A stretch of DNA of 64,000 nt from NCBI GenBank assembly GCA_035650735.1, contig DASRGZ010000191.1, forward strand, positions 1 through 64,000. The letters are read 5' to 3'. Under the pieces are notes generated by a model that saw nothing but the letters and a program-made list of their open reading frames with translations, searched no databases and was not told the origin of the DNA. Below, in pieces: positions 1 to 64,000 of the stretch. A program made the translations under genes and the position numbers. Within the stretch, counting starts at the first letter, position 1, and each line of letters begins with the position of its first letter. The stretch is from Chthonomonadaceae bacterium (GTDB lineage Bacteria; Armatimonadota; Chthonomonadetes; Chthonomonadales; Chthonomonadaceae).

Positions 1-56
1 CTAATGAGCGGCTGGCCTATCTCCTCAAGAGGACCCAAGTGCATCACACGCTCTAG
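1..56 (-). mobile_element. Partial copy of CTAG-ended MITE-like repeat (runs off window start)
   Basis: Reverse complement of 1-56 matches 1079-1134 at 55/56 nt; its CTAG end overlaps the msrB stop codon. Confidence 0.75.
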
Positions 57-577
57 GGCTGGGCAGGCTCTTTCCTCTTTAAGTTCAGGCTGGCGGAGTT
101 GATGCAGTAGCGCAGCCCGGTCGGTTCGGGGCCATCCGGGAAGACGTGTCCCAGGTGGCCGCCACAGCGACTGCATAGCACTTCGATGCGGTGCATGCCG
201 TAGCTGTAGTCGTCCCGGGTACGGATTTTGCTCTTATCAATGACGTTCCAGAAGCTAGGCCACCCACACCCGGCGTCAAACTTGGTATCCGACGTGAATA
301 ACTCCTGGCCGCAGGCCGCACAGACATAGGTGCCGGGCTCCATAACGTTCCAGTACTTGCCGGTGAAGGGCCGCTCCGTGCCCTTCTCGCGCAGGACGTG
401 ATACTGCTCCGGCGTGAGTTCCCGCTTCCACTCCTCTTCTGATTTGACGATTGGCTCGTTGCTCATGGGGCGAGTCCCTTCTGTTCGGATGGGCGTGATC
501 GGCTTTCCGGGCTGCGCCGGGCGCGCGCAGCCTGCCGCGATCAGGATGGGCGCTAACCAAAGCCAGCCACTACGCAT
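53..577 (-). CDS. msrB: Peptide-methionine (R)-S-oxide reductase with lipoprotein-type signal
   Basis: GTERPFTG, CxxC, GCGWPSF, GHLGHVF, RYCINS motifs; N-terminal IAAGC lipobox; start 577 chosen over 625. Confidence 0.95.
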
Positions 578-708
578 GACCGCACCTCTCCATGTTTCGG
601 TAGCCTCCCAGCCATGCGTCTCCATCTCAACAGGCTATCACCGATACGAGGCATTCTCACGGCTGGGAGGGATTAGGCTTGTTTCTGTATCGGGATACTA
701 TCCCTCAT

Positions 709-734
709 AACGCAGGAAACGCCGTTGCGGTTCC
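709..734 (-). promoter_or_regulatory. ECF-sigma-type promoter for msrB
   Basis: GGAAC-N17-CGTT on minus strand, like the SigH/SigR consensus. Confidence 0.55.
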
Positions 735-787
735 CGGCTGAAAACAGGAAGGAAAATCCTCGCTGGATAGCGAATATAGATTTCTAG

Positions 788-1020
788 CGTCTGGCCCCGG
801 AGCGCAGAGGGCGATCAAGAGAACAGCTTTGCTCTCTCTTCCTTAAGCCAATATCCCTTCGTGCGCACAGGCTTTGGTAGATACTCCCAGCCGTGTGGAT
901 CAATCTTACGCAGCCTGCTGCTGAGGAGATACGTCAACACCGTTGGGAGGGATTACCCAGGCTTTAGAGAAAAGGCGATTTATTCCCCCGCACTTTAGGG
1001 CTGTGGGATACAAAAGCGCA
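788..1020 (+). mobile_element. Degenerate non-autonomous IS200/IS605-like (HEARO/omega-RNA-like) element
   Basis: No ORF; ends in ATTCCCCCGCACTTTAGGGCTGTGGGATA, resembling IS200/IS605 end hairpins; boundaries approximate. Confidence 0.35.
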
Positions 1021-1045
1021 GCGTACCGGGCACGCTCTCCCCCTC

Positions 1046-1074
1046 TTGACAGGCGAAAGCCTGTCGGCTATACT
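1046..1074 (+). promoter_or_regulatory. Sigma70 promoter with overlapping palindrome
   Basis: TTGACA-N17-TATACT; GACAGGC-gaaa-GCCTGTC at 1048-1065. Confidence 0.7.
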
Positions 1075-1078
1075 GCCT

Positions 1079-1227
1079 CTAGAGCGTGGGATGCACTTGG
1101 GTCCTCTTGAGGAGATAGGCCAGCCGCTCATTAGAGGCTTGGTGCTCGCTTTTTAGCAAGCACCAAGCGGTCATCAGCCTCCAAGTCCTCTCTCGAAGCA
1201 GGCAAAAAAGAGCATAATACTCTCTAG
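1079..1227 (+). mobile_element. MITE-like element, ~149 bp, CTAG at both ends
   Basis: Imperfect TIRs CTAGAGCGTGGGATGCACTT / CTAGAGAGTATTATGCTCTT (15/20); internal hairpin GCTTGGTGCT...AGCACCAAGC; second copy at 1-56. Confidence 0.7.
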
Positions 1228-1328
1228 GTCGTTGGATAATCCAGGTTCAGCGGGTTGCTGGTAACCAAGCGTCAATCCGACCAGCGTAAAACTCGGACGG
1301 TAACCTCGTAAATAGTCTTGCCAGAAGG

Positions 1329-1446
1329 CAAGTCACTGTGGGGCGGCACAGTGACTGCAAGGGTCGCTTGGGATCGTTTCCAAGCTCCGCCTTGCGGCAT
1401 TGCGAAGCGATAGAAGCCCCGGCCTTCATGCCTGGGGAGCCGCCAC
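1329..1446 (+). mobile_element. Orphan IS605/tnpB-type right end (omega-RNA-like)
   Basis: 10-bp hairpin AGTCACTGTG/CACAGTGACT, then AGAAGCCCCGGCCTTCATGCCTGGGGAG end hairpin typical of tnpB 3' ends; no tnpB present. Confidence 0.55.
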
Positions 1447-1462
1447 AGAAAGCAGCCCCACC

Positions 1463-1900
1463 ATGACAGTCCAGATGCCTCCCAAGCGCGTGCTCCTGTG
1501 TGAAGATGAGGGCATTATCCTCCTGCAGCTTCGCAAGACGCTCCTACGCGCGGGCTATGAAGTCGTGGGAGAAGCTACGAGAGGTCAAGAGGCCATAGAA
1601 TTAGCCAGAGAGCGCACGCCCGACCTGATCCTCATGGACATAGACCTTGCCGGGCCTCTTTCCGGCATTGAGGCGACACGGCAAATCCTGGAGCACTATC
1701 CCGTTCCCATTCTTATCTTATCCGCCTACAGCGATCTGATGCATGTGGAGAACGCTCTGAATGCCGGCGCGTGCGGCTATGTCGTCAAGCCCATCATTAG
1801 CGAGCAACTGCTGCCAGTGATCGAAGCCGCCGTCGCACGGTTCCAGAGGCTTGGCGCGGCTGTGACCCTAGACAACGCCCGCCCGCCGACCCACTCCTGA
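1463..1900 (+). CDS. Response regulator, receiver domain only (PdtaR/NasT-like, no ANTAR)
   Basis: EDE, ILMD, SAY, VKP receiver motifs; ends shortly after the receiver. Confidence 0.85.
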   Translation: MTVQMPPKRVLLCEDEGIILLQLRKTLLRAGYEVVGEATRGQEAIELARERTPDLILMDIDLAGPLSGIEATRQILEHYPVPILILSAYSDLMHVENALNAGACGYVVKPIISEQLLPVIEAAVARFQRLGAAVTLDNARPPTHS

Positions 1901-2051
1901 AAGCGGCAGCCGCCCACTCTTAGAAGCGGGCCATCGCAATTATCCGGATGGCGGGATCGGGTTAGCGATGGCTCTGCAAGCTAGATGAAATCTTTTCGGG
2001 CGTTCACTATACCGGGATAATTGTGGTACACTAAACCAATCGGTAGCTTTC

Positions 2052-2204
2052 GCCTTGAATCGTGGTTTGAGGTCAAGCCTTCGAGAGGCAGCCACGCTTT
2101 CATGGGGCACTGCCAACGAACTGTCTTTGCAAAATATATCCATAACGCTCGAGACAGCCCTCTCCTGCGCTATGTGCTGCGCCATCAGGAGAGGGTTTTT
2201 GTTT
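2052..2204 (+). promoter_or_regulatory. Candidate structured 5' leader with intrinsic terminator upstream of zinc-ribbon/RRM genes
   Basis: Nested stems CGTGGTT/AGCCACG and GCCT/AGGC; terminator CCCTCTCCTG...CAGGAGAGGG-TTTTT at 2158-2200. Confidence 0.5.
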
Positions 2205-2270
2205 ATTCCTTCTCGGTGGTGGTCCAATGGGCAGCATCAGCGGAAGGAGAGGTAATGGAAAGGAGCTCGT

Positions 2271-2477
2271 ATGCCAGCAGGAGAGATTCCCATTACCTGC
2301 CCCCACTGCCAGCACCGCACCAGCCTACCTGTTGCCGCCGTCAAACGCGACAACTACTACTGCTCCAGGTGCTTGCAGAAGATACCCATGCAGGGTATCC
2401 GCGCCTATTCCGACCCAACAGAAGATCGCCCCTATGCTGCCCGTCCGAAAAAGAGCAGCCGCGGCTACCGCAAATAG
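2271..2477 (+). CDS. Small zinc-ribbon protein with basic tail
   Basis: CPHC...CSRC; strong RBS GAAAGGAG. Confidence 0.8.
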   Translation: MPAGEIPITCPHCQHRTSLPVAAVKRDNYYCSRCLQKIPMQGIRAYSDPTEDRPYAARPKKSSRGYRK

Positions 2478-2536
2478 GTCGGAGGCTATTTTAGTCAAAC
2501 AACTGCCTTGATGAGTAAGAAAGGAGCTAATCCCTC

Positions 2537-2851
2537 ATGGCAAAGCGCATTTATGTTGGTGGATTGCCCTATTCGGCAACCGACCAGGATCTGGAGCAGT
2601 TATTTGCTACCATCGGCGCGGTGGCGTCTGCGACCGTTATCACCGATCGCTATACGGGACAGGGGAAAGGCTTTGGCTTTGTGGAGATGGAGAACGATGC
2701 CGATGCGGACACCGCTATCCGCAACCTGAACGGAACAACGCTGGATGGGAGAACGCTCACGGTCAATGAGGCCAGGCCCCGCGAAGAACGCTCTCAGGGC
2801 AGAGGCGGTTACGGCGGTGGCGGAAACCGAGGCGGACGCAGCCGATACTAA
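2537..2851 (+). CDS. RRM (RNP-1) RNA-binding protein with Gly/Arg-rich tail
   Basis: RNP2 IYVGGL, RNP1 KGFGFVEM; RBS AAAGGAG. Confidence 0.95.
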   Translation: MAKRIYVGGLPYSATDQDLEQLFATIGAVASATVITDRYTGQGKGFGFVEMENDADADTAIRNLNGTTLDGRTLTVNEARPREERSQGRGGYGGGGNRGGRSRY

Positions 2852-2882
2852 ACCGGACCGCGCAGAAAGGCCAGACAATATT

Positions 2883-2915
2883 GCGGGGAGCCCGTTCCGC
2901 CTGCGGGCTCCCCGC
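2883..2915 (+). terminator. Hairpin after RRM gene
   Basis: GCGGGGAGCCCG...CGGGCTCCCCGC stem, no clear U-tract. Confidence 0.5.
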
Positions 2916-3005
2916 GTCGTGTCGTTCCCGGGCGCGGCGTCAGCGCCCCCGTCGACGCGCTCGGCGAACTTCACGTCTGGAAGGGGCCGGTCAACGCCCC
3001 AAAAA

Positions 3006-3221
3006 GGTTCCCGGTGTGACTCCTTTGCTCTCTGCTCCAATCCAGCGTTATCTCAAGCAGGGGCACGTCTTCTTGCTGCTCACCGGGGCCGAGAGAGGAC
3101 GGGACGAGGTTCTGCATTTCCCCTTATAGCGAGACAACAGAGGCCGAATGACGTTCGTGCCCTGCTGCCTGATCCAAACGGAAGTCCGCGCATCGCGTGA
3201 CAGCGGCGGGATCATTTTTTT
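3006..3221. ncRNA. Candidate ~210-nt rod-shaped RNA with central bubble (6S-like architecture)
   Basis: End-to-end pairing GACTCCTTTG/CAAACGGAAGTC and AGCAGGGGCACG/CGTGCCCTGCT around an unpaired bubble; flanked by A- and T-tracts; strand unresolved. Confidence 0.3.
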
Positions 3222-3319
3222 AGCGCAGAAGGCTATCCGTGCCCTGTTCAGGGCGAGTGCCTGAAGAGGTCTGGCTCTCTCGCAGTTGCCGGGCATAACC
3301 GGAATGCGAGGAAAAGGCG

Positions 3320-3766
3320 CTAGCTCCGGCTTGCTATCCGCGCCGCCCGGGGCGCATAGCTCTCCACATCCACGACCGGGCCGTCCGTATCTGCCAGCAG
3401 CCCCCGGCGTTCCCGGCGGATCCGCGCAACAAGCGGTCTGGAGGCCAGGAAGGGCAGCAGCAGCGCCGTGAGCAGCAGCGGCAGGACGAGCGCTTCCAGC
3501 CCGTCCAGGGCGGTATCCATCAGGAAGCCGAACAGGGGAAACACCACCGACCATAGACCTTCGAGAGGCAATTCCGAGGCGATCAGCAGCGCGGTAAGCC
3601 CCACGCCCAACCCGAACGCCAGCAGCTTCGCGCCCGGCGGCACGCGCCGATCCCGCAGCAGCGCCAGGCCGAGCCGGGCATCCAGCAGGCCGCCGGGCTG
3701 CGCATGCCGGGCCGCCGCCTTATGCAACACGCGCCTGCCCAGCAGGCGTAACAGCAATTTAAGCAT
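3320..3766 (-). CDS. DUF1232/YkvA-like membrane protein
   Basis: LLRDRRVP.GAKLL motif plus hydrophobic helices. Confidence 0.7.
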   Translation of the reverse strand: MLKLLLRLLGRRVLHKAAARHAQPGGLLDARLGLALLRDRRVPPGAKLLAFGLGVGLTALLIASELPLEGLWSVVFPLFGFLMDTALDGLEALVLPLLLTALLLPFLASRPLVARIRRERRGLLADTDGPVVDVESYAPRAARIASRS

Positions 3767-3790
3767 TGAAAACTTCCCTCCACATTCCCA

Positions 3791-3816
3791 TACGGACGGC
3801 AGACGCGCCAGGTTTC
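3791..3816 (-). promoter_or_regulatory. ECF-type promoter
   Basis: GAAAC-N17-CGTA (SigW-like) just upstream of the DUF1232-like gene. Confidence 0.45.
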
Positions 3817-3865
3817 GCTAGCGCCGAGCGGCCATCTACATCTCGCCCCAGACACCCCGGACAAC

Positions 3866-3906
3866 AAAAAGCCTCTCAGCATACCTGGCGGTAGCTGAGA
3901 GGCTTT
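3866..3906 (-). terminator. Intrinsic terminator
   Basis: AAAGCCTCTCAGC...GCTGAGAGGCTTTTT on minus strand. Confidence 0.85.
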
Positions 3907-4277
3907 CCTGGTAGGCTCGGAATTTCACCGGGCCAAGTTAGCGAGTTTCGCTCGGTCGGCGCTGCGATGAGACTTTGATTTTGAAGCGCATTACGGTGCG
4001 CACTGCGTTTCGTGTCCTTTTTCCTGATCTAAGCAATTCCAGGTTATCGCTTGCAGGGACCCACGACGGCTGATCTTATCCCATCGCCACGCCTGCGGCG
4101 TTTCGAGTGTCCGGTGGAGTCATTGCAACCTATCCTTTCAGGTGGGTGGCCCACGATGGCCAGTTGGGTAAGAGACTGGGTTTCGTGTTGCACCTCCTCT
4201 AGGGATTATTCATCGCTCCGCCCTCTGCGACACCAACAGTATAGTGGGCGGTAGAGTGTTCCCACCGTTCTTAGTAC
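3866..4277 (-). ncRNA. Unrecognised ~410-nt structured noncoding transcript
   Basis: Bounded by consensus promoter and terminator; no minus-strand ORF in the track; many short hairpins. Confidence 0.65.
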
Positions 4278-4312
4278 GTCGTAATTATATTCTCTGATAC
4301 GTCGTAAGTCAA
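4275..4312 (-). promoter_or_regulatory. Sigma70 promoter with two operator boxes
   Basis: TTGACT-N17-TATAAT; TACGTCGTAA at 4275-4284 and 4298-4307. Confidence 0.8.
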
Positions 4313-4477
4313 CCCTAAAATGCCCTCGAGCAAGTGGTTCTTTGGTACTCAGACGCATGTATACGAATCCCGTCCTCCTCAGGAATTTTGGCCTTCTGCC
4401 CTTCCTCTAGCGTTGCCTCAGACCCGCTATCCCATAAAATAACGCAGAAAAATGCGTCCAATCCTTGCTCTTTTGCG

Positions 4478-4531
4478 TTGACATAGCGAGCATTGCATCT
4501 TATAATGCTCGTATCGAGCAAACGTTTGTTC
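4478..4531 (+). promoter_or_regulatory. Consensus sigma70 promoter and LacI-type operator
   Basis: TTGACA-N17-TATAAT; near-palindrome GAGCAAACGTTTGTTC at 4516-4531; extra IR CGAGCATT/AATGCTCG around -10. Confidence 0.85.
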
Positions 4532-4554
4532 AGGGCCGAAAACGAGGCGGCGCC

Positions 4555-5610
4555 ATGCGACGGACGACGCTCAAAGATATCGCTTTGCGGACGGAACTGG
4601 ATGTCTCGACAGTCTCCCGCGTGCTCAACGGCGACGGCGCGCTGCGTATCAGCGAGCGCAAGCGTGCGCAGGTGCTGCAGGTGGCAGAGGAACTGGGCTA
4701 CTCGCCCCATCTCCCCGCCCGCTCGCTGCGGCTGCAGCGTAGCTTCAATATCGGCTACGTCCTGAGCGAGCTCGCCTCCCCTTTGCCCATCCAGGGAGAC
4801 CTGGAATTCTCAGTAGCTCGCTTCCGAATCTATGGCCTGGAGGAAGCCCTCTCCGGGCGCGGCTATCTGCTCAGCCTGCTGCGCCTGCCCGCTACCGACC
4901 CGTTCGCATTGGAAGAGAAGGTGCTGCGGCGGCGTCTGGTAGATGGCCTGATCTATGGCTGTTACCTGCCTGCGGTGGAGACCCTCCAGAAGCTGGAGCG
5001 CGCAGGCTTCCCCGTGGTGTTTCTGGATCCGTTCCCGCCGAGCGCCCTGGAAGGCGCCCGGCTTAGCAGCGTCTGCTCCGACCGAAAAGCCGGGGTGCAG
5101 AGCGCCATGCGGTATCTCTGGACGCGCGGGCATTGTCGGATCGCCTTTATCAGCTCGCGCACCAACGTGCGGCGGCTGGCCGGCTACCGGTCGGCGCTGG
5201 AGGAATTGGGACTGCCCCTCGATCTGCGCCTAGTCAAGCTCTTCGATCCGCCGCGCGAAAACTCGTATATGGCGCGCGCCGCCGGATATCGCCGGATGCA
5301 GGAGCTGCTGCAGGAAGGCGTTGCCTTTACCGCCGTCCAGGCCGGAAGCGATGCCACCGCCGCTGGTGTGCTGGACGCGCTGCAGGAGGCCGGCTGTCGA
5401 GTGCCGGAGGATGTGGCGGTGATCGGATACGACGATGTGGAGGGCCTGGACGGCGCGCTCTTTGCTGAGCCGTTTTTGAGCACCGTGCGTGATCCTAATT
5501 TCGAGATGGGCATCAAGGCGGCGGAGCTGCTGTTGGCCCAGATTGAGGAGGGAGCGCAGCCAGAGAGCGCGCTGCTGCAACCGGAGCTGGTGCTGCGCGC
5601 CTCCGCGTGA
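4555..5610 (+). CDS. LacI-family transcriptional regulator
   Basis: TLKDIA...STVSRVLN HTH; VPEDVAVIGYDD; LVLRAS. Confidence 0.95.
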   Translation: MRRTTLKDIALRTELDVSTVSRVLNGDGALRISERKRAQVLQVAEELGYSPHLPARSLRLQRSFNIGYVLSELASPLPIQGDLEFSVARFRIYGLEEALSGRGYLLSLLRLPATDPFALEEKVLRRRLVDGLIYGCYLPAVETLQKLERAGFPVVFLDPFPPSALEGARLSSVCSDRKAGVQSAMRYLWTRGHCRIAFISSRTNVRRLAGYRSALEELGLPLDLRLVKLFDPPRENSYMARAAGYRRMQELLQEGVAFTAVQAGSDATAAGVLDALQEAGCRVPEDVAVIGYDDVEGLDGALFAEPFLSTVRDPNFEMGIKAAELLLAQIEEGAQPESALLQPELVLRASA

Positions 5611-5627
5611 GGCAGGAAGGGAGAGCC

Positions 5628-5948
5628 ATGAAGCAGAAAATCAATCCCATGGTAGCAGGCATTATCATTCTCGGATTCCTGGCGGTTGTTGGGGCGGTGA
5701 TGTATTTCCAATCCGAGCCGCCCATGGTCAACGTTCCCAAGAAATCCGAAGCGGAGATGATCAAAGAGGGCAAAGCCGGAATGGAGGGCTTTAAAGCCGC
5801 TCTGGGAGTGGGAAAGCCAAAGCCGGGCATTGCCGGCAAGGAAGCCCCCAAGAAGGGAAACGCCCCGCACCCCGATAGCGGCACAGACAAGAAGAACGCG
5901 CCAGTGGACGCACAAGCGCCGCCGAAGGCAGAGGCATCACGCCCGTAA
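5628..5948 (+). CDS. Small single-pass membrane protein
   Basis: MKQKINP followed by TM helix; low-complexity tail; RBS upstream. Confidence 0.75.
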   Translation: MKQKINPMVAGIIILGFLAVVGAVMYFQSEPPMVNVPKKSEAEMIKEGKAGMEGFKAALGVGKPKPGIAGKEAPKKGNAPHPDSGTDKKNAPVDAQAPPKAEASRP

Positions 5949-5962
5949 AGGAGAAGACTCCG

Positions 5963-6169
5963 ATGAAAAAAGAGGTAAGCCAGCCCATGATCATCGCGAT
6001 CATCGTGATCGTGGTGATTCTGGTGGGAGTGTTTGGCTATTATCAACTGCGCACTCCGACTCCGAACGTGACTCCCGAGGAAACCAAGGCCGCAGGGAAC
6101 CGACAGATGGATGCGATGAAAGCGGCCATGCAGCAGTTGAGGTCTGGAACGAAACCGGGAGGACAATAG
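5963..6169 (+). CDS. Small single-pass membrane protein (N-terminus similar to upstream gene)
   Basis: MKKEVSQP followed by TM helix; RBS AAGGAG. Confidence 0.75.
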   Translation: MKKEVSQPMIIAIIVIVVILVGVFGYYQLRTPTPNVTPEETKAAGNRQMDAMKAAMQQLRSGTKPGGQ

Positions 6170-6287
6170 CCTGTAATTGAACTGCTCTGTTTAGGTTCTC
6201 CCTTTCCGAAAGGAGGTGAGGCAGGCATTGCCGATTGCATGAGTAGGCGCTCTATCTGCCTTTGCCAAACAAAGGAGGAAACAGCAG

Positions 6288-7142
6288 ATGCAAGCCCAAC
6301 CGAGGCGTGGTTTCACCCTAATTGAACTGCTCGTCGTCATCGCGATTATCGCGATACTGGCAGCCATTCTCTTCCCCGTTTTCGCCCAGGCACGGGAGAA
6401 AGCGCGGGCCGCTAGCTGCACAAGCAACGTAAAACAGCTCTCCCTGGGCGCTAAAATGTACGCCCAGGATTACGACGGCACCTGCATGCCCTGTGGGGCG
6501 ATCTATCCGGTCGCAGGCCATCCCGACGGCTCCGATGGATGGTGGCCCCAACTCCTCAATCCCTACGTCAAGAACTACCAGGTCATGAACTGCCCAAGCT
6601 ATCGGTCGCCGAACAACCAGGGGCCGAACAACAACGGCCAGCCCGGCAACATCTTCCCACCTGGCATGAATGGAGGCATCGGCTATAACGACAACACATT
6701 CGGCCTCACCTGGCAGTTCTCTGATGGCTCTACGACGACCCTGGCCGTGCGGACCAATCCGCAGACCAAAAAAGGCGAGTGGGTCAGCAACCTCTTGAAT
6801 GAGGCGGTGCTGGATCGTCCGGCGGAAACCATTGAGTTTGGCGACGAGGCCCTTACCTCCAACAACAACAAATGGTTTGCCAAGCCGGATACGACCGATG
6901 GCCAAGGCGACTACTTCCTCTGGATGAACAGCCCGAAGCAGCCCAACCTGCGCGACGAGGTCTGCCCCGATCCCGGCGACTGGGGCGGCATCAGCGTCAC
7001 CATGGCGCGGCATAACGGCGTGGCCAACGTCTCGTTCTACGATGGGCACGTCAAGCCGGTCAAGCCCAGCCGCGTATGGGTTCCCCTCGAGTGCGGCGAT
7101 CTCAATCTCCGCCTCGGCCCGGAGGACCTCTGGGGGCCGTAG
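6288..7142 (+). CDS. Prepilin-type N-methylation / DUF1559 / H-X9-DG protein
   Basis: [34 protein letters not shown]-terminal [14 protein letters not shown]. Confidence 0.95.
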
Positions 7143-7156
7143 CCTGCCCTGTTTCT

Positions 7157-7254
7157 GACGGCTGGCGGCGGAAGGCGTCCGGAAAGTCCCTTGTGTAACC
7201 GGCATCGTCATGCGTCCTCGGGAACCGGGCTGCGCCTGAGCGCCGCCAGCCGTC
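7157..7254. repeat. 14-bp perfect inverted repeat with 70-nt spacer
   Basis: GACGGCTGGCGGCG (7157-7170) / CGCCGCCAGCCGTC (7241-7254). Confidence 0.8.
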
Positions 7255-7299
7255 TCTTAGAGACCTCTCTCGGCATCGCCCTTACCGCAGAAGACCGCA

Positions 7300-7447
7300 C
7301 CCCCCTCCCCTCTCCTTGAGAAGGAGAGGGGAGCGGCCCCCACCCCCTTCCCCTCTCCCACGCTGCGGGAGAGGGGAGAGGAGAAGCTGGGTCACCCCCT
7401 TCCCTAGCGAGGCACGAGCGATTAGGGAAGGGGGCCGGGGGGTTAGG
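7300..7447. repeat. REP-like CCCTCTCC...GGAGAGGG palindrome cluster
   Basis: Several such hairpins; same family at ~28119, ~34765, ~56252. Confidence 0.75.
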
Positions 7448-7510
7448 TGGGAGATGGGCCAGGCGAGGTTTACTTGCCCCTTCTCGATTAGCTCCGCAAG
7501 GTCTACATCT

Positions 7511-9505
7511 ATGAAGCGCATCTTTCATTTCATTGCTGGGCGCCGCGTTCCGCTGCTCTCGCTTGCCCTCATTCTGCTCCTGTTCGTCTACTTTGTTATC
7601 AAGCCGCAGCGCCGCCTGGCCCTCACCCCCCAGGAACGGCAAGCCGTAGCGCGCGCCGATGCCGCGGAGCGCTACGACTCAGAGATCGCCAAGCTGCGCG
7701 AGCGCATACTCAAGGAACCCCATAACCCGCGCTGGCGCCAGGAACTTGCTGCCCACTACCTCCGCTTTCGGCTCTGGATGGACGCTGCGGAGGTGCTGGA
7801 GGATGCCGTTCAGGCCGGCGATACGAACGTTATTACCCTGGATGCCCTGGGAGACTCCTACTCCCATCTGGGCAACCGGGAGCAGGCCATTCACTGGTTC
7901 AAGCAGAACATTAAGCTGCATCCTACCGAGGTTGGAGCCTATCTGCGCCTGAGCGGCCTCTACACGGAGATGGGAGAGACAAAATGGGCGCGGCAGGTGC
8001 TGCAACATCTCCCCCAAAGCGAGATCAAATCGGAGATGCTGACCTCTATCGCCGCAGCCTATGAAAAAGCAGGGGATTATGTGCAGGCCGGCACCTTGTG
8101 CGCGCAGCGGCTCCAGACGGCCCCGCAGGACGTGGAAGCCTGGTGGGTGTTGGCGCAGACACGTACCCGGCTCGGTCAATGGGACAAGGCGGCGGAGGCC
8201 CTGGAAAAGGCGACCCAGCTTGACCCCAACCGTGCGGAGTTCTTCTATCTGCTAGGTACCTGTCGCGCGCAGATCGCGCCCAACAAGGAGCTGGAGCAGG
8301 CGGTGCCGCTCTGGGCCAAAGCGGTCACGCTCAATCCTAGCCTAAGCCCGGCCTACTATGCCATGGCGACGGCGCTGGAGCGCGCCGGGCATCTGCCGGA
8401 AGCGGCCCGCGCCTACGTCCGCGCCTACGAGGTGCCGCCGCAGCCGGTCAAGGCGCTCTTCGACCTGGCGCGCGTCTATCGCCTTATGGGCAAGACCTCG
8501 CTGGCCCACAAGGCGATGGGGCTCTACTACAAGCATAAGGGCGACGCGAAGGGCGCCGTCCGCGAGTTTGAAGCGCGCCTGAAGCTGGAGCCAAAAAACG
8601 AGCTGGCGTATATAGACCTCGCCGAAGCCTACCAGGACGCCGCGCGCCTTGAGGATGCCGTGCAGATCCTCAAGAAGGCCCTGGCGCAGACGCAAAAGCC
8701 GGGAGCCATCTACTATAGCCTGGCAAAAGCGTACAAAGCGCTGCAGAAGGTCACGGAGGAGACGGACGCGCTACAGCACGTCATTCAGGCGGCCCCCAAG
8801 GAAACGGCGTTCGCCTATCGCGAATTGAGCCGCATTGCCCTGGATAACAGAGGCGAATACGATAAGGCGGAAGAATATATCCAGAAGGCTATCGCCCTCG
8901 ACCCCAAGGAGCCGGAATATCACTATACGCAGGGGGCGATCTATGCGTTGCGCGCCTCCAGCGGCGGGCGCCTGGAGAAGGCAATGGATGCCTTCCAGGA
9001 GACGCTGATGCTCCAGCCCACGCACGTGGATGCGGCCTATCAACTGGGGTTGCTGCTGCAAAAGGCGGAGCGGTGGGAGGAGGCTGCCAGCTATTTCCGC
9101 GCGGTCATCAGCCTGTCGCCCACCTTTGGCGAGCCCTATCTCAAGCTCTACCAGGTCTACCGCAAGCAGGGCAAGACGGCGCGCGCCGAATCCCTGATGC
9201 GGCTCTACCAGGATTACCGGCAGGCCTCGGCGGACCGCGATATGCTGACGCGGCGCGTGCGCGCCAACCCGCAAGACCCTACGGCAGCGGTCACACTTGC
9301 CACGTTCTACATGCGCAACGGAGAACTCGCCTCCGCCGAGCGCGAGCTCCAGCGTATCGCGGGACTGCGGCCCAACGCGCCGGAACCCCACCAGCGGCTT
9401 GCCGAGCTCTACGCCATCCAGGGCCGCACGCAGGATGAAGCTGAGGAACTCAAAGCGGCGCAGCAGCTTCGCGCCCAACATTCCCTGGCACGTAAAGGGG
9501 GATAA
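7511..9505 (+). CDS. Membrane-anchored TPR-repeat protein
   Basis: N-terminal TM helix then many TPR motifs; upstream in-frame extension lies in repeat DNA. Confidence 0.9.
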   Translation: MKRIFHFIAGRRVPLLSLALILLLFVYFVIKPQRRLALTPQERQAVARADAAERYDSEIAKLRERILKEPHNPRWRQELAAHYLRFRLWMDAAEVLEDAVQAGDTNVITLDALGDSYSHLGNREQAIHWFKQNIKLHPTEVGAYLRLSGLYTEMGETKWARQVLQHLPQSEIKSEMLTSIAAAYEKAGDYVQAGTLCAQRLQTAPQDVEAWWVLAQTRTRLGQWDKAAEALEKATQLDPNRAEFFYLLGTCRAQIAPNKELEQAVPLWAKAVTLNPSLSPAYYAMATALERAGHLPEAARAYVRAYEVPPQPVKALFDLARVYRLMGKTSLAHKAMGLYYKHKGDAKGAVREFEARLKLEPKNELAYIDLAEAYQDAARLEDAVQILKKALAQTQKPGAIYYSLAKAYKALQKVTEETDALQHVIQAAPKETAFAYRELSRIALDNRGEYDKAEEYIQKAIALDPKEPEYHYTQGAIYALRASSGGRLEKAMDAFQETLMLQPTHVDAAYQLGLLLQKAERWEEAASYFRAVISLSPTFGEPYLKLYQVYRKQGKTARAESLMRLYQDYRQASADRDMLTRRVRANPQDPTAAVTLATFYMRNGELASAERELQRIAGLRPNAPEPHQRLAELYAIQGRTQDEAEELKAAQQLRAQHSLARKGG

Positions 9506-9509
9506 GGTT

Positions 9510-11216
9510 TTGCTCTCACGCCTTTCCGCTCTCTTTTTGCTTCTTGCGCTGCTGGCGGCGCTCGCGGGCTGCCGCGTCCCGGTCACGCCCGCTGCCGCCT
9601 CCGCCCCGTCTGCGTCGGTGCGCTTTGCCGATGTGACCGAGGCGGCAGGCATTCATTTCGTTCACCACAACGGTGCGGCAGGCAAGAAGATGATGCCGGA
9701 GACCACTGGCTCCGGCTGCGCCTTCTTTGACTATGATAACGATGGCTGGGACGACATCCTGCTCATAGACAGCAAATCCTATGGGGCCATAGCGCCTGCG
9801 CTCGCCCTCTATCACAATAACCACGACGGCACGTTTAGCGACGTAACGAAGAAGGCGGGCCTGGCGATCAAGGGCTACGGCATGGGGTGCGCCGTCGGCG
9901 ATTACGATAACGACGGCTGGGACGACCTCTACGTCACCTTCATCGGGCCGAACCACCTCTTCCATAACAACCACAACGGCACCTTTACCGACGTCACCGC
10001 CAAAGCGGGCGTGATCGGCTCTCCCGTCGGCTATGGCAACACGCTGCGCTGGAAGTGGAGCTCCTCCTGCGCCTGGGTGGACTACAACAACGACGGCAAG
10101 CTGGACCTGTTCGTCTGCAATTTCGTAAAATGGACGCCCGAGCACGATGTCTTCTGCGGGCGACCGGGCGGGCCGAAGCAATATTGCGCGCCGCTGGCCT
10201 ATGAGGGCACGGCCAATACGCTCTACCGCAACAACGGCGACGGCACCTTTACCGACGTGAGCAAACAGGTCGGGCTGACGAAATCCATCGGCAAGGGCTG
10301 GGGCGTCGTGCCCTGGGATTTTAACGGTGATGGCTGGGTGGATTTCGCCGTCGCCAACGATACCAGCGCCAACTTTCTCTTTGTCAGCCACCAGGGAAAG
10401 TACTTCACGGAGGAGGCCCTGAAGGCGGGCATCGCCCTCAACGAGAGCGGCAACGCGAAGGCGGGCATGGGCATAGACATCGGGGACTGGCAGAACAACG
10501 GCAAGTTCTGCCTGCTGATCGGCAACTTCTCCAACGAGAAGCTCTCGCTCTGGAGCGACGACGGCACCGGAACCTTCAACGACATCGCCGACAAGGCCGG
10601 CATGGGGGAGGCCAGCCTGCGGTTCCTCACCTTCGGCCTGTTCTTCTTTGACTACGACCTCGACGGCTGGCAGGACGCCTTCATCGCCAACGGCCACATT
10701 GACGATATGGTGCACAAGTTCGAGTCCAAGATCACCTATTCCGAGCGGCCCCTGCTCTTCCACAACGAGCAGGGACAGCGGTTTGTGGATGTGGCCCCGC
10801 AGTCTGGCCCGCCCATGCAGAGCGAATATGTCCTGCGCGGCTGCGCCTATGGCGACATCAATAACGACGGCTTTCCGGATGTCCTGGTCGTGCCGAACAA
10901 CAACCAGCCGGTGCGCCTGTGGCGCAACGAGGGCGGCAACGGCAACCGCTGGATACGCTTCAAGCTGGTCGGGAAGAGATCCAACCGCAACGGCATCGGC
11001 GCGCTGATCACCGTGCGCGCGGGTGGCCTGGCGCAGCGGCAGTGGGTCAAAAGCGGCGCCAGTTTCTTGAGCCAGAGCAGCCTGCGGCCCACGTTCGGGC
11101 TGGGCAAGGCAGAGAAGGTGGACGATGTTGAGGTGCGCTGGCCGAGCGGGCAGGTAGACCATATTCCCAATCCGCCGTTAAATCAAGTGGTCGTGATTCA
11201 GGAGGGCAAGGCGTGA
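9510..11216 (+). CDS. CRTAC1 / FG-GAP / ASPIC-UnbV lipoprotein
   Basis: Repeated DYDNDG.DL motifs; SNRNGIGA and VRWPSG ASPIC motifs; LAGC lipobox; TTG start inferred. Confidence 0.9.
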   Translation: MLSRLSALFLLLALLAALAGCRVPVTPAAASAPSASVRFADVTEAAGIHFVHHNGAAGKKMMPETTGSGCAFFDYDNDGWDDILLIDSKSYGAIAPALALYHNNHDGTFSDVTKKAGLAIKGYGMGCAVGDYDNDGWDDLYVTFIGPNHLFHNNHNGTFTDVTAKAGVIGSPVGYGNTLRWKWSSSCAWVDYNNDGKLDLFVCNFVKWTPEHDVFCGRPGGPKQYCAPLAYEGTANTLYRNNGDGTFTDVSKQVGLTKSIGKGWGVVPWDFNGDGWVDFAVANDTSANFLFVSHQGKYFTEEALKAGIALNESGNAKAGMGIDIGDWQNNGKFCLLIGNFSNEKLSLWSDDGTGTFNDIADKAGMGEASLRFLTFGLFFFDYDLDGWQDAFIANGHIDDMVHKFESKITYSERPLLFHNEQGQRFVDVAPQSGPPMQSEYVLRGCAYGDINNDGFPDVLVVPNNNQPVRLWRNEGGNGNRWIRFKLVGKRSNRNGIGALITVRAGGLAQRQWVKSGASFLSQSSLRPTFGLGKAEKVDDVEVRWPSGQVDHIPNPPLNQVVVIQEGKA

Positions 11217-11283
11217 TTGCGTTTAGCAGAGAATGCCCATTTGCTGGTGGAACCGAATGCCGCATCCACCGTAAGGAGGAAAC

Positions 11284-12435
11284 ATGTTGCGACGATCCAA
11301 ACGGCTTCTACCCGCTCTCTGGGGAATCCTGTTGGCTTGCTTCTCAATGCCTGTCAGTCAGGCGCAAGTGGTCATTATTATCAATGACGCGAGAAGCGCT
11401 TTCAACGCGGGAATCAAAAAGTCGGACACCATCGACTCTTACGGCTTTGTTTCAACGGGAGTCTATAAACTCCAGGGAAATGTGCAGGTGTCCGGGGCCA
11501 AAGATAGCTACGACGATCCCTTTAAGTTCAAGCTGACGATCAGCGGCGAGGGAATCTCGGATAACGACGGGCGGATACTCTTGGGGCCTAAAGCCACGTA
11601 TCAGGCCGCAGCCCAATCCTTTATTATGACCACGCCGGTTGTGCAGACAATCAGCAATACCCCGATAATAACCGGCGTCACGGCAGGAATGAATGTCCAC
11701 GTAGGCATTCATCCGGTAGACCCTCAAGGCCATCCCTTGCTGCTTGCGCAGGCGTTCGTTTTCGATCCATACACCTTTACCAATTTCCCGGCAGAGGGCG
11801 CTCTGCAAATCTCCAGTGTCGTGCAGACGGGCGATTCCTTCTCGGCTCGCGGCGAGGACGGAGTGCTGCACCGAACGCTCGTCGCCACGACCGACATACC
11901 CGGCCTTGAAACGCTCTATCAACTGGACATCATCGCCCGCGGGAACGGCAAGTTTACGAATACAGCAGACGATATGGACGTAGAGATAGACTTCACGAGC
12001 AATCCCGCCCTGGGAATCTCCGATAGCGCGGTACTTGCTGCCCTGCACAATGCCCTCGCTTACAACGCACAACAAGGCTGGTTCGAGTTTACCTCGGATG
12101 TCCCCCTTTTCAACGGGCTGGTAGAGATTCCCGACACGGTTCACGACTTTCACCTAGCGCTGGTCGAAGGCTCTGTGGCTGCCAACCAGGCTCCGCCGCC
12201 TCCAGGGCCGGGAGTTCCCGAACCATCCTGGTCGTCCTTTGTCGTAGCGTTGGGCGCTCTGGGAACGCTGACAGGAGCGCGCAGGCGGAGAAGGGCGCGG
12301 TCAAGAAGTAATATCAAGTCCGATAGAATACTTAACCCAAGTTGCTACCTAGGAACACGTTTGAGAGAGAATCGCTCTGGAAACCGGCTTTTGCATCACC
12401 GTTTGCCTTCTCGAAGAGGCAAGGTAGCAACTTGA
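11284..12435 (+). CDS. Secreted PEP-CTERM protein
   Basis: Signal peptide; VPEP, TM helix, RRRRR; then an atypical ~45-aa extension. Confidence 0.85.
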   Translation: MLRRSKRLLPALWGILLACFSMPVSQAQVVIIINDARSAFNAGIKKSDTIDSYGFVSTGVYKLQGNVQVSGAKDSYDDPFKFKLTISGEGISDNDGRILLGPKATYQAAAQSFIMTTPVVQTISNTPIITGVTAGMNVHVGIHPVDPQGHPLLLAQAFVFDPYTFTNFPAEGALQISSVVQTGDSFSARGEDGVLHRTLVATTDIPGLETLYQLDIIARGNGKFTNTADDMDVEIDFTSNPALGISDSAVLAALHNALAYNAQQGWFEFTSDVPLFNGLVEIPDTVHDFHLALVEGSVAANQAPPPPGPGVPEPSWSSFVVALGALGTLTGARRRRRARSRSNIKSDRILNPSCYLGTRLRENRSGNRLLHHRLPSRRGKVAT

Positions 12436-12587
12436 GTTACTTATCGTATGGCTACCTCAAGGTGCAGCGCATATGGGAAGAAATTCACCGGATTGGATAT
12501 AAGGTTCCTTCCGCGCCGCGCTAGAAGTGTTCGGCCCACTTGCGGGCCGTGCGATAATCTATTTGGAAGTAAGAAAGGCAAGGTGTA

Positions 12588-13478
12588 ATGGCGACTTACG
12601 GGATGGCAAAGCGCGAGCTGGAACTCGGCGGCAAATACCTGGGCACGCTGCGCGATGCCAACGACCTGCGGGACGATATACAGGCTCTTCATGCCCTCAT
12701 GGAGGAGGACGGCTACCTGCTTATTCGCAGCTTCCATGACCGGGCAAAGGTCGAAGCGGCGCGGCGTGCGCTCGTGGAGGACCTGGATGCCGCCGGGCAG
12801 ATTGACCGCCGCTATCCGATCATGGACGCGGTGGTGGCGGAGGGCGCCAGAGGCACGTTCGCCAGCGGCTGGAAGCAAGCTCGCAGAATGCCGGCGTTCC
12901 TGAACCTGGTCGAATCGCCGGAGATTATGGAGTTCTTCGCGCGGTTTCTCGGCGGGCCGACGGCGACCTTCGACTACAAGTGGCTGCGCGTCATCGGGCC
13001 GGGCGGCTACACCGGCGCGCACTATGATGTCGTCTATATGGGGCGGGGAACCAGGAACCTCTACACCGTCTGGACGCCGATTGGCGATGTGACGCTCGAT
13101 ATGGGGCCACTGGCGATACTGGTGGGGTCGCATCGTTTCGAGCGCATCAAAGCGACCTACGGCCAGATGGACGTGGATCGCGACAACACGGAAGGCTGGT
13201 TCTCCACCGATCCTATCGAGCTCGTGGATCGCTACGGAGGCCAGTGGCGCACGACCGAGTTTCAGATGGGCGATGCCATCCTCTTCGGTATGTTCACCAT
13301 GCACGCCTCGCTCAATAACGTCAGCAACCGTTTTCGGATCACCTGCGACACCCGTTATCAGCGCGCCGATGAGCCGATGGACGAGCGCTGGGTCGGCAGA
13401 GATCCCATCATGCACGACGCCGCAAAACAGGGCGAATTCGTCCCGATGACGGAGGCGCGCAAGCGATGGGGCGTGTAG
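12588..13478 (+). CDS. PhyH-family Fe(II)/2OG dioxygenase
   Basis: HYD...H triad; GPLAILVGSH; R.T.D.RYQ. Confidence 0.9.
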   Translation: MATYGMAKRELELGGKYLGTLRDANDLRDDIQALHALMEEDGYLLIRSFHDRAKVEAARRALVEDLDAAGQIDRRYPIMDAVVAEGARGTFASGWKQARRMPAFLNLVESPEIMEFFARFLGGPTATFDYKWLRVIGPGGYTGAHYDVVYMGRGTRNLYTVWTPIGDVTLDMGPLAILVGSHRFERIKATYGQMDVDRDNTEGWFSTDPIELVDRYGGQWRTTEFQMGDAILFGMFTMHASLNNVSNRFRITCDTRYQRADEPMDERWVGRDPIMHDAAKQGEFVPMTEARKRWGV

Positions 13479-13487
13479 GAAGCGACG

Positions 13488-15452
13488 ATGAAATCCCATT
13501 GGGAAGTCGGCCATGCCGAAGGAGCCTACGCCTACCGCCAGGGCGACTATGTCCACATCGGGAACCAGTACCTGGAGCGGGTTCTCCGGCTCTCCGAGGA
13601 TGTCGTGCGGACGGTGGAACTGATCAACAGGGTGAGCGGCAGGCCGCCCGTCGCGCATGAGAGTACAGAGTTCGTGCTGGAGCTTTCCGGCGCGCTGCAA
13701 GGCGAGTTCGCAACGCAGGATTTTCGGCTGGCAGATAGTCAGGCGACCGAGGTCGGGGCCGGCGCACTCCGGCTGATATTCGCTCTTGAATGCCGCCAAT
13801 CGCCCGCTTTGCGCGCAGAGATGGTCCTTGAGGCTTATGCCGAGCGCAAATTCCAGCGCAAATGGCTCCTGATCCGCTGGGAGGGCGAGGGCGATGTCCG
13901 CGTAGAGCGGGTGGATGTCGAGGTGCCGGATTTCGGCTGGTGGAACGTCGGCGCTCCCGCGCACTGCGGTTACGGGCAGCCGGTTCTCGTGAGCGACCTT
14001 TATATGGGCCTGGAATATCCTGCCGCCGAGACCGATCCGACCGCGCTGCGCCACTTCCCGGGCCGGTCGGCAAAGGGAGGATTGCAGAGCAAGTGCGCGA
14101 TCTGGGGAGTCGCCCCATCGGCGGCGCAGGTCCGGGATGCCTTTTTGCAGGACTATCTCGCCACACGCCTGACGCGGCCTCCGCGCCCGTTCATCATCTA
14201 TAACCTGCTCGGCGCGGGCATTCCGGAGGAGCAACGGCTCCTCCCCTGGATCGAGCGTATCGGTCAGGAGACGGAGCAGGCAGGCTTTCATATCGACTCG
14301 TTTGCTATTGATGACCTCTGGCAGGATGAGTCCACGCTCTGGCAGCCGGCTCCGCGCCGATTCCCGGACGGGTTTGGCCGACTGGCGGAAGCGGCGCAGC
14401 GCCGAGGCAGCCGGCTGGGCCTGTGGATGGCGCTATCGGGCTACACGCTGGATACGCGCTGGGGGCGTCTGAGAGGGCTGGAGGTCACGCAGGAGGGTGA
14501 CCGAAGCCATCACGGAAGGTACTGCCTGGCCGGGCCGAACTACGCGGCGCGCCTCAAGGAAGTGCTGGAAACCTATATCGTTCGGGATGGCGTCAACTAC
14601 TTTAAATTCGATTATAACGACTTTGGCTGCGATAATCCCACGCACGACCATCCGACGGGCCGCGCGGGCAAAGAGGCCCAGATTGACGCCTTCCTGTCCG
14701 TCTTGCAGCATGTGAAAGCGGTCTCGCCGGATGTTTTTATCGCCATCACGACCGGAATGTGGCTCAGTCCCTGGTGGATTCCGGACGCGGATGCGGTCTG
14801 GCTCGGTGGGTACGACCTGGGTACGGTAGAGCAGGTTCCCTGCCTGACGCCTCACGATAGCGTGATGACCTATCGAGATACCATCCTCTACGACGACTTC
14901 ATGGAGCAGCGCTACGTCTTTCCCTACACGGCGGTGATGACGCATGGCTTCTGGGTCGGGCAGGACGTTCCGATCTCCGGCTTCAAGGACGATGTGATGA
15001 TGACTCTGGGGCGGGGCATCACGAAATGGGAAATCCTGACCAGCCCGCAAGACATGAATGCGAAACGTTATGCGTTCCTGGGACAGGCGATCCGGTGGGG
15101 CAAAGCGAACTGGGACATCCTGGCGCAGACGCAGATGATTCTGGGTGATCCGAGGCACGGTGAGGTATACGGGTACGCGCATAGGGGCGAAGGGGCGGCC
15201 CTGGTATTTCTGCGCAATCCGGCGCTGGAGAGCAGGATGATAGACCTTTCGCTCGAAACTATAGGTGTGCCCTCCGGCAGCACGCAGTCCTGGCCCGATC
15301 CCCCGCTGGCCTGCGAAGTCTACCCGGTCTACTCCGAGCTGGACTGGCGCTATCCACAAGAGACCGCCCTGCAGATCGAGATGCCGGGGTGTCAATGCAA
15401 GTGCATCGCCGTCGTCTGGGATGCTAACCTGGCGGAGCGAATAAAACTATAA
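13488..15452 (+). CDS. Glycoside hydrolase, clan GH-D (GH36/alpha-galactosidase-like)
   Basis: IDDLW, RFPDG, GLW, YFKFD motifs. Confidence 0.7.
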   Translation: MKSHWEVGHAEGAYAYRQGDYVHIGNQYLERVLRLSEDVVRTVELINRVSGRPPVAHESTEFVLELSGALQGEFATQDFRLADSQATEVGAGALRLIFALECRQSPALRAEMVLEAYAERKFQRKWLLIRWEGEGDVRVERVDVEVPDFGWWNVGAPAHCGYGQPVLVSDLYMGLEYPAAETDPTALRHFPGRSAKGGLQSKCAIWGVAPSAAQVRDAFLQDYLATRLTRPPRPFIIYNLLGAGIPEEQRLLPWIERIGQETEQAGFHIDSFAIDDLWQDESTLWQPAPRRFPDGFGRLAEAAQRRGSRLGLWMALSGYTLDTRWGRLRGLEVTQEGDRSHHGRYCLAGPNYAARLKEVLETYIVRDGVNYFKFDYNDFGCDNPTHDHPTGRAGKEAQIDAFLSVLQHVKAVSPDVFIAITTGMWLSPWWIPDADAVWLGGYDLGTVEQVPCLTPHDSVMTYRDTILYDDFMEQRYVFPYTAVMTHGFWVGQDVPISGFKDDVMMTLGRGITKWEILTSPQDMNAKRYAFLGQAIRWGKANWDILAQTQMILGDPRHGEVYGYAHRGEGAALVFLRNPALESRMIDLSLETIGVPSGSTQSWPDPPLACEVYPVYSELDWRYPQETALQIEMPGCQCKCIAVVWDANLAERIKL

Positions 15453-15466
15453 GAGGTTACAGTGTA

Positions 15467-16195
15467 ATGTCGCACGTGAAAAATAATCCGGCGGAAACGT
15501 TTGCGAGGGACGGCTTCCTCATTGTGCCGGGGCTGTTTCCCGCAGCAGAGATGAAGCCTATCAAGGCGGAAATCGCAACGGTGCTCGACGCGGTGCGCAG
15601 CGAAGCCCTGGCGCGCGGCGACGATCCGGAGAAGGCGATCCACGGTGGGGTCTACGTAGGGCTGTCGGCGCGCAACGCTGTGGCCCGTCAGCTCTCGCGC
15701 GACCCGCGCATCCTGGACATCCTGGAGGCCATCTATGCGCCCAACATCGAGTTTTTGAGCGATAAGGTGGTCTTCAAGAGTCATCAGACGGACTACGGCA
15801 CGCCCTGGCATCAGGACTGGCCCTACTGGCACGGCAGCCATAAAATCTCGGTCTGGCTGGCCCTGGACGATGCGACCGTCGAGAACGGCTGCATGAAGCT
15901 CTATCCCGGATCGCATCGCGCCCCGGTGGAGCACGACGGCCAGGTCGCCCCCGGTGAAACCTTCGGCCATCGCCTGCGCTCGGATGCCGTAGATGAGGCA
16001 AAGGCCGTCACGGCGGCGGTTGCAGCGGGCGGGGCCGTCTTTTTCCTTGACCTGACCCTGCACTCCAGCTATCCGAACGTCTCCGGGCAGGATCGCTGGG
16101 CCTGGATCGGCACCTACCGCGATGCTCAGGCCGATGACCTCGACTATTCCTGGGCCGTCGCCGCCGCTGTAGTCCGCGGCACCGGCAAAAAATAA
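15467..16195 (+). CDS. PhyH-family dioxygenase
   Basis: TPWHQD, ENGCM..YPGSH, LHSS. Confidence 0.9.
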   Translation: MSHVKNNPAETFARDGFLIVPGLFPAAEMKPIKAEIATVLDAVRSEALARGDDPEKAIHGGVYVGLSARNAVARQLSRDPRILDILEAIYAPNIEFLSDKVVFKSHQTDYGTPWHQDWPYWHGSHKISVWLALDDATVENGCMKLYPGSHRAPVEHDGQVAPGETFGHRLRSDAVDEAKAVTAAVAAGGAVFFLDLTLHSSYPNVSGQDRWAWIGTYRDAQADDLDYSWAVAAAVVRGTGKK

Positions 16196-16210
16196 GAGAG
16201 GAGCTTCGAG

Positions 16211-16996
16211 TTGAAAAAAGGGATTTGCTATGGCTGCTTGCCGCGTGATTTGTCGGACGAGGAAAAGTTCCGGCTAGCTAAGCGCGCGGGCTATGATGGA
16301 GTGGAGATCAATACGCTCGAAAACCCAGCGGATCGGGAGCGAATGAGCGCGCTGGCCCGCGAAATTGGCCTGGAACTGCCGAGCGTTATGCATACCGCCC
16401 TCTGGCAGAAGCCGCTTTCCAGCCCGGATGAAGCGACGCGGCAGGCCGGAATAGAGAACCTGCGTGCTTCCATAGACACCGCGAAGGCGGTCGGGGCCAC
16501 GACGGTACTGGTCGTGCCGGCTGTCATCACGGAGACGCAGCCGTATGCGCAGGCGTATGATCTCTCACTCCGCAGCCACCGCGAAATTGCGCCCTATGCC
16601 GAGCAGCAGGGCATTCAACTGGCGATTGAGAACGTCTGGAACCGCTTCCTGCTCTCCCCGAAGGAGATGAAGGAGTTCATTGAGGCGGTAGGCAGCCCCA
16701 ACGTGGGACTCTATTTCGATTGCGGCAACATTCTGGCCTACGGCTACCCGCAGCAGTGGATACGGGAGCTGGGGCACCTGCTGCGCAAGGTACACGTCAA
16801 AGATTTCGACCTGCAAACGCGCACCTTCAAGCACCTGTTGCAGGGCAGCGTCAACTGGCCGGAGGTGCGGGCCGCGCTGCGCGAGGTCGGCTATGACGAC
16901 TACCTGACTGCCGAGCTGCCCCTCTATCCAACCTATTCCGATCAGATGGTCATAGACACGAGCCATCATATCGATCGCATTATCGCGGGGGCCTGA
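16211..16996 (+). CDS. Sugar phosphate isomerase/epimerase (xylose-isomerase-like TIM barrel)
   Basis: IENVWN.FLLSP, YFD.GN, VHVKD. Confidence 0.9.
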   Translation: MKKGICYGCLPRDLSDEEKFRLAKRAGYDGVEINTLENPADRERMSALAREIGLELPSVMHTALWQKPLSSPDEATRQAGIENLRASIDTAKAVGATTVLVVPAVITETQPYAQAYDLSLRSHREIAPYAEQQGIQLAIENVWNRFLLSPKEMKEFIEAVGSPNVGLYFDCGNILAYGYPQQWIRELGHLLRKVHVKDFDLQTRTFKHLLQGSVNWPEVRAALREVGYDDYLTAELPLYPTYSDQMVIDTSHHIDRIIAGA

Positions 16997-17017
16997 TCTG
17001 CCGCCAACTCACGGGCC

Positions 17018-18595
17018 ATGCAAGAGACAGCCGGACAGGAGAAAGGGTTCTGGGGAATGTCCTGGATGCGGAACGGCCTGCTGGCGTTGGTGGGCGTTCT
17101 GCTGTTCCTGGGCATCCTGATGCACGCCGGCCTGATGCGCCCGGTCCTGCGGCGGGCGCAGAGCCATAGGCCGCGTACTGTCCTGCGGGTGTGGGACTGG
17201 TGCGCCCCGGCCACGGATGAGAAATATGGCGCCTATTTTGCGGCGGTGAAGCGCGAGTTTGAGGCGGCGCACCCGGACGTGGAGGTGGTCTACCAGTTCA
17301 TTCCCTTCAGCCAGTACGAGCAGAAGATGGCGACCGCGCTAGTGGGCAACAGCCCGCCCGACGTCTTCCAATGCTCTGTCTACTGGGCCGAAGGCTTCTA
17401 CGACCGGGGTATGCTGCTGCCGCTCAATGCCTTTCTGGAGCGGGAGCGAAGAGAGCGGGAACGGCGTGCGGCGCGCGGCCAGCCGATGAGTTCCGGAGAG
17501 GTGATCGCCCAGGAGGCTTATCTGCCCTCCGCCTGGCGGCATAACACCAAGCCGGACGGAACTGTTTTCGGCATCCCGCAGATACTCGACGCGGAATGCC
17601 TGGCCTGGAACCTCGCTCTGCTGCAAAAAGCGGCACAGACCGACCCCGAAATCCGCCAGATGTTCCTGCGCAACCCGGATGGCTCCCCCAACTATGAGCG
17701 CCTGCGCTTCGATGCCGTCCGAGACTGGGATCAGTTTCGGCGCGTGGTGCGGAGACTCACCAAGTACGACCGGCAGGGCAATCTGGCGCTGGATGCCCAC
17801 GGCGAGTATCTTCAGGCAGGTTTTGCCATCCATGCGCACGGCAGCGGGGCCGGCCCCTTCCTGGCCTGGTGCGCTGCCAACGGCAGCAATTTTCAGGATG
17901 CGACGGGCACACGCGCCACCTTTGCCGACGCAGCCGGCGTGGAGGCCATGCAGTTCATACTTGATCTCTACTGGAAAGACCACGTCAGCCCGCCGTTCCG
18001 GCGTCAGCTCGATGACGAGGAAGCCTTCGATAAGGGCAACGTCGCCTGCATCAGCGCGGGCACCTGGTCCGGCAAGTACATCACGCGCAACACGGAGGGA
18101 CGCCTCCGCTTTGATTTCACTCCGTTTCCGCCCGGCCCGCACGGGCACGGGCCTTCGACCCTGACCTGGGGCAATATGCTGGTCATCTCGCGCCGCTCGC
18201 CGCAGCCTGACCTGGCCTGGGAGTATGTCAAGTTCATCACCTCGCAATCGGGCTCCGAGCGCCTGCTGCGCTATACGGAGCAGAACTCCCCCCGGAAGGA
18301 TTTCTATAAGAGCTCAAAATGGCTCCAGATGTGCGCCGAGCGTCCCTATCTCTATAACGTTCCCGCCATCTGCGCCTGCGGCAAGAAGCTGCGACACACG
18401 CAGATCAATGCGGTGGATTACGTCTCGCAGCCCATTTTCGAGACGCTTTTGCTGCGTTATCCGGATATTGAGGCAGGGCACGGCCCCTACCCTTCTGTCC
18501 GGGCCGGGCTGCAAGCCGCCGCTGCTGCCGTAGACCGCGTGTACCGCCGTTATAATGCCCAGGTCGCCGAGTGGCGGCTCGCCAGAGAACAGTAG
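17018..18595 (+). CDS. Sugar ABC transporter substrate-binding protein
   Basis: FEAAHPDVEV, PPDVF, AWEYVKF; N-terminal TM. Confidence 0.85.
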   Translation: MQETAGQEKGFWGMSWMRNGLLALVGVLLFLGILMHAGLMRPVLRRAQSHRPRTVLRVWDWCAPATDEKYGAYFAAVKREFEAAHPDVEVVYQFIPFSQYEQKMATALVGNSPPDVFQCSVYWAEGFYDRGMLLPLNAFLERERRERERRAARGQPMSSGEVIAQEAYLPSAWRHNTKPDGTVFGIPQILDAECLAWNLALLQKAAQTDPEIRQMFLRNPDGSPNYERLRFDAVRDWDQFRRVVRRLTKYDRQGNLALDAHGEYLQAGFAIHAHGSGAGPFLAWCAANGSNFQDATGTRATFADAAGVEAMQFILDLYWKDHVSPPFRRQLDDEEAFDKGNVACISAGTWSGKYITRNTEGRLRFDFTPFPPGPHGHGPSTLTWGNMLVISRRSPQPDLAWEYVKFITSQSGSERLLRYTEQNSPRKDFYKSSKWLQMCAERPYLYNVPAICACGKKLRHTQINAVDYVSQPIFETLLLRYPDIEAGHGPYPSVRAGLQAAAAAVDRVYRRYNAQVAEWRLAREQ

Positions 18596-18616
18596 AGAGA
18601 AAGGGGCCAGGCAACT

Positions 18617-19474
18617 GTGAGACCGCGTGCTATCTATCGTGCCCGCATAGATTGGTCGGCCTATCTCTACCTGGCTCCGGCGTTCCTGCTGGCGTTGCTG
18701 TTTAGCTTTTTCAGCATGGGCGTCAGCTTCTGGACCAGCCTGCACGATTGGGATCCCTTTGCCGGGGGCGGGCGCTTTGTCGGCCTGGAGAACTACCGCC
18801 GCGTGCTCTTCGGGGTGGACAGCGTCTTCTGGATCGCGCTGCGCAACACGACCCTCTACGTGGGCATGGTACTGGCGGGTATGCTCGCCACCTCGCTCCC
18901 GCTCGCCCTGCTCTGCCGCAAGGCGCGCTATCTGCAGGGCGTGTTCCGCACGCTCTACTTCCTGCCCAGCATCACTCCCGGCGTGGTCGTCGCGCTTATC
19001 TTCTATCAGCTATTCGGCATCTGGGGCCAATTGCTGGACAAGAGCGCGACCGCTCTGGGAGCCATCGCCCTGATGGGCGTCTGGAGCGGAACGGGCTACA
19101 ATATGCTCATCTTTCTGGCGGGCCTGCACGAGATCCCCTCCGACTTCTACGACGCGGCCCGCATTGACGGGGCTGGCACGCTGGCGGAGTTCCGGCATGT
19201 CACCATTCCGCTGCTGCGCAACACCCTGGTCTTTGTGATGGTGATGACCATTATCGGGGCCTACCAGGTCTTTACCTCCGTGTTTGTGATGACGCAGGGC
19301 GGGCCGGAGCGCAGCACGGAGGTGTTGGCCTTCGACATCTTCATGAACGCCTTCAGCGTCGCCGGGCAGATGGGCTATGCCAGCGCGGCGGCCTGGCTGC
19401 TGTTCGTGGTCATCGGCGTCTTTGTCTTTCTTCAGATGCGGCTGCTCAGAAGCCGCCGGATTTACGACGAGTAG
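18617..19474 (+). CDS. Carbohydrate ABC permease
   Basis: FVGLENY, YDAARIDGA, VMTQGGP. Confidence 0.95.
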   Translation: MRPRAIYRARIDWSAYLYLAPAFLLALLFSFFSMGVSFWTSLHDWDPFAGGGRFVGLENYRRVLFGVDSVFWIALRNTTLYVGMVLAGMLATSLPLALLCRKARYLQGVFRTLYFLPSITPGVVVALIFYQLFGIWGQLLDKSATALGAIALMGVWSGTGYNMLIFLAGLHEIPSDFYDAARIDGAGTLAEFRHVTIPLLRNTLVFVMVMTIIGAYQVFTSVFVMTQGGPERSTEVLAFDIFMNAFSVAGQMGYASAAAWLLFVVIGVFVFLQMRLLRSRRIYDE

Positions 19475-19489
19475 CGCGGGAGGCCGAGG

Positions 19490-20419
19490 ATGCGGAACGA
19501 ACCCCAAAGCAGGCGGCGGCGCGCTCAATGGGGCACGGCCCTGGCCCTGCTGGTGATGTGCCTGGGCGCCTGGGTGATGGTCTATCCCTACCTCTATGCG
19601 GTGGGCAGTTCGTTCAAGACCCGCGCGGAGTTCTCCGCCGACAAGCAGGCGCTCATCCCGCCGCGCTTCCGCCCGGCCAAGCTCATGGATCGCTATGTCC
19701 TGGGCCACCGGGACGCCGAGTACGACCGCGAAATGAGGGAGTGGCCCCTACAGCGCAACTACGCCGAAGCCATCCTCTACGGCGGCATTGACCGCTTCCT
19801 TTGCAACAGCTTTCTCTACGCCATTGTGATCACGGGGGTCAGCCTGTTCTTTAACGTGCTGGCGGCTTATGCGTTTGCGCGGATGCGCTTTCCGGGGCGC
19901 GACCTGCTGTTCGGGCTGCTGCTTTCGACCATGATGATCCCAAGCATCGTGACGCTAATTCCGCAATTTCTGGTCATCAAGCGCCTCGGGCTGGTGGACC
20001 ATCCGCTGGGCGTGGTGCTGCCGGGCTTTGCCAGCGCTTTTGGCATCTTTCTGCTGCGGCAGTTTTTCCTGAACATTCCTGCCGACCTGGAGAGCGCCGC
20101 GCTGCTGGATGGGTGCAGCAAGTGGGGGATTCTGTGGCGGATCGTCGTGCCGCTCTCGAAGCCTGCGCTGATCACGCTGGGCCTGTTTACCTTCATGGGC
20201 GCGTGGAATGCCTTCGAGTGGCCGCTGGTGGTATTGAGCAATGAAGACCTGTATCCGCTGACGGTGGGCTTGGCGCTGTTCCGGGATCAAAATTTTCAAG
20301 ACTGGCCGCGCGTGCTGGCCGCCAGCGTCATGGGCAGCGTCCCTCTGATAGTGCTCTTCTATGCGGCGCAGCGGTTTCTGGTGGGCGGCATCAGCCTCAG
20401 CGGCATGAAAGCCCAATGA
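19490..20419 (+). CDS. Carbohydrate ABC permease
   Basis: AAYAFAR..FPGR, SAALLDG, WNAFEWP. Confidence 0.95.
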   Translation: MRNEPQSRRRRAQWGTALALLVMCLGAWVMVYPYLYAVGSSFKTRAEFSADKQALIPPRFRPAKLMDRYVLGHRDAEYDREMREWPLQRNYAEAILYGGIDRFLCNSFLYAIVITGVSLFFNVLAAYAFARMRFPGRDLLFGLLLSTMMIPSIVTLIPQFLVIKRLGLVDHPLGVVLPGFASAFGIFLLRQFFLNIPADLESAALLDGCSKWGILWRIVVPLSKPALITLGLFTFMGAWNAFEWPLVVLSNEDLYPLTVGLALFRDQNFQDWPRVLAASVMGSVPLIVLFYAAQRFLVGGISLSGMKAQ

Positions 20420-20427
20420 TTGCTCCC

Positions 20428-20565
20428 GGCAGGCTGAACCCTGCCGCTGTGGGGCCTACGGCCCGTGCCCGCCTACACGGGCACCAAACAGCCTATCGAA
20501 AGGTCGTGTCGGCGTAGGCCGACACTGGGCCGAAGGCCACCGAGCGAGGGAATTGATTCCCTTGT
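20428..20565. repeat. Dispersed REP/MITE-like repeat
   Basis: GCAGGCTGAACCCTGCCGCTGTGGGGC (similar at ~25172, revcomp ~60472); ACACTGGGCCGAAGGCCACC (similar at ~49175). Confidence 0.65.
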
Positions 20566-20597
20566 GATAGAGATTCCTATCGAGAAAGGAATTCTAA

Positions 20598-21461
20598 ATG
20601 GTCTTGTTCTCTGAATATGGCTGTGCCCTGCCGCGCCACACGCGCACGTTTCGTCTTTGCAGCCACGACCGCACGAACCCGATTCGGGAAGTGGAGGTCT
20701 ATGCGAGCCCGGAAGAGATCACGTTCCTGGAGGAGCAGGGCTATCTCGTGCGGGAGCGGCTGTTTACCCCGGAGCAGGTGGAGCATCTGCGCCGGGCGCT
20801 GGAGGCGGTGGCGTCCCGAGAGGCCGAGGGTGGCCTGGTCGGGCTCAGCCAGACGCGCCGCTTTGGCGGCCTGTTCCTGCGCCATTTGATGGATAAGCAC
20901 CCGGTCTTTCTGGAGCTGTTCCGATATGCGCCCACGTTGTCTGTCTCGCGGGCGGTGCTCGGGCCGCAGGTGCAGGTGCTGCCCATGACCGCCCGTATCA
21001 GCTACCCCGATCAGCCCAATCAGGAGACTCACTGGCACTTTCACCAGCGCGTGATCCCCAACCCGCTGCCTCGCTTCTTCGCCCGCCCCCACGTCATTGA
21101 CTGCCTGATCTATCTCGACGAGGTGAATGAGGCCAACGGCTTGCTGTGCGTTATGCCGGGATCGCACCACTGGATTCACGAAGAGTTGACCCCGGACGAT
21201 TACGGCGACAAGCCCGGTCAGGTGCAGTTGCGGCTGCCCACCGGAAGCTGCGTGCTAATTCACGGCGGCCTGTGGCACCGCGCGCTGCCCACCACCCCGC
21301 AGGGCACCCTGCGCCGTATGCTAATCCTGCCCTATGCGGCCTCCTGGCTCAAGCTGCCCTCCTTTGGCCTCAAGCCGGAAAACGGGCTAATGCAGATGCT
21401 CCTCCAGGATGCCGACACGGAAACGCTCGAACTGCTCGGCGTGCCCGATGGGCTCTACTGA
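20598..21461 (+). CDS. PhyH-family dioxygenase with HxH motif
   Basis: EQGYLV, NG.LCVMPGSH, LWHR; WHFH replaces WHxD. Confidence 0.85.
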   Translation: MVLFSEYGCALPRHTRTFRLCSHDRTNPIREVEVYASPEEITFLEEQGYLVRERLFTPEQVEHLRRALEAVASREAEGGLVGLSQTRRFGGLFLRHLMDKHPVFLELFRYAPTLSVSRAVLGPQVQVLPMTARISYPDQPNQETHWHFHQRVIPNPLPRFFARPHVIDCLIYLDEVNEANGLLCVMPGSHHWIHEELTPDDYGDKPGQVQLRLPTGSCVLIHGGLWHRALPTTPQGTLRRMLILPYAASWLKLPSFGLKPENGLMQMLLQDADTETLELLGVPDGLY

Positions 21462-21510
21462 GGCCGACTGTTGCCGACGACATGGGAGTTACCGCCTATA
21501 GGCGGATTCT

Positions 21511-21966
21511 TTAGACCGGGCCGGATAGCGCGCTCTGGAGCGCCACTTTCAGACGCGCGTACTCTTCCGGCGCAAGGTGTCGGCGCTCGGCGGGAGGCCG
21601 GTAGGCGGGTGGATGGCCCCACTCCGGATCGGTGGGATAGCGGGGCATGAGGTGGCAATGCAGGTGGGGAACGAGGTTGCCTAGCATGGAGAGGTTCAGC
21701 TTCGCAGGCTGGCAAATCTGCGCGATGGCCTGACTGATGCGAGCGAGGTCTTCGATCCACTGCGCCCGCTCCTCCGCCGTCAGGTCGTAGAGTTCGACGG
21801 CGTGGCGGCGGAACACGAGGATGCAGTAGCCGCGATAGTCGGCATCATCCTGGAGGTGGACGCGGCCCGAGGGCAGCTCCGCCACCACATCGGCGTCGTT
21901 GCTGTCCGGGCACAGCGGGCAGCCGACGCCCGTCCTGCGCTCGGTAAACGTCTCGTTGAGGCTCAT
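21511..21966 (-). CDS. HIT-family hydrolase
   Basis: CPLC; GNLVPHLHCH. Confidence 0.9.
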   Translation of the reverse strand: MSLNETFTERRTGVGCPLCPDSNDADVVAELPSGRVHLQDDADYRGYCILVFRRHAVELYDLTAEERAQWIEDLARISQAIAQICQPAKLNLSMLGNLVPHLHCHLMPRYPTDPEWGHPPAYRPPAERRHLAPEEYARLKVALQSALSGPV

Positions 21967-22970
21967 AGCGTGACCGGCTGCCCCGTCTCCACGGATTCCA
22001 TAGCGGCCAGGGCGATACGGACCGCCTCCATGCCGTCCTGCGGGGTGATGCTGGGACGGACGCCGCGCTCCAGGCAGTCCAGGAAGTGAGCTAGCTCCAA
22101 CTGATAGGGATTGACGGGAACGGGGCTTTCCGGCACGGCGACGCCAGCGCGCGGCCCATCCCCCCCGGAGAGCGCCATGCGGAACGGTATCCCGGTCGGC
22201 TGGTTAAAGTTATATTCCAGCAGGCCCGCATCGCCAGCGATCTCCAGCGTGACCTTGAAGCCGCCGGGGTCGGCCCAGGTGCCTTCGACGTGGCCGATAG
22301 CGCCGCTCTTGAAGCGCAGCGTCACCAGAGCGTAGTCAAAAGCGGGCAGCTTGCGCCCGCCTAGCCCGCGCGCATAGACGCGCTCCACGTCGCCGAAGGT
22401 CCAGCGCAGCCAGTCGAAGTCATGGATGATCAGGTCCAGGATGCAGCCGCCGCTCATGCCGAAGTTGGCGTACCAGTCGTTCCAGGCGCGCGGCATGGGA
22501 CCGCCGCGCCGAGTGCGAATGGCCGCCGGCTTGCCGACCGCTCCCGCCTCGACTTCCCGCTTTGCCAGCGCAAACTCCGGGAAGAAGCGCACCACATGCG
22601 CGACGAACAGCGGAATGCCGGCCAACTCGCTGGCGGCGATCATCTTCTGGCAGTCCTCCAGCGTGCGGCCCATAGGCTTCTCGGTGGAGATTCCTTGAAT
22701 GCCCATCTCGCCGGCGCGCGCCGCCGCCCGACAGACATAATCCACATGATAGGGCGTGGGACAGCAGACATCCACGACGTCCGGGCGGATCTCCTCCAGC
22801 ATAGCATCGAAATCCGTAAAAGGCTTCGCCCCATGCTTTTCGGCCAGCGCCTGGGCGGCCTCCGGGCGAATATCCATCACGCCGGCTAGCTCCGCGTTGG
22901 CGATATTGGCGTAGCAGTTGGCGTGCATCCCCGCCATGCCGCCCGCACCGACCAACCCCACTCGCAACAT
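21963..22970 (-). CDS. Gfo/Idh/MocA oxidoreductase
   Basis: GLVGAGGM, EKPM, GGCILDLIIHDFD. Confidence 0.95.
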   Translation of the reverse strand: MLRVGLVGAGGMAGMHANCYANIANAELAGVMDIRPEAAQALAEKHGAKPFTDFDAMLEEIRPDVVDVCCPTPYHVDYVCRAAARAGEMGIQGISTEKPMGRTLEDCQKMIAASELAGIPLFVAHVVRFFPEFALAKREVEAGAVGKPAAIRTRRGGPMPRAWNDWYANFGMSGGCILDLIIHDFDWLRWTFGDVERVYARGLGGRKLPAFDYALVTLRFKSGAIGHVEGTWADPGGFKVTLEIAGDAGLLEYNFNQPTGIPFRMALSGGDGPRAGVAVPESPVPVNPYQLELAHFLDCLERGVRPSITPQDGMEAVRIALAAMESVETGQPVTL

Positions 22971-23180
22971 TCCCTGGCATCCTCCCTTCTCAAAAAGATT
23001 CGCGTCCCGGCAAGCGCTCTGCCTGCACGAACCCTTTCCGCCGTTATAACGGGTGTATCGTTTCTGGCGCTCTCACCCCTGTTCGACGGTAAGAACGGAG
23101 GTTCCTTCTTCACGGAGGGTACTTTCACCCCACCGGTTTTGCCTTAAAATGCGGCCATCTGCCTGTACAAATGCGGGCAG

Positions 23181-25130
23181 CTAAAGCAGAGCGCGCTCGG
23201 TGGACTGGTGCCACTGCCGCTGGAAGTGAACCGTATCGTTGACGTAGACGGTGAGGGTGATCGTGAGGTGAAACGCCTTCTCGTCACTGTGCAGCGCGCA
23301 GGTGGACTCGCTGCGGGCCGCAAAGCCCTCCCAGGAAGCCTGCGCCACGCTCTTGCTGCGCGTATAGGCGCGCGCCGGGCTGCGGTTAGAAACCACGAAC
23401 TCATTGCCGTTTGCGAACTGGAAATGGAGCCGGTCTTCCAGCACGTCATGGGTGACGCGCCAGGGGGCCGGATCGCTTCCGGCACCGGTGGAGGCGGGCG
23501 GGTTGGGCGAGGGCAAGAAGGAGATGGGGGACGGCGTCGGGCTGGCCCACACCGGCAGATGGAGCGCCGCTTGCAACCCCGGCCCGCGATGCACGGCGCC
23601 GATGCCCCGATAGGGCGTCGGCCAGACGTTGGGGAAGTCGCTGCCGTTGATGCTTAGCCGCACGCGATGGCCCTTGCGAAATCGCCACGCGGTCGCCTCC
23701 AACGCAAAGGCGAGCGTCGTGGGCGCGTCCGGCGCGAGCGGTTCCGGAGCGTCCATGCCGTTGCGGCGCGTCGCGTTGAGAATGCCTTTCGTGACCAATG
23801 CGCTGGTTCCGTCCTCGGCTACGTCGCATATCCGGCAAGCGAATGGCAATGCTGGCGCATCCGTTGAGACGGTAAGCGCCACGGAGGGCTGACCGAAGAT
23901 CACCAGGTCTTCGTCCAGCGGCTCGGAGGTATAGTTGACGGCAAAAACCTCGTCGGGACGCTGGTCGCCGGGCAGGCAGAAGGGCACGCCCGCATCCCAG
24001 ATGCCGCCATTTCTGGAAGCGCCAGGCAGGTAGCGAAATCGATCCACGCCTACTTCCTCGTCCGGCGCATTTCGTAGGACGCCCGGCCCCAGAAAATACG
24101 CTTGCTCCTTCCCGGCGGGGAGATTGTCGGCGGCAAACCAGCCGCCCGCAATGAGGGTGCGATCCTGGATCGGCTCCTCGAACTTCTGCACGTAAATCAG
24201 CACCGGCGGCTCCCGCTCTACCCCGTTATCCATCCCCTTGAGCCAGCGATCCCACCAGCGCAGCAGCTCGAAATGAATATCTATTCGGGGGCCACAGTGA
24301 CTCTGATCCGGGTAGGTGTGACTCCAGGGGCCCATCAGGAGGCGTTTGGGTGCGGTCAGGGCCTGGAAGGTGCGCAGAGGTGGGTTGGGATATCCGTCGT
24401 GCCAGCCGCCGATCAGGAAGCACGCTGCCCGGATACGGTCGTATTGCCCGACAACCGAGCCTTGCGCCCAATAGGCATCCTCCGTCGGGTGGGCCAGCCA
24501 TTGGAGCAGATACGGCTCACTCTCCTCCAGGCGCTGCCGCCACATCTGCGCCCACTTCGCGCCCACCGCCTGCGGGTGCGGCGGCAGCGCGTTCATGGCG
24601 ACCATCGCCAGGCCATAGGTGAGCGTATCGTAATAGCCGCGCAGGCAGCCGCCCTTGTAGTGGCAATCATCGGTGTAGCGCCGGTCGGTGAAGTAGGCGG
24701 GCGCGATGGCCTTGAGGGAAGGCGGCGCCTGAGCGGCCACCTGTAGCGCCGTAAAGCCGCTATAGGAGGCGCCGAGCATGCCCACGCTGCCGCTGCACCA
24801 GGATTGCGCGGCCAGCCACTCGACGGCATCGTAGCCGTCCTGGGTCTCCTCGGCGGCATACTCATCCCGGCTCACGCCCTCCGAATTGCCGGTGCCGCGC
24901 GAATGCAGATTAACGAAGGCGTAGCCGCGCTCGGCAAAGTAGCGGGCTCTGGCGTGGAGGCTGCCGTCCCAGGCGGCGCGGTAGGGGTCATACCAGACGA
25001 GGGCGGGACAGCGCTCTTGCGTGCGCGGGCGCACCATCGTCGCGCCCAACTCCACGCCGGACGAGACGGGAATACGGACGGTGAAATCTACGTCACAATC
25101 GTAGGCTGCGGGCGAACCCGTTCTTTCCAT
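23181..25130 (-). CDS. CocE/NonD family hydrolase (peptidase S15)
   Basis: RGTGNSEG, GASYSG nucleophile, GPWSH. Confidence 0.92.
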   Translation of the reverse strand: MERTGSPAAYDCDVDFTVRIPVSSGVELGATMVRPRTQERCPALVWYDPYRAAWDGSLHARARYFAERGYAFVNLHSRGTGNSEGVSRDEYAAEETQDGYDAVEWLAAQSWCSGSVGMLGASYSGFTALQVAAQAPPSLKAIAPAYFTDRRYTDDCHYKGGCLRGYYDTLTYGLAMVAMNALPPHPQAVGAKWAQMWRQRLEESEPYLLQWLAHPTEDAYWAQGSVVGQYDRIRAACFLIGGWHDGYPNPPLRTFQALTAPKRLLMGPWSHTYPDQSHCGPRIDIHFELLRWWDRWLKGMDNGVEREPPVLIYVQKFEEPIQDRTLIAGGWFAADNLPAGKEQAYFLGPGVLRNAPDEEVGVDRFRYLPGASRNGGIWDAGVPFCLPGDQRPDEVFAVNYTSEPLDEDLVIFGQPSVALTVSTDAPALPFACRICDVAEDGTSALVTKGILNATRRNGMDAPEPLAPDAPTTLAFALEATAWRFRKGHRVRLSINGSDFPNVWPTPYRGIGAVHRGPGLQAALHLPVWASPTPSPISFLPSPNPPASTGAGSDPAPWRVTHDVLEDRLHFQFANGNEFVVSNRSPARAYTRSKSVAQASWEGFAARSESTCALHSDEKAFHLTITLTVYVNDTVHFQRQWHQSTERALL

Positions 25131-25171
25131 CCAAGTCCTCCCTGCGCGGATTTACCTAGCCCTGTCTTCCG

Positions 25172-25305
25172 GCAGACTGAACCCTGCCGCTGTGGGGCTC
25201 TGCTAGGGTCGGTTCCTCAACGGTTGGGAACCTCCTCCTAGCCAGGCCCGCTGACTGCCAGGGGCGGGCCTGCAATAATTCGGCCCTCCGCCTTGCGACA
25301 CCTAC
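25172..25305. repeat. Dispersed repeat cluster
   Basis: ACTGCCAGGG.CGGGCCT.CAA...TTCGGCCCTCCGCCT also at ~34715; revcomp at ~56380 and partly ~60355. Confidence 0.7.
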
Positions 25306-25362
25306 GCGGGCAGAGGAAATGCTGGCTGCTCTCTCCTCTCCTCTTCCCTCTACTTGAGGCGG

Positions 25363-26166
25363 CTAGCACGTCCAGAGGAGAACGGCGCTGACGAGGTAGT
25401 TGCCATCCGTTCCCCAGTGCCCTTCCCAGCGTGCCACGTCTAGCGCCTCGCTGCGCCGCTGCGCCTCCGGGCCGAGCAGGAAGGCCACCTGAGGCGTCAG
25501 GCGCACGCCAAGAGCGCGTTTGGGCAGGGAACCCGGCCTGCCGATGCCGCCTCCCAGTGCTAATCCGGTCCCGCAGGCTTTGGACGCCGCCTCCATCAGC
25601 GAGAAGTGGGCGGCGACGCGGACGCGCAGCGACTCCTCGTTCTCGCAGGCCGAGACGGCGGCGAACTCTTCCCACTCCGCCGCCGACATAAACTGGCGCG
25701 CGAGGCGGCGCAGGTAATCGCGTCCTTTGCCGGGCCGACGTAGGCGCGGCAGATACACCACGTCAATTCCGACGTCGGCCAATGTCTCCCCATACGCCGC
25801 CAGCACCAGATGGGCGTCGCCGTCGTGGGCATTGGAGATATGCAGGTGGCGGCAGTCGTGCCCATGCCGCTCGGCCCACGCACGCAGGCTGCCGCGCCAC
25901 TCCACATAGGGCTTGCCCAGCGCATCGTTTCGCCAGAGCAACTCCTCCGGGGCATAATCCGCCGGAAAGGACTCCAGGGCAAAGAGCCGGGACAGGGCGA
26001 CTTGCAGGGCGGCATAATCGGCGCGGCGGTCGCGCGTCTGTTCCTTGCAGGCAGCAGAGGCGGCCCCTGCTTCCGGTGGGGATGAGGCCGCAGGCCCCTC
26101 CAGTCCCGGTCCGCCGCTTCCTGGCCTAACCCCCCCCCGCTCTATCCAGATCAGATGGTGCGGCAT
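25363..26166 (-). CDS. 4'-phosphopantetheinyl transferase superfamily protein
   Basis: GKPY...ISNAHD...VGIDVV...FSLMEAASKACGTGL; start uncertain (26166 or 26247). Confidence 0.75.
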   Translation of the reverse strand: MPHHLIWIERGGVRPGSGGPGLEGPAASSPPEAGAASAACKEQTRDRRADYAALQVALSRLFALESFPADYAPEELLWRNDALGKPYVEWRGSLRAWAERHGHDCRHLHISNAHDGDAHLVLAAYGETLADVGIDVVYLPRLRRPGKGRDYLRRLARQFMSAAEWEEFAAVSACENEESLRVRVAAHFSLMEAASKACGTGLALGGGIGRPGSLPKRALGVRLTPQVAFLLGPEAQRRSEALDVARWEGHWGTDGNYLVSAVLLWTC

Positions 26167-26253
26167 GGTCAGGGCCACACTCCAAGCCAGCGCGACAGCA
26201 TGGGCCGCCTTACACGCCTCGCTATGTTGATAGAGTCCCACCTGCACGCGCTT

Positions 26254-28044
26254 TTACCCTCCCTCCACGACCTTCAGCACTGTGCCGCGCGGAATCGGGC
26301 CGGAGAGCTGCTGCACCCGTCCGCTCGGCCAGCGGATCTCCACGCGGTCTGCCTGCGCCGCTGAACCCAGGCCGAACGTCAGGCGGCGGTCGCTGGAGGC
26401 GAGGTAGGAGGAGCCGCTGCGCACCTCCTGGGTCTGCGTCCACCCGTCGGCAGTCACGCGCACCCGCGCGCCGATAGCATCCCGGTTGCTCTCCGTGCCG
26501 ACCAGGATCAGGCGTATCCAGCCGTTGCCGGTGTGGTTATTGTTATGCAGCAGCGCCGGTCTGCCGCCGTTGGTCAGGATCAAGATATCCGGGCTGCCGT
26601 CGTTGTCATAGTCACCGCAGGCCGCGCCGCGCCCGACACGCCGCACGGAGAGAGCCATGCCGCTGCGCGCGCTGACGTCGGTGAACTGTCCCTGGCCCCG
26701 GTTATGAAACAGCAGCGACGGCTCCGCGTAGGTCACGCCCGCGTCGCGCCGGTCTATGTCGTCCATGACGTGGCCGTTAGTGATGAAGAGGTCCGGCCAG
26801 CCGTCCAGGTCGTAATCGAAGAAGAAAGCGCCGAAGCCCAGGTACATCTGCGTAGCGTTGCCGACCCCGGAGCGGCCCGCCACGTCCTGAAACAGGCCGG
26901 AGGCGTCCTGCCGATAGAGCGTCAACTGCTCTCCGGCAAAGTTAGTGATAAGGACATCCGGCTTACCGGCGTTGCGCACGTCGGCAGTATCAATGCCCAT
27001 GCCCGCCCGCGACCGGCCCTCATCGGAGAGCGCGATGCCCGACTCGATGCCCACGTCCTTAAAGGTGCCATCGCCCTGGTTGTGAAAAAGGAAGTTAGGC
27101 TCAGTATCGTTGGCGACGAAAATATCCGGCCTGCCATCGCCGTCGTAGTCGCAGATGGCCACGCCGAGCGCCTTGCTGCGGGCGTTCCAGATGCCCGACC
27201 TGCGGGTTACATCCTCGAACCTGCCGCCGCCGAGGTTGTGGTAGAGGCGGCACGATTCCGCCGGGTAGGATTGGGGCGTGGCGTAGGATTTATGGATGCC
27301 ATCCACGCTGTAGGCGTTATTCCTGTCTATGTCCGGGTTCCACCTGACATAATGGCAGACGAAGAGGTCGAGCTTGCTGTCCCGGTCGTAGTCCAGCCAG
27401 GCGGCGGAGGTGGCAAAGCCCGTATCCTGAATGCCGCTGGCGGCGGTCACGTCAGCGAACCGGCGTCCGCCGTGCCCGTTGGAGACGTTATGGTACAGGC
27501 GGCTGCTTTTCACCGGCGTCAGGCCGTTGCCAACGACCGTGATAAAGAGATCGTCATAGCCGTCGTTATCGTAGTCGCCGACGGCCACGCCCATGCCGTA
27601 GAGGGTGACATCCAAACCGACCTTTCTGGTCACGTCGGTAAAGGTGCCGTTGTGGTTGTTGCGGTAGAGGGCCAGCGTCGGGCGGGGCGCGCCCTTGGGG
27701 GCATGGCCGGGCCAGTAGTCTCCGTTGATGAGCAGGATATCGAGCCAGCCGTCGTTGTCGTAATCGAGGAAAGCACCGCCGCCGCCCATCGTCTCCGGCA
27801 GCCACTTCTCCGGGGACGCGCCGTTGACATGCTGAAAATGGATGCCCGCCTTCTCGGTCACATCCGTAAACACAACGGCGGGCGCCTCGTCGGCGACAGG
27901 CTTGCTGCTGGCGGCCAGCGCGCTGATGTCCTCGCCGCGCGGCCCGCAGCCTGCCAGCAGCACCGCCAATAAGAGGCCGACGCACCCAAGCAGCGCAGGG
28001 AGGCACCGCCCTGCGTGCCACGCTGCATATACCTTACCGTCCAT
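26254..28044 (-). CDS. CRTAC1 / ASPIC-UnbV lipoprotein (second paralogue)
   Basis: PETMGGG, DYDNDG repeats, SNRDAIGA, IRWPSG; LAGC lipobox. Confidence 0.9.
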   Translation of the reverse strand: MDGKVYAAWHAGRCLPALLGCVGLLLAVLLAGCGPRGEDISALAASSKPVADEAPAVVFTDVTEKAGIHFQHVNGASPEKWLPETMGGGGAFLDYDNDGWLDILLINGDYWPGHAPKGAPRPTLALYRNNHNGTFTDVTRKVGLDVTLYGMGVAVGDYDNDGYDDLFITVVGNGLTPVKSSRLYHNVSNGHGGRRFADVTAASGIQDTGFATSAAWLDYDRDSKLDLFVCHYVRWNPDIDRNNAYSVDGIHKSYATPQSYPAESCRLYHNLGGGRFEDVTRRSGIWNARSKALGVAICDYDGDGRPDIFVANDTEPNFLFHNQGDGTFKDVGIESGIALSDEGRSRAGMGIDTADVRNAGKPDVLITNFAGEQLTLYRQDASGLFQDVAGRSGVGNATQMYLGFGAFFFDYDLDGWPDLFITNGHVMDDIDRRDAGVTYAEPSLLFHNRGQGQFTDVSARSGMALSVRRVGRGAACGDYDNDGSPDILILTNGGRPALLHNNNHTGNGWIRLILVGTESNRDAIGARVRVTADGWTQTQEVRSGSSYLASSDRRLTFGLGSAAQADRVEIRWPSGRVQQLSGPIPRGTVLKVVEGG

Positions 28045-28309
28045 GCTTGCCAACCGCACCTCGTCTTTCCTCAACCATTCCTTACCATTGCCAGATAGAA
28101 GAGACCTCACTCGCGGCTCCTCTCCTTCTCAAGGAGAGGGGAGAGGAGAAGCTGGGACTCTCTTCATTATACCAGTCTCTTCCCGCTTGCACAGGAAAGG
28201 CTTTCGCGGCTACAATCCATACGTAAAGGGAACAGGTATTTATAGGCCGAAAGCCCGATTTACGGCGCGGGAATCGGGCTTGTAGCTGGGGCCGGGGAGG
28301 GAATCGTGG

Positions 28310-28606
28310 ATGGATGCACGGGCAGCAAAAGCGCGGCAGGAACGGCTGGAGCGAATCGTTCGGGAGCGCTGGGGCGCGCGTGACCCGGAGGCGCAGGTAA
28401 CGAGCGTGCTGCGCCCGGACGGCAAAGTGGATATGACCGTCGTATCCAGGCTGTTTGAGGGCCTGGGCGGGCTGGAGCGAGAGGCGCTCTTCTGGCCGAC
28501 CTTCGATCCGGTTCCGAAATCCGACCTGATCTACATGACCTACTGCCTGCTGCTCACGCCCGAAGAGGCGGCACGCCACTTTGCCGCACCTGGCGATAGC
28601 GATTGA
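28310..28606 (+). CDS. Small protein, BolA-like fold suspected
   Basis: VVSRLFEGL...ER...LTPEE pattern; RBS present. Confidence 0.5.
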   Translation: MDARAAKARQERLERIVRERWGARDPEAQVTSVLRPDGKVDMTVVSRLFEGLGGLEREALFWPTFDPVPKSDLIYMTYCLLLTPEEAARHFAAPGDSD

Positions 28607-28618
28607 AACGCCCGCCGC

Positions 28619-29953
28619 TTACTTGAGCCGCACCGGAGACCAGACGGCCTGCGTATTGTCGGTGCCGTCTTTCTCCCCTTTGGTCAGGTTCATCGGATCG
28701 GTGCCGTCGGCGTTGACCACCCAGATATCGTGCTTGCCGTCCTTGCGCTGCATCTCGTAGAGCAGGCGCTTGCCGTCCGGCGACCAGAGCGGATGCTGCG
28801 GCTTGCCCTCCTTGGAGGCCGGGATCATATACTGCATCATATCGGCCTCTTTGGGCGTGCTAATCTTAATGCCGTATCCAGCACGCGCGTCCATGACAAC
28901 GATTCCGCGCAGCTCCCGGTCGTTCTCGCCCCTGATGCGCCATCCCTCGAACGCCAGTTTTGACCCATCCGGCGACCAGGCGATATTCCTGGGCTCCAGC
29001 GTGTAGCCATGGGCAAGAAATATCGGATGGGCCGTGGGACGTGTCGGGTTCTGGAAGTTCCAGATCACGATGCCGCTGACCAACTGATCCTTGTTATTGG
29101 CGGGATCTTTAGTCAACATCTCGCCGAAGGCGCAGGCGATGCGCGAACCGTTGGGCTCCCAGGCCAGGCTCACTTCCCGCCCCATGTTGAGCAGCACCGA
29201 TTTATCGCCATTGGGAGGAATGGCAAAGGCGGCCTGGCTGCCCACGGTCATGTTATCAATGGCAGTCGGGTTCTCTTCCCCGTTAACGTCCTTGACGCCC
29301 GCGCAGCCGCGCCCGTCCGCAGAGAAAACCACCGAGCGGAAGGCCCCCTGGAGACTGCTGGCGGCATCCAGGCCGGTGGGCTTGGTTTCATCGCCCGCGC
29401 CCTCTCCGCTGTTGGGCTGGGGCATCAACTGATAGACATCGGTGCCGTTGAGATTGGCGCTCTTGACGGCGCCCTGCGCGATGAATCCGAACCGCTGCCC
29501 ATCCGGGCTGACCATAGGCGCGGACTTGTTGCCGGTGCCGTAGGTAAGCTGCGTCGCTTCGCCCTCGCCCAGCAGATAGATCTGCCAGGTCCGCATGTCC
29601 CTGCCGGTGGAGGCATAGATCAGACGCTTGCCATCCATGGTCCAGACGGGCGTCTCCTTGCTGGATTTGTCGCTCAGGTCGGTCAGCGGGCGCAGGCCAA
29701 AACCGTCGGCGCGAATGGCGTAGAGATCGGTGTTGCCCTCTTTGTTGCGCCGCACGAAGGCAATGTAGTTGGTGGTATCGAAGTTCGCGCCGACAACCTG
29801 GGCGCCTTCGGTGCGGGAGGCCCAGTAATAGTATCCGATGAGCAGCAGGACTGCAATGAGGAAGACCAGAAAATAGAGTTGTCGTCGCTGTTTCTCACGC
29901 TGCCACCAATCCGGCAGCGCAGTCGTCTCCAGGGATGTGTTCGTATCTGCCAT
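28619..29953 (-). CDS. TolB-like PD40 beta-propeller membrane protein
   Basis: WSPDG repeats; N-terminal TM helix. Confidence 0.85.
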   Translation of the reverse strand: MADTNTSLETTALPDWWQREKQRRQLYFLVFLIAVLLLIGYYYWASRTEGAQVVGANFDTTNYIAFVRRNKEGNTDLYAIRADGFGLRPLTDLSDKSSKETPVWTMDGKRLIYASTGRDMRTWQIYLLGEGEATQLTYGTGNKSAPMVSPDGQRFGFIAQGAVKSANLNGTDVYQLMPQPNSGEGAGDETKPTGLDAASSLQGAFRSVVFSADGRGCAGVKDVNGEENPTAIDNMTVGSQAAFAIPPNGDKSVLLNMGREVSLAWEPNGSRIACAFGEMLTKDPANNKDQLVSGIVIWNFQNPTRPTAHPIFLAHGYTLEPRNIAWSPDGSKLAFEGWRIRGENDRELRGIVVMDARAGYGIKISTPKEADMMQYMIPASKEGKPQHPLWSPDGKRLLYEMQRKDGKHDIWVVNADGTDPMNLTKGEKDGTDNTQAVWSPVRLK

Positions 29954-30154
29954 AGTCTGCGTGTTTGGCTCCAGAGCGCATTCGATTCCGCGCTCCCTCC
30001 TAACGAAAAGGAAGAAAGATAACGGGCGTGATGCGGCGAAACCGACTTCGCCTCCGGCCCACTTTTTGAATACGGCCATTGGACACAGGCGCGTTCCAGT
30101 GAGTGTACAATTAACGTATATAATTTATGGCAGTTCCGCATGATACCTTAGTTT

Positions 30155-30209
30155 AAGGATGAAGGCGGAAGGATGAAGGATGTAAAAAGCAAGCATTCTT
30201 TCATCCTTT
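30155..30209. repeat. Short heptamer tandem repeat with inverted arm
   Basis: AAGGATG/AAGGCGG units and TTCATCCTT. Confidence 0.55.
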
Positions 30210-30276
30210 GAAATGACAGCGAGGAGGCAAAGACAGCCGGAATCGGCGCCGCGCCCTCTGCCAGGATACCCACAAC

Positions 30277-31590
30277 ATGAAGTATCTGACTCAACTTTTG
30301 AATAAGCGGGTGGTCTCGCCCTCCGGCGAGACCGTCGGCAAGATCGTGGATGCCATCGCCGCGCTAGAGGAGCGGTTCCCTGCGGTTAAGGCAATCCTCG
30401 TCAGGACGGATAGCGGCGAGCTCTGCATTCCCTACGACGCCGTGGAATTCGACGACGACCCCGACGGCCCCAATGGCCCCGGAGACATTATCGGGGACAT
30501 TCGCCTGCGGATGCCGCTGGAAGCCATCACACCCTATACACCGCAGGCTGAGGATCTGCGCCTGCGCCGTGACGTGCTGGACAAGCAGATTGTGGACGTG
30601 CAGGGCCATCGTGTGGTGCGCGTCAACGACGTGCGCCTGGCCGAGTGCGGCGGGCGCTACTGTGTGGTCGGCATTGATGCGGGCCTGCGCGCCATGCTGC
30701 GCCAGCTCGGCGCGCTCGGCAAGCCCATCGAAGCCACCGCCAGACTCCTCCGTCGCCCCCTGCGCTCCAACCTCATTGCCTGGGACGACGTGCAGACCCT
30801 GGAGCCGAGCACGGCGGGGGGCAGTATCCGCCTGAAGGTCTCGCATGATAAGATAGCCCGCCTGCATCCCGCCGACATCGCCGACATCGTCGAGCAGCTT
30901 AGCCCCCAGCAGCGCGCCGAAGTCATCGAGGCGCTGGATACAGAGACCGCCGCCGATGCCATCGCCGAAGTCGAGCCGGAGGTCCAGGTAGAGATCATGC
31001 AGCATCTGGACAACGAGACGGCCACCGATATTCTGGAGGAGATGGAGCCGGACGAGGCCGCGGACCTGCTCGACGATCTACCGGACGCGCGCAGCGATGA
31101 GCTGCTGGAGCAGATGGAGCCGGAGCAGGCCGAGGACGTGCGTGAGCTGATGGTCTACGACGACGAGACGGCGGGCGGGCTGATGACCACCGAGCTGGTC
31201 GCCATCCAGGCCCACCTGACCTGCGAGGAGACCATCAACCGTCTGCGCGAGCTAGCTCCCAAAGCCGAGACGATCTATTACGTCTATGTGGTGGACGACG
31301 ACGACCGCCTAATGGGCGTGCTGAGTCTGCGGGACCTAGTGATCGCGCCTCCGGAAACCAGCGTGGTCGACATCATGGTGCGCAACGTCATTCACGTCTA
31401 TGAGGATGATCACGCCGACCAGGTGGCCCAGATCATTGGGCGCTATAACCTGCTGGCGGTGCCCGTCCTGAGCAAGGATGAGCGCCTGCTGGGAATCATT
31501 ACAGTAGACGATACCATTGAGCGGTTGCTGCCGCCGGAGCGCCACCGCCGCCTGCCGGTTCTGACCTTGACCGACAAGGACGAGACTTAG
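30277..31590 (+). CDS. MgtE-like cytoplasmic protein (PRC-barrel, MgtE_N, CBS pair; no TM domain)
   Basis: LHPADIAD, TAGGLMT, YYVYVVD, GIITVDD at C-terminus. Confidence 0.85.
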   Translation: MKYLTQLLNKRVVSPSGETVGKIVDAIAALEERFPAVKAILVRTDSGELCIPYDAVEFDDDPDGPNGPGDIIGDIRLRMPLEAITPYTPQAEDLRLRRDVLDKQIVDVQGHRVVRVNDVRLAECGGRYCVVGIDAGLRAMLRQLGALGKPIEATARLLRRPLRSNLIAWDDVQTLEPSTAGGSIRLKVSHDKIARLHPADIADIVEQLSPQQRAEVIEALDTETAADAIAEVEPEVQVEIMQHLDNETATDILEEMEPDEAADLLDDLPDARSDELLEQMEPEQAEDVRELMVYDDETAGGLMTTELVAIQAHLTCEETINRLRELAPKAETIYYVYVVDDDDRLMGVLSLRDLVIAPPETSVVDIMVRNVIHVYEDDHADQVAQIIGRYNLLAVPVLSKDERLLGIITVDDTIERLLPPERHRRLPVLTLTDKDET

Positions 31591-31668
31591 ATTCCAGTAC
31601 TTCCCTCAGCGCGCCCTTCGTTCCCCAATTGGCATAATCCCTTGTGGATGGTTTCTTCCGCCCCCGAC

Positions 31669-31747
31669 AAGGGCAAACCTGCTGCAAGGCAGGGACGCAA
31701 AGCCAACGGGTCTCCGAAAACAATCCGAGATGGCCGGGCCGCCGAAA
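31669..31747 (+). promoter_or_regulatory. c-di-GMP-I (GEMM) riboswitch
   Basis: GGCAAACCTGC-tgcaag-GCAGGGACGCAAAGCC...GGTCT...GATGGCCGGGCCGCC. Confidence 0.9.
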
Positions 31748-32012
31748 GGGCGATCACCATACAGACATACATTCGGGTGGATGTCTCTGTCTGTTCTCTC
31801 CGCGTCGGGCAGGAGGAACCTCTTGTACGGGCAGGGAGTCCTGGCGCTCCCTGCCCGTTCGTAATCAATGCCTGCATCTGTTTTCTCTTTCTGGCGGCGC
31901 CGCCGGCGCGGTGCAGGGCCGCTGGAAACCTGCCGATAATACTCCGCAGACGCAACACGCCTGTGTGCTTTTGAGATCGAAAGCCAGACTCTTAATCTTG
32001 CAGACACGTCTC

Positions 32013-33182
32013 ATGTACCTACCAAAACCGCGCTCACGACCTGTTGACGAGGCGGCGCCGCCGCCATCTCCCCTGGCGCCTGCCGCAGCGGCTATGCCGA
32101 CGGCGGCGGGACCGGCTCCCGCGCCGCAGCCGGGTTTGGAAGGAGGGCCAAGCCTGGCTCTCCCGACCTTCGAGACGCCGCCTGTCCCTTGCATCCGCAC
32201 GCTGATCGTAGACGATGACCCCCTGGTATGTGCCACCTTTGCAGCCATCTTGAAGGAGGAAGGCTACCAAACCCACTGCGCCGCCTCCGGAGCGGAGGCG
32301 CTGGAGCTGTTGCGGCACGAGACCTTCGACGTCATGCTCTGCGATATCTTTATGCCGGGGCAGAGCGGCCTGGAACTGCTCAAGACCGTCACCGCCGCCT
32401 ATCCCGATATGCCCGTCATCCTGGTGACCGGGCACGCCAGCATTGCCATGGCCCGTGACGCTCTGCATCTGGGCGCCAGCGATTTCATTACCAAGCCCTG
32501 TACGCCCGGCGATCTGCCCATCGTTGTGGAGCGCAACCTAACGCGGCTGAAGGTGCAGCGGAAGAATGCGCTGCGCTACAAGATGGCGCTGCAGACCTCC
32601 AATGAGAGTGTCCTGGATGCGCTGCTCTCCGCGCTGAATACCCGCGACACCGAAACGCAGGGCCACTCCGAGCGCGTGACGGCCTACACCATGGAATTGG
32701 CCGATCTGCTGGGCCTCTCTGCCGAAGCCATCTATCACGTCGAGCGCGGCGCGCTGCTGCATGACATCGGCAAGATCGGCATTCCGGATCGCATCCTGCA
32801 CAAGCCCGGCAAGCTGACCTCAGAGGAGTGGGTGGAGATGCGCAAGCATCCGATCATCGGCTATCAGATGTGCGCCAAGATCGAGATGCTCCAGGAGGCG
32901 GCGCGGATCGTGCTGCATCATCACGAGGCGTGGGATGGCAGCGGCTACCCGACCGGATTGGCGGGAGAGGCGATCCCGCTGGGCGCGCGCATCTTTGCCG
33001 TCGCCGATACGCTGGATGCTATCACCAGCGACCGGCCCTACCGTGCAGCCCAGCCCTTCAAGGCCGCCCAGGAGGAGATTATACGCTGCTGTGGCAGGCA
33101 GTTCGATCCGGAGGTCGTCCGGGTCTTTCTGTCCGTGTCGGAGGCCCGCTGGCACTATATCCGCTCTCTGGCCGACAAGTGA
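32013..33182 (+). CDS. Response regulator / HD-GYP phosphodiesterase
   Basis: Receiver domain, HSERV, LHDIGK, HHE.WDGSGYP. Confidence 0.95.
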   Translation: MYLPKPRSRPVDEAAPPPSPLAPAAAAMPTAAGPAPAPQPGLEGGPSLALPTFETPPVPCIRTLIVDDDPLVCATFAAILKEEGYQTHCAASGAEALELLRHETFDVMLCDIFMPGQSGLELLKTVTAAYPDMPVILVTGHASIAMARDALHLGASDFITKPCTPGDLPIVVERNLTRLKVQRKNALRYKMALQTSNESVLDALLSALNTRDTETQGHSERVTAYTMELADLLGLSAEAIYHVERGALLHDIGKIGIPDRILHKPGKLTSEEWVEMRKHPIIGYQMCAKIEMLQEAARIVLHHHEAWDGSGYPTGLAGEAIPLGARIFAVADTLDAITSDRPYRAAQPFKAAQEEIIRCCGRQFDPEVVRVFLSVSEARWHYIRSLADK

Positions 33183-33344
33183 CAACTCTGTAGGACGAAA
33201 GTAAGGTGGTGGGGCGGGGCGCTGCCTGTGCCGGCATGTATCAGTCCAACAGCGCCTTTGAGCCAGCAGCGTGTTCAGCCTATTGGCGGCGGAAGCATAC
33301 GCCGACAATGAAACTGATGTTTCCGAAAGGACGAGCCAGAAACC

Positions 33345-34652
33345 ATGCCGCCTTCTCAGACGCCCAGATCCCAGGACCTTGATGATACCCCCCGGATACC
33401 GCTGCTCTTAGCAGACGACGATCCCTTGCTGCGACAGGCTCTGGCAAGCGCCCTTACGGCGGGCGGGTATTGCGTCACCTGCGCCGGGGATGGTCTGGAG
33501 GCGCTGGAATTGGCGCAGCGCGAGCATTTCGCCCTCGTCGTCGCGGACATGGAGATGCCGCACATGAACGGCGTGGAGTTAGTGGCCGCTCTGGAGGAGC
33601 TAGACCCCTCTATCGAGTGTATCCTGCTCTCCGGCATAGATAATCTGGAGCGAATCGTCCTTGCCGCTGAGATGGGCAACGTCTACAACCATTTCTGGAA
33701 GCCTTTGGAAAACTTCGGCGATCTCGTCCGCGCCGTCGCCCGCGCGCTCGAACGCCGGGAGCTGCGCCGGTCACAGGCACGTCTGCTTTCGGAGCTGCGC
33801 GATACGCGCGAGGAGCTGAGCGCGCTCTGTGGGCACCTGGAGCAACTGGATAAGGTGGCGGCGCTGGGGCATATGACCGCAGCGGTCGTGCGCGACCTGG
33901 AATCTCCCTTGATGGGCCTGCTGAACTACGCGCAGTATCTCCGCGCCCGTCTGGAGCGTGATCAGGAGGCTCCGCTGACGGCGGAGCAGGCGGATCGTAT
34001 TCTGGACTATTTGCGGGGGATGGAACGTGGCATCCGGCAGTGCCATCGCGCCGTCGAGGGCATCCTCGACTATACCCGCATTCATGAGGAGCCGCCGGGG
34101 CCGGTCCATCTGCATGAAACCCTCGGCGAGGCGCTGGAATTGATACAATCGGGCATGGAGGCCCAGGGCGCCAGCCTGGCCCTGCACCTGGCGGATTCGC
34201 TCCCGCCGGTGCTGGCCAATCCACGCCGTCTGCAGCAGGCGCTGCTCAGTGTGCTCCTGAACTCCCAGCAGGCGGTCGGCAAGTCGGGCGGGGTGGTCGC
34301 GGTGACGACGGAGGCCTTGACGGACGAGACGGGGCGTGCGATGGGCGTCTGCGTGCGCGTGAGCGACACGGGGCCGGGCATCGCGCCTGCCGTTATGCCC
34401 TATATCTTCGACCCCTTCTTTACAACGCGGCCCCGGCCCGGCAGTCTGGGGCTGGGCCTGACCATCGCGCGCAACATTGTGCGTTCCTGGCACGGTGACA
34501 TCCGCGTGGAGAGCGCGCCCGGCAAAGGAACGGTCGTGAGCCTGACGCTGCCCGCCTGCATGGAGATGGCCGTTCCGCTGGATGTCCTCATCAGAGACAG
34601 GCGCGCTCCCGATTGGGAGGATGGGCCAGACAGCGCCGAGCGTGCCGCCTGA
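33345..34652 (+). CDS. Receiver + histidine-kinase-like protein with degenerate H-box
   Basis: VVRDLESPL in place of AHELNNPL; N, G1 (DTGPGI), F (FDPFFTT), G2 (GLGL) boxes present. Confidence 0.88.
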   Translation: MPPSQTPRSQDLDDTPRIPLLLADDDPLLRQALASALTAGGYCVTCAGDGLEALELAQREHFALVVADMEMPHMNGVELVAALEELDPSIECILLSGIDNLERIVLAAEMGNVYNHFWKPLENFGDLVRAVARALERRELRRSQARLLSELRDTREELSALCGHLEQLDKVAALGHMTAAVVRDLESPLMGLLNYAQYLRARLERDQEAPLTAEQADRILDYLRGMERGIRQCHRAVEGILDYTRIHEEPPGPVHLHETLGEALELIQSGMEAQGASLALHLADSLPPVLANPRRLQQALLSVLLNSQQAVGKSGGVVAVTTEALTDETGRAMGVCVRVSDTGPGIAPAVMPYIFDPFFTTRPRPGSLGLGLTIARNIVRSWHGDIRVESAPGKGTVVSLTLPACMEMAVPLDVLIRDRRAPDWEDGPDSAERAA

Positions 34653-34696
34653 GAATGTGTCTGGAAATACCGTTCGGGCGAATGAATTTGGGGGCT

Positions 34697-34860
34697 CTGA
34701 CCCCACCCCGGCCTACTGCCAGGGTCGGGCCTACAACGGTTCGGCCCTCCGCCTAGCGAGGCCCCCCCTCTCCTTCTCAAGGAGAGGGGCTGGGGGTGAG
34801 GGCGTCCCTACACCCTATCCCCTACACCCTATCCCCTACACGAGGGGCCGGGGGTGAGGT
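34697..34860. repeat. Repeat cluster (REP-like palindromes and CCCTACACCCTATC tandem)
   Basis: Shared with 7300, 25172, 56252 clusters; 14-nt tandem at 34806-34841. Confidence 0.7.
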
Positions 34861-34972
34861 CTGGAGTGTCCGTAGGGGGACTTTGTGCTGTTGTTGCTGC
34901 GGTTTCAATCGTCCGCAGAGTGGTTCCGGGCCGAAGCCCGTAAAATTTCCGGAATTTTCTTAAGAATGGCCC

Positions 34973-35000
34973 TAAAAACTGGGGTATACTCTTCCGATAA
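34973..35000 (+). promoter_or_regulatory. Sigma28 (FliA)-type promoter
   Basis: TAAA-N16-TCCGATAA upstream of flgM. Confidence 0.7.
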
Positions 35001-35020
35001 TTCCAGATGAACGATGATGT

Positions 35021-35147
35021 AAAAGGCAAACCCACAGAAATGTGGGGACGCAAAGCCATGGGCCTAATAGGATGGGAGAGCCGCACAGGGAGGTCGTTCG
35101 TTGTCGCAATGGCTCACTATAACCCCTGATGGTCGCCAGGTTGCCGT
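35021..35147 (+). promoter_or_regulatory. c-di-GMP-I riboswitch with ~60-nt insertion
   Basis: GGCAAACCCACA-gaaa-TGTGGGGACGCAAAGCC...GGCCTAA...ATGGTCGCCAGGTTGCC. Confidence 0.85.
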
Positions 35148-35158
35148 CCTCAACGTAG

Positions 35159-35183
35159 GGCGACGCGAGAGGGCGTCGTTTTT
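35159..35183 (+). terminator. Attenuator terminator between riboswitch and flgM
   Basis: CGACGC-gagagg-GCGTCG-TTTTT. Confidence 0.65.
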
Positions 35184-35203
35184 ACTGACCAGGAGGCACA
35201 CAC

Positions 35204-35524
35204 ATGAAGATCTCGGTTGAAGAGGTAAATCGTCTGCTCGCGTTCACGCCGGTAGAGCGTACCGGCCATCGTCCTGTTGCGGGAACGCCCTCACAAGCGC
35301 AGTCGGTGATTTCGGAAGGCCAACAGGCGGCCCAGGTGGAAATCTCTCCGGCGGCGTATGAGGTGCAGCAAGTGAAAAAGTTGATTGATGAGCTGCCCGA
35401 CATCCGAGAGGAGCGTGTCCGGGAGCTCAAAGCCCAGATTGAAAGCGGAACGTACCATGTCAGCGGCGAGGACATTGCCGATCTCATCATCCGCCGCGCT
35501 CTGGCAGATAATACGACCCTGTAA
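35204..35524 (+). CDS. flgM: Flagellar anti-sigma28 factor
   Basis: VEIS...PDIREERVRELKAQIESGTYHV...IAD; RBS AGGAGG. Confidence 0.92.
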   Translation: MKISVEEVNRLLAFTPVERTGHRPVAGTPSQAQSVISEGQQAAQVEISPAAYEVQQVKKLIDELPDIREERVRELKAQIESGTYHVSGEDIADLIIRRALADNTTL

Positions 35525-35564
35525 GCGCAGTTTATACTCATTACTAGCAATACGGCCAGGCTTT

Positions 35565-35608
35565 AAAACAGTCGGGACTGCCCAATATCGGCAGCCCCGA
35601 CTGTTTTT
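35565..35608. terminator. Bidirectional terminator
   Basis: AAAACAGTCGGG...CCCGACTGTTTTT. Confidence 0.8.
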
Positions 35609-35610
35609 AC

Positions 35611-35704
35611 ATGACCCCCGCTAACCGCTCTGTGGGTAGCCCTGCTATAGCGCGTGGCTGCCTCTCGAAATAAAGCCCACAGGCTTTCGCCGTTGGAGTT
35701 TCAT
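35611..35704 (+). mobile_element. Small IS200/IS605-like MITE remnant
   Basis: AAGCCCACAGGCTTTCGCCGTTGGAG end hairpin. Confidence 0.35.
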
Positions 35705-35855
35705 GGGCGGGTATACTTATTGCCAGATAGACGGACTGCTTTGGTGCCGCGCAGTTCCGGCTGGGAAGCCAGCGATGCGGCCCGCTGCGGGCGGTGGATC
35801 GCCGCGCTGGTGGTCAGTCTGGAAGTAAATAAGTAAATGTTTGTCTCCTATCTCC

Positions 35856-36548
35856 ATGCGTATCGTGACCTACAATACCCGGGGTAGCCTGGGAATGGAC
35901 AATCGGCGCTCCACGTCCCGCATCGCCCAGGTGGTGCGCGCGCTCTCGCCGGAAGTGGTCTGTTTTCAAGAGATCCACCGGCGGCTGCCCTGGAGCGGTC
36001 GTGAGGATCAGCCGGCAGTCCTTTCCCAACTGCTCGGACGGCGGTTTGTGTTTCAGCAGAACCTCACGTTCGGCTTTGGTGGCTATGGCCTGGGCGTGGC
36101 GGCGCGCGGGACGGTGACGGCGGTGCAGGAGCATCTGCTGCCGAGCGGGAGGGAGCAGCGAGGCGCGCTGGAGGTGCGCCTGAGGGATGTGGGCGACCTG
36201 CGGGCCGTGACGGTCTTCTGCACGCACTGGGGACTGCAGGCGGAGGAGCGCAAGGAGCAGGCTGAGGCGCTGGCCTCGCTGGTGAACGTGGCACAGCGCC
36301 CGGTTATCGTATGCGGGGATCTGAATGAGGGGCCGGAGGGGGAGGCGGTTCGGGTGCTGCTGTCCGCGACGGGGCTGCAAGACGCAGACGCTATTGCGAA
36401 CCGCCCAACGTTTCCTTCGGATGCGCCGAATACGCGGATTGATTACGTCTTTTACTCACCGGAAATGGCGGCGCGTAACGTGGAGGTAGTGGAAAGCCTG
36501 GCATCCGACCATCTGCCGCTTCTAGTGGATTTAGAGCGTGCCACTTAA
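35856..36548 (+). CDS. Endonuclease/exonuclease/phosphatase family protein
   Basis: TYN, FQE, GDLN, RIDY, SDHLP. Confidence 0.92.
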   Translation: MRIVTYNTRGSLGMDNRRSTSRIAQVVRALSPEVVCFQEIHRRLPWSGREDQPAVLSQLLGRRFVFQQNLTFGFGGYGLGVAARGTVTAVQEHLLPSGREQRGALEVRLRDVGDLRAVTVFCTHWGLQAEERKEQAEALASLVNVAQRPVIVCGDLNEGPEGEAVRVLLSATGLQDADAIANRPTFPSDAPNTRIDYVFYSPEMAARNVEVVESLASDHLPLLVDLERAT

Positions 36549-36586
36549 TTCAACCTGGTCTTTATTCCAACGTCTGCCCGCCAAAT

Positions 36587-36602
36587 TGTCAAACGTGAAA
36601 CA
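36587..36602. promoter_or_regulatory. Degenerate parS-like site
   Basis: TGTCAAACGTGAAACA, 13/16 to TGTTTCACGTGAAACA, just downstream of the parAB operon. Confidence 0.45.
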
Positions 36603-36728
36603 TTTGGCAACGGTACGACATCCTAGAGAAGGTATCCCATCCGAGAACCGCAACACCTCCGCCATGACCTCGCACGGCTGGAACCGCGCTGAACAGACCG
36701 CAAAACAGTTGGCAGCCAGGAGGCGGCC

Positions 36729-37235
36729 TTAACGTATGAAGGCCGCCTCCTGGCCCGCCCACGCATCTAGTGCGTTGAGCCTGCTGTCCGGAATAAGCGT
36801 GAGATCGTCAATCTCCTCGCGGCTGCACCAGCGAAAGCCGCGCGACTCATGCCCCTCCTTTAAATGCCCGCCGATGATCTCGGCCTCAAAACAGATCACA
36901 AAGCTCTGATGCACGTTGCCGTCGGGATAGTGGACCACGCTGCGCGGGTTCGTGTTCACCGAAATTAACCGCACGATGCGCGTCACAAGCCCCGTCTCCT
37001 CCAGCGTCTCCCGCACGCAGCAGTCCTGCGCCGACTCGCCAATGTCCATGCGGCCTCCGGGCAGGCACCAGTAGTCGCCATGCGCGCGCTTGAGGAAGAG
37101 AATCCGACGCTGCGCGTCAAAAATCACCGCCGAGACGCCCGGACTCACCGGGACGTTGGGCGCAGGAGCCTCCGGGTCTTCATAATAGAACCGCTCTGCC
37201 GGTATGCGAACGCGCTCCGTTGCTTCAAAGCTCAT
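36729..37235 (-). CDS. NUDIX hydrolase
   Basis: GGRMDIGESAQDCCVRETLEETGL Nudix box. Confidence 0.92.
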   Translation of the reverse strand: MSFEATERVRIPAERFYYEDPEAPAPNVPVSPGVSAVIFDAQRRILFLKRAHGDYWCLPGGRMDIGESAQDCCVRETLEETGLVTRIVRLISVNTNPRSVVHYPDGNVHQSFVICFEAEIIGGHLKEGHESRGFRWCSREEIDDLTLIPDSRLNALDAWAGQEAAFIR

Positions 37236-38170
37236 CGGCCCTGCCTCCCATACAGCAGCAGCTCTACCAGGCGTTCCAGCTCCTGCGGCGAGTAGAACTC
37301 GATCTCAATCCGGCCCCTACCGCCGGCAGAATGCCGCAGGGCCACCTTCGTCCCCAGCGCCCGCTGTAGATCCTCCACGATGGCCGCCTCGTTCGCATCC
37401 GCGCCCACGACGGCACTGGCCGGAACCGGCGCGCTCTCACGCTTCCCTCCCTCGGCCAGAGGCGTCCGTGCTGTCTCCGCAACCGGGGCCGCGTTCGCAG
37501 CCCGTTCCCGCAGCTCTTTTGCCAACCGCTCCGTATCCCGTACCGATAGTTGCCTCTTGACGACGGTTTTCCAGGCGTTCAGCATAGACGGCTCATCTTC
37601 GATCATCATCAAGGCACGGGCATGGCCCTCCGTAATCTCCTCACGCTCAATACTCTCCTGGATCGCCTCCGGCAGCTTTAACAATCGGAGCACATTGGCA
37701 ACTCCGGAACGGCTCTTGCCCACACGCTGGGCAATCGTCTCCTGGGTCATGCCGAACTCGTCTATCAGGCGGCGGTAGGCGCGCGCCGCCTCCATCGGCC
37801 CGATGTCCTCGCGCTGCACGTTCTCCACGACGGCCATCTCCAGCAACTCCCGTTCACTGGCCCCCCGCACCAGCGCCGGAACCGTCGCCAGGCCCGCCGC
37901 CTGCGCCGCCCGGAAGCGCCGCTCACCCGCGACCAGCTGATAGCGCTCATGCCCGATGCGCCGCACCAGAACCGGCTGCAGAATGCCGTGCTCCTTCACC
38001 GAAGCAACCAGCTCCTCCATCTTCAGTGGATCAAAGAGCGTGCGCGGCTGGTAGGGGTTGGCCTCCACCTGGCCTACGGGGATCTCCCGCACCTGCGCGC
38101 CGCCATCCGCCGGCGCCTCTGTCTCTGGTATGAGCGCCGCCAGCCCCCTACCGAGCCCTCTCTTTCCCAT
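37232..38170 (-). CDS. parB: Chromosome partitioning protein ParB/Spo0J
   Basis: GLGRGL, NPYQPR, GERRFRA, ENVQREDI. Confidence 0.96.
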   Translation of the reverse strand: MGKRGLGRGLAALIPETEAPADGGAQVREIPVGQVEANPYQPRTLFDPLKMEELVASVKEHGILQPVLVRRIGHERYQLVAGERRFRAAQAAGLATVPALVRGASERELLEMAVVENVQREDIGPMEAARAYRRLIDEFGMTQETIAQRVGKSRSGVANVLRLLKLPEAIQESIEREEITEGHARALMMIEDEPSMLNAWKTVVKRQLSVRDTERLAKELRERAANAAPVAETARTPLAEGGKRESAPVPASAVVGADANEAAIVEDLQRALGTKVALRHSAGGRGRIEIEFYSPQELERLVELLLYGRQGR

Positions 38171-38924
38171 TCCTCAATACCTCCTGTGCAATATCACGAT
38201 AGGCGATGGCTCCCCGCGATTTCGGATCGTAGAGCGCCACCGGCAGCCCGTGGCTGGGCGACTCCGAAAGGCGCACGTTGCGCGGCACCACCGTATGCGC
38301 AACCTTATCTCGGAAAAACTTCCGTACATCCGTCACGACCTGCTGCGCCAGACGAGTCCGGTTATCATACATCGTCAGGATGACTTTCGCTACTTCCAGG
38401 GAGGGATTCAACTGCCTCTTCACCAGTTCAATTGTCTTCAGCAGTTGGCTGATGCCTTCCAAGGCGTAATACTCCGTTTGTATCGGCAGTATAACTGCAT
38501 CCGCCGCCACAAGCGCATTCAGCGTCAACAGTCCGAGCGAGGGCGGCCCATCAATCAAGATGTAGTCGAAGAACTCTCTTGCCGGTTCCAAAGCCTGGCG
38601 CAGACAGTGCTCGCGCGAGATTTTGGAGATCAGCTCTAGGTCGGCTCCGGCAAGATCGAGCGTGGCCGGAAGCAGGGAGAGGTCCACCACGCACGTCGGT
38701 ATAATCGCATCCACAATCGGCTGTCCCTCGATCAGCACTTCATAGGATGAGAGCTTGACTTTATTTCTGTCCACCCCGATGCCGCTGGTCGCGTTGCCCT
38801 GTGGGTCCAGGTCCACCAACAGCGTTTTCGCGCCTGCAAGGGCCATATAGGTAGCCAGATTAACCGCCGTCGTCGTCTTGCCGACCCCGCCCTTCTGATT
38901 CACCACGGCATATACGGTTCCCAT
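38148..38924 (-). CDS. parA: Chromosome partitioning ATPase ParA/Soj
   Basis: NQKGGVGKTT, DLDPQGNAT, EYYALEG. Confidence 0.96.
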   Translation of the reverse strand: MGTVYAVVNQKGGVGKTTTAVNLATYMALAGAKTLLVDLDPQGNATSGIGVDRNKVKLSSYEVLIEGQPIVDAIIPTCVVDLSLLPATLDLAGADLELISKISREHCLRQALEPAREFFDYILIDGPPSLGLLTLNALVAADAVILPIQTEYYALEGISQLLKTIELVKRQLNPSLEVAKVILTMYDNRTRLAQQVVTDVRKFFRDKVAHTVVPRNVRLSESPSHGLPVALYDPKSRGAIAYRDIAQEVLRNGKERAR

Positions 38925-39111
38925 GCAACGTTACCTCTCCTCCCCAGGCTGGCACGCACACAGCCTCGTGCCCGAAAAACTGGCCTAGAATTGTTTTACC
39001 GTGGCCGAAAATCCTCCCGCTCACAATCCGGGTGTCCAATTTAACATCTGGCTCGATAAGCGGCCAGAAAATCTATCTCACTCAAATTAGAAGACAAAGC
39101 TATACTTTTTG

Positions 39112-39432
39112 TCAGACAGATGGCTCGCCGAAGGGCGCAGCCACCATCAACTTGAAGGTCTCTCCGTTGACCAGCGGGCCGGTTTTCTCGAAGATCGCCA
39201 GCACGCGCGGGTCGGACATTAGCGCCGTCCACTTCCGCTCGTAATCCCCTATATCCTCAAACCGCCAAATCTCTGTGAACTCACCTGCCCGCCCGACCAG
39301 CGTTTTCCAGATGCCAACCGCCTCCATGCCCAGCGAACGGAGTACTGGCAGAAACTCCTCCGCATAGATTTGCTCGTAAAGAGCGACATGGTGCGCATCC
39401 AGCGTGAAGGTAACGTGCAGATAGACTGCCAT
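39112..39432 (-). CDS. NIPSNAP-like dimeric alpha/beta barrel protein
   Basis: VGIWKT.VG...EIWRFED pattern. Confidence 0.7.
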   Translation of the reverse strand: MAVYLHVTFTLDAHHVALYEQIYAEEFLPVLRSLGMEAVGIWKTLVGRAGEFTEIWRFEDIGDYERKWTALMSDPRVLAIFEKTGPLVNGETFKLMVAAPFGEPSV

Positions 39433-39604
39433 GCCCAAACTCCTTTCAAAAAATCCGCCACAGAGAACGACCTCTGCGTAATTTCGGTAGGAGCTTACCC
39501 AAAAGATGGCGAATTGAGGAATACGGTAGACAAAGAAATGCTGCTTGTTCCGGCTACTTCTGCAAGGGACACACAGAAAACGATCCACATGCTGAGAGGC
39601 GCCA

Positions 39605-42469
39605 TTGGCAAGAGAGTGGACTGAGTTTCAACAGAGGGCGATCACGGCCAATCACGAGGACATCTGCGTGGCGGCGGGCGCCGGTTCCGGTAAAACCGGC
39701 GTCCTTGTCGAACGGTTCGTCCGCCTGGTAACCCAGAGCCAAAGCGGCGAATTGCCGCCGGAGCAGCGCGCCAGCGTGGATCAGATCCTGGTCATCACCT
39801 TCACCGAGAAGGCGACCAAGGAGATGAAGTCCCGCATCGTCCAGGAGTTGAACCGTCTGGGCTTGATCGCCGAGCGCCGCCAGGTGGAAACCGCCTACAT
39901 CAGCACGATCCATGGCTTTTGCTCTCGTCTGCTACAGGAGAACCCCTTTGAGGCCGGCGTGGACCCGCAATTTCGGGTGCTGGATGAGCTGCAGGCCCGG
40001 CATCTGCTGCGCCAGCAGTTTGAGGCCGTCATCGCCGACGCCTACGCGCGCGGGGATGCCGAGATCACGGAACTTATTGCCGCCGTCCAATCCGCCCGGC
40101 AGTCGGGCGAGGGCGCAGGCGATCCCCTGACGGCGCTGGCGGGCGCGGTCGAAACCGTCCTTGCCAAGCTGCGCGGCGCTGGCAAGACCCGCGCCGAAGT
40201 GGAACGACACTGGCTGCTGGGGCGAGATGCCACGGCGGCGCGCAGCCTGGAACCCGCCTGGGCGCTGCTGACCCCGCTGCTGTCCGAGATCACGGCCAGT
40301 ATCGCGGGCCTGGAGGCCCTGCGCGGCGGCGTCCTCGGCACGCTCCAGCTCGCCGTCGAAGCCCTCTGCGACCGCGCCCCCCGGCTCCGTCCCCGCGCCG
40401 CCAGCCTGCCCGAAACGATTGCCGTCCTGGAGGAAGCCGCTAAGGTCGTCGGGAAAGCCAGGCCCCGCGCGTCCAACGCAACGCCCCAGGAGATCGCCCT
40501 TAGCCAACTGTTCGAGCGCATCCGGATCGCCTGCGAGGAGGCCAAAGACCTCTTCAACGTTATGGCGGCGCGCGAAGAGGAGGCCGGACTGCTGTGCCAT
40601 CGACTCTGGGGATTGGTCGCCGCCGTCTGGAAAGCCTATGAGCAGGCCAAGCGCGAAGCAGGCCAACTGGACACCGACGACCTGCAGGCCGAGGGCGTGC
40701 GGCTTCTGGAGGAGTCGCCTGGCGTGCGCGCCCGCTACCAGCGCCGCTTCCGCTACCTGATGGTGGACGAGTTCCAGGATACGAATCCGCTACAGATGCG
40801 CCTCGTCCAGTTGCTCCACGCCCCCAACGGCGCGCCCGGCTGTATGGCCCCTAATTTTCTCTTCATCGTCGGGGACGTGCAGCAGAGCATCTACGGCTTC
40901 CGCCACGCCGATGCGACACTCTTCCGCGATCTGGAGCGGCGTTTCCGCGAGGAGAAGGCGGGCCTGCATGTCCCGCTTGCGGTCAATTTCCGTTCGCGGC
41001 CCGAAATTCTGCGCCTAGTGGCCCATGTCTTCGGGCAGGTCTGGCGCGACGAGACGACGCCCTTCGTGCCGCTCACGCAGGGCGCTCCGTTTGACCCCAA
41101 GCCGGCGCCCAGCGTGGAGGTGCTGCTGAGCCAGGACCTCTACCGCAGGGACTATGTGCGCCTGGAGGCCGAGGCGTTGGCGGCGCGCATTCAGCAGATG
41201 GTGGAGGGCGCAGAGTTGCGCCTGACCAGCCACTTCGACCGACGGCGCGGCGAGCCGGTCGCCTATCGGGACATCGCTATCCTGCTGCGCAGCCTAACCG
41301 ACATCGAAAAGTACGAGCAGGCGTTTGCTGCGCGCGGCGTGCCCTATTACGTCGTGGGCGGCGGACGCGGCTACTATGCCCGCCACGAGATACGCGATCT
41401 GCTCAACGTCCTGACCGTGCTGGATACGCCCCTGGACGACGTGGCCCTGGCGGCCACCCTGCGCTCCCCGCTCGTCGGGGCCGACGTGGACACGCTCTAC
41501 CGGCTGGCAAAGTTCGCAGGACGCTCGGAGGCGGAGGCTGCGGCCAACAATGGGAATCGTCTACGCCGCGCGCCGCTCTATCCGGCCATCGGCCCATTGC
41601 TGGAGTCGGGCGAGCTTCCCCCGGAAGAGGCGACGAAGCTGGCGCGCTTCCTGGAGGTCATCGAGGGATTGCGGACGCAGGAGGACCGGCTGCCGGTCGG
41701 GCACCTGCTGGAGCGGCTGATCGCTCAGATGCGCTACGACGCGCGCCTGCTCTGCCGTCCCGGTGGGCGGCGGCGCCTGGCCAACGTCCGTAAGCTCCTC
41801 CAGATGGCCAATGGCGACTCGGTGCTGGGCGTGCGGGACTTCATTCGACGGTTGCGCGACCTGGAGAAACTCTCCGAGCGAGAGGGCGATGCGCCGACCG
41901 AGGAAGAGGCCGCCGATGTCGTGCGCTTCCTAACCATCCACAGCGCCAAAGGACTAGAGTTTCCGGTCGTCGTTCTGGCCGACCTGTCCCGCTCGCTGCT
42001 GATCCCAGAGCGGGGTCTGTTTGCCTGTGAGCCACAGGCGCTCGCGCTTGGCACCAGGCTGGGCGGCGAGCCCAATATCGTCTACCGAGCCATTGACAAA
42101 CGGCGTCAGTCTGCTGACCGTAAAGAGTCGGAACGCCTGCTCTACGTCGCCATGACCCGCGCCCGCGAGCATCTCATCCTGTGCGGCAACATCGGGCGCA
42201 ATCGCGGCTTCAACTGGGCCGACAGCCTGTTTCCGCTGCTGGGCCTCCTGGGTGCGCCGCCCGAACCGGAACCGCAGGCGTTGCTGGGCGGCATCCGGGC
42301 TTATATTGCGCCGCTCACGCATTACGCGCAGGCGTCCGCCGTCAGCGGCTCTCCCTCCGCCGCGCGCCGCCAGGCACAGGCCCACGCCGACCGCATCGCC
42401 GCTGCTATCTTAACCGGCGAGCCTCTGGAGGCAGCGCTCTCCGGCGATGGCCCCAACGACATCCAGTAA
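39605..42469 (+). CDS. UvrD/AddA-like SF1 helicase
   Basis: AGAGSGKT, TFTEKA, STIHGF, DEFQDT, VGD.QQSIY.FR, TIHSAKGLEF, YVAMTRA; no C-terminal nuclease motifs. Confidence 0.92.
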   Translation: MAREWTEFQQRAITANHEDICVAAGAGSGKTGVLVERFVRLVTQSQSGELPPEQRASVDQILVITFTEKATKEMKSRIVQELNRLGLIAERRQVETAYISTIHGFCSRLLQENPFEAGVDPQFRVLDELQARHLLRQQFEAVIADAYARGDAEITELIAAVQSARQSGEGAGDPLTALAGAVETVLAKLRGAGKTRAEVERHWLLGRDATAARSLEPAWALLTPLLSEITASIAGLEALRGGVLGTLQLAVEALCDRAPRLRPRAASLPETIAVLEEAAKVVGKARPRASNATPQEIALSQLFERIRIACEEAKDLFNVMAAREEEAGLLCHRLWGLVAAVWKAYEQAKREAGQLDTDDLQAEGVRLLEESPGVRARYQRRFRYLMVDEFQDTNPLQMRLVQLLHAPNGAPGCMAPNFLFIVGDVQQSIYGFRHADATLFRDLERRFREEKAGLHVPLAVNFRSRPEILRLVAHVFGQVWRDETTPFVPLTQGAPFDPKPAPSVEVLLSQDLYRRDYVRLEAEALAARIQQMVEGAELRLTSHFDRRRGEPVAYRDIAILLRSLTDIEKYEQAFAARGVPYYVVGGGRGYYARHEIRDLLNVLTVLDTPLDDVALAATLRSPLVGADVDTLYRLAKFAGRSEAEAAANNGNRLRRAPLYPAIGPLLESGELPPEEATKLARFLEVIEGLRTQEDRLPVGHLLERLIAQMRYDARLLCRPGGRRRLANVRKLLQMANGDSVLGVRDFIRRLRDLEKLSEREGDAPTEEEAADVVRFLTIHSAKGLEFPVVVLADLSRSLLIPERGLFACEPQALALGTRLGGEPNIVYRAIDKRRQSADRKESERLLYVAMTRAREHLILCGNIGRNRGFNWADSLFPLLGLLGAPPEPEPQALLGGIRAYIAPLTHYAQASAVSGSPSAARRQAQAHADRIAAAILTGEPLEAALSGDGPNDIQ

Positions 42470-42722
42470 TCCCCTTCCAGAACCCCCCAAAGCCGGGAAA
42501 CCAATCTCCCTGCTTCTCCATTTCCATTGCCTCCCCGCCGCAGACAGAGGGCTAGAATGCTCTGTCTGGAACCTGCTACTCTCTTTCCATCCGCCTCTGT
42601 TGCCAAACGGAAGGCGCGCAGTCTAATGAAATAGAAGACCCGTTCCTCTTACGCTCCAGTCTTGATCGTAATGTTAATCGGACGTAACGGCGCCAGAGAG
42701 CTTCTAACTGGTAGGAGACCGT

Positions 42723-43370
42723 ATGTATCTTTCTGCGCTGGGGAGAGCCCATAGCCCGGTGAATTCTTTTGAGCGGTGCGAAAGCCTGTTTCAGGATGTA
42801 CAGAGCCTCCCAGATGAAGAGTTGTTGCGCCTCTGTGCGCGCAACGAAAATCCGGCCCTGGAGGAGCTTGTACGGCGCTATCAATCTCCCCTGACGCGGC
42901 TCCTGACGCGGCTCCTTTCCAACCCGGCGGATGTCGAGGAAGCTCTGCTCAGCGTGTTCCTGCGGGCCTGGCAGTATGCGCCGCGCTTCCAGTATCGCGC
43001 TCGGGTGAGCACCTGGCTCTATCGGATTGCCGTTAATATCGCCACGGATGTTCAGAAGCGGCGGAAGCAGCAACCGCAGCAGTCCTGGAGCCAGCAGGTG
43101 GAGAACGCCTTCCCGCAGAGCAATATCGAAGAGGAAGCGCTCCGCCGACTGGAGCGGGAGGCCCAGGCGCAGGCGTTGCAGCGCGCTCTGAACCGTCTCC
43201 ACCCAACCGACCGATTATTATTGATACTTTACTATTATGAGCAGATGGAATATGAAGAGATACAAGCTATCACGCAGTTATCGTATACGGTTCTTAAGAC
43301 CCGGCTTACCCGTGCTCGGCGTCGGTTGCGCCAGCTCTTGGAAGCGGAAGATCAGGAGGTAGGCCAATGA
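42723..43370 (+). CDS. ECF RNA polymerase sigma factor
   Basis: STWLYRIAVN region 2; KTRLTRARRRL region 4. Confidence 0.92.
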   Translation: MYLSALGRAHSPVNSFERCESLFQDVQSLPDEELLRLCARNENPALEELVRRYQSPLTRLLTRLLSNPADVEEALLSVFLRAWQYAPRFQYRARVSTWLYRIAVNIATDVQKRRKQQPQQSWSQQVENAFPQSNIEEEALRRLEREAQAQALQRALNRLHPTDRLLLILYYYEQMEYEEIQAITQLSYTVLKTRLTRARRRLRQLLEAEDQEVGQ

Positions 43371-43873
43371 ATTGTCATGCCTTTGAGCGCGCTCTGCCAG
43401 ACTGGATCGCCGAGCGCTTGCCGCCGGAGCAGGCGAACCGGATGCAGGCCCATCACGACGCCTGCCCGGTATGCCAGCGGGCCGCCCTAGCCGAGCGCGC
43501 TCTGCGGCAGCGATGGCAGGATCTGCCCGCGCCGCCCGAAGTTCCTTCGGTATGGCCGCGCCTCTCGGCACGCCTGGAAGTCGCGCCCCACCAACCGCGC
43601 TTCAGGCCCTTCCCTGCCTGGGCGATGGGCGGGGCCGTGGCCGCAGCCGGGCTTGCCGGCGCGCTGCTCTGGATGCAGACGTCGCGCCATCAGCCGAATA
43701 GCCCCCTACCGGAACCTGTTCCTATAACGGCAAACGTGGATGAGCAGCGCGTGGTGCGGATGGTCAGTGAAATCCATGAATTACCGGATTCGGAAAGCGA
43801 TGAATTCTTTTCTGAGACCCAGTATCATCGGCAGACTCAGCGCCGCCTTCTTCTGGGAAAGGAGGGCCGCTAG
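43367..43873 (+). CDS. Anti-sigma factor (zf-HC2)
   Basis: C...HHDACPVC plus TM helix. Confidence 0.85.
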   Translation: MNCHAFERALPDWIAERLPPEQANRMQAHHDACPVCQRAALAERALRQRWQDLPAPPEVPSVWPRLSARLEVAPHQPRFRPFPAWAMGGAVAAAGLAGALLWMQTSRHQPNSPLPEPVPITANVDEQRVVRMVSEIHELPDSESDEFFSETQYHRQTQRRLLLGKEGR

Positions 43874-44323
43874 ATGAGGCGGCACATCGGATGGGTGCTT
43901 TGTCTGCTGCTCCTGCTGCCTTCCGGGACAAAGGCCCAGAAGCCGTTAGGCGAGAGCCAACCGCAGCGCATCGGCATTACCAGCCAACAACAAAAGCAAT
44001 TGGAGGCGCTCTTTGCCGAGTCGAAACGGCAGAGACAGGCGATCCGCTCCCGTCAGCACGCGCTCTACCGGGAGCTGCGCAGCCTCTACGATTCTTATGA
44101 CTTCGACCCGCAGCGGGCGCGTGCTATTCGCGAGGAAATTGTCGCGCAGCATCGGCGTCTCCTGGACCTATATGCCGAAAACGAAACCAAACTCCGCCGT
44201 ATCCTCAACCGCGAGCAGTTTGAGCGCCTGCGTGCCCAGTTGAAAGCGGCAAGAGCGGAGAGAGAAAGACATCCGCATGACCGCCATAGGCCAGAGTGGA
44301 GGGGATGGCACGGGGGCCAATGA
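43874..44323 (+). CDS. Spy/CpxP-like periplasmic protein
   Basis: Signal peptide; ITSQQ and ILNREQ (LTXXQ-like) helices. Confidence 0.75.
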   Translation: MRRHIGWVLCLLLLLPSGTKAQKPLGESQPQRIGITSQQQKQLEALFAESKRQRQAIRSRQHALYRELRSLYDSYDFDPQRARAIREEIVAQHRRLLDLYAENETKLRRILNREQFERLRAQLKAARAERERHPHDRHRPEWRGWHGGQ

Positions 44324-44389
44324 GCGCTCAGCACAGGGCGAAGCGTCTATCACGCCCGCTCGGAGCGCCGATCAGGAGAGAAAACGACG

Positions 44390-44890
44390 ATGCCGCCACC
44401 TGACAGGCAAGAGAACGACGCACCTGAGGCAAACGCCCCCGCCCCGGACGGGAAGACGCCGGCTCTTGCCTCCCTTTGGGATATCCTCTGGGAGATATTC
44501 TTGGGCCAGGCTCTGGCCGTACCGGAGTTGGGAGCGCTCACGCTCGCTCACCTCCGTCTGCTCTATTGGATCAGAAGCCGCACGCCGGTGACATGGCAGG
44601 AGGCGAGAAGAGAGTTCGGCGCTTCCCCCGTGAAGACCGCGCGGCTGATGCGGGCGCTGCTGCGGCGCAGGCTGTTAGAGCGCTGCGGCGATCCACACGA
44701 CCCGCGTATCGTCTATCTTCGCCTTAGCGCCGCAGGGCGTCTCCTGCTCTTCCGTATGGAAGCCTATCAGCGCCGGTATTGCCGTGCGCTTTTAAGACAG
44801 CTCTCTCCAGAGGAGCAGGTCGCTCTCGCGCGCAGCCTTTGCCTGCTGGCGCCGCCAGAGGACGAGCAGCGCGCTCGCGACAAGGAATAA
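44390..44890 (+). CDS. MarR-family regulator
   Basis: DP.D.R...LRLS..G winged-helix motif. Confidence 0.75.
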   Translation: MPPPDRQENDAPEANAPAPDGKTPALASLWDILWEIFLGQALAVPELGALTLAHLRLLYWIRSRTPVTWQEARREFGASPVKTARLMRALLRRRLLERCGDPHDPRIVYLRLSAAGRLLLFRMEAYQRRYCRALLRQLSPEEQVALARSLCLLAPPEDEQRARDKE

Positions 44891-45111
44891 GGCACCATTT
44901 CAATCCATTTATAGTGCAGCGACTGTTACAGAACGCTAGAATTGCCGGCTTATCAGAGAACCAGCCAAGCCATGTAGGCATGTAAAGTACACCCGGCTTG
45001 GGGACACCTATGGCAGCGGCCCCGATCTCCTGCGGCCCTGGAAGGTGCGCGACAACTGAGTCAACCAGGCAGGAGCGCGCTCTGCCTGGCATATTTCAGG
45101 AGGATAATCTC

Positions 45112-45702
45112 ATGCAACGTAAACTTCGGCCCGGTTGGGTTGCTTCCGCACTCTTTGCGGTCGCTATGTTGGGGTTCTGTGCCCCAGGAGCAATGGCCCA
45201 GGGGGTTGGCGGCGGGCAAATGTCGCCGGAAATGCAGGCCCGGATGAAGGCGTGGCAAAAATGGCGGGAAAGTCACAAAGGCCTTGCCAATCTCCAGACC
45301 ATGCTTTTCCAGATCCGACAGCTTGATAAAGACCCGAGCACGCAATTAACCAAGGCTCAGGCAGCCCAAATGCTGCCGATCCTCACCGCATGGCGCCACA
45401 AACCGACCATGTCAGACGACCAGGCCAGGCAGGTCTCCAAGCAGTTAGGCTCTATCCTGACGGTCAAACAACTCAAGAAGATGTCTACCTTTCAGTTCCG
45501 GCGGCGCGGGGGCGCAGGCAGCGGGCCTCGTCCTGCCGGGGCCGGTAGCGGCCAGAGACGGCCAGGGGGCTTTCCCAATCCCCCGACGGGGGGCTTTAAT
45601 CCCTTAAACCCGGAATCGCTTCCCGGCAGCCAGCAGCGTCCGCAATCCAGGCGATCTGTGGACGAATTGATTGAAGCGCTGTCAAAACGTGCGAAAGGAT
45701 AG
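45112..45702 (+). CDS. Hypothetical secreted protein
   Basis: RBS AGGAGG; signal peptide AMA-Q; LTKAQA / ILTVKQ helices; Gly-rich tail. Confidence 0.8.
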   Translation: MQRKLRPGWVASALFAVAMLGFCAPGAMAQGVGGGQMSPEMQARMKAWQKWRESHKGLANLQTMLFQIRQLDKDPSTQLTKAQAAQMLPILTAWRHKPTMSDDQARQVSKQLGSILTVKQLKKMSTFQFRRRGGAGSGPRPAGAGSGQRRPGGFPNPPTGGFNPLNPESLPGSQQRPQSRRSVDELIEALSKRAKG

Positions 45703-45789
45703 GCCGCGCCTTCTCGCGACACATCTCAGGGCCGCTTGAAAAGCCGGCCCTGTTTTATTGGCATTGGGAAGGCAGGTGGGTGGAAAGTT

Positions 45790-45856
45790 AGGGTGCTAAC
45801 GGTGCTGAGGGTGCTAGGCACCTAGAACCTTAGAAACCTCAGAACCTTCAGAACCC
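45790..45856. repeat. Short 9-nt degenerate tandem repeats in opposed orientation
   Basis: GGTGCT units followed by AGAACC units. Confidence 0.5.
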
Positions 45857-45950
45857 TGTTTTATTTTCGGGAAGGCAGATGGATGGCAAGGGGGAGTTGC
45901 CCCGGGTATAATCCTTGTTGGCAGACCTCGGTAACAGGAGGAAGAGCGCG

Positions 45951-46922
45951 ATGCAAGCGATACGTGTCCATGAGTTCGGCCCGCCGGAAGTCCTGCGGCT
46001 CGAAGAGATGCCCGACCCACAGCCGGGACCGGGACAGGTTCTGGTGCGCGTGCATGCGGCGGGCGTCAACCCTGTGGAAACCTATATCCGGTCGGGGGGA
46101 TATGCCAGGCGGCCCCAACTGCCCTATACGCCGGGCGCCGATGCGGGCGGTATCGTGGAGGCCGTCGGGGAAGGCGTGACGCGCGTGGCCGTCGGTGATC
46201 GGGTCTATACGTCGGGATCGCTTACGGGCACGTATGCCCAGCTGGCGCTTTGCGATCAATCTCAGGTACATCCGCTGCCCGAGCGAGCCTCCTTCGCGCA
46301 GGGCGCCGCCATCGGCATCCCTTACGGCACCGCCTATCGTGCCCTGTTTCAGCGCGGCCAGGCGCTGCCGGGCGAGGTCGTGCTGGTGCATGGAGCATCG
46401 GGCGGGGTGGGCGTAGCGGCGGTGCAGCTGGCGCGGGCGGCAGGAATGCGAGTGTTCGGCACGGCGGGCAGCGAGCGCGGGCGGCAGCTTGTGGTCGAGC
46501 AGGGCGCACATGCCGCCTTTCCCCATAACGTCACGGATGACCCGCAGGAGCTTAAAGACCTGACGGACGGCCACGGCGTAGACCTTATCCTGGAGATGCT
46601 GGCCAACGTCAATCTCGCCAAAGATCTCGGCGCGCTCGCGCGCAACGGGCGCGTGGCGGTGATCGGCAGCCGGGGCACGATTGAGATCGATCCCCGCATG
46701 ACGATGGCGGAGGAGCGCAGTATCCTGGGAGTGATGCTGGGCAACGCGACCTCGGAAGAGTTCCGCCACATGCACGCAGCGCTGGTTGCGGGCCTGGAAA
46801 ATGGCACGCTGCGCCCCATCATTGACAAGGAAATACCGCTGGCGGAAGCCGCACGCGCGCACCATGAGATCATGGAAGGCGAGCACTACGGCAAGATCGT
46901 TCTGATCCCACCGCAAAGCTAA
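45951..46922 (+). CDS. qor: NADPH:quinone reductase (zeta-crystallin-like)
   Basis: GVNPVE, PYTPG.D, HGASGGVG, GKIVL. Confidence 0.9.
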   Translation: MQAIRVHEFGPPEVLRLEEMPDPQPGPGQVLVRVHAAGVNPVETYIRSGGYARRPQLPYTPGADAGGIVEAVGEGVTRVAVGDRVYTSGSLTGTYAQLALCDQSQVHPLPERASFAQGAAIGIPYGTAYRALFQRGQALPGEVVLVHGASGGVGVAAVQLARAAGMRVFGTAGSERGRQLVVEQGAHAAFPHNVTDDPQELKDLTDGHGVDLILEMLANVNLAKDLGALARNGRVAVIGSRGTIEIDPRMTMAEERSILGVMLGNATSEEFRHMHAALVAGLENGTLRPIIDKEIPLAEAARAHHEIMEGEHYGKIVLIPPQS

Positions 46923-47002
46923 GCTCCGCCCGGCCCTAAAGGGATGGGCTGCCAAGCGCCTTCTGCTTGCTGCTTCTCTGTTAGCGCATAGGGGATGGGG
47001 GG

Positions 47003-47974
47003 TCAGGTCTTTTGCGCTCGGTTGAGCAGCACGGCGGCAAAGATGAGCAGTCCGCGCACGACGTATTGCGTGTAGACGGGAATATCGAGCAGGGTCATGC
47101 CATTGATAATGACGCCGATGAAGGTAATACCAACCAGCGTGCCCCAGACGGTTCCCTCGCCGCCCATCAGGCTCGTGCCGCCGATGATGACTGCCGCAAT
47201 GATGTCCAGCTCCCAGCCCTGCGCGACCGTCGGCGTGCCCGACAGAATGCGGGCGGAGAGCAGGATGCCGCTGAGCGCCGCCAGGGTCCCCGTGATGGCA
47301 AGCGCCCAGATACGCACGCCTGCGACGTTGATGCCAGCCAGCCGCGCCGCCTCCGGGTTTCCCCCGGCGGCATAGACCGCGCGCCCGAACGCCGTGTAGT
47401 TCATCAGGATATGGATGCTGAGGAACGCCAGGATCAGCATCAGGGCCGGAAAGGGAATGCCCAGCACGTAGCCGCCGCCAAAGAAGTAGTACCACGACGG
47501 GAACGGCGTGATCGGGAAGCCGCCCGTGATCATCAGCGCCGCCCCATGCAGCCCCGTCAGGAGCGCCAGCGTGGTGATGAACGAGGGCACCTGATAGCGC
47601 GTGCGCATGATGCCCGTAAACCACCCCAGCCCGAACCCTACGAGCAGGGTCAGGAGCAATCCGAGCGGGATAGGCAGGCCGCCCTGCGTCAGGTAGGCGA
47701 TCAGGCAGCCGGAGAAGGCGACATTGGCCCCCACGCTCAGATCGATCTCGCCGACGATGATCACCATCGTCATGCCGAAGGCGATGATCCCCTGCATGGA
47801 GATCGAGCGCAGGACGGTCAGCAGGTTTTCGGTGGTGAAGAAGTTGGGCGCGTAGAAGGCCAGGCCGATACAGAGCGCAAGGAGAATTAGCTCCATCATC
47901 CGCTTCGCCAGGAGCGAGCGCACCCTGTGGGGAAATATCCTGCCTCTCACGCTGACAGACATAAGCTCGGACAC
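47003..47974 (-). CDS. Monosaccharide (ribose-type) ABC permease
   Basis: IDLSVG, GGNPEAARLAGI, ELD.IAAVIIGGTSL.GG. Confidence 0.95.
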   Translation of the reverse strand: MSELMSVSVRGRIFPHRVRSLLAKRMMELILLALCIGLAFYAPNFFTTENLLTVLRSISMQGIIAFGMTMVIIVGEIDLSVGANVAFSGCLIAYLTQGGLPIPLGLLLTLLVGFGLGWFTGIMRTRYQVPSFITTLALLTGLHGAALMITGGFPITPFPSWYYFFGGGYVLGIPFPALMLILAFLSIHILMNYTAFGRAVYAAGGNPEAARLAGINVAGVRIWALAITGTLAALSGILLSARILSGTPTVAQGWELDIIAAVIIGGTSLMGGEGTVWGTLVGITFIGVIINGMTLLDIPVYTQYVVRGLLIFAAVLLNRAQKT

Positions 47975-47990
47975 CGGCCCCCCATGAAAT

Positions 47991-49037
47991 CTATTGGCTC
48001 AGGCTATGCAGGTAGTCCCGGTACTTGCGCACCTCGTCCGGTTTCTCTCGGGTAAACAGCATTCCGGGCAAGGCCACCTGCTTCTCCACCTTCTCTCCCT
48101 TGAGCGCCTTCACCGCCGTATCAATCGCCATCGTGCCGATTTGGAAGGGCTTCTGGCCGGTCACCGCCTGGAGGATATTGTCGTCTGAGAGCAGGAAGTC
48201 GGCGATCTGCTCGCTGATGTCGGTGCCGAAGACGGCCACTTTGCCCGCCTTGCCGGAGTTCTTGACCGCCGTGACCGCGCCAACCGTGCCGCCCTCGTTG
48301 GCCGCCCAGATGAGGTTAATATCAGGATGGGCCGTCAGAATGCTCTCCACGACGTTGACCGCCTGGGAGGCGATCCAGGCATCCTGTTCCGCCACGACTT
48401 GCACGCCGGGGAGTTTCTTGATCTCGTCGTAAAAGCCCTGCCGCCGCTTCGAGGCCGGTTCCGGCAGGAAGGAGCGGTAGCCGATGAGCGCGACCTTCGC
48501 CTTCCCGCCTAGCTTCTTGAGAATATAGTCGTATGCGGCTGCGCCCGTTGGCTGTCCGAGCGCGACCGGATCGCTCTTGATGTTGCTCTCCGGGAAATCC
48601 GCGTCAATCGAGCTATCGTAGGTGATGATCTTGATGCCCCGGTCATGGGCGCGCTGGAGGGCCGGGATGGATGCCTTCGCGCTCTGCGGGGCGATGGCGA
48701 TGGCGTCCACCTTCTGCGCGGCATAGGTATCTACCAGCGAAATCTCTTTATCGAGCGACCCGGCGCTGTTGCCTGTGGAGAGGTCCACTCCATCCTTCTG
48801 CGCGGCGTTTTTCATGCCAAGCTCGACCAGCTTGAAAAACTGGTCGTCCTGGAAGCCGATCCCGGCGATATGGAATTTGCCTTTTCCCGCCGCCTTGACC
48901 GGCCCCTTGCCCTCCTCCGGCAGCCCGGTTCGGCAGCCGGACAGCAGGATCGGCCCCGTGCAGAGGGCCAGGCACAGCAGGGCGCGTACAACGCGCAGCC
49001 CTATCCGGTTTGTTGTGAAAGGCGCAAGCCGTTGCAT
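47991..49037 (-). CDS. Monosaccharide ABC substrate-binding lipoprotein
   Basis: LSGC lipobox; RbsB-like fold motifs. Confidence 0.9.
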   Translation of the reverse strand: MQRLAPFTTNRIGLRVVRALLCLALCTGPILLSGCRTGLPEEGKGPVKAAGKGKFHIAGIGFQDDQFFKLVELGMKNAAQKDGVDLSTGNSAGSLDKEISLVDTYAAQKVDAIAIAPQSAKASIPALQRAHDRGIKIITYDSSIDADFPESNIKSDPVALGQPTGAAAYDYILKKLGGKAKVALIGYRSFLPEPASKRRQGFYDEIKKLPGVQVVAEQDAWIASQAVNVVESILTAHPDINLIWAANEGGTVGAVTAVKNSGKAGKVAVFGTDISEQIADFLLSDDNILQAVTGQKPFQIGTMAIDTAVKALKGEKVEKQVALPGMLFTREKPDEVRKYRDYLHSLSQ

Positions 49038-49239
49038 TCTGTATCCCTTAGCAGCCGGGGGTTGAACCCTCCGGTCCTTGCCGGGCACTGAAAGTACCCG
49101 GCTCAGGGGCGACGTTGCCGCCAACCGTCCTATCAGACGGGATCCTCGCTTAAAATGAGTGTCCCCGCAGGTGGACACTAGGCCGAAGGCCACCCAGCGA
49201 AGGAATTTATTCCATCGCTTTCTGTATCCCCAGTAATCC

Positions 49240-50280
49240 CTATTTCGTCGGTTTCAGGAGCTTCTGCACGTCGGGCGTGTTGAGGTTGTCCTTTGTCACG
49301 ACCGTCACGCCGGTGTCTATCTGCTTATCGGGGATGGGCTGCCTGCGGATGGCCTTGATCACCGTCTTGACGCCTTCATAGCCCATGCGATACGGGTTCT
49401 GGACGATAAGTGCTTGAATGACGCCCTCTTGCAGTCCCTTCATCTCCACATCGGAGGCATCGTAGGCGACCAGCTTGACTTTGCCGGCCAGTTTGCGTTG
49501 GCGAAGGGCGTTTGCCGCGCCGATGCCTCCCGGCTCGTTGGCGGCAAAGATGCCCACGATGTCCGGATGTGCCGTCAGCATGTTGAAGGTCTGATCCAGG
49601 GCTTTGTTGGCGTCGCTATCGGTATAGAGCGTGGCGACGACCTTGATATTGGGATGCTTCGCAATGCCCTCCATAAAGCCCTTCTCGCGCTCATCCGAAG
49701 ACCGCGCGCCTTTCTTAAACGGCAGCACGCCGACGTTGCCTTTGTCGCCGACCTCCTTTGCCAGCGCCTCCGCCGCCTGACGTCCACCCTCCACGTTATC
49801 GGTGGCGATGTAGCAGAGGGAGATCGGCTCGCTCAGCCCGGAGTCGATGGTCACGACCGGAATACCCTTGGCCATCGCATCCTGCACTGGCTTGACCAGC
49901 GCCTGCGCGTCCGTCGCCGCCAGCACGATGCCGCTGACGCCGGCATTCACCTGGTTCTGAAAAATGTTGATCTGTTCGGTGATGTCGGTTTCTGCGGAGG
50001 GGCCTTGCCAGATAATTTCGGCTCCCTCTTCCGCTCCGGCGGCGTCCGCTCCGGCCTTGACCGTCTGCCAGAAGGAATGTGCCGTTCCCTTCGGCAGCAC
50101 GGCAATACGCAGCTTCTGTCCGCCGCCTCCCCCGCCAGCAGCCGTATGTGTCCCGGTTGGGCCGGCGCTTTCGGTGGCGTTTTGCTTGGGGCAGCCCATT
50201 AAAGCGAAGCTGAAAAGGACGGCTACCAGCAGACCGCCCCATTGCTGTCGTCTATACATACATCGCTGTCGTCTATACAT
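49240..50280 (-). CDS. Monosaccharide ABC substrate-binding lipoprotein
   Basis: LMGC lipobox; PKGT.H.FW, ATDN, VQNPY.MGY. Confidence 0.92.
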   Translation of the reverse strand: MYRRQRCMYRRQQWGGLLVAVLFSFALMGCPKQNATESAGPTGTHTAAGGGGGGQKLRIAVLPKGTAHSFWQTVKAGADAAGAEEGAEIIWQGPSAETDITEQINIFQNQVNAGVSGIVLAATDAQALVKPVQDAMAKGIPVVTIDSGLSEPISLCYIATDNVEGGRQAAEALAKEVGDKGNVGVLPFKKGARSSDEREKGFMEGIAKHPNIKVVATLYTDSDANKALDQTFNMLTAHPDIVGIFAANEPGGIGAANALRQRKLAGKVKLVAYDASDVEMKGLQEGVIQALIVQNPYRMGYEGVKTVIKAIRRQPIPDKQIDTGVTVVTKDNLNTPDVQKLLKPTK

Positions 50281-50357
50281 ACATCTCTCCTTCAAAATTC
50301 CCCTTTGATGGGCGGTTAAACCGCAGCCCTTCTCCCAAGAACAGGGGAAGAGGAAGG

Positions 50358-51380
50358 CTATGTTCTGCCCTCACTTGCCCTGCGCCCAGGCCCGTAGCGG
50401 TCGTAGAGAACGGCCAGAATGACGACCGCGCCGATGATGGCGCTTTGATAATCCGGGCTGAGGCCGCGCAGGTTGCAGCCGTTGCGGATCGTGTAGATTA
50501 GAAAGGCGCCGATGATCGTGCCGGGAATGCCGCCCTGCCCGCCAAAAAGCGATGTGCCGCCTACGACCGTAGCCGCGACCGCGTCCAGTTCGTAGCCGAG
50601 GCCGGCATCCTTCGAGGCGACGCTGGCGCGCGAGACGTTGACAATCGCCGCGAAGCCGGCTAACAGGCCGGAAAGCGCAAAGACCCCCGTGATAGCGCGC
50701 CGCAGATTGATTCCCGATAGCCGCGCGGCCTCCTGGTTGCCGCCCATCGCATAGAGCGCGCGTCCCCAGCGGGTGCGTGCCAGGATAACATGCACGCCGA
50801 CCGCTGCCGCCGCCATCATCAGCACCGCGTAGGGAATGCCGTCGCGCGTCTCGCTGCCGAAAAGCTCGCCAAAGCCGAAGACCTGAAAGCCCTCCGGCAG
50901 GCCGCCGATGGTGACCGAGTTGGAGATAATGCCCGCCGCGCCGCGCGCAATGCCCATCATGCCGAGCGTGACGATAAAGGAGGGAATGCGCCCGAACGCG
51001 GTGACCAGGCCCGAAACGATTCCCAGTATAAGACCGGAGAGGCAGGCGATCCCGACCCCGCCCCATACGCCGACCAGATGGTGGCTCATCGCCTGCGCCG
51101 CCGCCACGCCCGCGAACGCCATCACCGACGCCACCGACAGGTCTATATTGCCGGAGATGATCACGGCGGTCTGCCCACAGGCCAGGATCGCCACGACCGC
51201 CGCCTGCACGGCGATCTGCTTGAGGTTATCGCGAGTGGCAAAGTTGGGCGAGAGGAACCAGAGCGCGATGGAAAGCAGAAGGAGGAAGGAGAGCGGAGCC
51301 AGCGTTCCCGAAATGGCAGAGAGGAACGCGAGTTTGCCCTTCGATGATGACGTTGTGCGCTCGCCGGGAGATACCCGCAC
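50358..51380 (-). CDS. Monosaccharide ABC permease
   Basis: IDLSV, GGN.EAARLSGI, YELDAVAA.VVGGTSL.GG. Confidence 0.93.
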   Translation of the reverse strand: MRVSPGERTTSSSKGKLAFLSAISGTLAPLSFLLLLSIALWFLSPNFATRDNLKQIAVQAAVVAILACGQTAVIISGNIDLSVASVMAFAGVAAAQAMSHHLVGVWGGVGIACLSGLILGIVSGLVTAFGRIPSFIVTLGMMGIARGAAGIISNSVTIGGLPEGFQVFGFGELFGSETRDGIPYAVLMMAAAAVGVHVILARTRWGRALYAMGGNQEAARLSGINLRRAITGVFALSGLLAGFAAIVNVSRASVASKDAGLGYELDAVAATVVGGTSLFGGQGGIPGTIIGAFLIYTIRNGCNLRGLSPDYQSAIIGAVVILAVLYDRYGPGRRASEGRT

Positions 51381-51492
51381 GTTGACAGCCCCTTTCGCCG
51401 TTCGCTTTATGTCCGATCATAGCAAAATGCAGCGGCGCTTGTCAAATGCTTCCGGCGTGCGGGCCGTCTTTTGAGAAGGACGATTGCCGTTC

Positions 51493-51521
51493 GTAACCTC
51501 GCCGTTGCGGCCCTCGTCTAA
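51493..51521 (+). promoter_or_regulatory. ECF-type promoter
   Basis: GTAAC-N17-CGTCTAA upstream of the alpha-2-macroglobulin gene. Confidence 0.55.
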
Positions 51522-51577
51522 CTCACGAAATTGCACGCGTACTTTCCGCTCCTATTCAGGTTAGGGAGGACATACCC

Positions 51578-54500
51578 ATGAAACGACGCTTTCTGTATAA
51601 GCTGCTGAGCACCATGCTGTGTCTCAGCTTGCTCGCACCGCCGATGTACGCTCAGGACAATACACAAAGGGGCCATACGGCAATGGAAGTCTCGCCCCTG
51701 GAGACGCGCGTGCTCGGTCAGAGCCGCTGGCTGCGCGGCGGCCCGGCCTCCCTGCGCGTCACCGTCTCCGACCACCAGACCGGCAAGCCCGTGCGCGCGG
51801 CGATCACGCTCTCGCTGGCGAAGCTGGAGAACGGCAAGCCGACGGGCGAGGCGACCCGGCTCTTTTCCGGACAGACCAACGGCCTGGGAACCATCAATGC
51901 GGCGTTCACCGCGCCCGCCTCGGAACCCGGCCCCTACGAGTTGAAGGTCGCGGTCAAGTCGCCGCTCGGCCAGGATGTCGTTGAGCAGCCTATCCAGTTG
52001 CAGGAGTCCGTGCAGTGCTTGCTGACCGCCGACAAGCCGCTCTATCAGCCGGGACAGACGATGCACCTGCGCGCCTTAGCCCTGGACATGGCGACCCGGC
52101 AGACGCTCGCCGATAAGCCCATCACCTTCGAGATTGAGGATGCACGCGGCAACAAGGTTTTCAAGAAGCGCGCTACCCTCTCTAAATTCGGCCTCGCCGC
52201 CGCCGATTTCGTGCTGGCCGATGAGGTCAACATGGGCACGTTCACCCTGCGCGCCGTCCTGCCGGAAAGCCAGACCGAAAAGAAGGTGCGCGTCGAGCGC
52301 TACGTCCTGCCCAAGTTCAAAGTCGCCCTCACCACCGAAAAGCCCTACTACCTGCCCGGCGAAACGGTCAAGGGCACCCTCAAGGCTAACTATTTCTTCG
52401 GCAAGCCGGTCGCCAACGGCCAGGTCACCGTCGTCATCAATACGGTGGACATCGGCGTGACCAAGCTGGCCGAGCTTAAGGGCCAGACGGACGCCATCGG
52501 CAGCTACACGTTCCGCTATGCCCTGCCGCAGTCGTTCGTCGGGCAGCCGTTCGAGCAGGGCAAGGCCGTCGTCGAGCTCCACGCCACGCTCAAAGATACC
52601 GCCGACCATAAGCAGGAGGTCTATGCCTCCGTGCCGGTCGTCAAGGAGCCGATCCTGCTGGTGACGGTGCCGGAGAGCCGCGCCCTCGTGCCCGACGTTC
52701 CCAACCGCGTCTTTATTGCCGCTGCCACCCCGGACGGTGCGCCGCTCAAGAACGCTCAGATCGAGGCTTCCACCAACCTGAACCACGCTCCCGCCCGCCT
52801 GACCACCGATGACCTCGGCCTGGCGACCTACACCTTCACGCCCGGCAAGCAGCCCGTCACGCTCACCGTGAAGGCCACCGACGCCAACGGGCGCGCGGCC
52901 ACCTCCACGCAGCAGTTGCAGGCCGCGCCGGGCCAGGAAGGCATCATCCTGCGCTCGGATAAGACGCTGGCGAAAGTTGGCGACCGCCTCAGCTTCGTCG
53001 CGCTCTCCTCCGCCAAAGGCGGCACGCTCTATCTGGACGTCATCCGTAACAAGCAGACCATCCTGACGCACGCCCAGCCGATGCGCAACGGCGAAAGCCA
53101 CTTCACGCTGCCGGTAACGGAGGATATGGTGGGCACCCTGGAGCTGCACGCCTACAAGATCCTGCCCAACGAGGACATCATCCGGGATACGCGCGTTATC
53201 GTCGTCTCTCCCGCCGATGACCTGAACATCAAAGTTGCCGCCGACAAGGGGCAGTACCGGCCCGGCGAGGATGCTACTCTGCGCTTCACCGTGCAGGATC
53301 AGCAGAAGCGTCCGGTGCTGGCCGCGCTCGGGTTGGCGATGGTGGATGAGAGCGTCTTCGCGCTTTCCGAGTTGCAGCCGGGGCTGGAGAAGATCTACTT
53401 CACCCTGGAAAAGGAACTGATGCAGCCTAAGTACGAGATTCACGGCCTCAAGCCGACGAATCTGCTCGGCGTGGAACCCGGCGGCCCGGTGCTGATTAGA
53501 GACGCAGAGCGGCAGCGGGCGGCGGCGATGCTCTTTGCTGCCGTGCCGCCGCAGACCGATTTCGACTTCCGCGTCAATACCTATCAGGCGCGCTGGGCAA
53601 AGTTCCGGGAGCAGATATGCGAGGAGATGGCCAAGACGCATCAGAAGATACTCGACGCGCTGCAGCGCTATCGCCGCGATACAGGCGCCTCGCTCACCGC
53701 CGAGGAGTCGCTGACCGCGCTGGTGGACAAGGGCTACCTGCGGCAGTCTGACCTGCTCGATCATTGGGGGCACTACTACAAGACCAACCTCTACGGCAGA
53801 AATAGCTATGACGGCTTTTTCACCCTCAGCAGCGCCGGGCCGGATGGCCGCTGGGATACCATAGACGACATCAAGGATGTCGCGGTCTATGCACAACGCG
53901 ACAGGTTCGGCGGCGGCTTTGGTGGCGGACGCGGCTTCGGCGGTTTAGCAGAACGCGAGCTCAAAGATGGCGTTCGCGAGGAAGCGCTGGCGCTGCGGGC
54001 GGCGCCTCAGGCAGCCTTCGGACCTCCCGGCGGACCTCGCGAACTGGCAGCCAACGCCTTCAACGTGGACAATGCGGCGGCTAAAGTCGCCTCGCTAGCC
54101 AGAGAGCCGGGCGCGGGAGGCGGCGAGGTGACGCGCGTGCGCGAGTACTTCCCGGAAACGATGTACTGGAACCCCGCTCTGCTTACCGACGAGAAGGGAC
54201 AGGCCGAGCTGCGCATCCCAATGGCCGACTCCATCACCACCTGGCGGCTGAGCATGATGGCCAACAGCACGCGCGGCCAGCTTGGCAGCGGCACGGCCTC
54301 GGTCAAGGTCTTCCAGGACTTCTTTGTGGACATAGACCTGCCGGTCTCCCTGACCCAGAACGACCGCGTGGAGATCCCGGTCGCCGTCTACAACTACCTG
54401 CCCGGCCCGCAGGAGGTCACGCTGGCGCTCGAACCACAGCCCTGGTTCACCCTGAGCGGCGACGCGCAGAAGACGGTGCGCATGGAGCCGGGCCAGGTCA

Positions 54501-56236
54501 AGGTCGTCTACTATCCTATCGTCGTCAAGTCCATTGGGCGGCACGCGTTGACGGTGCGGGCGAAGGGCACGAAGCTCTCCGACGCCATCCGCCGCTCCAT
54601 CGAGGTGCTGCCGGACGGCAAGGAGTTCCGTCCGACTATCAACGACCGGCTGGAAGGCAAGGTCGAAAAGCTCATCCAGATACCCGACAAGGCCATTCCT
54701 GGCGCGAGCACCATCTGGGTCAAGCTCTATCCCGGCACGTTCAGCCAGGTCGTGGAGGGGCTGGACGGCATCCTGCAAATGCCCAACGGCTGCTTCGAGC
54801 AGACCAGCTCGACCACCTACCCCGACGTCCTCGTGCTCGACTACCTGAAGCAGAACAAGCGCATCAACCCGGAGCTTCAGATGAAGGCGGAAGGATACAT
54901 CAACGTCGGCTACCAGCGCCTGGTGACGTTTGAGACCAAGAGCGGCGGCTTCTCCTGGTTTGGCGACGAGCCGGCCCATCAGATTCTGACCGCCTACGGC
55001 CTGCTGGAGTTCAGCGACATGGCGAAAGTCCATGAGGTGGACCCGGCGCTGATTCAGCGCACGCAGCAGTGGCTGGCCAACAAGCAGAAGCCGGACGGAA
55101 CCTGGGAGGAGACGAACCAGGGCATCGCCGAGGGCATCATCAACCGGCAGACAGGCGCGCTGCGCACCACCGCCTACGTCGCCTGGGCGCTGGCCGAGAG
55201 CGGCTATCAGGGGCCGCAGGTGGCCAACGGCGTCAACTACGTCAAGGCGCACCGCAACGAGGCCAGAGACCCCTACACGCTGGCCGTCATCCTCAACCTG
55301 CTGACGCGCGTGGAGCGCGACGGCGAGACGACGGCGCAGGTGGCCGACGACCTGATCGCGATGGCCAAGACCACCGACAAGACGGCCTGGTGGGAGGCCG
55401 ATACCCAGACCTTCACGGGCGCGGCCCGCGAAGGGGCCGACCTGGAGACGACGGGGCTGGCGGCTTACGGCCTGGTCAAGTGGGGCCGCAACGCCGGGTT
55501 CGTTAATAAGGTGCTGACCTATCTGGTGCAGGCCAAGAATAGCTACGGGACGTGGAACTCTACGCAGGGCACGGTCTGGTCCATGAAGGCGCTGCTCTAC
55601 GCCAGCCAGAACGCGGTCGGTGGAGGCAAGGGCAAGGTCACCATCCTGGCAAACGGCCAGAAAGCGGCCACCTTCGACATCACGCCGGAAGATAGCGATG
55701 TGATGCGGCAGGTCAACCTCGCCGAGCACCTGAAAGACGGCAACAACGTGGTGACCCTGCAATACGACGGCGAAGGCTCGCTGCTCTACCAGATTATCGG
55801 GCGCTACTATATCCCCTGGAACCAGGTCGAGCCGCCGCCGGTCGGCTTCGAGCCGCTCTCCATCAACGTCGCCTATGACAAGACCAAGCTCGCCCAGGAT
55901 GATACGGTGACGGTGACCGTCAAGATCCACAACAACACGGATCGTATCGCCGAGATGCCGCTGATAGACGTGGGCGTGCCGCCCGGCTTCACGGTCGTTC
56001 CCGACAATCTGGATGCCGCCGTGCAGGCCAAGACCATCAGCAAGTACACGCAGGCGGCGCGGCAGATCATTATCTATCTGGAGAAGCTGGACCCCGGCCA
56101 GACGGTGACGCTGACCTACTCGATGCGGGCCAAGTACCCGATCAAGGCGCGTACGCCACTGAGCAAGGTCTACCCCTACTACGAGCCGGAACGGGTCGCC
56201 GTCTCTGCCCCGCAGGACATCGTGGTAGAAAAGTAA
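51578..56236 (+). CDS. Bacterial alpha-2-macroglobulin family protein with thioester motif and GspG-like insert
   Basis: DKPLYQPG, YVLPKF, REYFPET, DSITTW, PNGCFEQ, YYEPE; signal peptide. Confidence 0.93.
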   Translation: MKRRFLYKLLSTMLCLSLLAPPMYAQDNTQRGHTAMEVSPLETRVLGQSRWLRGGPASLRVTVSDHQTGKPVRAAITLSLAKLENGKPTGEATRLFSGQTNGLGTINAAFTAPASEPGPYELKVAVKSPLGQDVVEQPIQLQESVQCLLTADKPLYQPGQTMHLRALALDMATRQTLADKPITFEIEDARGNKVFKKRATLSKFGLAAADFVLADEVNMGTFTLRAVLPESQTEKKVRVERYVLPKFKVALTTEKPYYLPGETVKGTLKANYFFGKPVANGQVTVVINTVDIGVTKLAELKGQTDAIGSYTFRYALPQSFVGQPFEQGKAVVELHATLKDTADHKQEVYASVPVVKEPILLVTVPESRALVPDVPNRVFIAAATPDGAPLKNAQIEASTNLNHAPARLTTDDLGLATYTFTPGKQPVTLTVKATDANGRAATSTQQLQAAPGQEGIILRSDKTLAKVGDRLSFVALSSAKGGTLYLDVIRNKQTILTHAQPMRNGESHFTLPVTEDMVGTLELHAYKILPNEDIIRDTRVIVVSPADDLNIKVAADKGQYRPGEDATLRFTVQDQQKRPVLAALGLAMVDESVFALSELQPGLEKIYFTLEKELMQPKYEIHGLKPTNLLGVEPGGPVLIRDAERQRAAAMLFAAVPPQTDFDFRVNTYQARWAKFREQICEEMAKTHQKILDALQRYRRDTGASLTAEESLTALVDKGYLRQSDLLDHWGHYYKTNLYGRNSYDGFFTLSSAGPDGRWDTIDDIKDVAVYAQRDRFGGGFGGGRGFGGLAERELKDGVREEALALRAAPQAAFGPPGGPRELAANAFNVDNAAAKVASLAREPGAGGGEVTRVREYFPETMYWNPALLTDEKGQAELRIPMADSITTWRLSMMANSTRGQLGSGTASVKVFQDFFVDIDLPVSLTQNDRVEIPVAVYNYLPGPQEVTLALEPQPWFTLSGDAQKTVRMEPGQVKVVYYPIVVKSIGRHALTVRAKGTKLSDAIRRSIEVLPDGKEFRPTINDRLEGKVEKLIQIPDKAIPGASTIWVKLYPGTFSQVVEGLDGILQMPNGCFEQTSSTTYPDVLVLDYLKQNKRINPELQMKAEGYINVGYQRLVTFETKSGGFSWFGDEPAHQILTAYGLLEFSDMAKVHEVDPALIQRTQQWLANKQKPDGTWEETNQGIAEGIINRQTGALRTTAYVAWALAESGYQGPQVANGVNYVKAHRNEARDPYTLAVILNLLTRVERDGETTAQVADDLIAMAKTTDKTAWWEADTQTFTGAAREGADLETTGLAAYGLVKWGRNAGFVNKVLTYLVQAKNSYGTWNSTQGTVWSMKALLYASQNAVGGGKGKVTILANGQKAATFDITPEDSDVMRQVNLAEHLKDGNNVVTLQYDGEGSLLYQIIGRYYIPWNQVEPPPVGFEPLSINVAYDKTKLAQDDTVTVTVKIHNNTDRIAEMPLIDVGVPPGFTVVPDNLDAAVQAKTISKYTQAARQIIIYLEKLDPGQTVTLTYSMRAKYPIKARTPLSKVYPYYEPERVAVSAPQDIVVEK

Positions 56237-56251
56237 GAGCCGATGATGCGG

Positions 56252-56482
56252 CCCTCACCCCCAACCCCTCTCCCACGCTGCGGGAGAGGGGAGAAACCTC
56301 ACCCCCGGCCCCTCTCCTGCACAACGAGAGGGGAGAGCAGAAGCCGGATCCCCCTTCCCTTGTAGGGTCGCAAGGTGTCGCGAGGCGGAGGGCCGAATTA
56401 TTGCAGGCCCGACCCTGGCAGTGGCGCGAACCGTTGAGCGCCGACCCTTGCCGTCCATTGTAGCCCCGACCCTGGCAGTGGG
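56252..56482. repeat. REP-like repeat cluster
   Basis: CCCTCTCCCACGCTGCGGGAGAGGGGA identical to the copy at ~7350; CCGACCCTGGCAGT units. Confidence 0.75.
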
Positions 56483-56567
56483 AGGGGGGTGGAGGCCAGA
56501 ACTGAATGACCCTGGCCCGCCATCGTCGGCAGGTCTGCCCGGTGCGGGCGGCGAATAGACTCCTGTT

Positions 56568-57611
56568 ATGAGTCCTCAGCCTGGAAAGACCGTGCGCCGG
56601 ACCTGCCGAAAGCGGCCCGGACGTCTGCTGAAGAGCCTGACCCTTCTCTATGGGGCCTTGCTGCTGCTGATCACGCTGAATAACCTCCTGGGGCCGGAAA
56701 TCTGGTGGGGAGGCAGCCTGAACCTCTACCTGCCGCAGTGGATCTGGGCGCTGCCGGGAGCGATTCTGCTGCCCTGGTATCTGCTCAGCGCGCCTGCCTG
56801 GAGCGGGCTACCGCTGCTGGCCCTGCTCTGGGTGGCGGGGCCGCTGATGGGCTTCTGCTGGGGCGGGATTTTCGCTCATGCCCACTCAGAGCCGGGCATC
56901 CATCTGCGCGTCATGACTTACAACGTCAAATGGGGCCATCGCAATGCGGGCGCCATTTTGGAAGAGATCGCGCGCAGCAAGCCTGACCTGATACTGATGC
57001 AGGATTCCGGGGGCGCCCTCTACGATGATCTGCGCGCTTTGCGCCAGGGCTGGAACGTCAAAACGCTCGATCAGTACACCCTGCTCAGCCGCTATCCCCT
57101 TTCCGACCCCGAGGTCCGCTGGATCTCTCCGCTGGAGAACCACCGCTGCGCCCGCTGCGTGCTCCAGGTGGGAGAGACGCCCATTACCCTCTACGACTGC
57201 CATCTGATGACCCCGCGCTGGGGCCTTGGCTCCATCCGGCACCCCCGCTCGCAAGGCGTGGGGGGGCTGGAGGCCAACGTCGCCGAGCGTCTCCTTCAGG
57301 CAACGATGCTGGCCGGGCACCTCAAAAAAGAGCGCGGGCCGCTTCTCGTCGCGGGCGACTTCAACGCCCCGCAGCAATCGCTGGTATGCCGGAAGCTGCT
57401 TGGGGCCGGGCTTAAGGACGCCTATGCCTGCGCCGGCCTGGGCTACGGCTACACCTACGGCCAGAGCACGAAGATAGGGCGGCCCTATATGCGCATCGAT
57501 CATATCCTGCTGAGCGAGGACTGGCAGGTGGAGTCGTGCCGGGTCGGCACGGAGGAGGGGTCGGATCACAGCCCGGTCATCGCCGACCTGTTTCTGCCGG
57601 CAGGGCGCTAG
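56568..57611 (+). CDS. Membrane-anchored endonuclease/exonuclease/phosphatase family protein
   Basis: TM helices, then MTYNV, GDFN, RIDH, GSDH. Confidence 0.88.
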   Translation: MSPQPGKTVRRTCRKRPGRLLKSLTLLYGALLLLITLNNLLGPEIWWGGSLNLYLPQWIWALPGAILLPWYLLSAPAWSGLPLLALLWVAGPLMGFCWGGIFAHAHSEPGIHLRVMTYNVKWGHRNAGAILEEIARSKPDLILMQDSGGALYDDLRALRQGWNVKTLDQYTLLSRYPLSDPEVRWISPLENHRCARCVLQVGETPITLYDCHLMTPRWGLGSIRHPRSQGVGGLEANVAERLLQATMLAGHLKKERGPLLVAGDFNAPQQSLVCRKLLGAGLKDAYACAGLGYGYTYGQSTKIGRPYMRIDHILLSEDWQVESCRVGTEEGSDHSPVIADLFLPAGR

Positions 57612-57714
57612 CGGAGAGGGCGTGGGCGGTAACGCGGCTGCGCCGCTAATGCCCGATGCAGGGAGGCGCCAGGGCGACGGAGGGACATGGGGCGTCTTGC
57701 AGCAAAGGGCTTTC

Positions 57715-58389
57715 TCACTCGCCTGCGGAGGCCGGGGCGCCGGAAAGGGCTGTGTTAAGCCAGAGCGTGATCCAGTCGCGCACGGCCAGGTAGACCGGCT
57801 CGGCCACTTCGTCCAGGTTATGCCCTGCGCCCTCGTAGATGAGCAGTCGCCGTGGCTCCTGCGCCATCTCGTATACATGCTCGGAGCTGCCGGGCGGCAG
57901 GATAGGGTCGTCCGTGCCGTGGATGAGCAGGATCGGGCAGCGTTCTCCTAACTGGCCGACCGTCTCGGTGCCGTAGCTCTGCGTGGCAAGCGTCACGACA
58001 CAGCGCACCGCAGGCGCGGCAGCCGCTGCCTGAATGGCCACCGCCCCACCGAACGAGTGCCCCACCAGCGCAATCGCCTCCGCGCCCCGGCTTTCCAGGA
58101 AGGCGACCCCGGCCAGCACATCGAGCGCCGACTCCTCCAGGCGGTGCGGATCGCGGTAGCGCACTTGCAGCGATGCGATCCCTTCCTCCCCAAACTCATG
58201 GCAGAGCCGAACATACAGATCATGGGCAGGCGAATGCCAGCCGCCGATGGCGCCGGGCACCCAGAGGGCCGCCTTGCGCGCCTCCTCGGCCGGATAGTAG
58301 CGGCACTCCACGTCGCCCCGGTTGGTCACCGCGCGGACAGGCGCATAAGCGTCCGTCCTAGCTTCGACGACGACATCCTGGATGGTCAT
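57715..58389 (-). CDS. Alpha/beta hydrolase
   Basis: GHSFG, HGTDD, GAGH. Confidence 0.9.
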   Translation of the reverse strand: MTIQDVVVEARTDAYAPVRAVTNRGDVECRYYPAEEARKAALWVPGAIGGWHSPAHDLYVRLCHEFGEEGIASLQVRYRDPHRLEESALDVLAGVAFLESRGAEAIALVGHSFGGAVAIQAAAAAPAVRCVVTLATQSYGTETVGQLGERCPILLIHGTDDPILPPGSSEHVYEMAQEPRRLLIYEGAGHNLDEVAEPVYLAVRDWITLWLNTALSGAPASAGE

Positions 58390-58515
58390 CACCAGGCGCT
58401 CCCGCTGTCTGCGATTCCTGTGCGTTCCCACCTCTCGCTTCCTCCCACCAGACGGGTCCTTCATGGCCCATCTTCATTAACGGGTAAGACGCGGCAGGGG
58501 GAGCAAGGTTCCTTC

Positions 58516-58562
58516 GGAGTTCCGCCAAAAAAGACCGCCTCCCACGAAAGCGGAAGGCGGCT
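58516..58562 (-). terminator. Intrinsic terminator
   Basis: CCGCCTTCC...GGGAGGCGG-TCTTTTTT on minus strand. Confidence 0.65.
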
Positions 58563-58639
58563 CAAACGCACTATACAGAGCATTCCGAGGCGTTCGCTGA
58601 CGAAGAAGGAGGGCGCAGCAGAACGCTATGCATGAGGCG

Positions 58640-58996
58640 TTATTCCTGAACGACTTCCTGGATGCGCCGCTCCAGCTTTTCGAGGTCCAGGCCGCCCTCA
58701 TCGCGGACGATGCGGCGCACAGTCGTGTTGATATGGGCCAAGTCCAGCAGCAGATCGCTCAGGATCTCCTGCTGCTGGCGTGCCTGGGTGATCTCCCGGG
58801 GCTCCTGCACCAGATCCCGAATGATCGAGTCTTCGGCACGCGAGGCCACCAGGGGGTCGGTCTGCCCTTCGATATGGACAAACGTTCGCCGGCCCGGTCC
58901 GCGCTCCTCTTCGATAGGCAGCACGGCGGTCACCCTATCCGAGCGCACATATTTCCCATAGCCAAGATGAACAAGCATAGAGGGTCTGATCTTCAT
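58640..58996 (-). CDS. Hypothetical protein, DUF370/RemA-like N-terminus
   Basis: LVHLGYGKYV.SDRV.AV pattern. Confidence 0.65.
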   Translation of the reverse strand: MKIRPSMLVHLGYGKYVRSDRVTAVLPIEEERGPGRRTFVHIEGQTDPLVASRAEDSIIRDLVQEPREITQARQQQEILSDLLLDLAHINTTVRRIVRDEGGLDLEKLERRIQEVVQE

Positions 58997-59205
58997 GTAG
59001 CGTTTGATTCCTTTTGCTGTCTATTAATATCAATTACGTGTAGATTGAGGCTCTAGTTCCCAAACGAACCAGGATTCCAGGCCAGCACGAAAACCGCGCC
59101 GCAAGGCCCTGGCATGTCCGCTTTTTATGCATCGCGGAGGCTGGTGGAGCGCGCCCAGGGCAGGAGCCTGCGGACAAGTTTTTCCGTCGCGGGGCCAGGT
59201 TAGCC

Positions 59206-59234
59206 TTGACAATTGCCGGCGAGTGTGCTATAGT
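59206..59234 (+). promoter_or_regulatory. Sigma70 promoter of tRNA operon
   Basis: TTGACA-N17-TATAGT with extended -10 TG. Confidence 0.8.
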
Positions 59235-59279
59235 AATGGCGTCGAAACGACAGGTCTGTCTTCTCGAGAAGTGCTTTGT

Positions 59280-59363
59280 GGGCGAGTGGTGGAATGGCAG
59301 ACACGCTGGTCTTAGGAACCAGTGCCGCAAGGCGTAGGGGTTCAACTCCCCTCTTGCCCACCA
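59280..59363 (+). tRNA. tRNA-Leu (TAG)
   Basis: Cloverleaf with long variable arm, anticodon loop CT-TAG-GA, encoded CCA. Confidence 0.95.
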
Positions 59364-59381
59364 CGCTCGTTCGTTCAGGTT

Positions 59382-59453
59382 GCGGGAGTAGCTCAGTGGT
59401 AGAGCGCTTCCTTGCCAAGGAAGAAGTCGCGAGTTCGAACCTCGTCTCCCGCT
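59382..59453 (+). tRNA. tRNA-Gly (GCC), CCA not encoded
   Basis: GCGGGAG/CTCCCGC acceptor stem, TT-GCC-AA loop, GTTCGAA. Confidence 0.95.
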
Positions 59454-59931
59454 TACACTTTTCCCCTTTCTTTCTCAAACAGCGCACTCCCTTTCCATTT
59501 TACTGATGTCCACCATCTACCTACGCGACCAGAGCGCATAGGGTCTTCCTTCCTACTCAGGACAAGGACAGCCTCTGCGGGGTTCCCCTTGCAGGGGCTG
59601 TTCTGCCTCTGCATCAGAGGGCCATTTCCCTTCCGCCTGTCTCCGCGCCTCCCAGGCCTCGGTTCAGACGATTGCATGCGTTCGCCGCGCGCCTGGCCGT
59701 GCAGCAGGCATAGCCAGCGCCTAGCCACAGACACCGGCAAGCCGGGCAAAGATCTCCTCTCTCCGTTTGCTTCTTGCCTGTTGAAGCTGCTTGTGACACC
59801 TTCAACATTAGGCCTGTCTACTTTTTCATAGCGGTATTAGATCTTGGGGTGATGGAATATGATGTCAGAAGTTGATATCGCCTCTAAAGCAGCGACCCAG
59901 TAATCGGCTTCTTGGCGATGGAGAAACTCCT

Positions 59932-60296
59932 ATGAAGGCGCGAATGGTTGTCTGCCTGCTGCTCTCGCTCCTGACGGCCTTGCTTCTGCAACGGCCTCTT
60001 CTCTGCAGGGCGATATCGTCGCGAAGGTGCCCGACCTGACCATTACCAGCGTCTCAGAGAACGGGACCACGGCTCATGTCCAGGTCAAGAACATCGGGAC
60101 CTATACCGCGAATGCCTGCTCCTTGTGCGTATACCGTTGGAATGGGGCTGGCCCGCGCTCTTTTTTGAGTCTCAAGAAGCGCGTCCAGCCCGCTACTCTC
60201 GCTGCCTGCTACGCTCGCCTTCGTACCCTCTTTCGCTTTCTTTTTGAAGAAGAAGTTCTTGCCGTCTCTCTGAGGAAGACGCGGCGACCTCTGTAG
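59932..60296 (+). pseudogene. Frameshifted secreted CARDB-like fragment fused to tyrosine-integrase N-terminal fragment
   Basis: Signal peptide ORF at 59932 out of frame with PDLTITSV...VKNIG; then PATLAACYARLRTLFRFLFEEEVL. Confidence 0.5.
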
Positions 60297-60690
60297 GGCG
60301 CAAAGCGCCCGTTGCCCACCTGCGTGGGCGATAAGCGCATTTTGCCCGCGTAGGTGTCGCCAGGCGGAGGGGTGTGGCAAGGCGGGGGCAGGGGCCGTAA
60401 CCCTGCCGACCCTGGCAGTCCGTTGAGCGGCGTCCCTGGCAGTCGAGCGAGCGCAGCGCCGACCCTTGCAGCGCCCCACAGCGGCAGGGTTTAGCCTGCC
60501 GCGAGAGGTGGTTACAAAGGGCATGATTCTTGCATTCCGCGCTTGTAGCGACAGGCGCGTAGGCGTTCGCATTATTGTATGCAATAGGGCCGCGAGGCGC
60601 AAGCCTAGGCAGTGCGCGACGAAGTTGGTTGAGCCTGATAATCAGAGCTGGTATTCCTGTTTTGCTTTTGCAGCAAAGGAGGGCTGCCCC

Positions 60691-62379
60691 ATGCATAGCG
60701 ACGAACCAATGGCATTGCCCACACCGGCGGAAACAGCGCCCCTCGCGCCGGCAGACGCGTGCGCGCCCACCGTGAAACCAGGCACGTCCCTGAACCGGCG
60801 CGATTTCTTCGGGCGTGCTGCCTTACTCACCGCAGGGGTCGCCGGATTGACCGCCTTACCGCTTGCCGCCGAAAGCGAGATCGGCCCGCTGTCACCCAAT
60901 CAGCGTCGGCAAGCCTGCCTCAGGCTGAGAATGGAGGCGGCACAAGAGGGATTCTTGGCCGGTATTCCCTCGCACCCGGACAACGGCGATGAAGACCGCT
61001 ATCCCAGCCGGATCGGCAATTTCAGCAAAGGTCTGCCGCACAATGCGCGTGGCGAAGTCCTGCCAGGCGCTTACCGCTCCCTCCTGACTGCGCTTTCCAC
61101 CGGGCGCCCCGCCGATTTTGAGAATATCCAGCTTGGTCTGGGACAGCCATTGACGAACCCGCAGGCCGGGCTGGCGTTCGACATGGAAGGACCGGACGCG
61201 CAGGCTCTGGCGATTCCACCCGCGCCCGCGCTGGCGAGCGCGGAAGAGGCCGGGGAGGCAGTAGAGCTTTATTGGATGGCTCTGCTGCGGGACGTGCCCT
61301 TCGGTGACTACGCCACGCATCCCGGCACGCTAGCCGCGTGCGCCGAACTTTCCCGCCTATCCGATTTTCGCGGACCCAAGCAGGCCGGAGCCGTCACGCC
61401 CCAGACGCTCTTTCGCGGCAATACCCCCGGCGACTTGAACGGGCCGTTCCTGTCGCAGTTTCTCTGGCGCAATATTCCCTACGGCGCGCTGCCTATCACC
61501 CAGCAGATGCAGACCGTTGTGCCCGGCGTGGACTACCTGACCAGCTATGACGACTGGCTCAATGTGCAGAACGGCGGGCCGTATCCGCCCGACCAGTTCG
61601 ATCCGACCCCGCGCTATATCCGCAACCTGCGCGATATGGGCCAATGGGTTCATGTGGACGCGCTGTACCAGGCCTATCTGAGCGCCTGCCTGATCCTGCT
61701 CGGCATGAACGCGCCGCTGGACCCCGGCAATCCTTATGTCCGTTCCCGCACGCAGACCGGTTTTGGAACCTTCGGCAACCCGCACGTCCTCACCCTGGTC
61801 ACGGAGGTCGCCACGCGCGCCCTGAAGGCTGTCTGGTTCCAGAAGTGGTATGTACATCGCCGCCTGCGCCCGGAGGCTTACGGCGGACTGGTGCATCAGG
61901 TCCTCGCTAACCACGCCGACTACCCGATCCACCCGGATATGCTCCACTCCGCCGCGGCGCAGTCCGTCTTCAGCCGCTATGGAACCTATCTGCTGCCGAT
62001 GGCCTTCCCGGAAGGCTGTCCGACCCACCCGGCCTATGGCGCCGGCCATGCGACGGTGGCAGGAGCGTGCGTGACCATTCTTAAAGCCTGGTTCGACGAG
62101 AGTTATATCCTGCCCGACCCCGTTGCGCCCAACGCCGACGGCACGGCGCTGGTTCCCATCCAGGCCGCTTTGACCGTCGGTGGCGAGTTGAACAAATTGG
62201 CAGCCAACGTTGCCATCGGGCGCAACGGAGCCGGGGTTCACTGGCGAAGCGACTATGCCCAGTCCATCCTGCTGGGCCAGCGGGTCGCGCTGGGACTGCT
62301 GCGCGAGGCCAAACCCTGCTATAATGAGCCTTTCTCCCTGACGCTAACGACCTTTGACGGCACGTTGGTGACGATCTAA
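60691..62379 (+). CDS. Tat-exported vanadium-dependent haloperoxidase
   Basis: NRRDFF Tat motif; KW.VHRRLRPE, HPAYGAGHA, R.GAGVHW.SD. Confidence 0.92.
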   Translation: MHSDEPMALPTPAETAPLAPADACAPTVKPGTSLNRRDFFGRAALLTAGVAGLTALPLAAESEIGPLSPNQRRQACLRLRMEAAQEGFLAGIPSHPDNGDEDRYPSRIGNFSKGLPHNARGEVLPGAYRSLLTALSTGRPADFENIQLGLGQPLTNPQAGLAFDMEGPDAQALAIPPAPALASAEEAGEAVELYWMALLRDVPFGDYATHPGTLAACAELSRLSDFRGPKQAGAVTPQTLFRGNTPGDLNGPFLSQFLWRNIPYGALPITQQMQTVVPGVDYLTSYDDWLNVQNGGPYPPDQFDPTPRYIRNLRDMGQWVHVDALYQAYLSACLILLGMNAPLDPGNPYVRSRTQTGFGTFGNPHVLTLVTEVATRALKAVWFQKWYVHRRLRPEAYGGLVHQVLANHADYPIHPDMLHSAAAQSVFSRYGTYLLPMAFPEGCPTHPAYGAGHATVAGACVTILKAWFDESYILPDPVAPNADGTALVPIQAALTVGGELNKLAANVAIGRNGAGVHWRSDYAQSILLGQRVALGLLREAKPCYNEPFSLTLTTFDGTLVTI

Positions 62380-62569
62380 AGCCGCTCCTCCACAACCTTT
62401 TCTATCTACCTCCACGCGCGGCAACGATTGCAGGAGAGTAAGTTAGTGGTCCGCCCCAGGATATGCTGCCTGCGGCCATAGCCAGGTGGGGAGAACAGTT
62501 TGCCACGTGTCATCACGTCCGGTTCCTCCCTGTCTGCGCGCCTTAAAACCTGCTCGCTTCGCAGGAATA

Positions 62570-62690
62570 CCGTTGTCGGTAAGGGCCGCAAGGCCTGCGC
62601 AGTCTACTTTGGCGGCGCAACTAAGGTTCTCTGGCAATACTTAAAGGAAGAGATGCGCCAGGAGGAGGACCCGCTATTCCTCGCCGACCA
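62570..62690 (+). pseudogene. Tyrosine recombinase catalytic-domain fragment
   Basis: VVGKGRK...VYFG...LWQYL....PLFL. Confidence 0.55.
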
Positions 62691-62809
62691 AGACCTCACG
62701 GGAGCCATAGGGAGAATAATCCAGGTTAGACCCAGCGTAGCGAAACCAAGACAGCAACAAGCCTCCGGGTTCTGGCCAGGAGGCTCTCGCAGAAGATACT
62801 CGGAAAGAC

Positions 62810-63130
62810 TTACGGACCGGATTGGGTCTTCGATGTCGTGGTAGAGGAGGATGCACCGGAGTTGCTCGTTCCCGTATTGGAGCCGGCCGATCCTGTGCCA
62901 GTTGCTCCTGTGCCAGTTGCTCCTGTGCCTGCCGCTCCCGAGCTTGTCGTGTTTGTAGTCGTGGAAGTCGAGGACGAGCTGGAAGGACTACTGCTAGGCG
63001 GGGTCGTGACATGGACGTTGGTAGTGGATGGCGGGGTGGTCGGCTGTACGTTGGTCTCCGAGGTGCATCCGGCAAGGCCGACCAGGCCAAGCGTGATGGC
63101 GATACCGAGAAGATTCCATCTGTTTTTCAT
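62810..63130 (-). CDS. Small Ser/Thr/Gly-rich lipoprotein
   Basis: LAGC lipobox; GATGT repeats; RBS AGGAG. Confidence 0.8.
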   Translation of the reverse strand: MKNRWNLLGIAITLGLVGLAGCTSETNVQPTTPPSTTNVHVTTPPSSSPSSSSSTSTTTNTTSSGAAGTGATGTGATGTGSAGSNTGTSNSGASSSTTTSKTQSGP

Positions 63131-63583
63131 CGCAGTTGGCTCCTGTATGGTGTCTCGAAAGTCGGACCGGCAGGGGTCGCTTTCCCGAAGGTCGAGGAAT
63201 CTCCTTGCCTCGTTGCCGGGATGCCCAAACGCTCTCGTCCGTCTTAGCCTATCCAACCGTTCCGAAGGTCTCTGTACTTCGGCGAGCGGTCGCAGCGATG
63301 AGACGTGAAGTGGGCCGCTATTGTTCCTGCGCTATTCCTTTGAAGTCACCTAAGACGCGGCCCTTACTGGAATCGATTGATAGAGAGCTATCGCGCCGAG
63401 AAGCGCTCTACCCTCCCCCTTGAGGGCACGCGAAATGCCGAAGTGACTGCGATACCGAGGCATTCTTGCAGGAACTCCCTATCCAGCGTCGAAGCATCGT
63501 TTTGAGTTTTCCAAACTTCGGAGATGAAGAACCTGCCTGCCGTCAACCTCTTAAAGAGGCTCCTTTCAGGTTAGACATTTTCC

Positions 63584-64000
63584 TTACGGGAACGTCTTGA
63601 GCAACGTTCGCGCACGGTCCAAACGCCCTGCAAAGAGCAGTTGCGCTATGGCGGCAAGCCGGGCGCGCATCGCCGGACGGTCCTGGAACTGTTTTTGCAG
63701 GCGATAGAGCTGGACCGGAAGCCGCAGGTCCTTTGCGGTGTAGGGAAAGGAAGCGCTCATATACTTTCGCCGAAGGCGCTGCGTCGTTTCCAAGTCACGA
63801 TAGCCGAACTCGACCGACGGCTCGATCATCGTGCCCTCGCCCCAGTCGTTCCATGTCGCCAGTTGGATCACCGCAGCGCGGCTTTGCAGTGCTTTGGTAA
63901 GCGTCTCTGCGTAGGTCTTGCCTTCCCGGTCCGCGATATAGCCCAGCGATTTCTGGACGCCGGCCTCCGCATAGATGTCATGGAAGCGCGGATAGGCCGT
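63584..64000 (-). CDS. Glycoside hydrolase GH71/GH99-like (3' part; runs off window)
   Basis: YPRFHD...IQLATWNDWGEGT.IEP. Confidence 0.75.
   Translation of the reverse strand, partial: TAYPRFHDIYAEAGVQKSLGYIADREGKTYAETLTKALQSRAAVIQLATWNDWGEGTMIEPSVEFGYRDLETTQRLRRKYMSASFPYTAKDLRLPVQLYRLQKQFQDRPAMRARLAAIAQLLFAGRLDRARTLLKTFP

What the first reader, a model, noticed from the sequence alone, without database searches (positions are those of the whole stretch)
3866..4312. Stand-alone ~410-nt structured noncoding RNA with its own promoter, twin operator and terminator
Seen on the minus strand: TTGACT-N17-TATAAT, ~410 nt with no credible ORF, then a strong intrinsic terminator. The body is a chain of hairpins (CCGCCC/GGGCGG, CCAGU/ACUGG, GGCC/GGCC, ACCU/AGGU, ACGCC/GGCGU, GCGCA/UGCGC, AGCGA/UCGCU). 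It does not show the tmRNA, RNase P, SRP, T-box or riboswitch signatures I know. The downstream gene seems to have its own ECF promoter, favouring a trans-acting RNA. Best candidate in the window for an undescribed large ncRNA class.
Basis: partly seen in the sequence, partly recalled or inferred. Interest (0 to 1): 0.8.

Follow-up and report, generated by a model that had tools for sequence, protein, structure and literature searches.

The report
Free-standing RNA with two coupled mini-ORFs
This is a conserved, stand-alone, folded RNA of about 410 bases from one bacterial family that is not purely non-coding: it appears to feed ribosomes through two tiny reading frames onto a Pro-Pro pause placed at the foot of a folded domain, like a translation-sensing switch with no neighbouring gene to control.

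Summary
Promoter, terminator and fold are real (z -3.63). There is no Rfam match. Homologs occur in 40 of 42 genomes of the family (Chthonomonadaceae by record titles) and none was confirmed outside it. 'No credible ORF' is wrong. All 40 distinct copies encode Thr-Pro-Pro-Asp/Gly in a short frame (ORF2, window 4123-4076), with mainly synonymous variation. An upstream frame (ORF1, 4186-4130) starts after a second Shine-Dalgarno, at ACG in 13 copies. It stops at or just before ORF2, or fuses with it (37 of 37; nulls 9-23). In one genus the ORF2 AUG is lost and ORF1 is fused in frame to TPPD. A 3' domain with covarying helices begins where a ribosome paused on Pro-Pro would end. Downstream genes vary and are often convergent, and no antiterminator was found, so it is not a cis attenuator. 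The twin 'operator' occurs in 1 of 37 copies. Best reading: a free-standing EF-P/prolyl-tRNA-sensing RNA whose output is its 3' domain (inferred). No expression data were obtained. The scan found this family before on another genome (e1-7416792); ORF1 coupling and ACG starts are not in the part of that note shown.

The parts
3866..4277 (-). Predicted transcript, about 412 nt (start inferred 7 nt after the -10; end in the U-tract)
   Evidence: ends not measured
4284..4312 (-). sigma70-type promoter TTGACT-17-TATAAT
   Evidence: near-consensus promoter in 34 of 40 copies
4275..4307 (.). Twin TTACGACGTA 10-mers (4275-4284, 4298-4307); possible species-specific operator, not conserved
   Evidence: 1 of 37 homologs
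4339..4367 (-). Conserved upstream element (consensus GTAGAC..GTCT.GGTAC(C/T)AAAG), function unknown
   Evidence: 14 of 37 regex hits, one (L003) mis-anchored; top PWM site in the genome at 34 bits vs next 19, but the PWM includes this site
4218..4251 (-). 5' hairpin (CCGCCC/GGGCGG); sequence varies among homologs
4193..4198 (-). SD1 (AGGAGG)
   Evidence: AGGAGG or near match in 37 of 37, required by the pattern for part of the set
4130..4186 (-). ORF1: ACG start, 18 codons, ends K-G-TAG; start codon sits in stem P2
4140..4194 (-). P2 stem-loop (CACGA/UCGUG core, CCAGU/ACUGG distal) covering SD1 end and ORF1 start
   Evidence: column covariation not above shuffles on MAFFT alignment A5
4133..4139 (-). 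SD2 (GAAAGGA) inside the end of ORF1
4076..4123 (-). ORF2, MTPPDTRNAAGVAMG; conserved part is T-P-P-(D/G)
3958..4093 (-). 3' domain: closing helices (4093-4078 with 3973-3958), helix 4066-4057 with 4017-4010, three-way junction
3986..4001 (-). Most conserved hairpin of the 3' domain (GCGCA/UGCGC; family mode GCGCG-7 nt-CGCGC)
   Evidence: 87.6% of cells paired, 4 of 5 pairs with two-sided changes
3866..3906 (-). Intrinsic terminator
3791..3816 (-). ECF-type promoter (GAAAC-N17-CGTA) of the next gene; separate unit
3320..3766 (-). Downstream 148-aa probable membrane protein, no Pfam family; frequent but not constant neighbour

Best explanation
A family-wide, mostly single-copy, free-standing RNA gene that works as a translation-gated device. 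(1) A strong sigma70 promoter and an intrinsic terminator make a transcript of about 360-490 nt (signals shown; transcription not measured). (2) Ribosomes are fed in at SD1/ORF1, whose start (AUG or near-cognate ACG) is buried in stem P2. They are handed to ORF2 by AUGA overlap, by a stop 6-9 nt upstream plus SD2, or by in-frame fusion (the pattern is shown; translation is inferred). (3) They pause on Thr-Pro(CCA)-Pro-Asp/Gly, an EF-P- and prolyl-tRNA-dependent motif (inferred from E. coli data). (4) A ribosome paused there ends about at +25, where the closing helix of the 3' domain begins. One that runs on to the stop, most often at codon 9 or 13, must unwind that helix (geometry shown; consequence inferred). 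(5) Because no gene is controlled in cis, the output is the fold, stability or availability of the conserved 3' domain acting in trans on a protein or the ribosome (inferred by elimination; partner unknown).
For: Distribution: 40 of 42 family genomes. ORF2 codons in 37 copies: ATG 35/GTG 1/ATA 1; ACG 31/ACT 6; CCA 35/CCG 2; CCG 27/CCT 10; GAC 22/GAT 8/GGT 6/GGC 1. ORF2 <=20 aa in 37 of 37 vs 17.9 expected. CCA as first Pro: 35 of 37 vs 8 of 254 genomic TPP motifs; CCA tunes pausing in E. coli (PMC8129111, passages). PPD was found only among pausing motifs (PMC4140641, passages). ORF1 is open and correctly terminated in 37 of 37 vs 23.4/16.3/9.3 under three shuffles, and in 13 of 13 ACG copies vs 6.9/4.2. 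An early stop occurs in 14 of 17 copies where ORF1 is in ORF2's frame and 0 of 20 where AUGA provides the stop. L095 has AUG where the window has ACG, with the partner strand changed to keep pairing. Three genomes of genus g4 were found only with the 3'-domain model; they lost the ORF2 AUG (now TTA), have ORF1 fused in frame to TPPD, use ACA or ACT for Thr, and keep the stop at codon 13. 3' helices: 16 two-sided changes vs 6.5 shuffled, 0 of 500 shuffles as high. The GAGG-type strand starts at +25/26 in 26 of 40 and stops fall at codon 9 or 13 in 27 of 40. The next gene is convergent in 13 of 40, co-oriented but varied in 16, unresolved in 11. efp is present.
Against: No transcription or translation data were obtained. 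Copies are related, so the counts are not independent (tree). 16 of the 37 copies came from a pattern that required ACK-CCA-CCK-G, and 14 more from a profile built on them, so codon invariance is inflated; only 7 (synteny) plus 3 (3' model) are free of this. The strong K (G/U) third-position bias and near-invariant CCA could be nucleotide-level constraints. P2 covariation was not above shuffles. The closing-helix duplex test was modest: mean z -1.26, 11 of 36 below -2. In folding with a blocked footprint, the 70 nt before the terminator were barely more exposed when the ribosome moved to the stop (0.41 vs 0.43). ACG is a weak start; the passages read show only that it initiates detectably in E. 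coli (10.1101/063800). No partner for the 3' domain was identified.
Confidence: 0.45

Rival explanations
1. Ribosome- or EF-P-parking RNA: the pause is not a switch but the product. The 3' domain docks on the stalled ribosome or on EF-P and holds it, as a storage or titration device.
For: Near-consensus promoters suggest abundance. Spacing from TPP to the structure is fixed. The conserved hairpin GCGC-N9-GCGC (16 of 40, modal) matches the D-arm of the only one of 50 genomic tRNAs with that pattern, tRNA-Pro(UGG), which reads CCA. A 9-nt loop on a stable 4-bp D-stem is the EF-P determinant (PMC4890201, passages).
Against: The first and last of the 9 nt pair in 12 of the 16 cases (my count), so the hairpin is more likely 5 bp plus a 7-nt loop. 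14 of 40 lack the pattern, which occurs in 9% of random 120-nt windows. ORF2 keeps a nearby stop, which suggests run-through and release.
Confidence: 0.15
2. Purely non-coding RNA. The SD-like, AUG and CCACC motifs are binding or pairing sites (CsrA sponge or anti-SD base-pairing sRNA) and the ORFs are incidental.
For: Two to three GGA motifs, often AGGAUG, which resembles the CsrA site (consensus recalled). csrA is in 39 of 42 family genomes. Third-position bias is unusually strict.
Against: Frame logic of ORF1, start-codon-type variation, and in-frame fusion when the AUG is lost. G013 (98% complete) has the RNA but no csrA hit. There are few GGA motifs for a sponge.
Confidence: 0.12
3. A small mRNA whose peptide(s) act in trans; the structure only controls translation and stability.
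For: Two SD sites, conserved coupling, and conserved MTPP(D/G).
Against: Beyond residue 5, ORF2 varies in frame and length (8-20 aa). ORF1 peptides are not conserved. TPPD is internal rather than N-terminal in 6 of 40 copies. About 150 nt of conserved structure lie beyond the stop.
Confidence: 0.1
4. A cis attenuator or relic attenuator of the 148-aa membrane-protein gene.
For: That gene follows the RNA in 11 of 40 copies across several genera, probably the ancestral site. The anatomy resembles mgtL/mgtP leaders (PMC6460261, passages).
Against: 13 of 40 copies are followed by convergent genes. The gene has its own conserved ECF-type promoter (22 of 30). No own-copy antiterminator pairing: foreign partners pair as well (0.44, 0.57), and terminator pairing is unchanged by ribosome position.
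Confidence: 0.1

Closest known systems
Salmonella mgtA leader (mgtL) and mgtCBR leader (mgtP; mgtM from the earlier scan note and recall)
   Same: A long structured RNA with proline-codon ORF(s) whose EF-P-dependent stalling selects between folds (PMC6460261, passages).
   Different: Those leaders control a downstream operon in cis. Here there is a constant terminator, no antiterminator and variable, often convergent neighbours; there is also a coupled feeder ORF, often with an ACG start.
mgtQ intergenic small ORF (PMC8092293, title, short abstract and section list only)
   Same: A small ORF whose translation remodels stem-loops and licenses a downstream initiation site.
   Different: mgtQ serves a real downstream gene (mgtB) through acidic residues; here the downstream ORF is itself only 8-20 codons.
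B. subtilis spyA (S1025)/Rae1 stalled-ribosome cleavage (10.1101/2025.06.04.657793, abstract and section list only)
   Same: A short ORF with a ribosome pause, including at a Pro-Pro motif without EF-P, sets the fate of the RNA.
   Different: Rae1 (PF05991) was found in 0 of 68 genomes of the order.
Large ornate ncRNAs (ROOL, GOLLD, OLE, raiA motif; features recalled)
   Same: Stand-alone, several hundred nt, multi-helix, function unknown.
   Different: No Rfam match. Those are not known to me to carry SD-initiated conserved mini-ORFs; none of the viral pattern hits was a member.
Dual-function RNAs (SgrS, SR1) and attenuator-derived trans RNAs (rnTrpL); recalled
   Same: Stand-alone transcript with both a small ORF and an RNA part.
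   Different: Their peptides are conserved products. Here only a 4-residue stall motif and its position are conserved, and no base-pairing target was identified.

Membership tests
Any Rfam 15 family | Covariance-model match at gathering score | tested here: not met
   0 hits at E<=10 in the window region; only sub-threshold noise in L003; only an unrelated tRNA in 10 homolog loci
tmRNA / RNase P / 6S | Model match, or being the genome's missing copy | tested here: not met
   No match; each has its own gene elsewhere in G000. SRP presence elsewhere was not checked.
Leader-peptide attenuator (mgtL/mgtP type) | Short ORF with conserved sensor codons | tested here: met
   TPP(D/G) in 40 of 40 copies
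Leader-peptide attenuator (mgtL/mgtP type) | A functionally consistent co-oriented downstream gene | tested here: not met
   13 of 40 convergent, 16 co-oriented of 6 different kinds, 11 unresolved
Leader-peptide attenuator (mgtL/mgtP type) | Alternative terminator/antiterminator set by ribosome position | tested here: not met
   (folding only; Rho-dependent control not testable)
Leader-peptide attenuator (mgtL/mgtP type) | EF-P-dependent ribosome stalling on the ORF | not testable with these tools
   efp present; motif class from PMC4140641
Type I toxin-antitoxin mRNA (hok/mok-like coupled ORFs) | Hydrophobic membrane peptide downstream of the leader ORF | tested here: not met
   ORF2 is 8-20 aa and polar in 37 of 37; antisense partner not searched
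CsrB/RsmZ-type CsrA sponge | Many GGA motifs in loops and co-occurrence with csrA | tested here: inconclusive
   Only 2-3 GGA motifs, within SD sites; csrA 39 of 42, no hit in G013 (98% complete), which has the RNA
Dual-function sRNA | Conserved functional peptide plus base-pairing region with a target | tested here: inconclusive
   Peptide not conserved beyond 5 residues; target search not done

The most novel reading that the evidence does not exclude
A new class of RNA device: a stand-alone ribosome-loaded sensor. A gated feeder ORF (a near-cognate ACG start in a third of copies, possibly reading initiation fidelity) delivers ribosomes to a CCA-Pro-Pro pause that reads EF-P and tRNA-Pro(UGG) supply. 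The paused ribosome keeps a conserved three-way-junction domain folded, and that domain acts in trans on, or docks onto, the translation machinery. It would be an attenuator-like switch whose output is an RNA structure rather than a gene.
Probability: 0.25. Interest if true: 0.9.

Novelty: categorically new. Interest (0 to 1): 0.72.

Why it matters
The stall-peptide sensors I know of in bacteria regulate a neighbouring gene. An element kept in 40 of 42 genomes of a family, with the sensor anatomy but no gene to control, implies a different output: a trans-acting RNA state reporting EF-P or prolyl-tRNA supply. It also offers a natural series (AUG vs ACG start, AUGA overlap vs upstream stop vs fusion) that makes near-cognate initiation and translational coupling directly testable. 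The whole unit is about 410 nt and can be assayed in vitro with purified translation components. Limits: it is confined to one little-studied family, and neither expression nor function is shown here.

Tried and rejected
BLAST-type search of 61 related genomes found only one homolog. A 24-nt pattern in 401 phylum genomes gave one unrelated 3-mismatch hit. The metagenome pattern scan gave 6 loci: 2 identical to copies already held and 4 without the architecture. Three viral pattern scans gave 0, 0 and 8 hits; none of the 8 has the architecture. 5 of 27 genome-contig hits (L046, L049, L051, L056, L070) were dropped as chance: other phyla, no promoter or structure. 6 more were duplicates. Weak R1 hits L111, L113, L116, L118 and L119 were dropped after inspection; L117 and L120 were left uncounted as doubtful. 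Phylum sample with R1: 11 of 151 genomes hit, 9 of them in the family; the two outside are weak, and L124 was not inspected. R2 found 0 of 26 in the two sister families. No member was found in G014 (94% complete, 940 contigs) or G010 (79%). No RNA holder was listed, so no reads were laid. RNAalifold on MAFFT alignments gave little consensus for 7 copies. P2 covariation was not above shuffles. Rae1 cleavage model rejected. Antiterminator rejected. TACG-N-CGTA as a regulon operator: 31 genomic sites, not enriched over permuted palindromes. T4 gene-60-like bypass at GGA-stop was considered (recalled) and rejected because no long frame lies in the RNA. Integration-site idea from two copies in G031: they are part of a 1.3-kb duplication. 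Literature searches without a description of this element: (open-access library only). No supplements were read; supplementary motif lists of large RNA-motif surveys could hold it.

Full report
OBSERVATION. On the minus strand there is TTGACT-17-TATAAT at 4312-4284, about 410 nt without a long ORF, and a 13-bp hairpin with a U-tract at 3906-3866. The region folds better than 100 of 100 shuffles (z -3.63, terminator included). Rfam gives nothing at E<=10, and the genome has RNase P, 6S and tmRNA elsewhere. The twin TTACGACGTA is exact and is the only tandem pair of that palindrome in the genome, but it is present in only 1 of 37 homologs. The ECF-type promoter of the next gene is real as a motif: 22 of 30 homologous loci vs 0.2% background.

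FAMILY. DNA search of 61 relatives found one homolog at 69% identity with the same downstream gene. Searching the order with the downstream 148-aa protein and scanning the 30 returned loci with a profile gave five more, each directly upstream of that gene. A pattern built from these seven found 27 loci among 185,579 species genomes. 22 were titled Chthonomonadaceae, Chthonomonadales, Chthonomonas or Armatimonadota; five from other phyla were dropped and six were duplicates. A sequence model of the 5' core (R1) added 14 distinct copies. A model of the 3' domain (R2) added three weak (E 0.01-0.02) but syntenic copies in genus g4. The total is 40 distinct copies, and 40 of 42 family genomes carry one; the two without are 94% complete in 940 contigs and 79% complete. 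No member was confirmed in 26 genomes of the two sister families, in a 151-genome phylum sample or in viral contigs. A near-consensus promoter precedes 34 of 40 copies. A terminator-like hairpin follows 35 of 38 copies with enough sequence, vs 34 of 150 random windows under the same loose rule.

IT IS NOT SIMPLY NON-CODING. All seven synteny-found copies have SD (GAA(A/G)GG), a spacer, then ATG/GTG-Thr-Pro-Pro-Asp/Gly, 157-163 nt after the -10. Over 37 copies, variation in these five codons is in start-codon type, synonymous, or Asp to Gly. ORF2 is 8-20 codons in 37 of 37 vs 17.9 expected. After residue 5 the frame and length vary, so the conserved thing is the motif, not a peptide. Caveat: 30 of the 37 were found with queries that favour these codons.

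A second SD (AGGAGG) about 55 nt upstream is followed within 2-16 nt by a start codon: ATG 22, ACG 13, GTG 1, TTG 1. Its frame is open and ends by AUGA overlap (20), by a stop 6-9 nt before ORF2 (14), or fuses with ORF2 (3). This holds in 37 of 37 against 23.4, 16.3 and 9.3 under three shuffling schemes, and in 13 of 13 ACG copies against 6.9 and 4.2. When ORF1 shares ORF2's frame an early stop is present in 14 of 17; when AUGA supplies the stop it is present in 0 of 20. These copies are related, so nominal p-values overstate. L095 has AUG at the position of the window's ACG, with the opposite strand of the stem changed to match. Within one well-supported clade, two copies are fused and two AUGA-coupled. 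The strongest independent evidence is genus g4, found without the 5' core: the ORF2 AUG has become TTA, ORF1 runs in frame into TPPD, Thr is ACA or ACT, and the stop is still at codon 13. In the window, ORF1 is 4186-4130 (ACG start) and ORF2 is 4123-4076.

STRUCTURE. Each copy inspected folds into a 5' hairpin, a stem-loop P2 over SD1 and the ORF1 start, and a long 3' domain (the output was partly cut). On a plain MAFFT alignment of 29 of the 37 copies (8 divergent or truncated ones left out), two 3' helices chosen from that alignment are 81% paired with 16 two-sided changes vs 6.5 in shuffles (0 of 500). The tool warns that relatedness inflates this measure. P2 did not exceed shuffles on the 23-copy alignment, which is visibly out of register there. 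The long closing helices gave a modest duplex signal (mean z -1.26; 11 of 36 below -2), though several show clear strand swaps, such as GGCGU/GCGCC vs GGUAC/GUACC. The 5' strand of the outer helix starts at +25/+26 from the ORF2 start in 26 of 40 copies, and stops fall at codon 9 or 13 in 27 of 40. A ribosome with the second Pro in its P site covers to about +25 (footprint size recalled), so a pause leaves the domain intact and run-through opens its base.

NOT A CIS LEADER. The next gene is convergent in 13 copies, is the 148-aa gene in 11, is one of five unrelated co-oriented genes in 5, and is unresolved in 11. SD1 or the outer-helix strand pairs with its own terminator arm no better than with foreign ones, and blocking a ribosome footprint at the pause or at the stop does not change terminator pairing.

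MECHANISM. Shown: promoter and terminator signals, family-wide conservation, coupled frames, motif position and some covarying helices. Inferred: translation, a pause at TPP(D/G), and an output through the 3' domain. PPD was found only among pausing motifs in E. coli (PMC4140641, passages). CCA, used as first Pro in 35 of 37 copies vs 8 of 254 genomic TPP motifs, tunes pause strength through limiting tRNA (PMC8129111, passages). ACG initiates detectably in E. coli (10.1101/063800, passages). efp is present and Rae1 is not (0 of 68). I put about 0.9 on a real transcript, 0.85 on translation of the ORFs, 0.65 on the Pro-Pro pause being the sensed event, and 0.45 on the whole switch model. The rivals are ribosome/EF-P parking (0.15), a pure ncRNA (0.12), a peptide product (0.10) and a cis attenuator (0.10). 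The likeness of the conserved hairpin to the tRNA-Pro(UGG) D-arm (PMC4890201, passages) is a weak lead, because the loop ends usually pair.

COMPARISON AND NOVELTY. It works most like the mgtL/mgtP proline-sensing leaders (PMC6460261, passages) but fails their defining features of a controlled gene and an antiterminator. It matches no Rfam family, and five searches of the open-access library found no description; supplements were not read. An earlier agent of this scan reported the same family on another genome (e1-7416792, unchecked AI note), including a claim of abundance that I could not test. The lines shown do not mention ORF1, the ACG starts or the fused g4 form. I rate it categorically new in architecture, with the function inferred and the range limited to one family.

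Noticed in passing
window 4339-4367 (-): A conserved element (GTAGAC/GTATAC ... GTAC(C/T)AAAG) 25-50 nt upstream of the -35 in about 13 of 37 homologs; no comparable site elsewhere in G000. Locus-specific regulator site or second promoter; unexplained.
   Followed up: partly
window 4478-4531 (+), gene 4555-5610: Divergent LacI-family regulator with a perfect TTGACA-17-TATAAT promoter and a palindrome at 4516-4531. It is not a conserved neighbour of the RNA.
   Followed up: partly
window 3320-3816 (-): 148-aa probable membrane protein without a Pfam family (weak DUF1232 look-alike, score 0.81), in 35 of 68 order genomes, with a conserved GAAAC-N16/17-CGT(A/C) ECF-type promoter in 22 of 30 loci.
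   Followed up: partly
L120 (G013) and L117 (G037): Possible divergent paralog or truncated relative: SD plus (M/V)TPPD short ORFs without a clear SD1 or 3'-model hit; L117 is in a sister family. Not counted.
   Followed up: no
L096/L115 (G031:C56): Two near-identical copies 2.1 kb apart within a 1.3-kb duplication, next to a serine recombinase gene; one copy lacks the terminator. May be an assembly artefact.
   Followed up: partly
L030 and L059/L114 (G033): One genome carries two divergent copies of the RNA gene; the assembly has 7% contamination.
   Followed up: no
L105, L108 (genus g3): ORF1 itself begins M-L-P-P, a second Pro-Pro motif, behind a longer 5' region.
   Followed up: no
L113, L116: A different conserved intergenic stretch shared by G010 and G019 gave weak R1 hits; it may be another structured RNA.
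   Followed up: no
L008:2200-2701 (-): Metagenome pattern hit in an apparently ORF-poor stretch ending in a T-run; not a member by profile (E 0.38).
   Followed up: no
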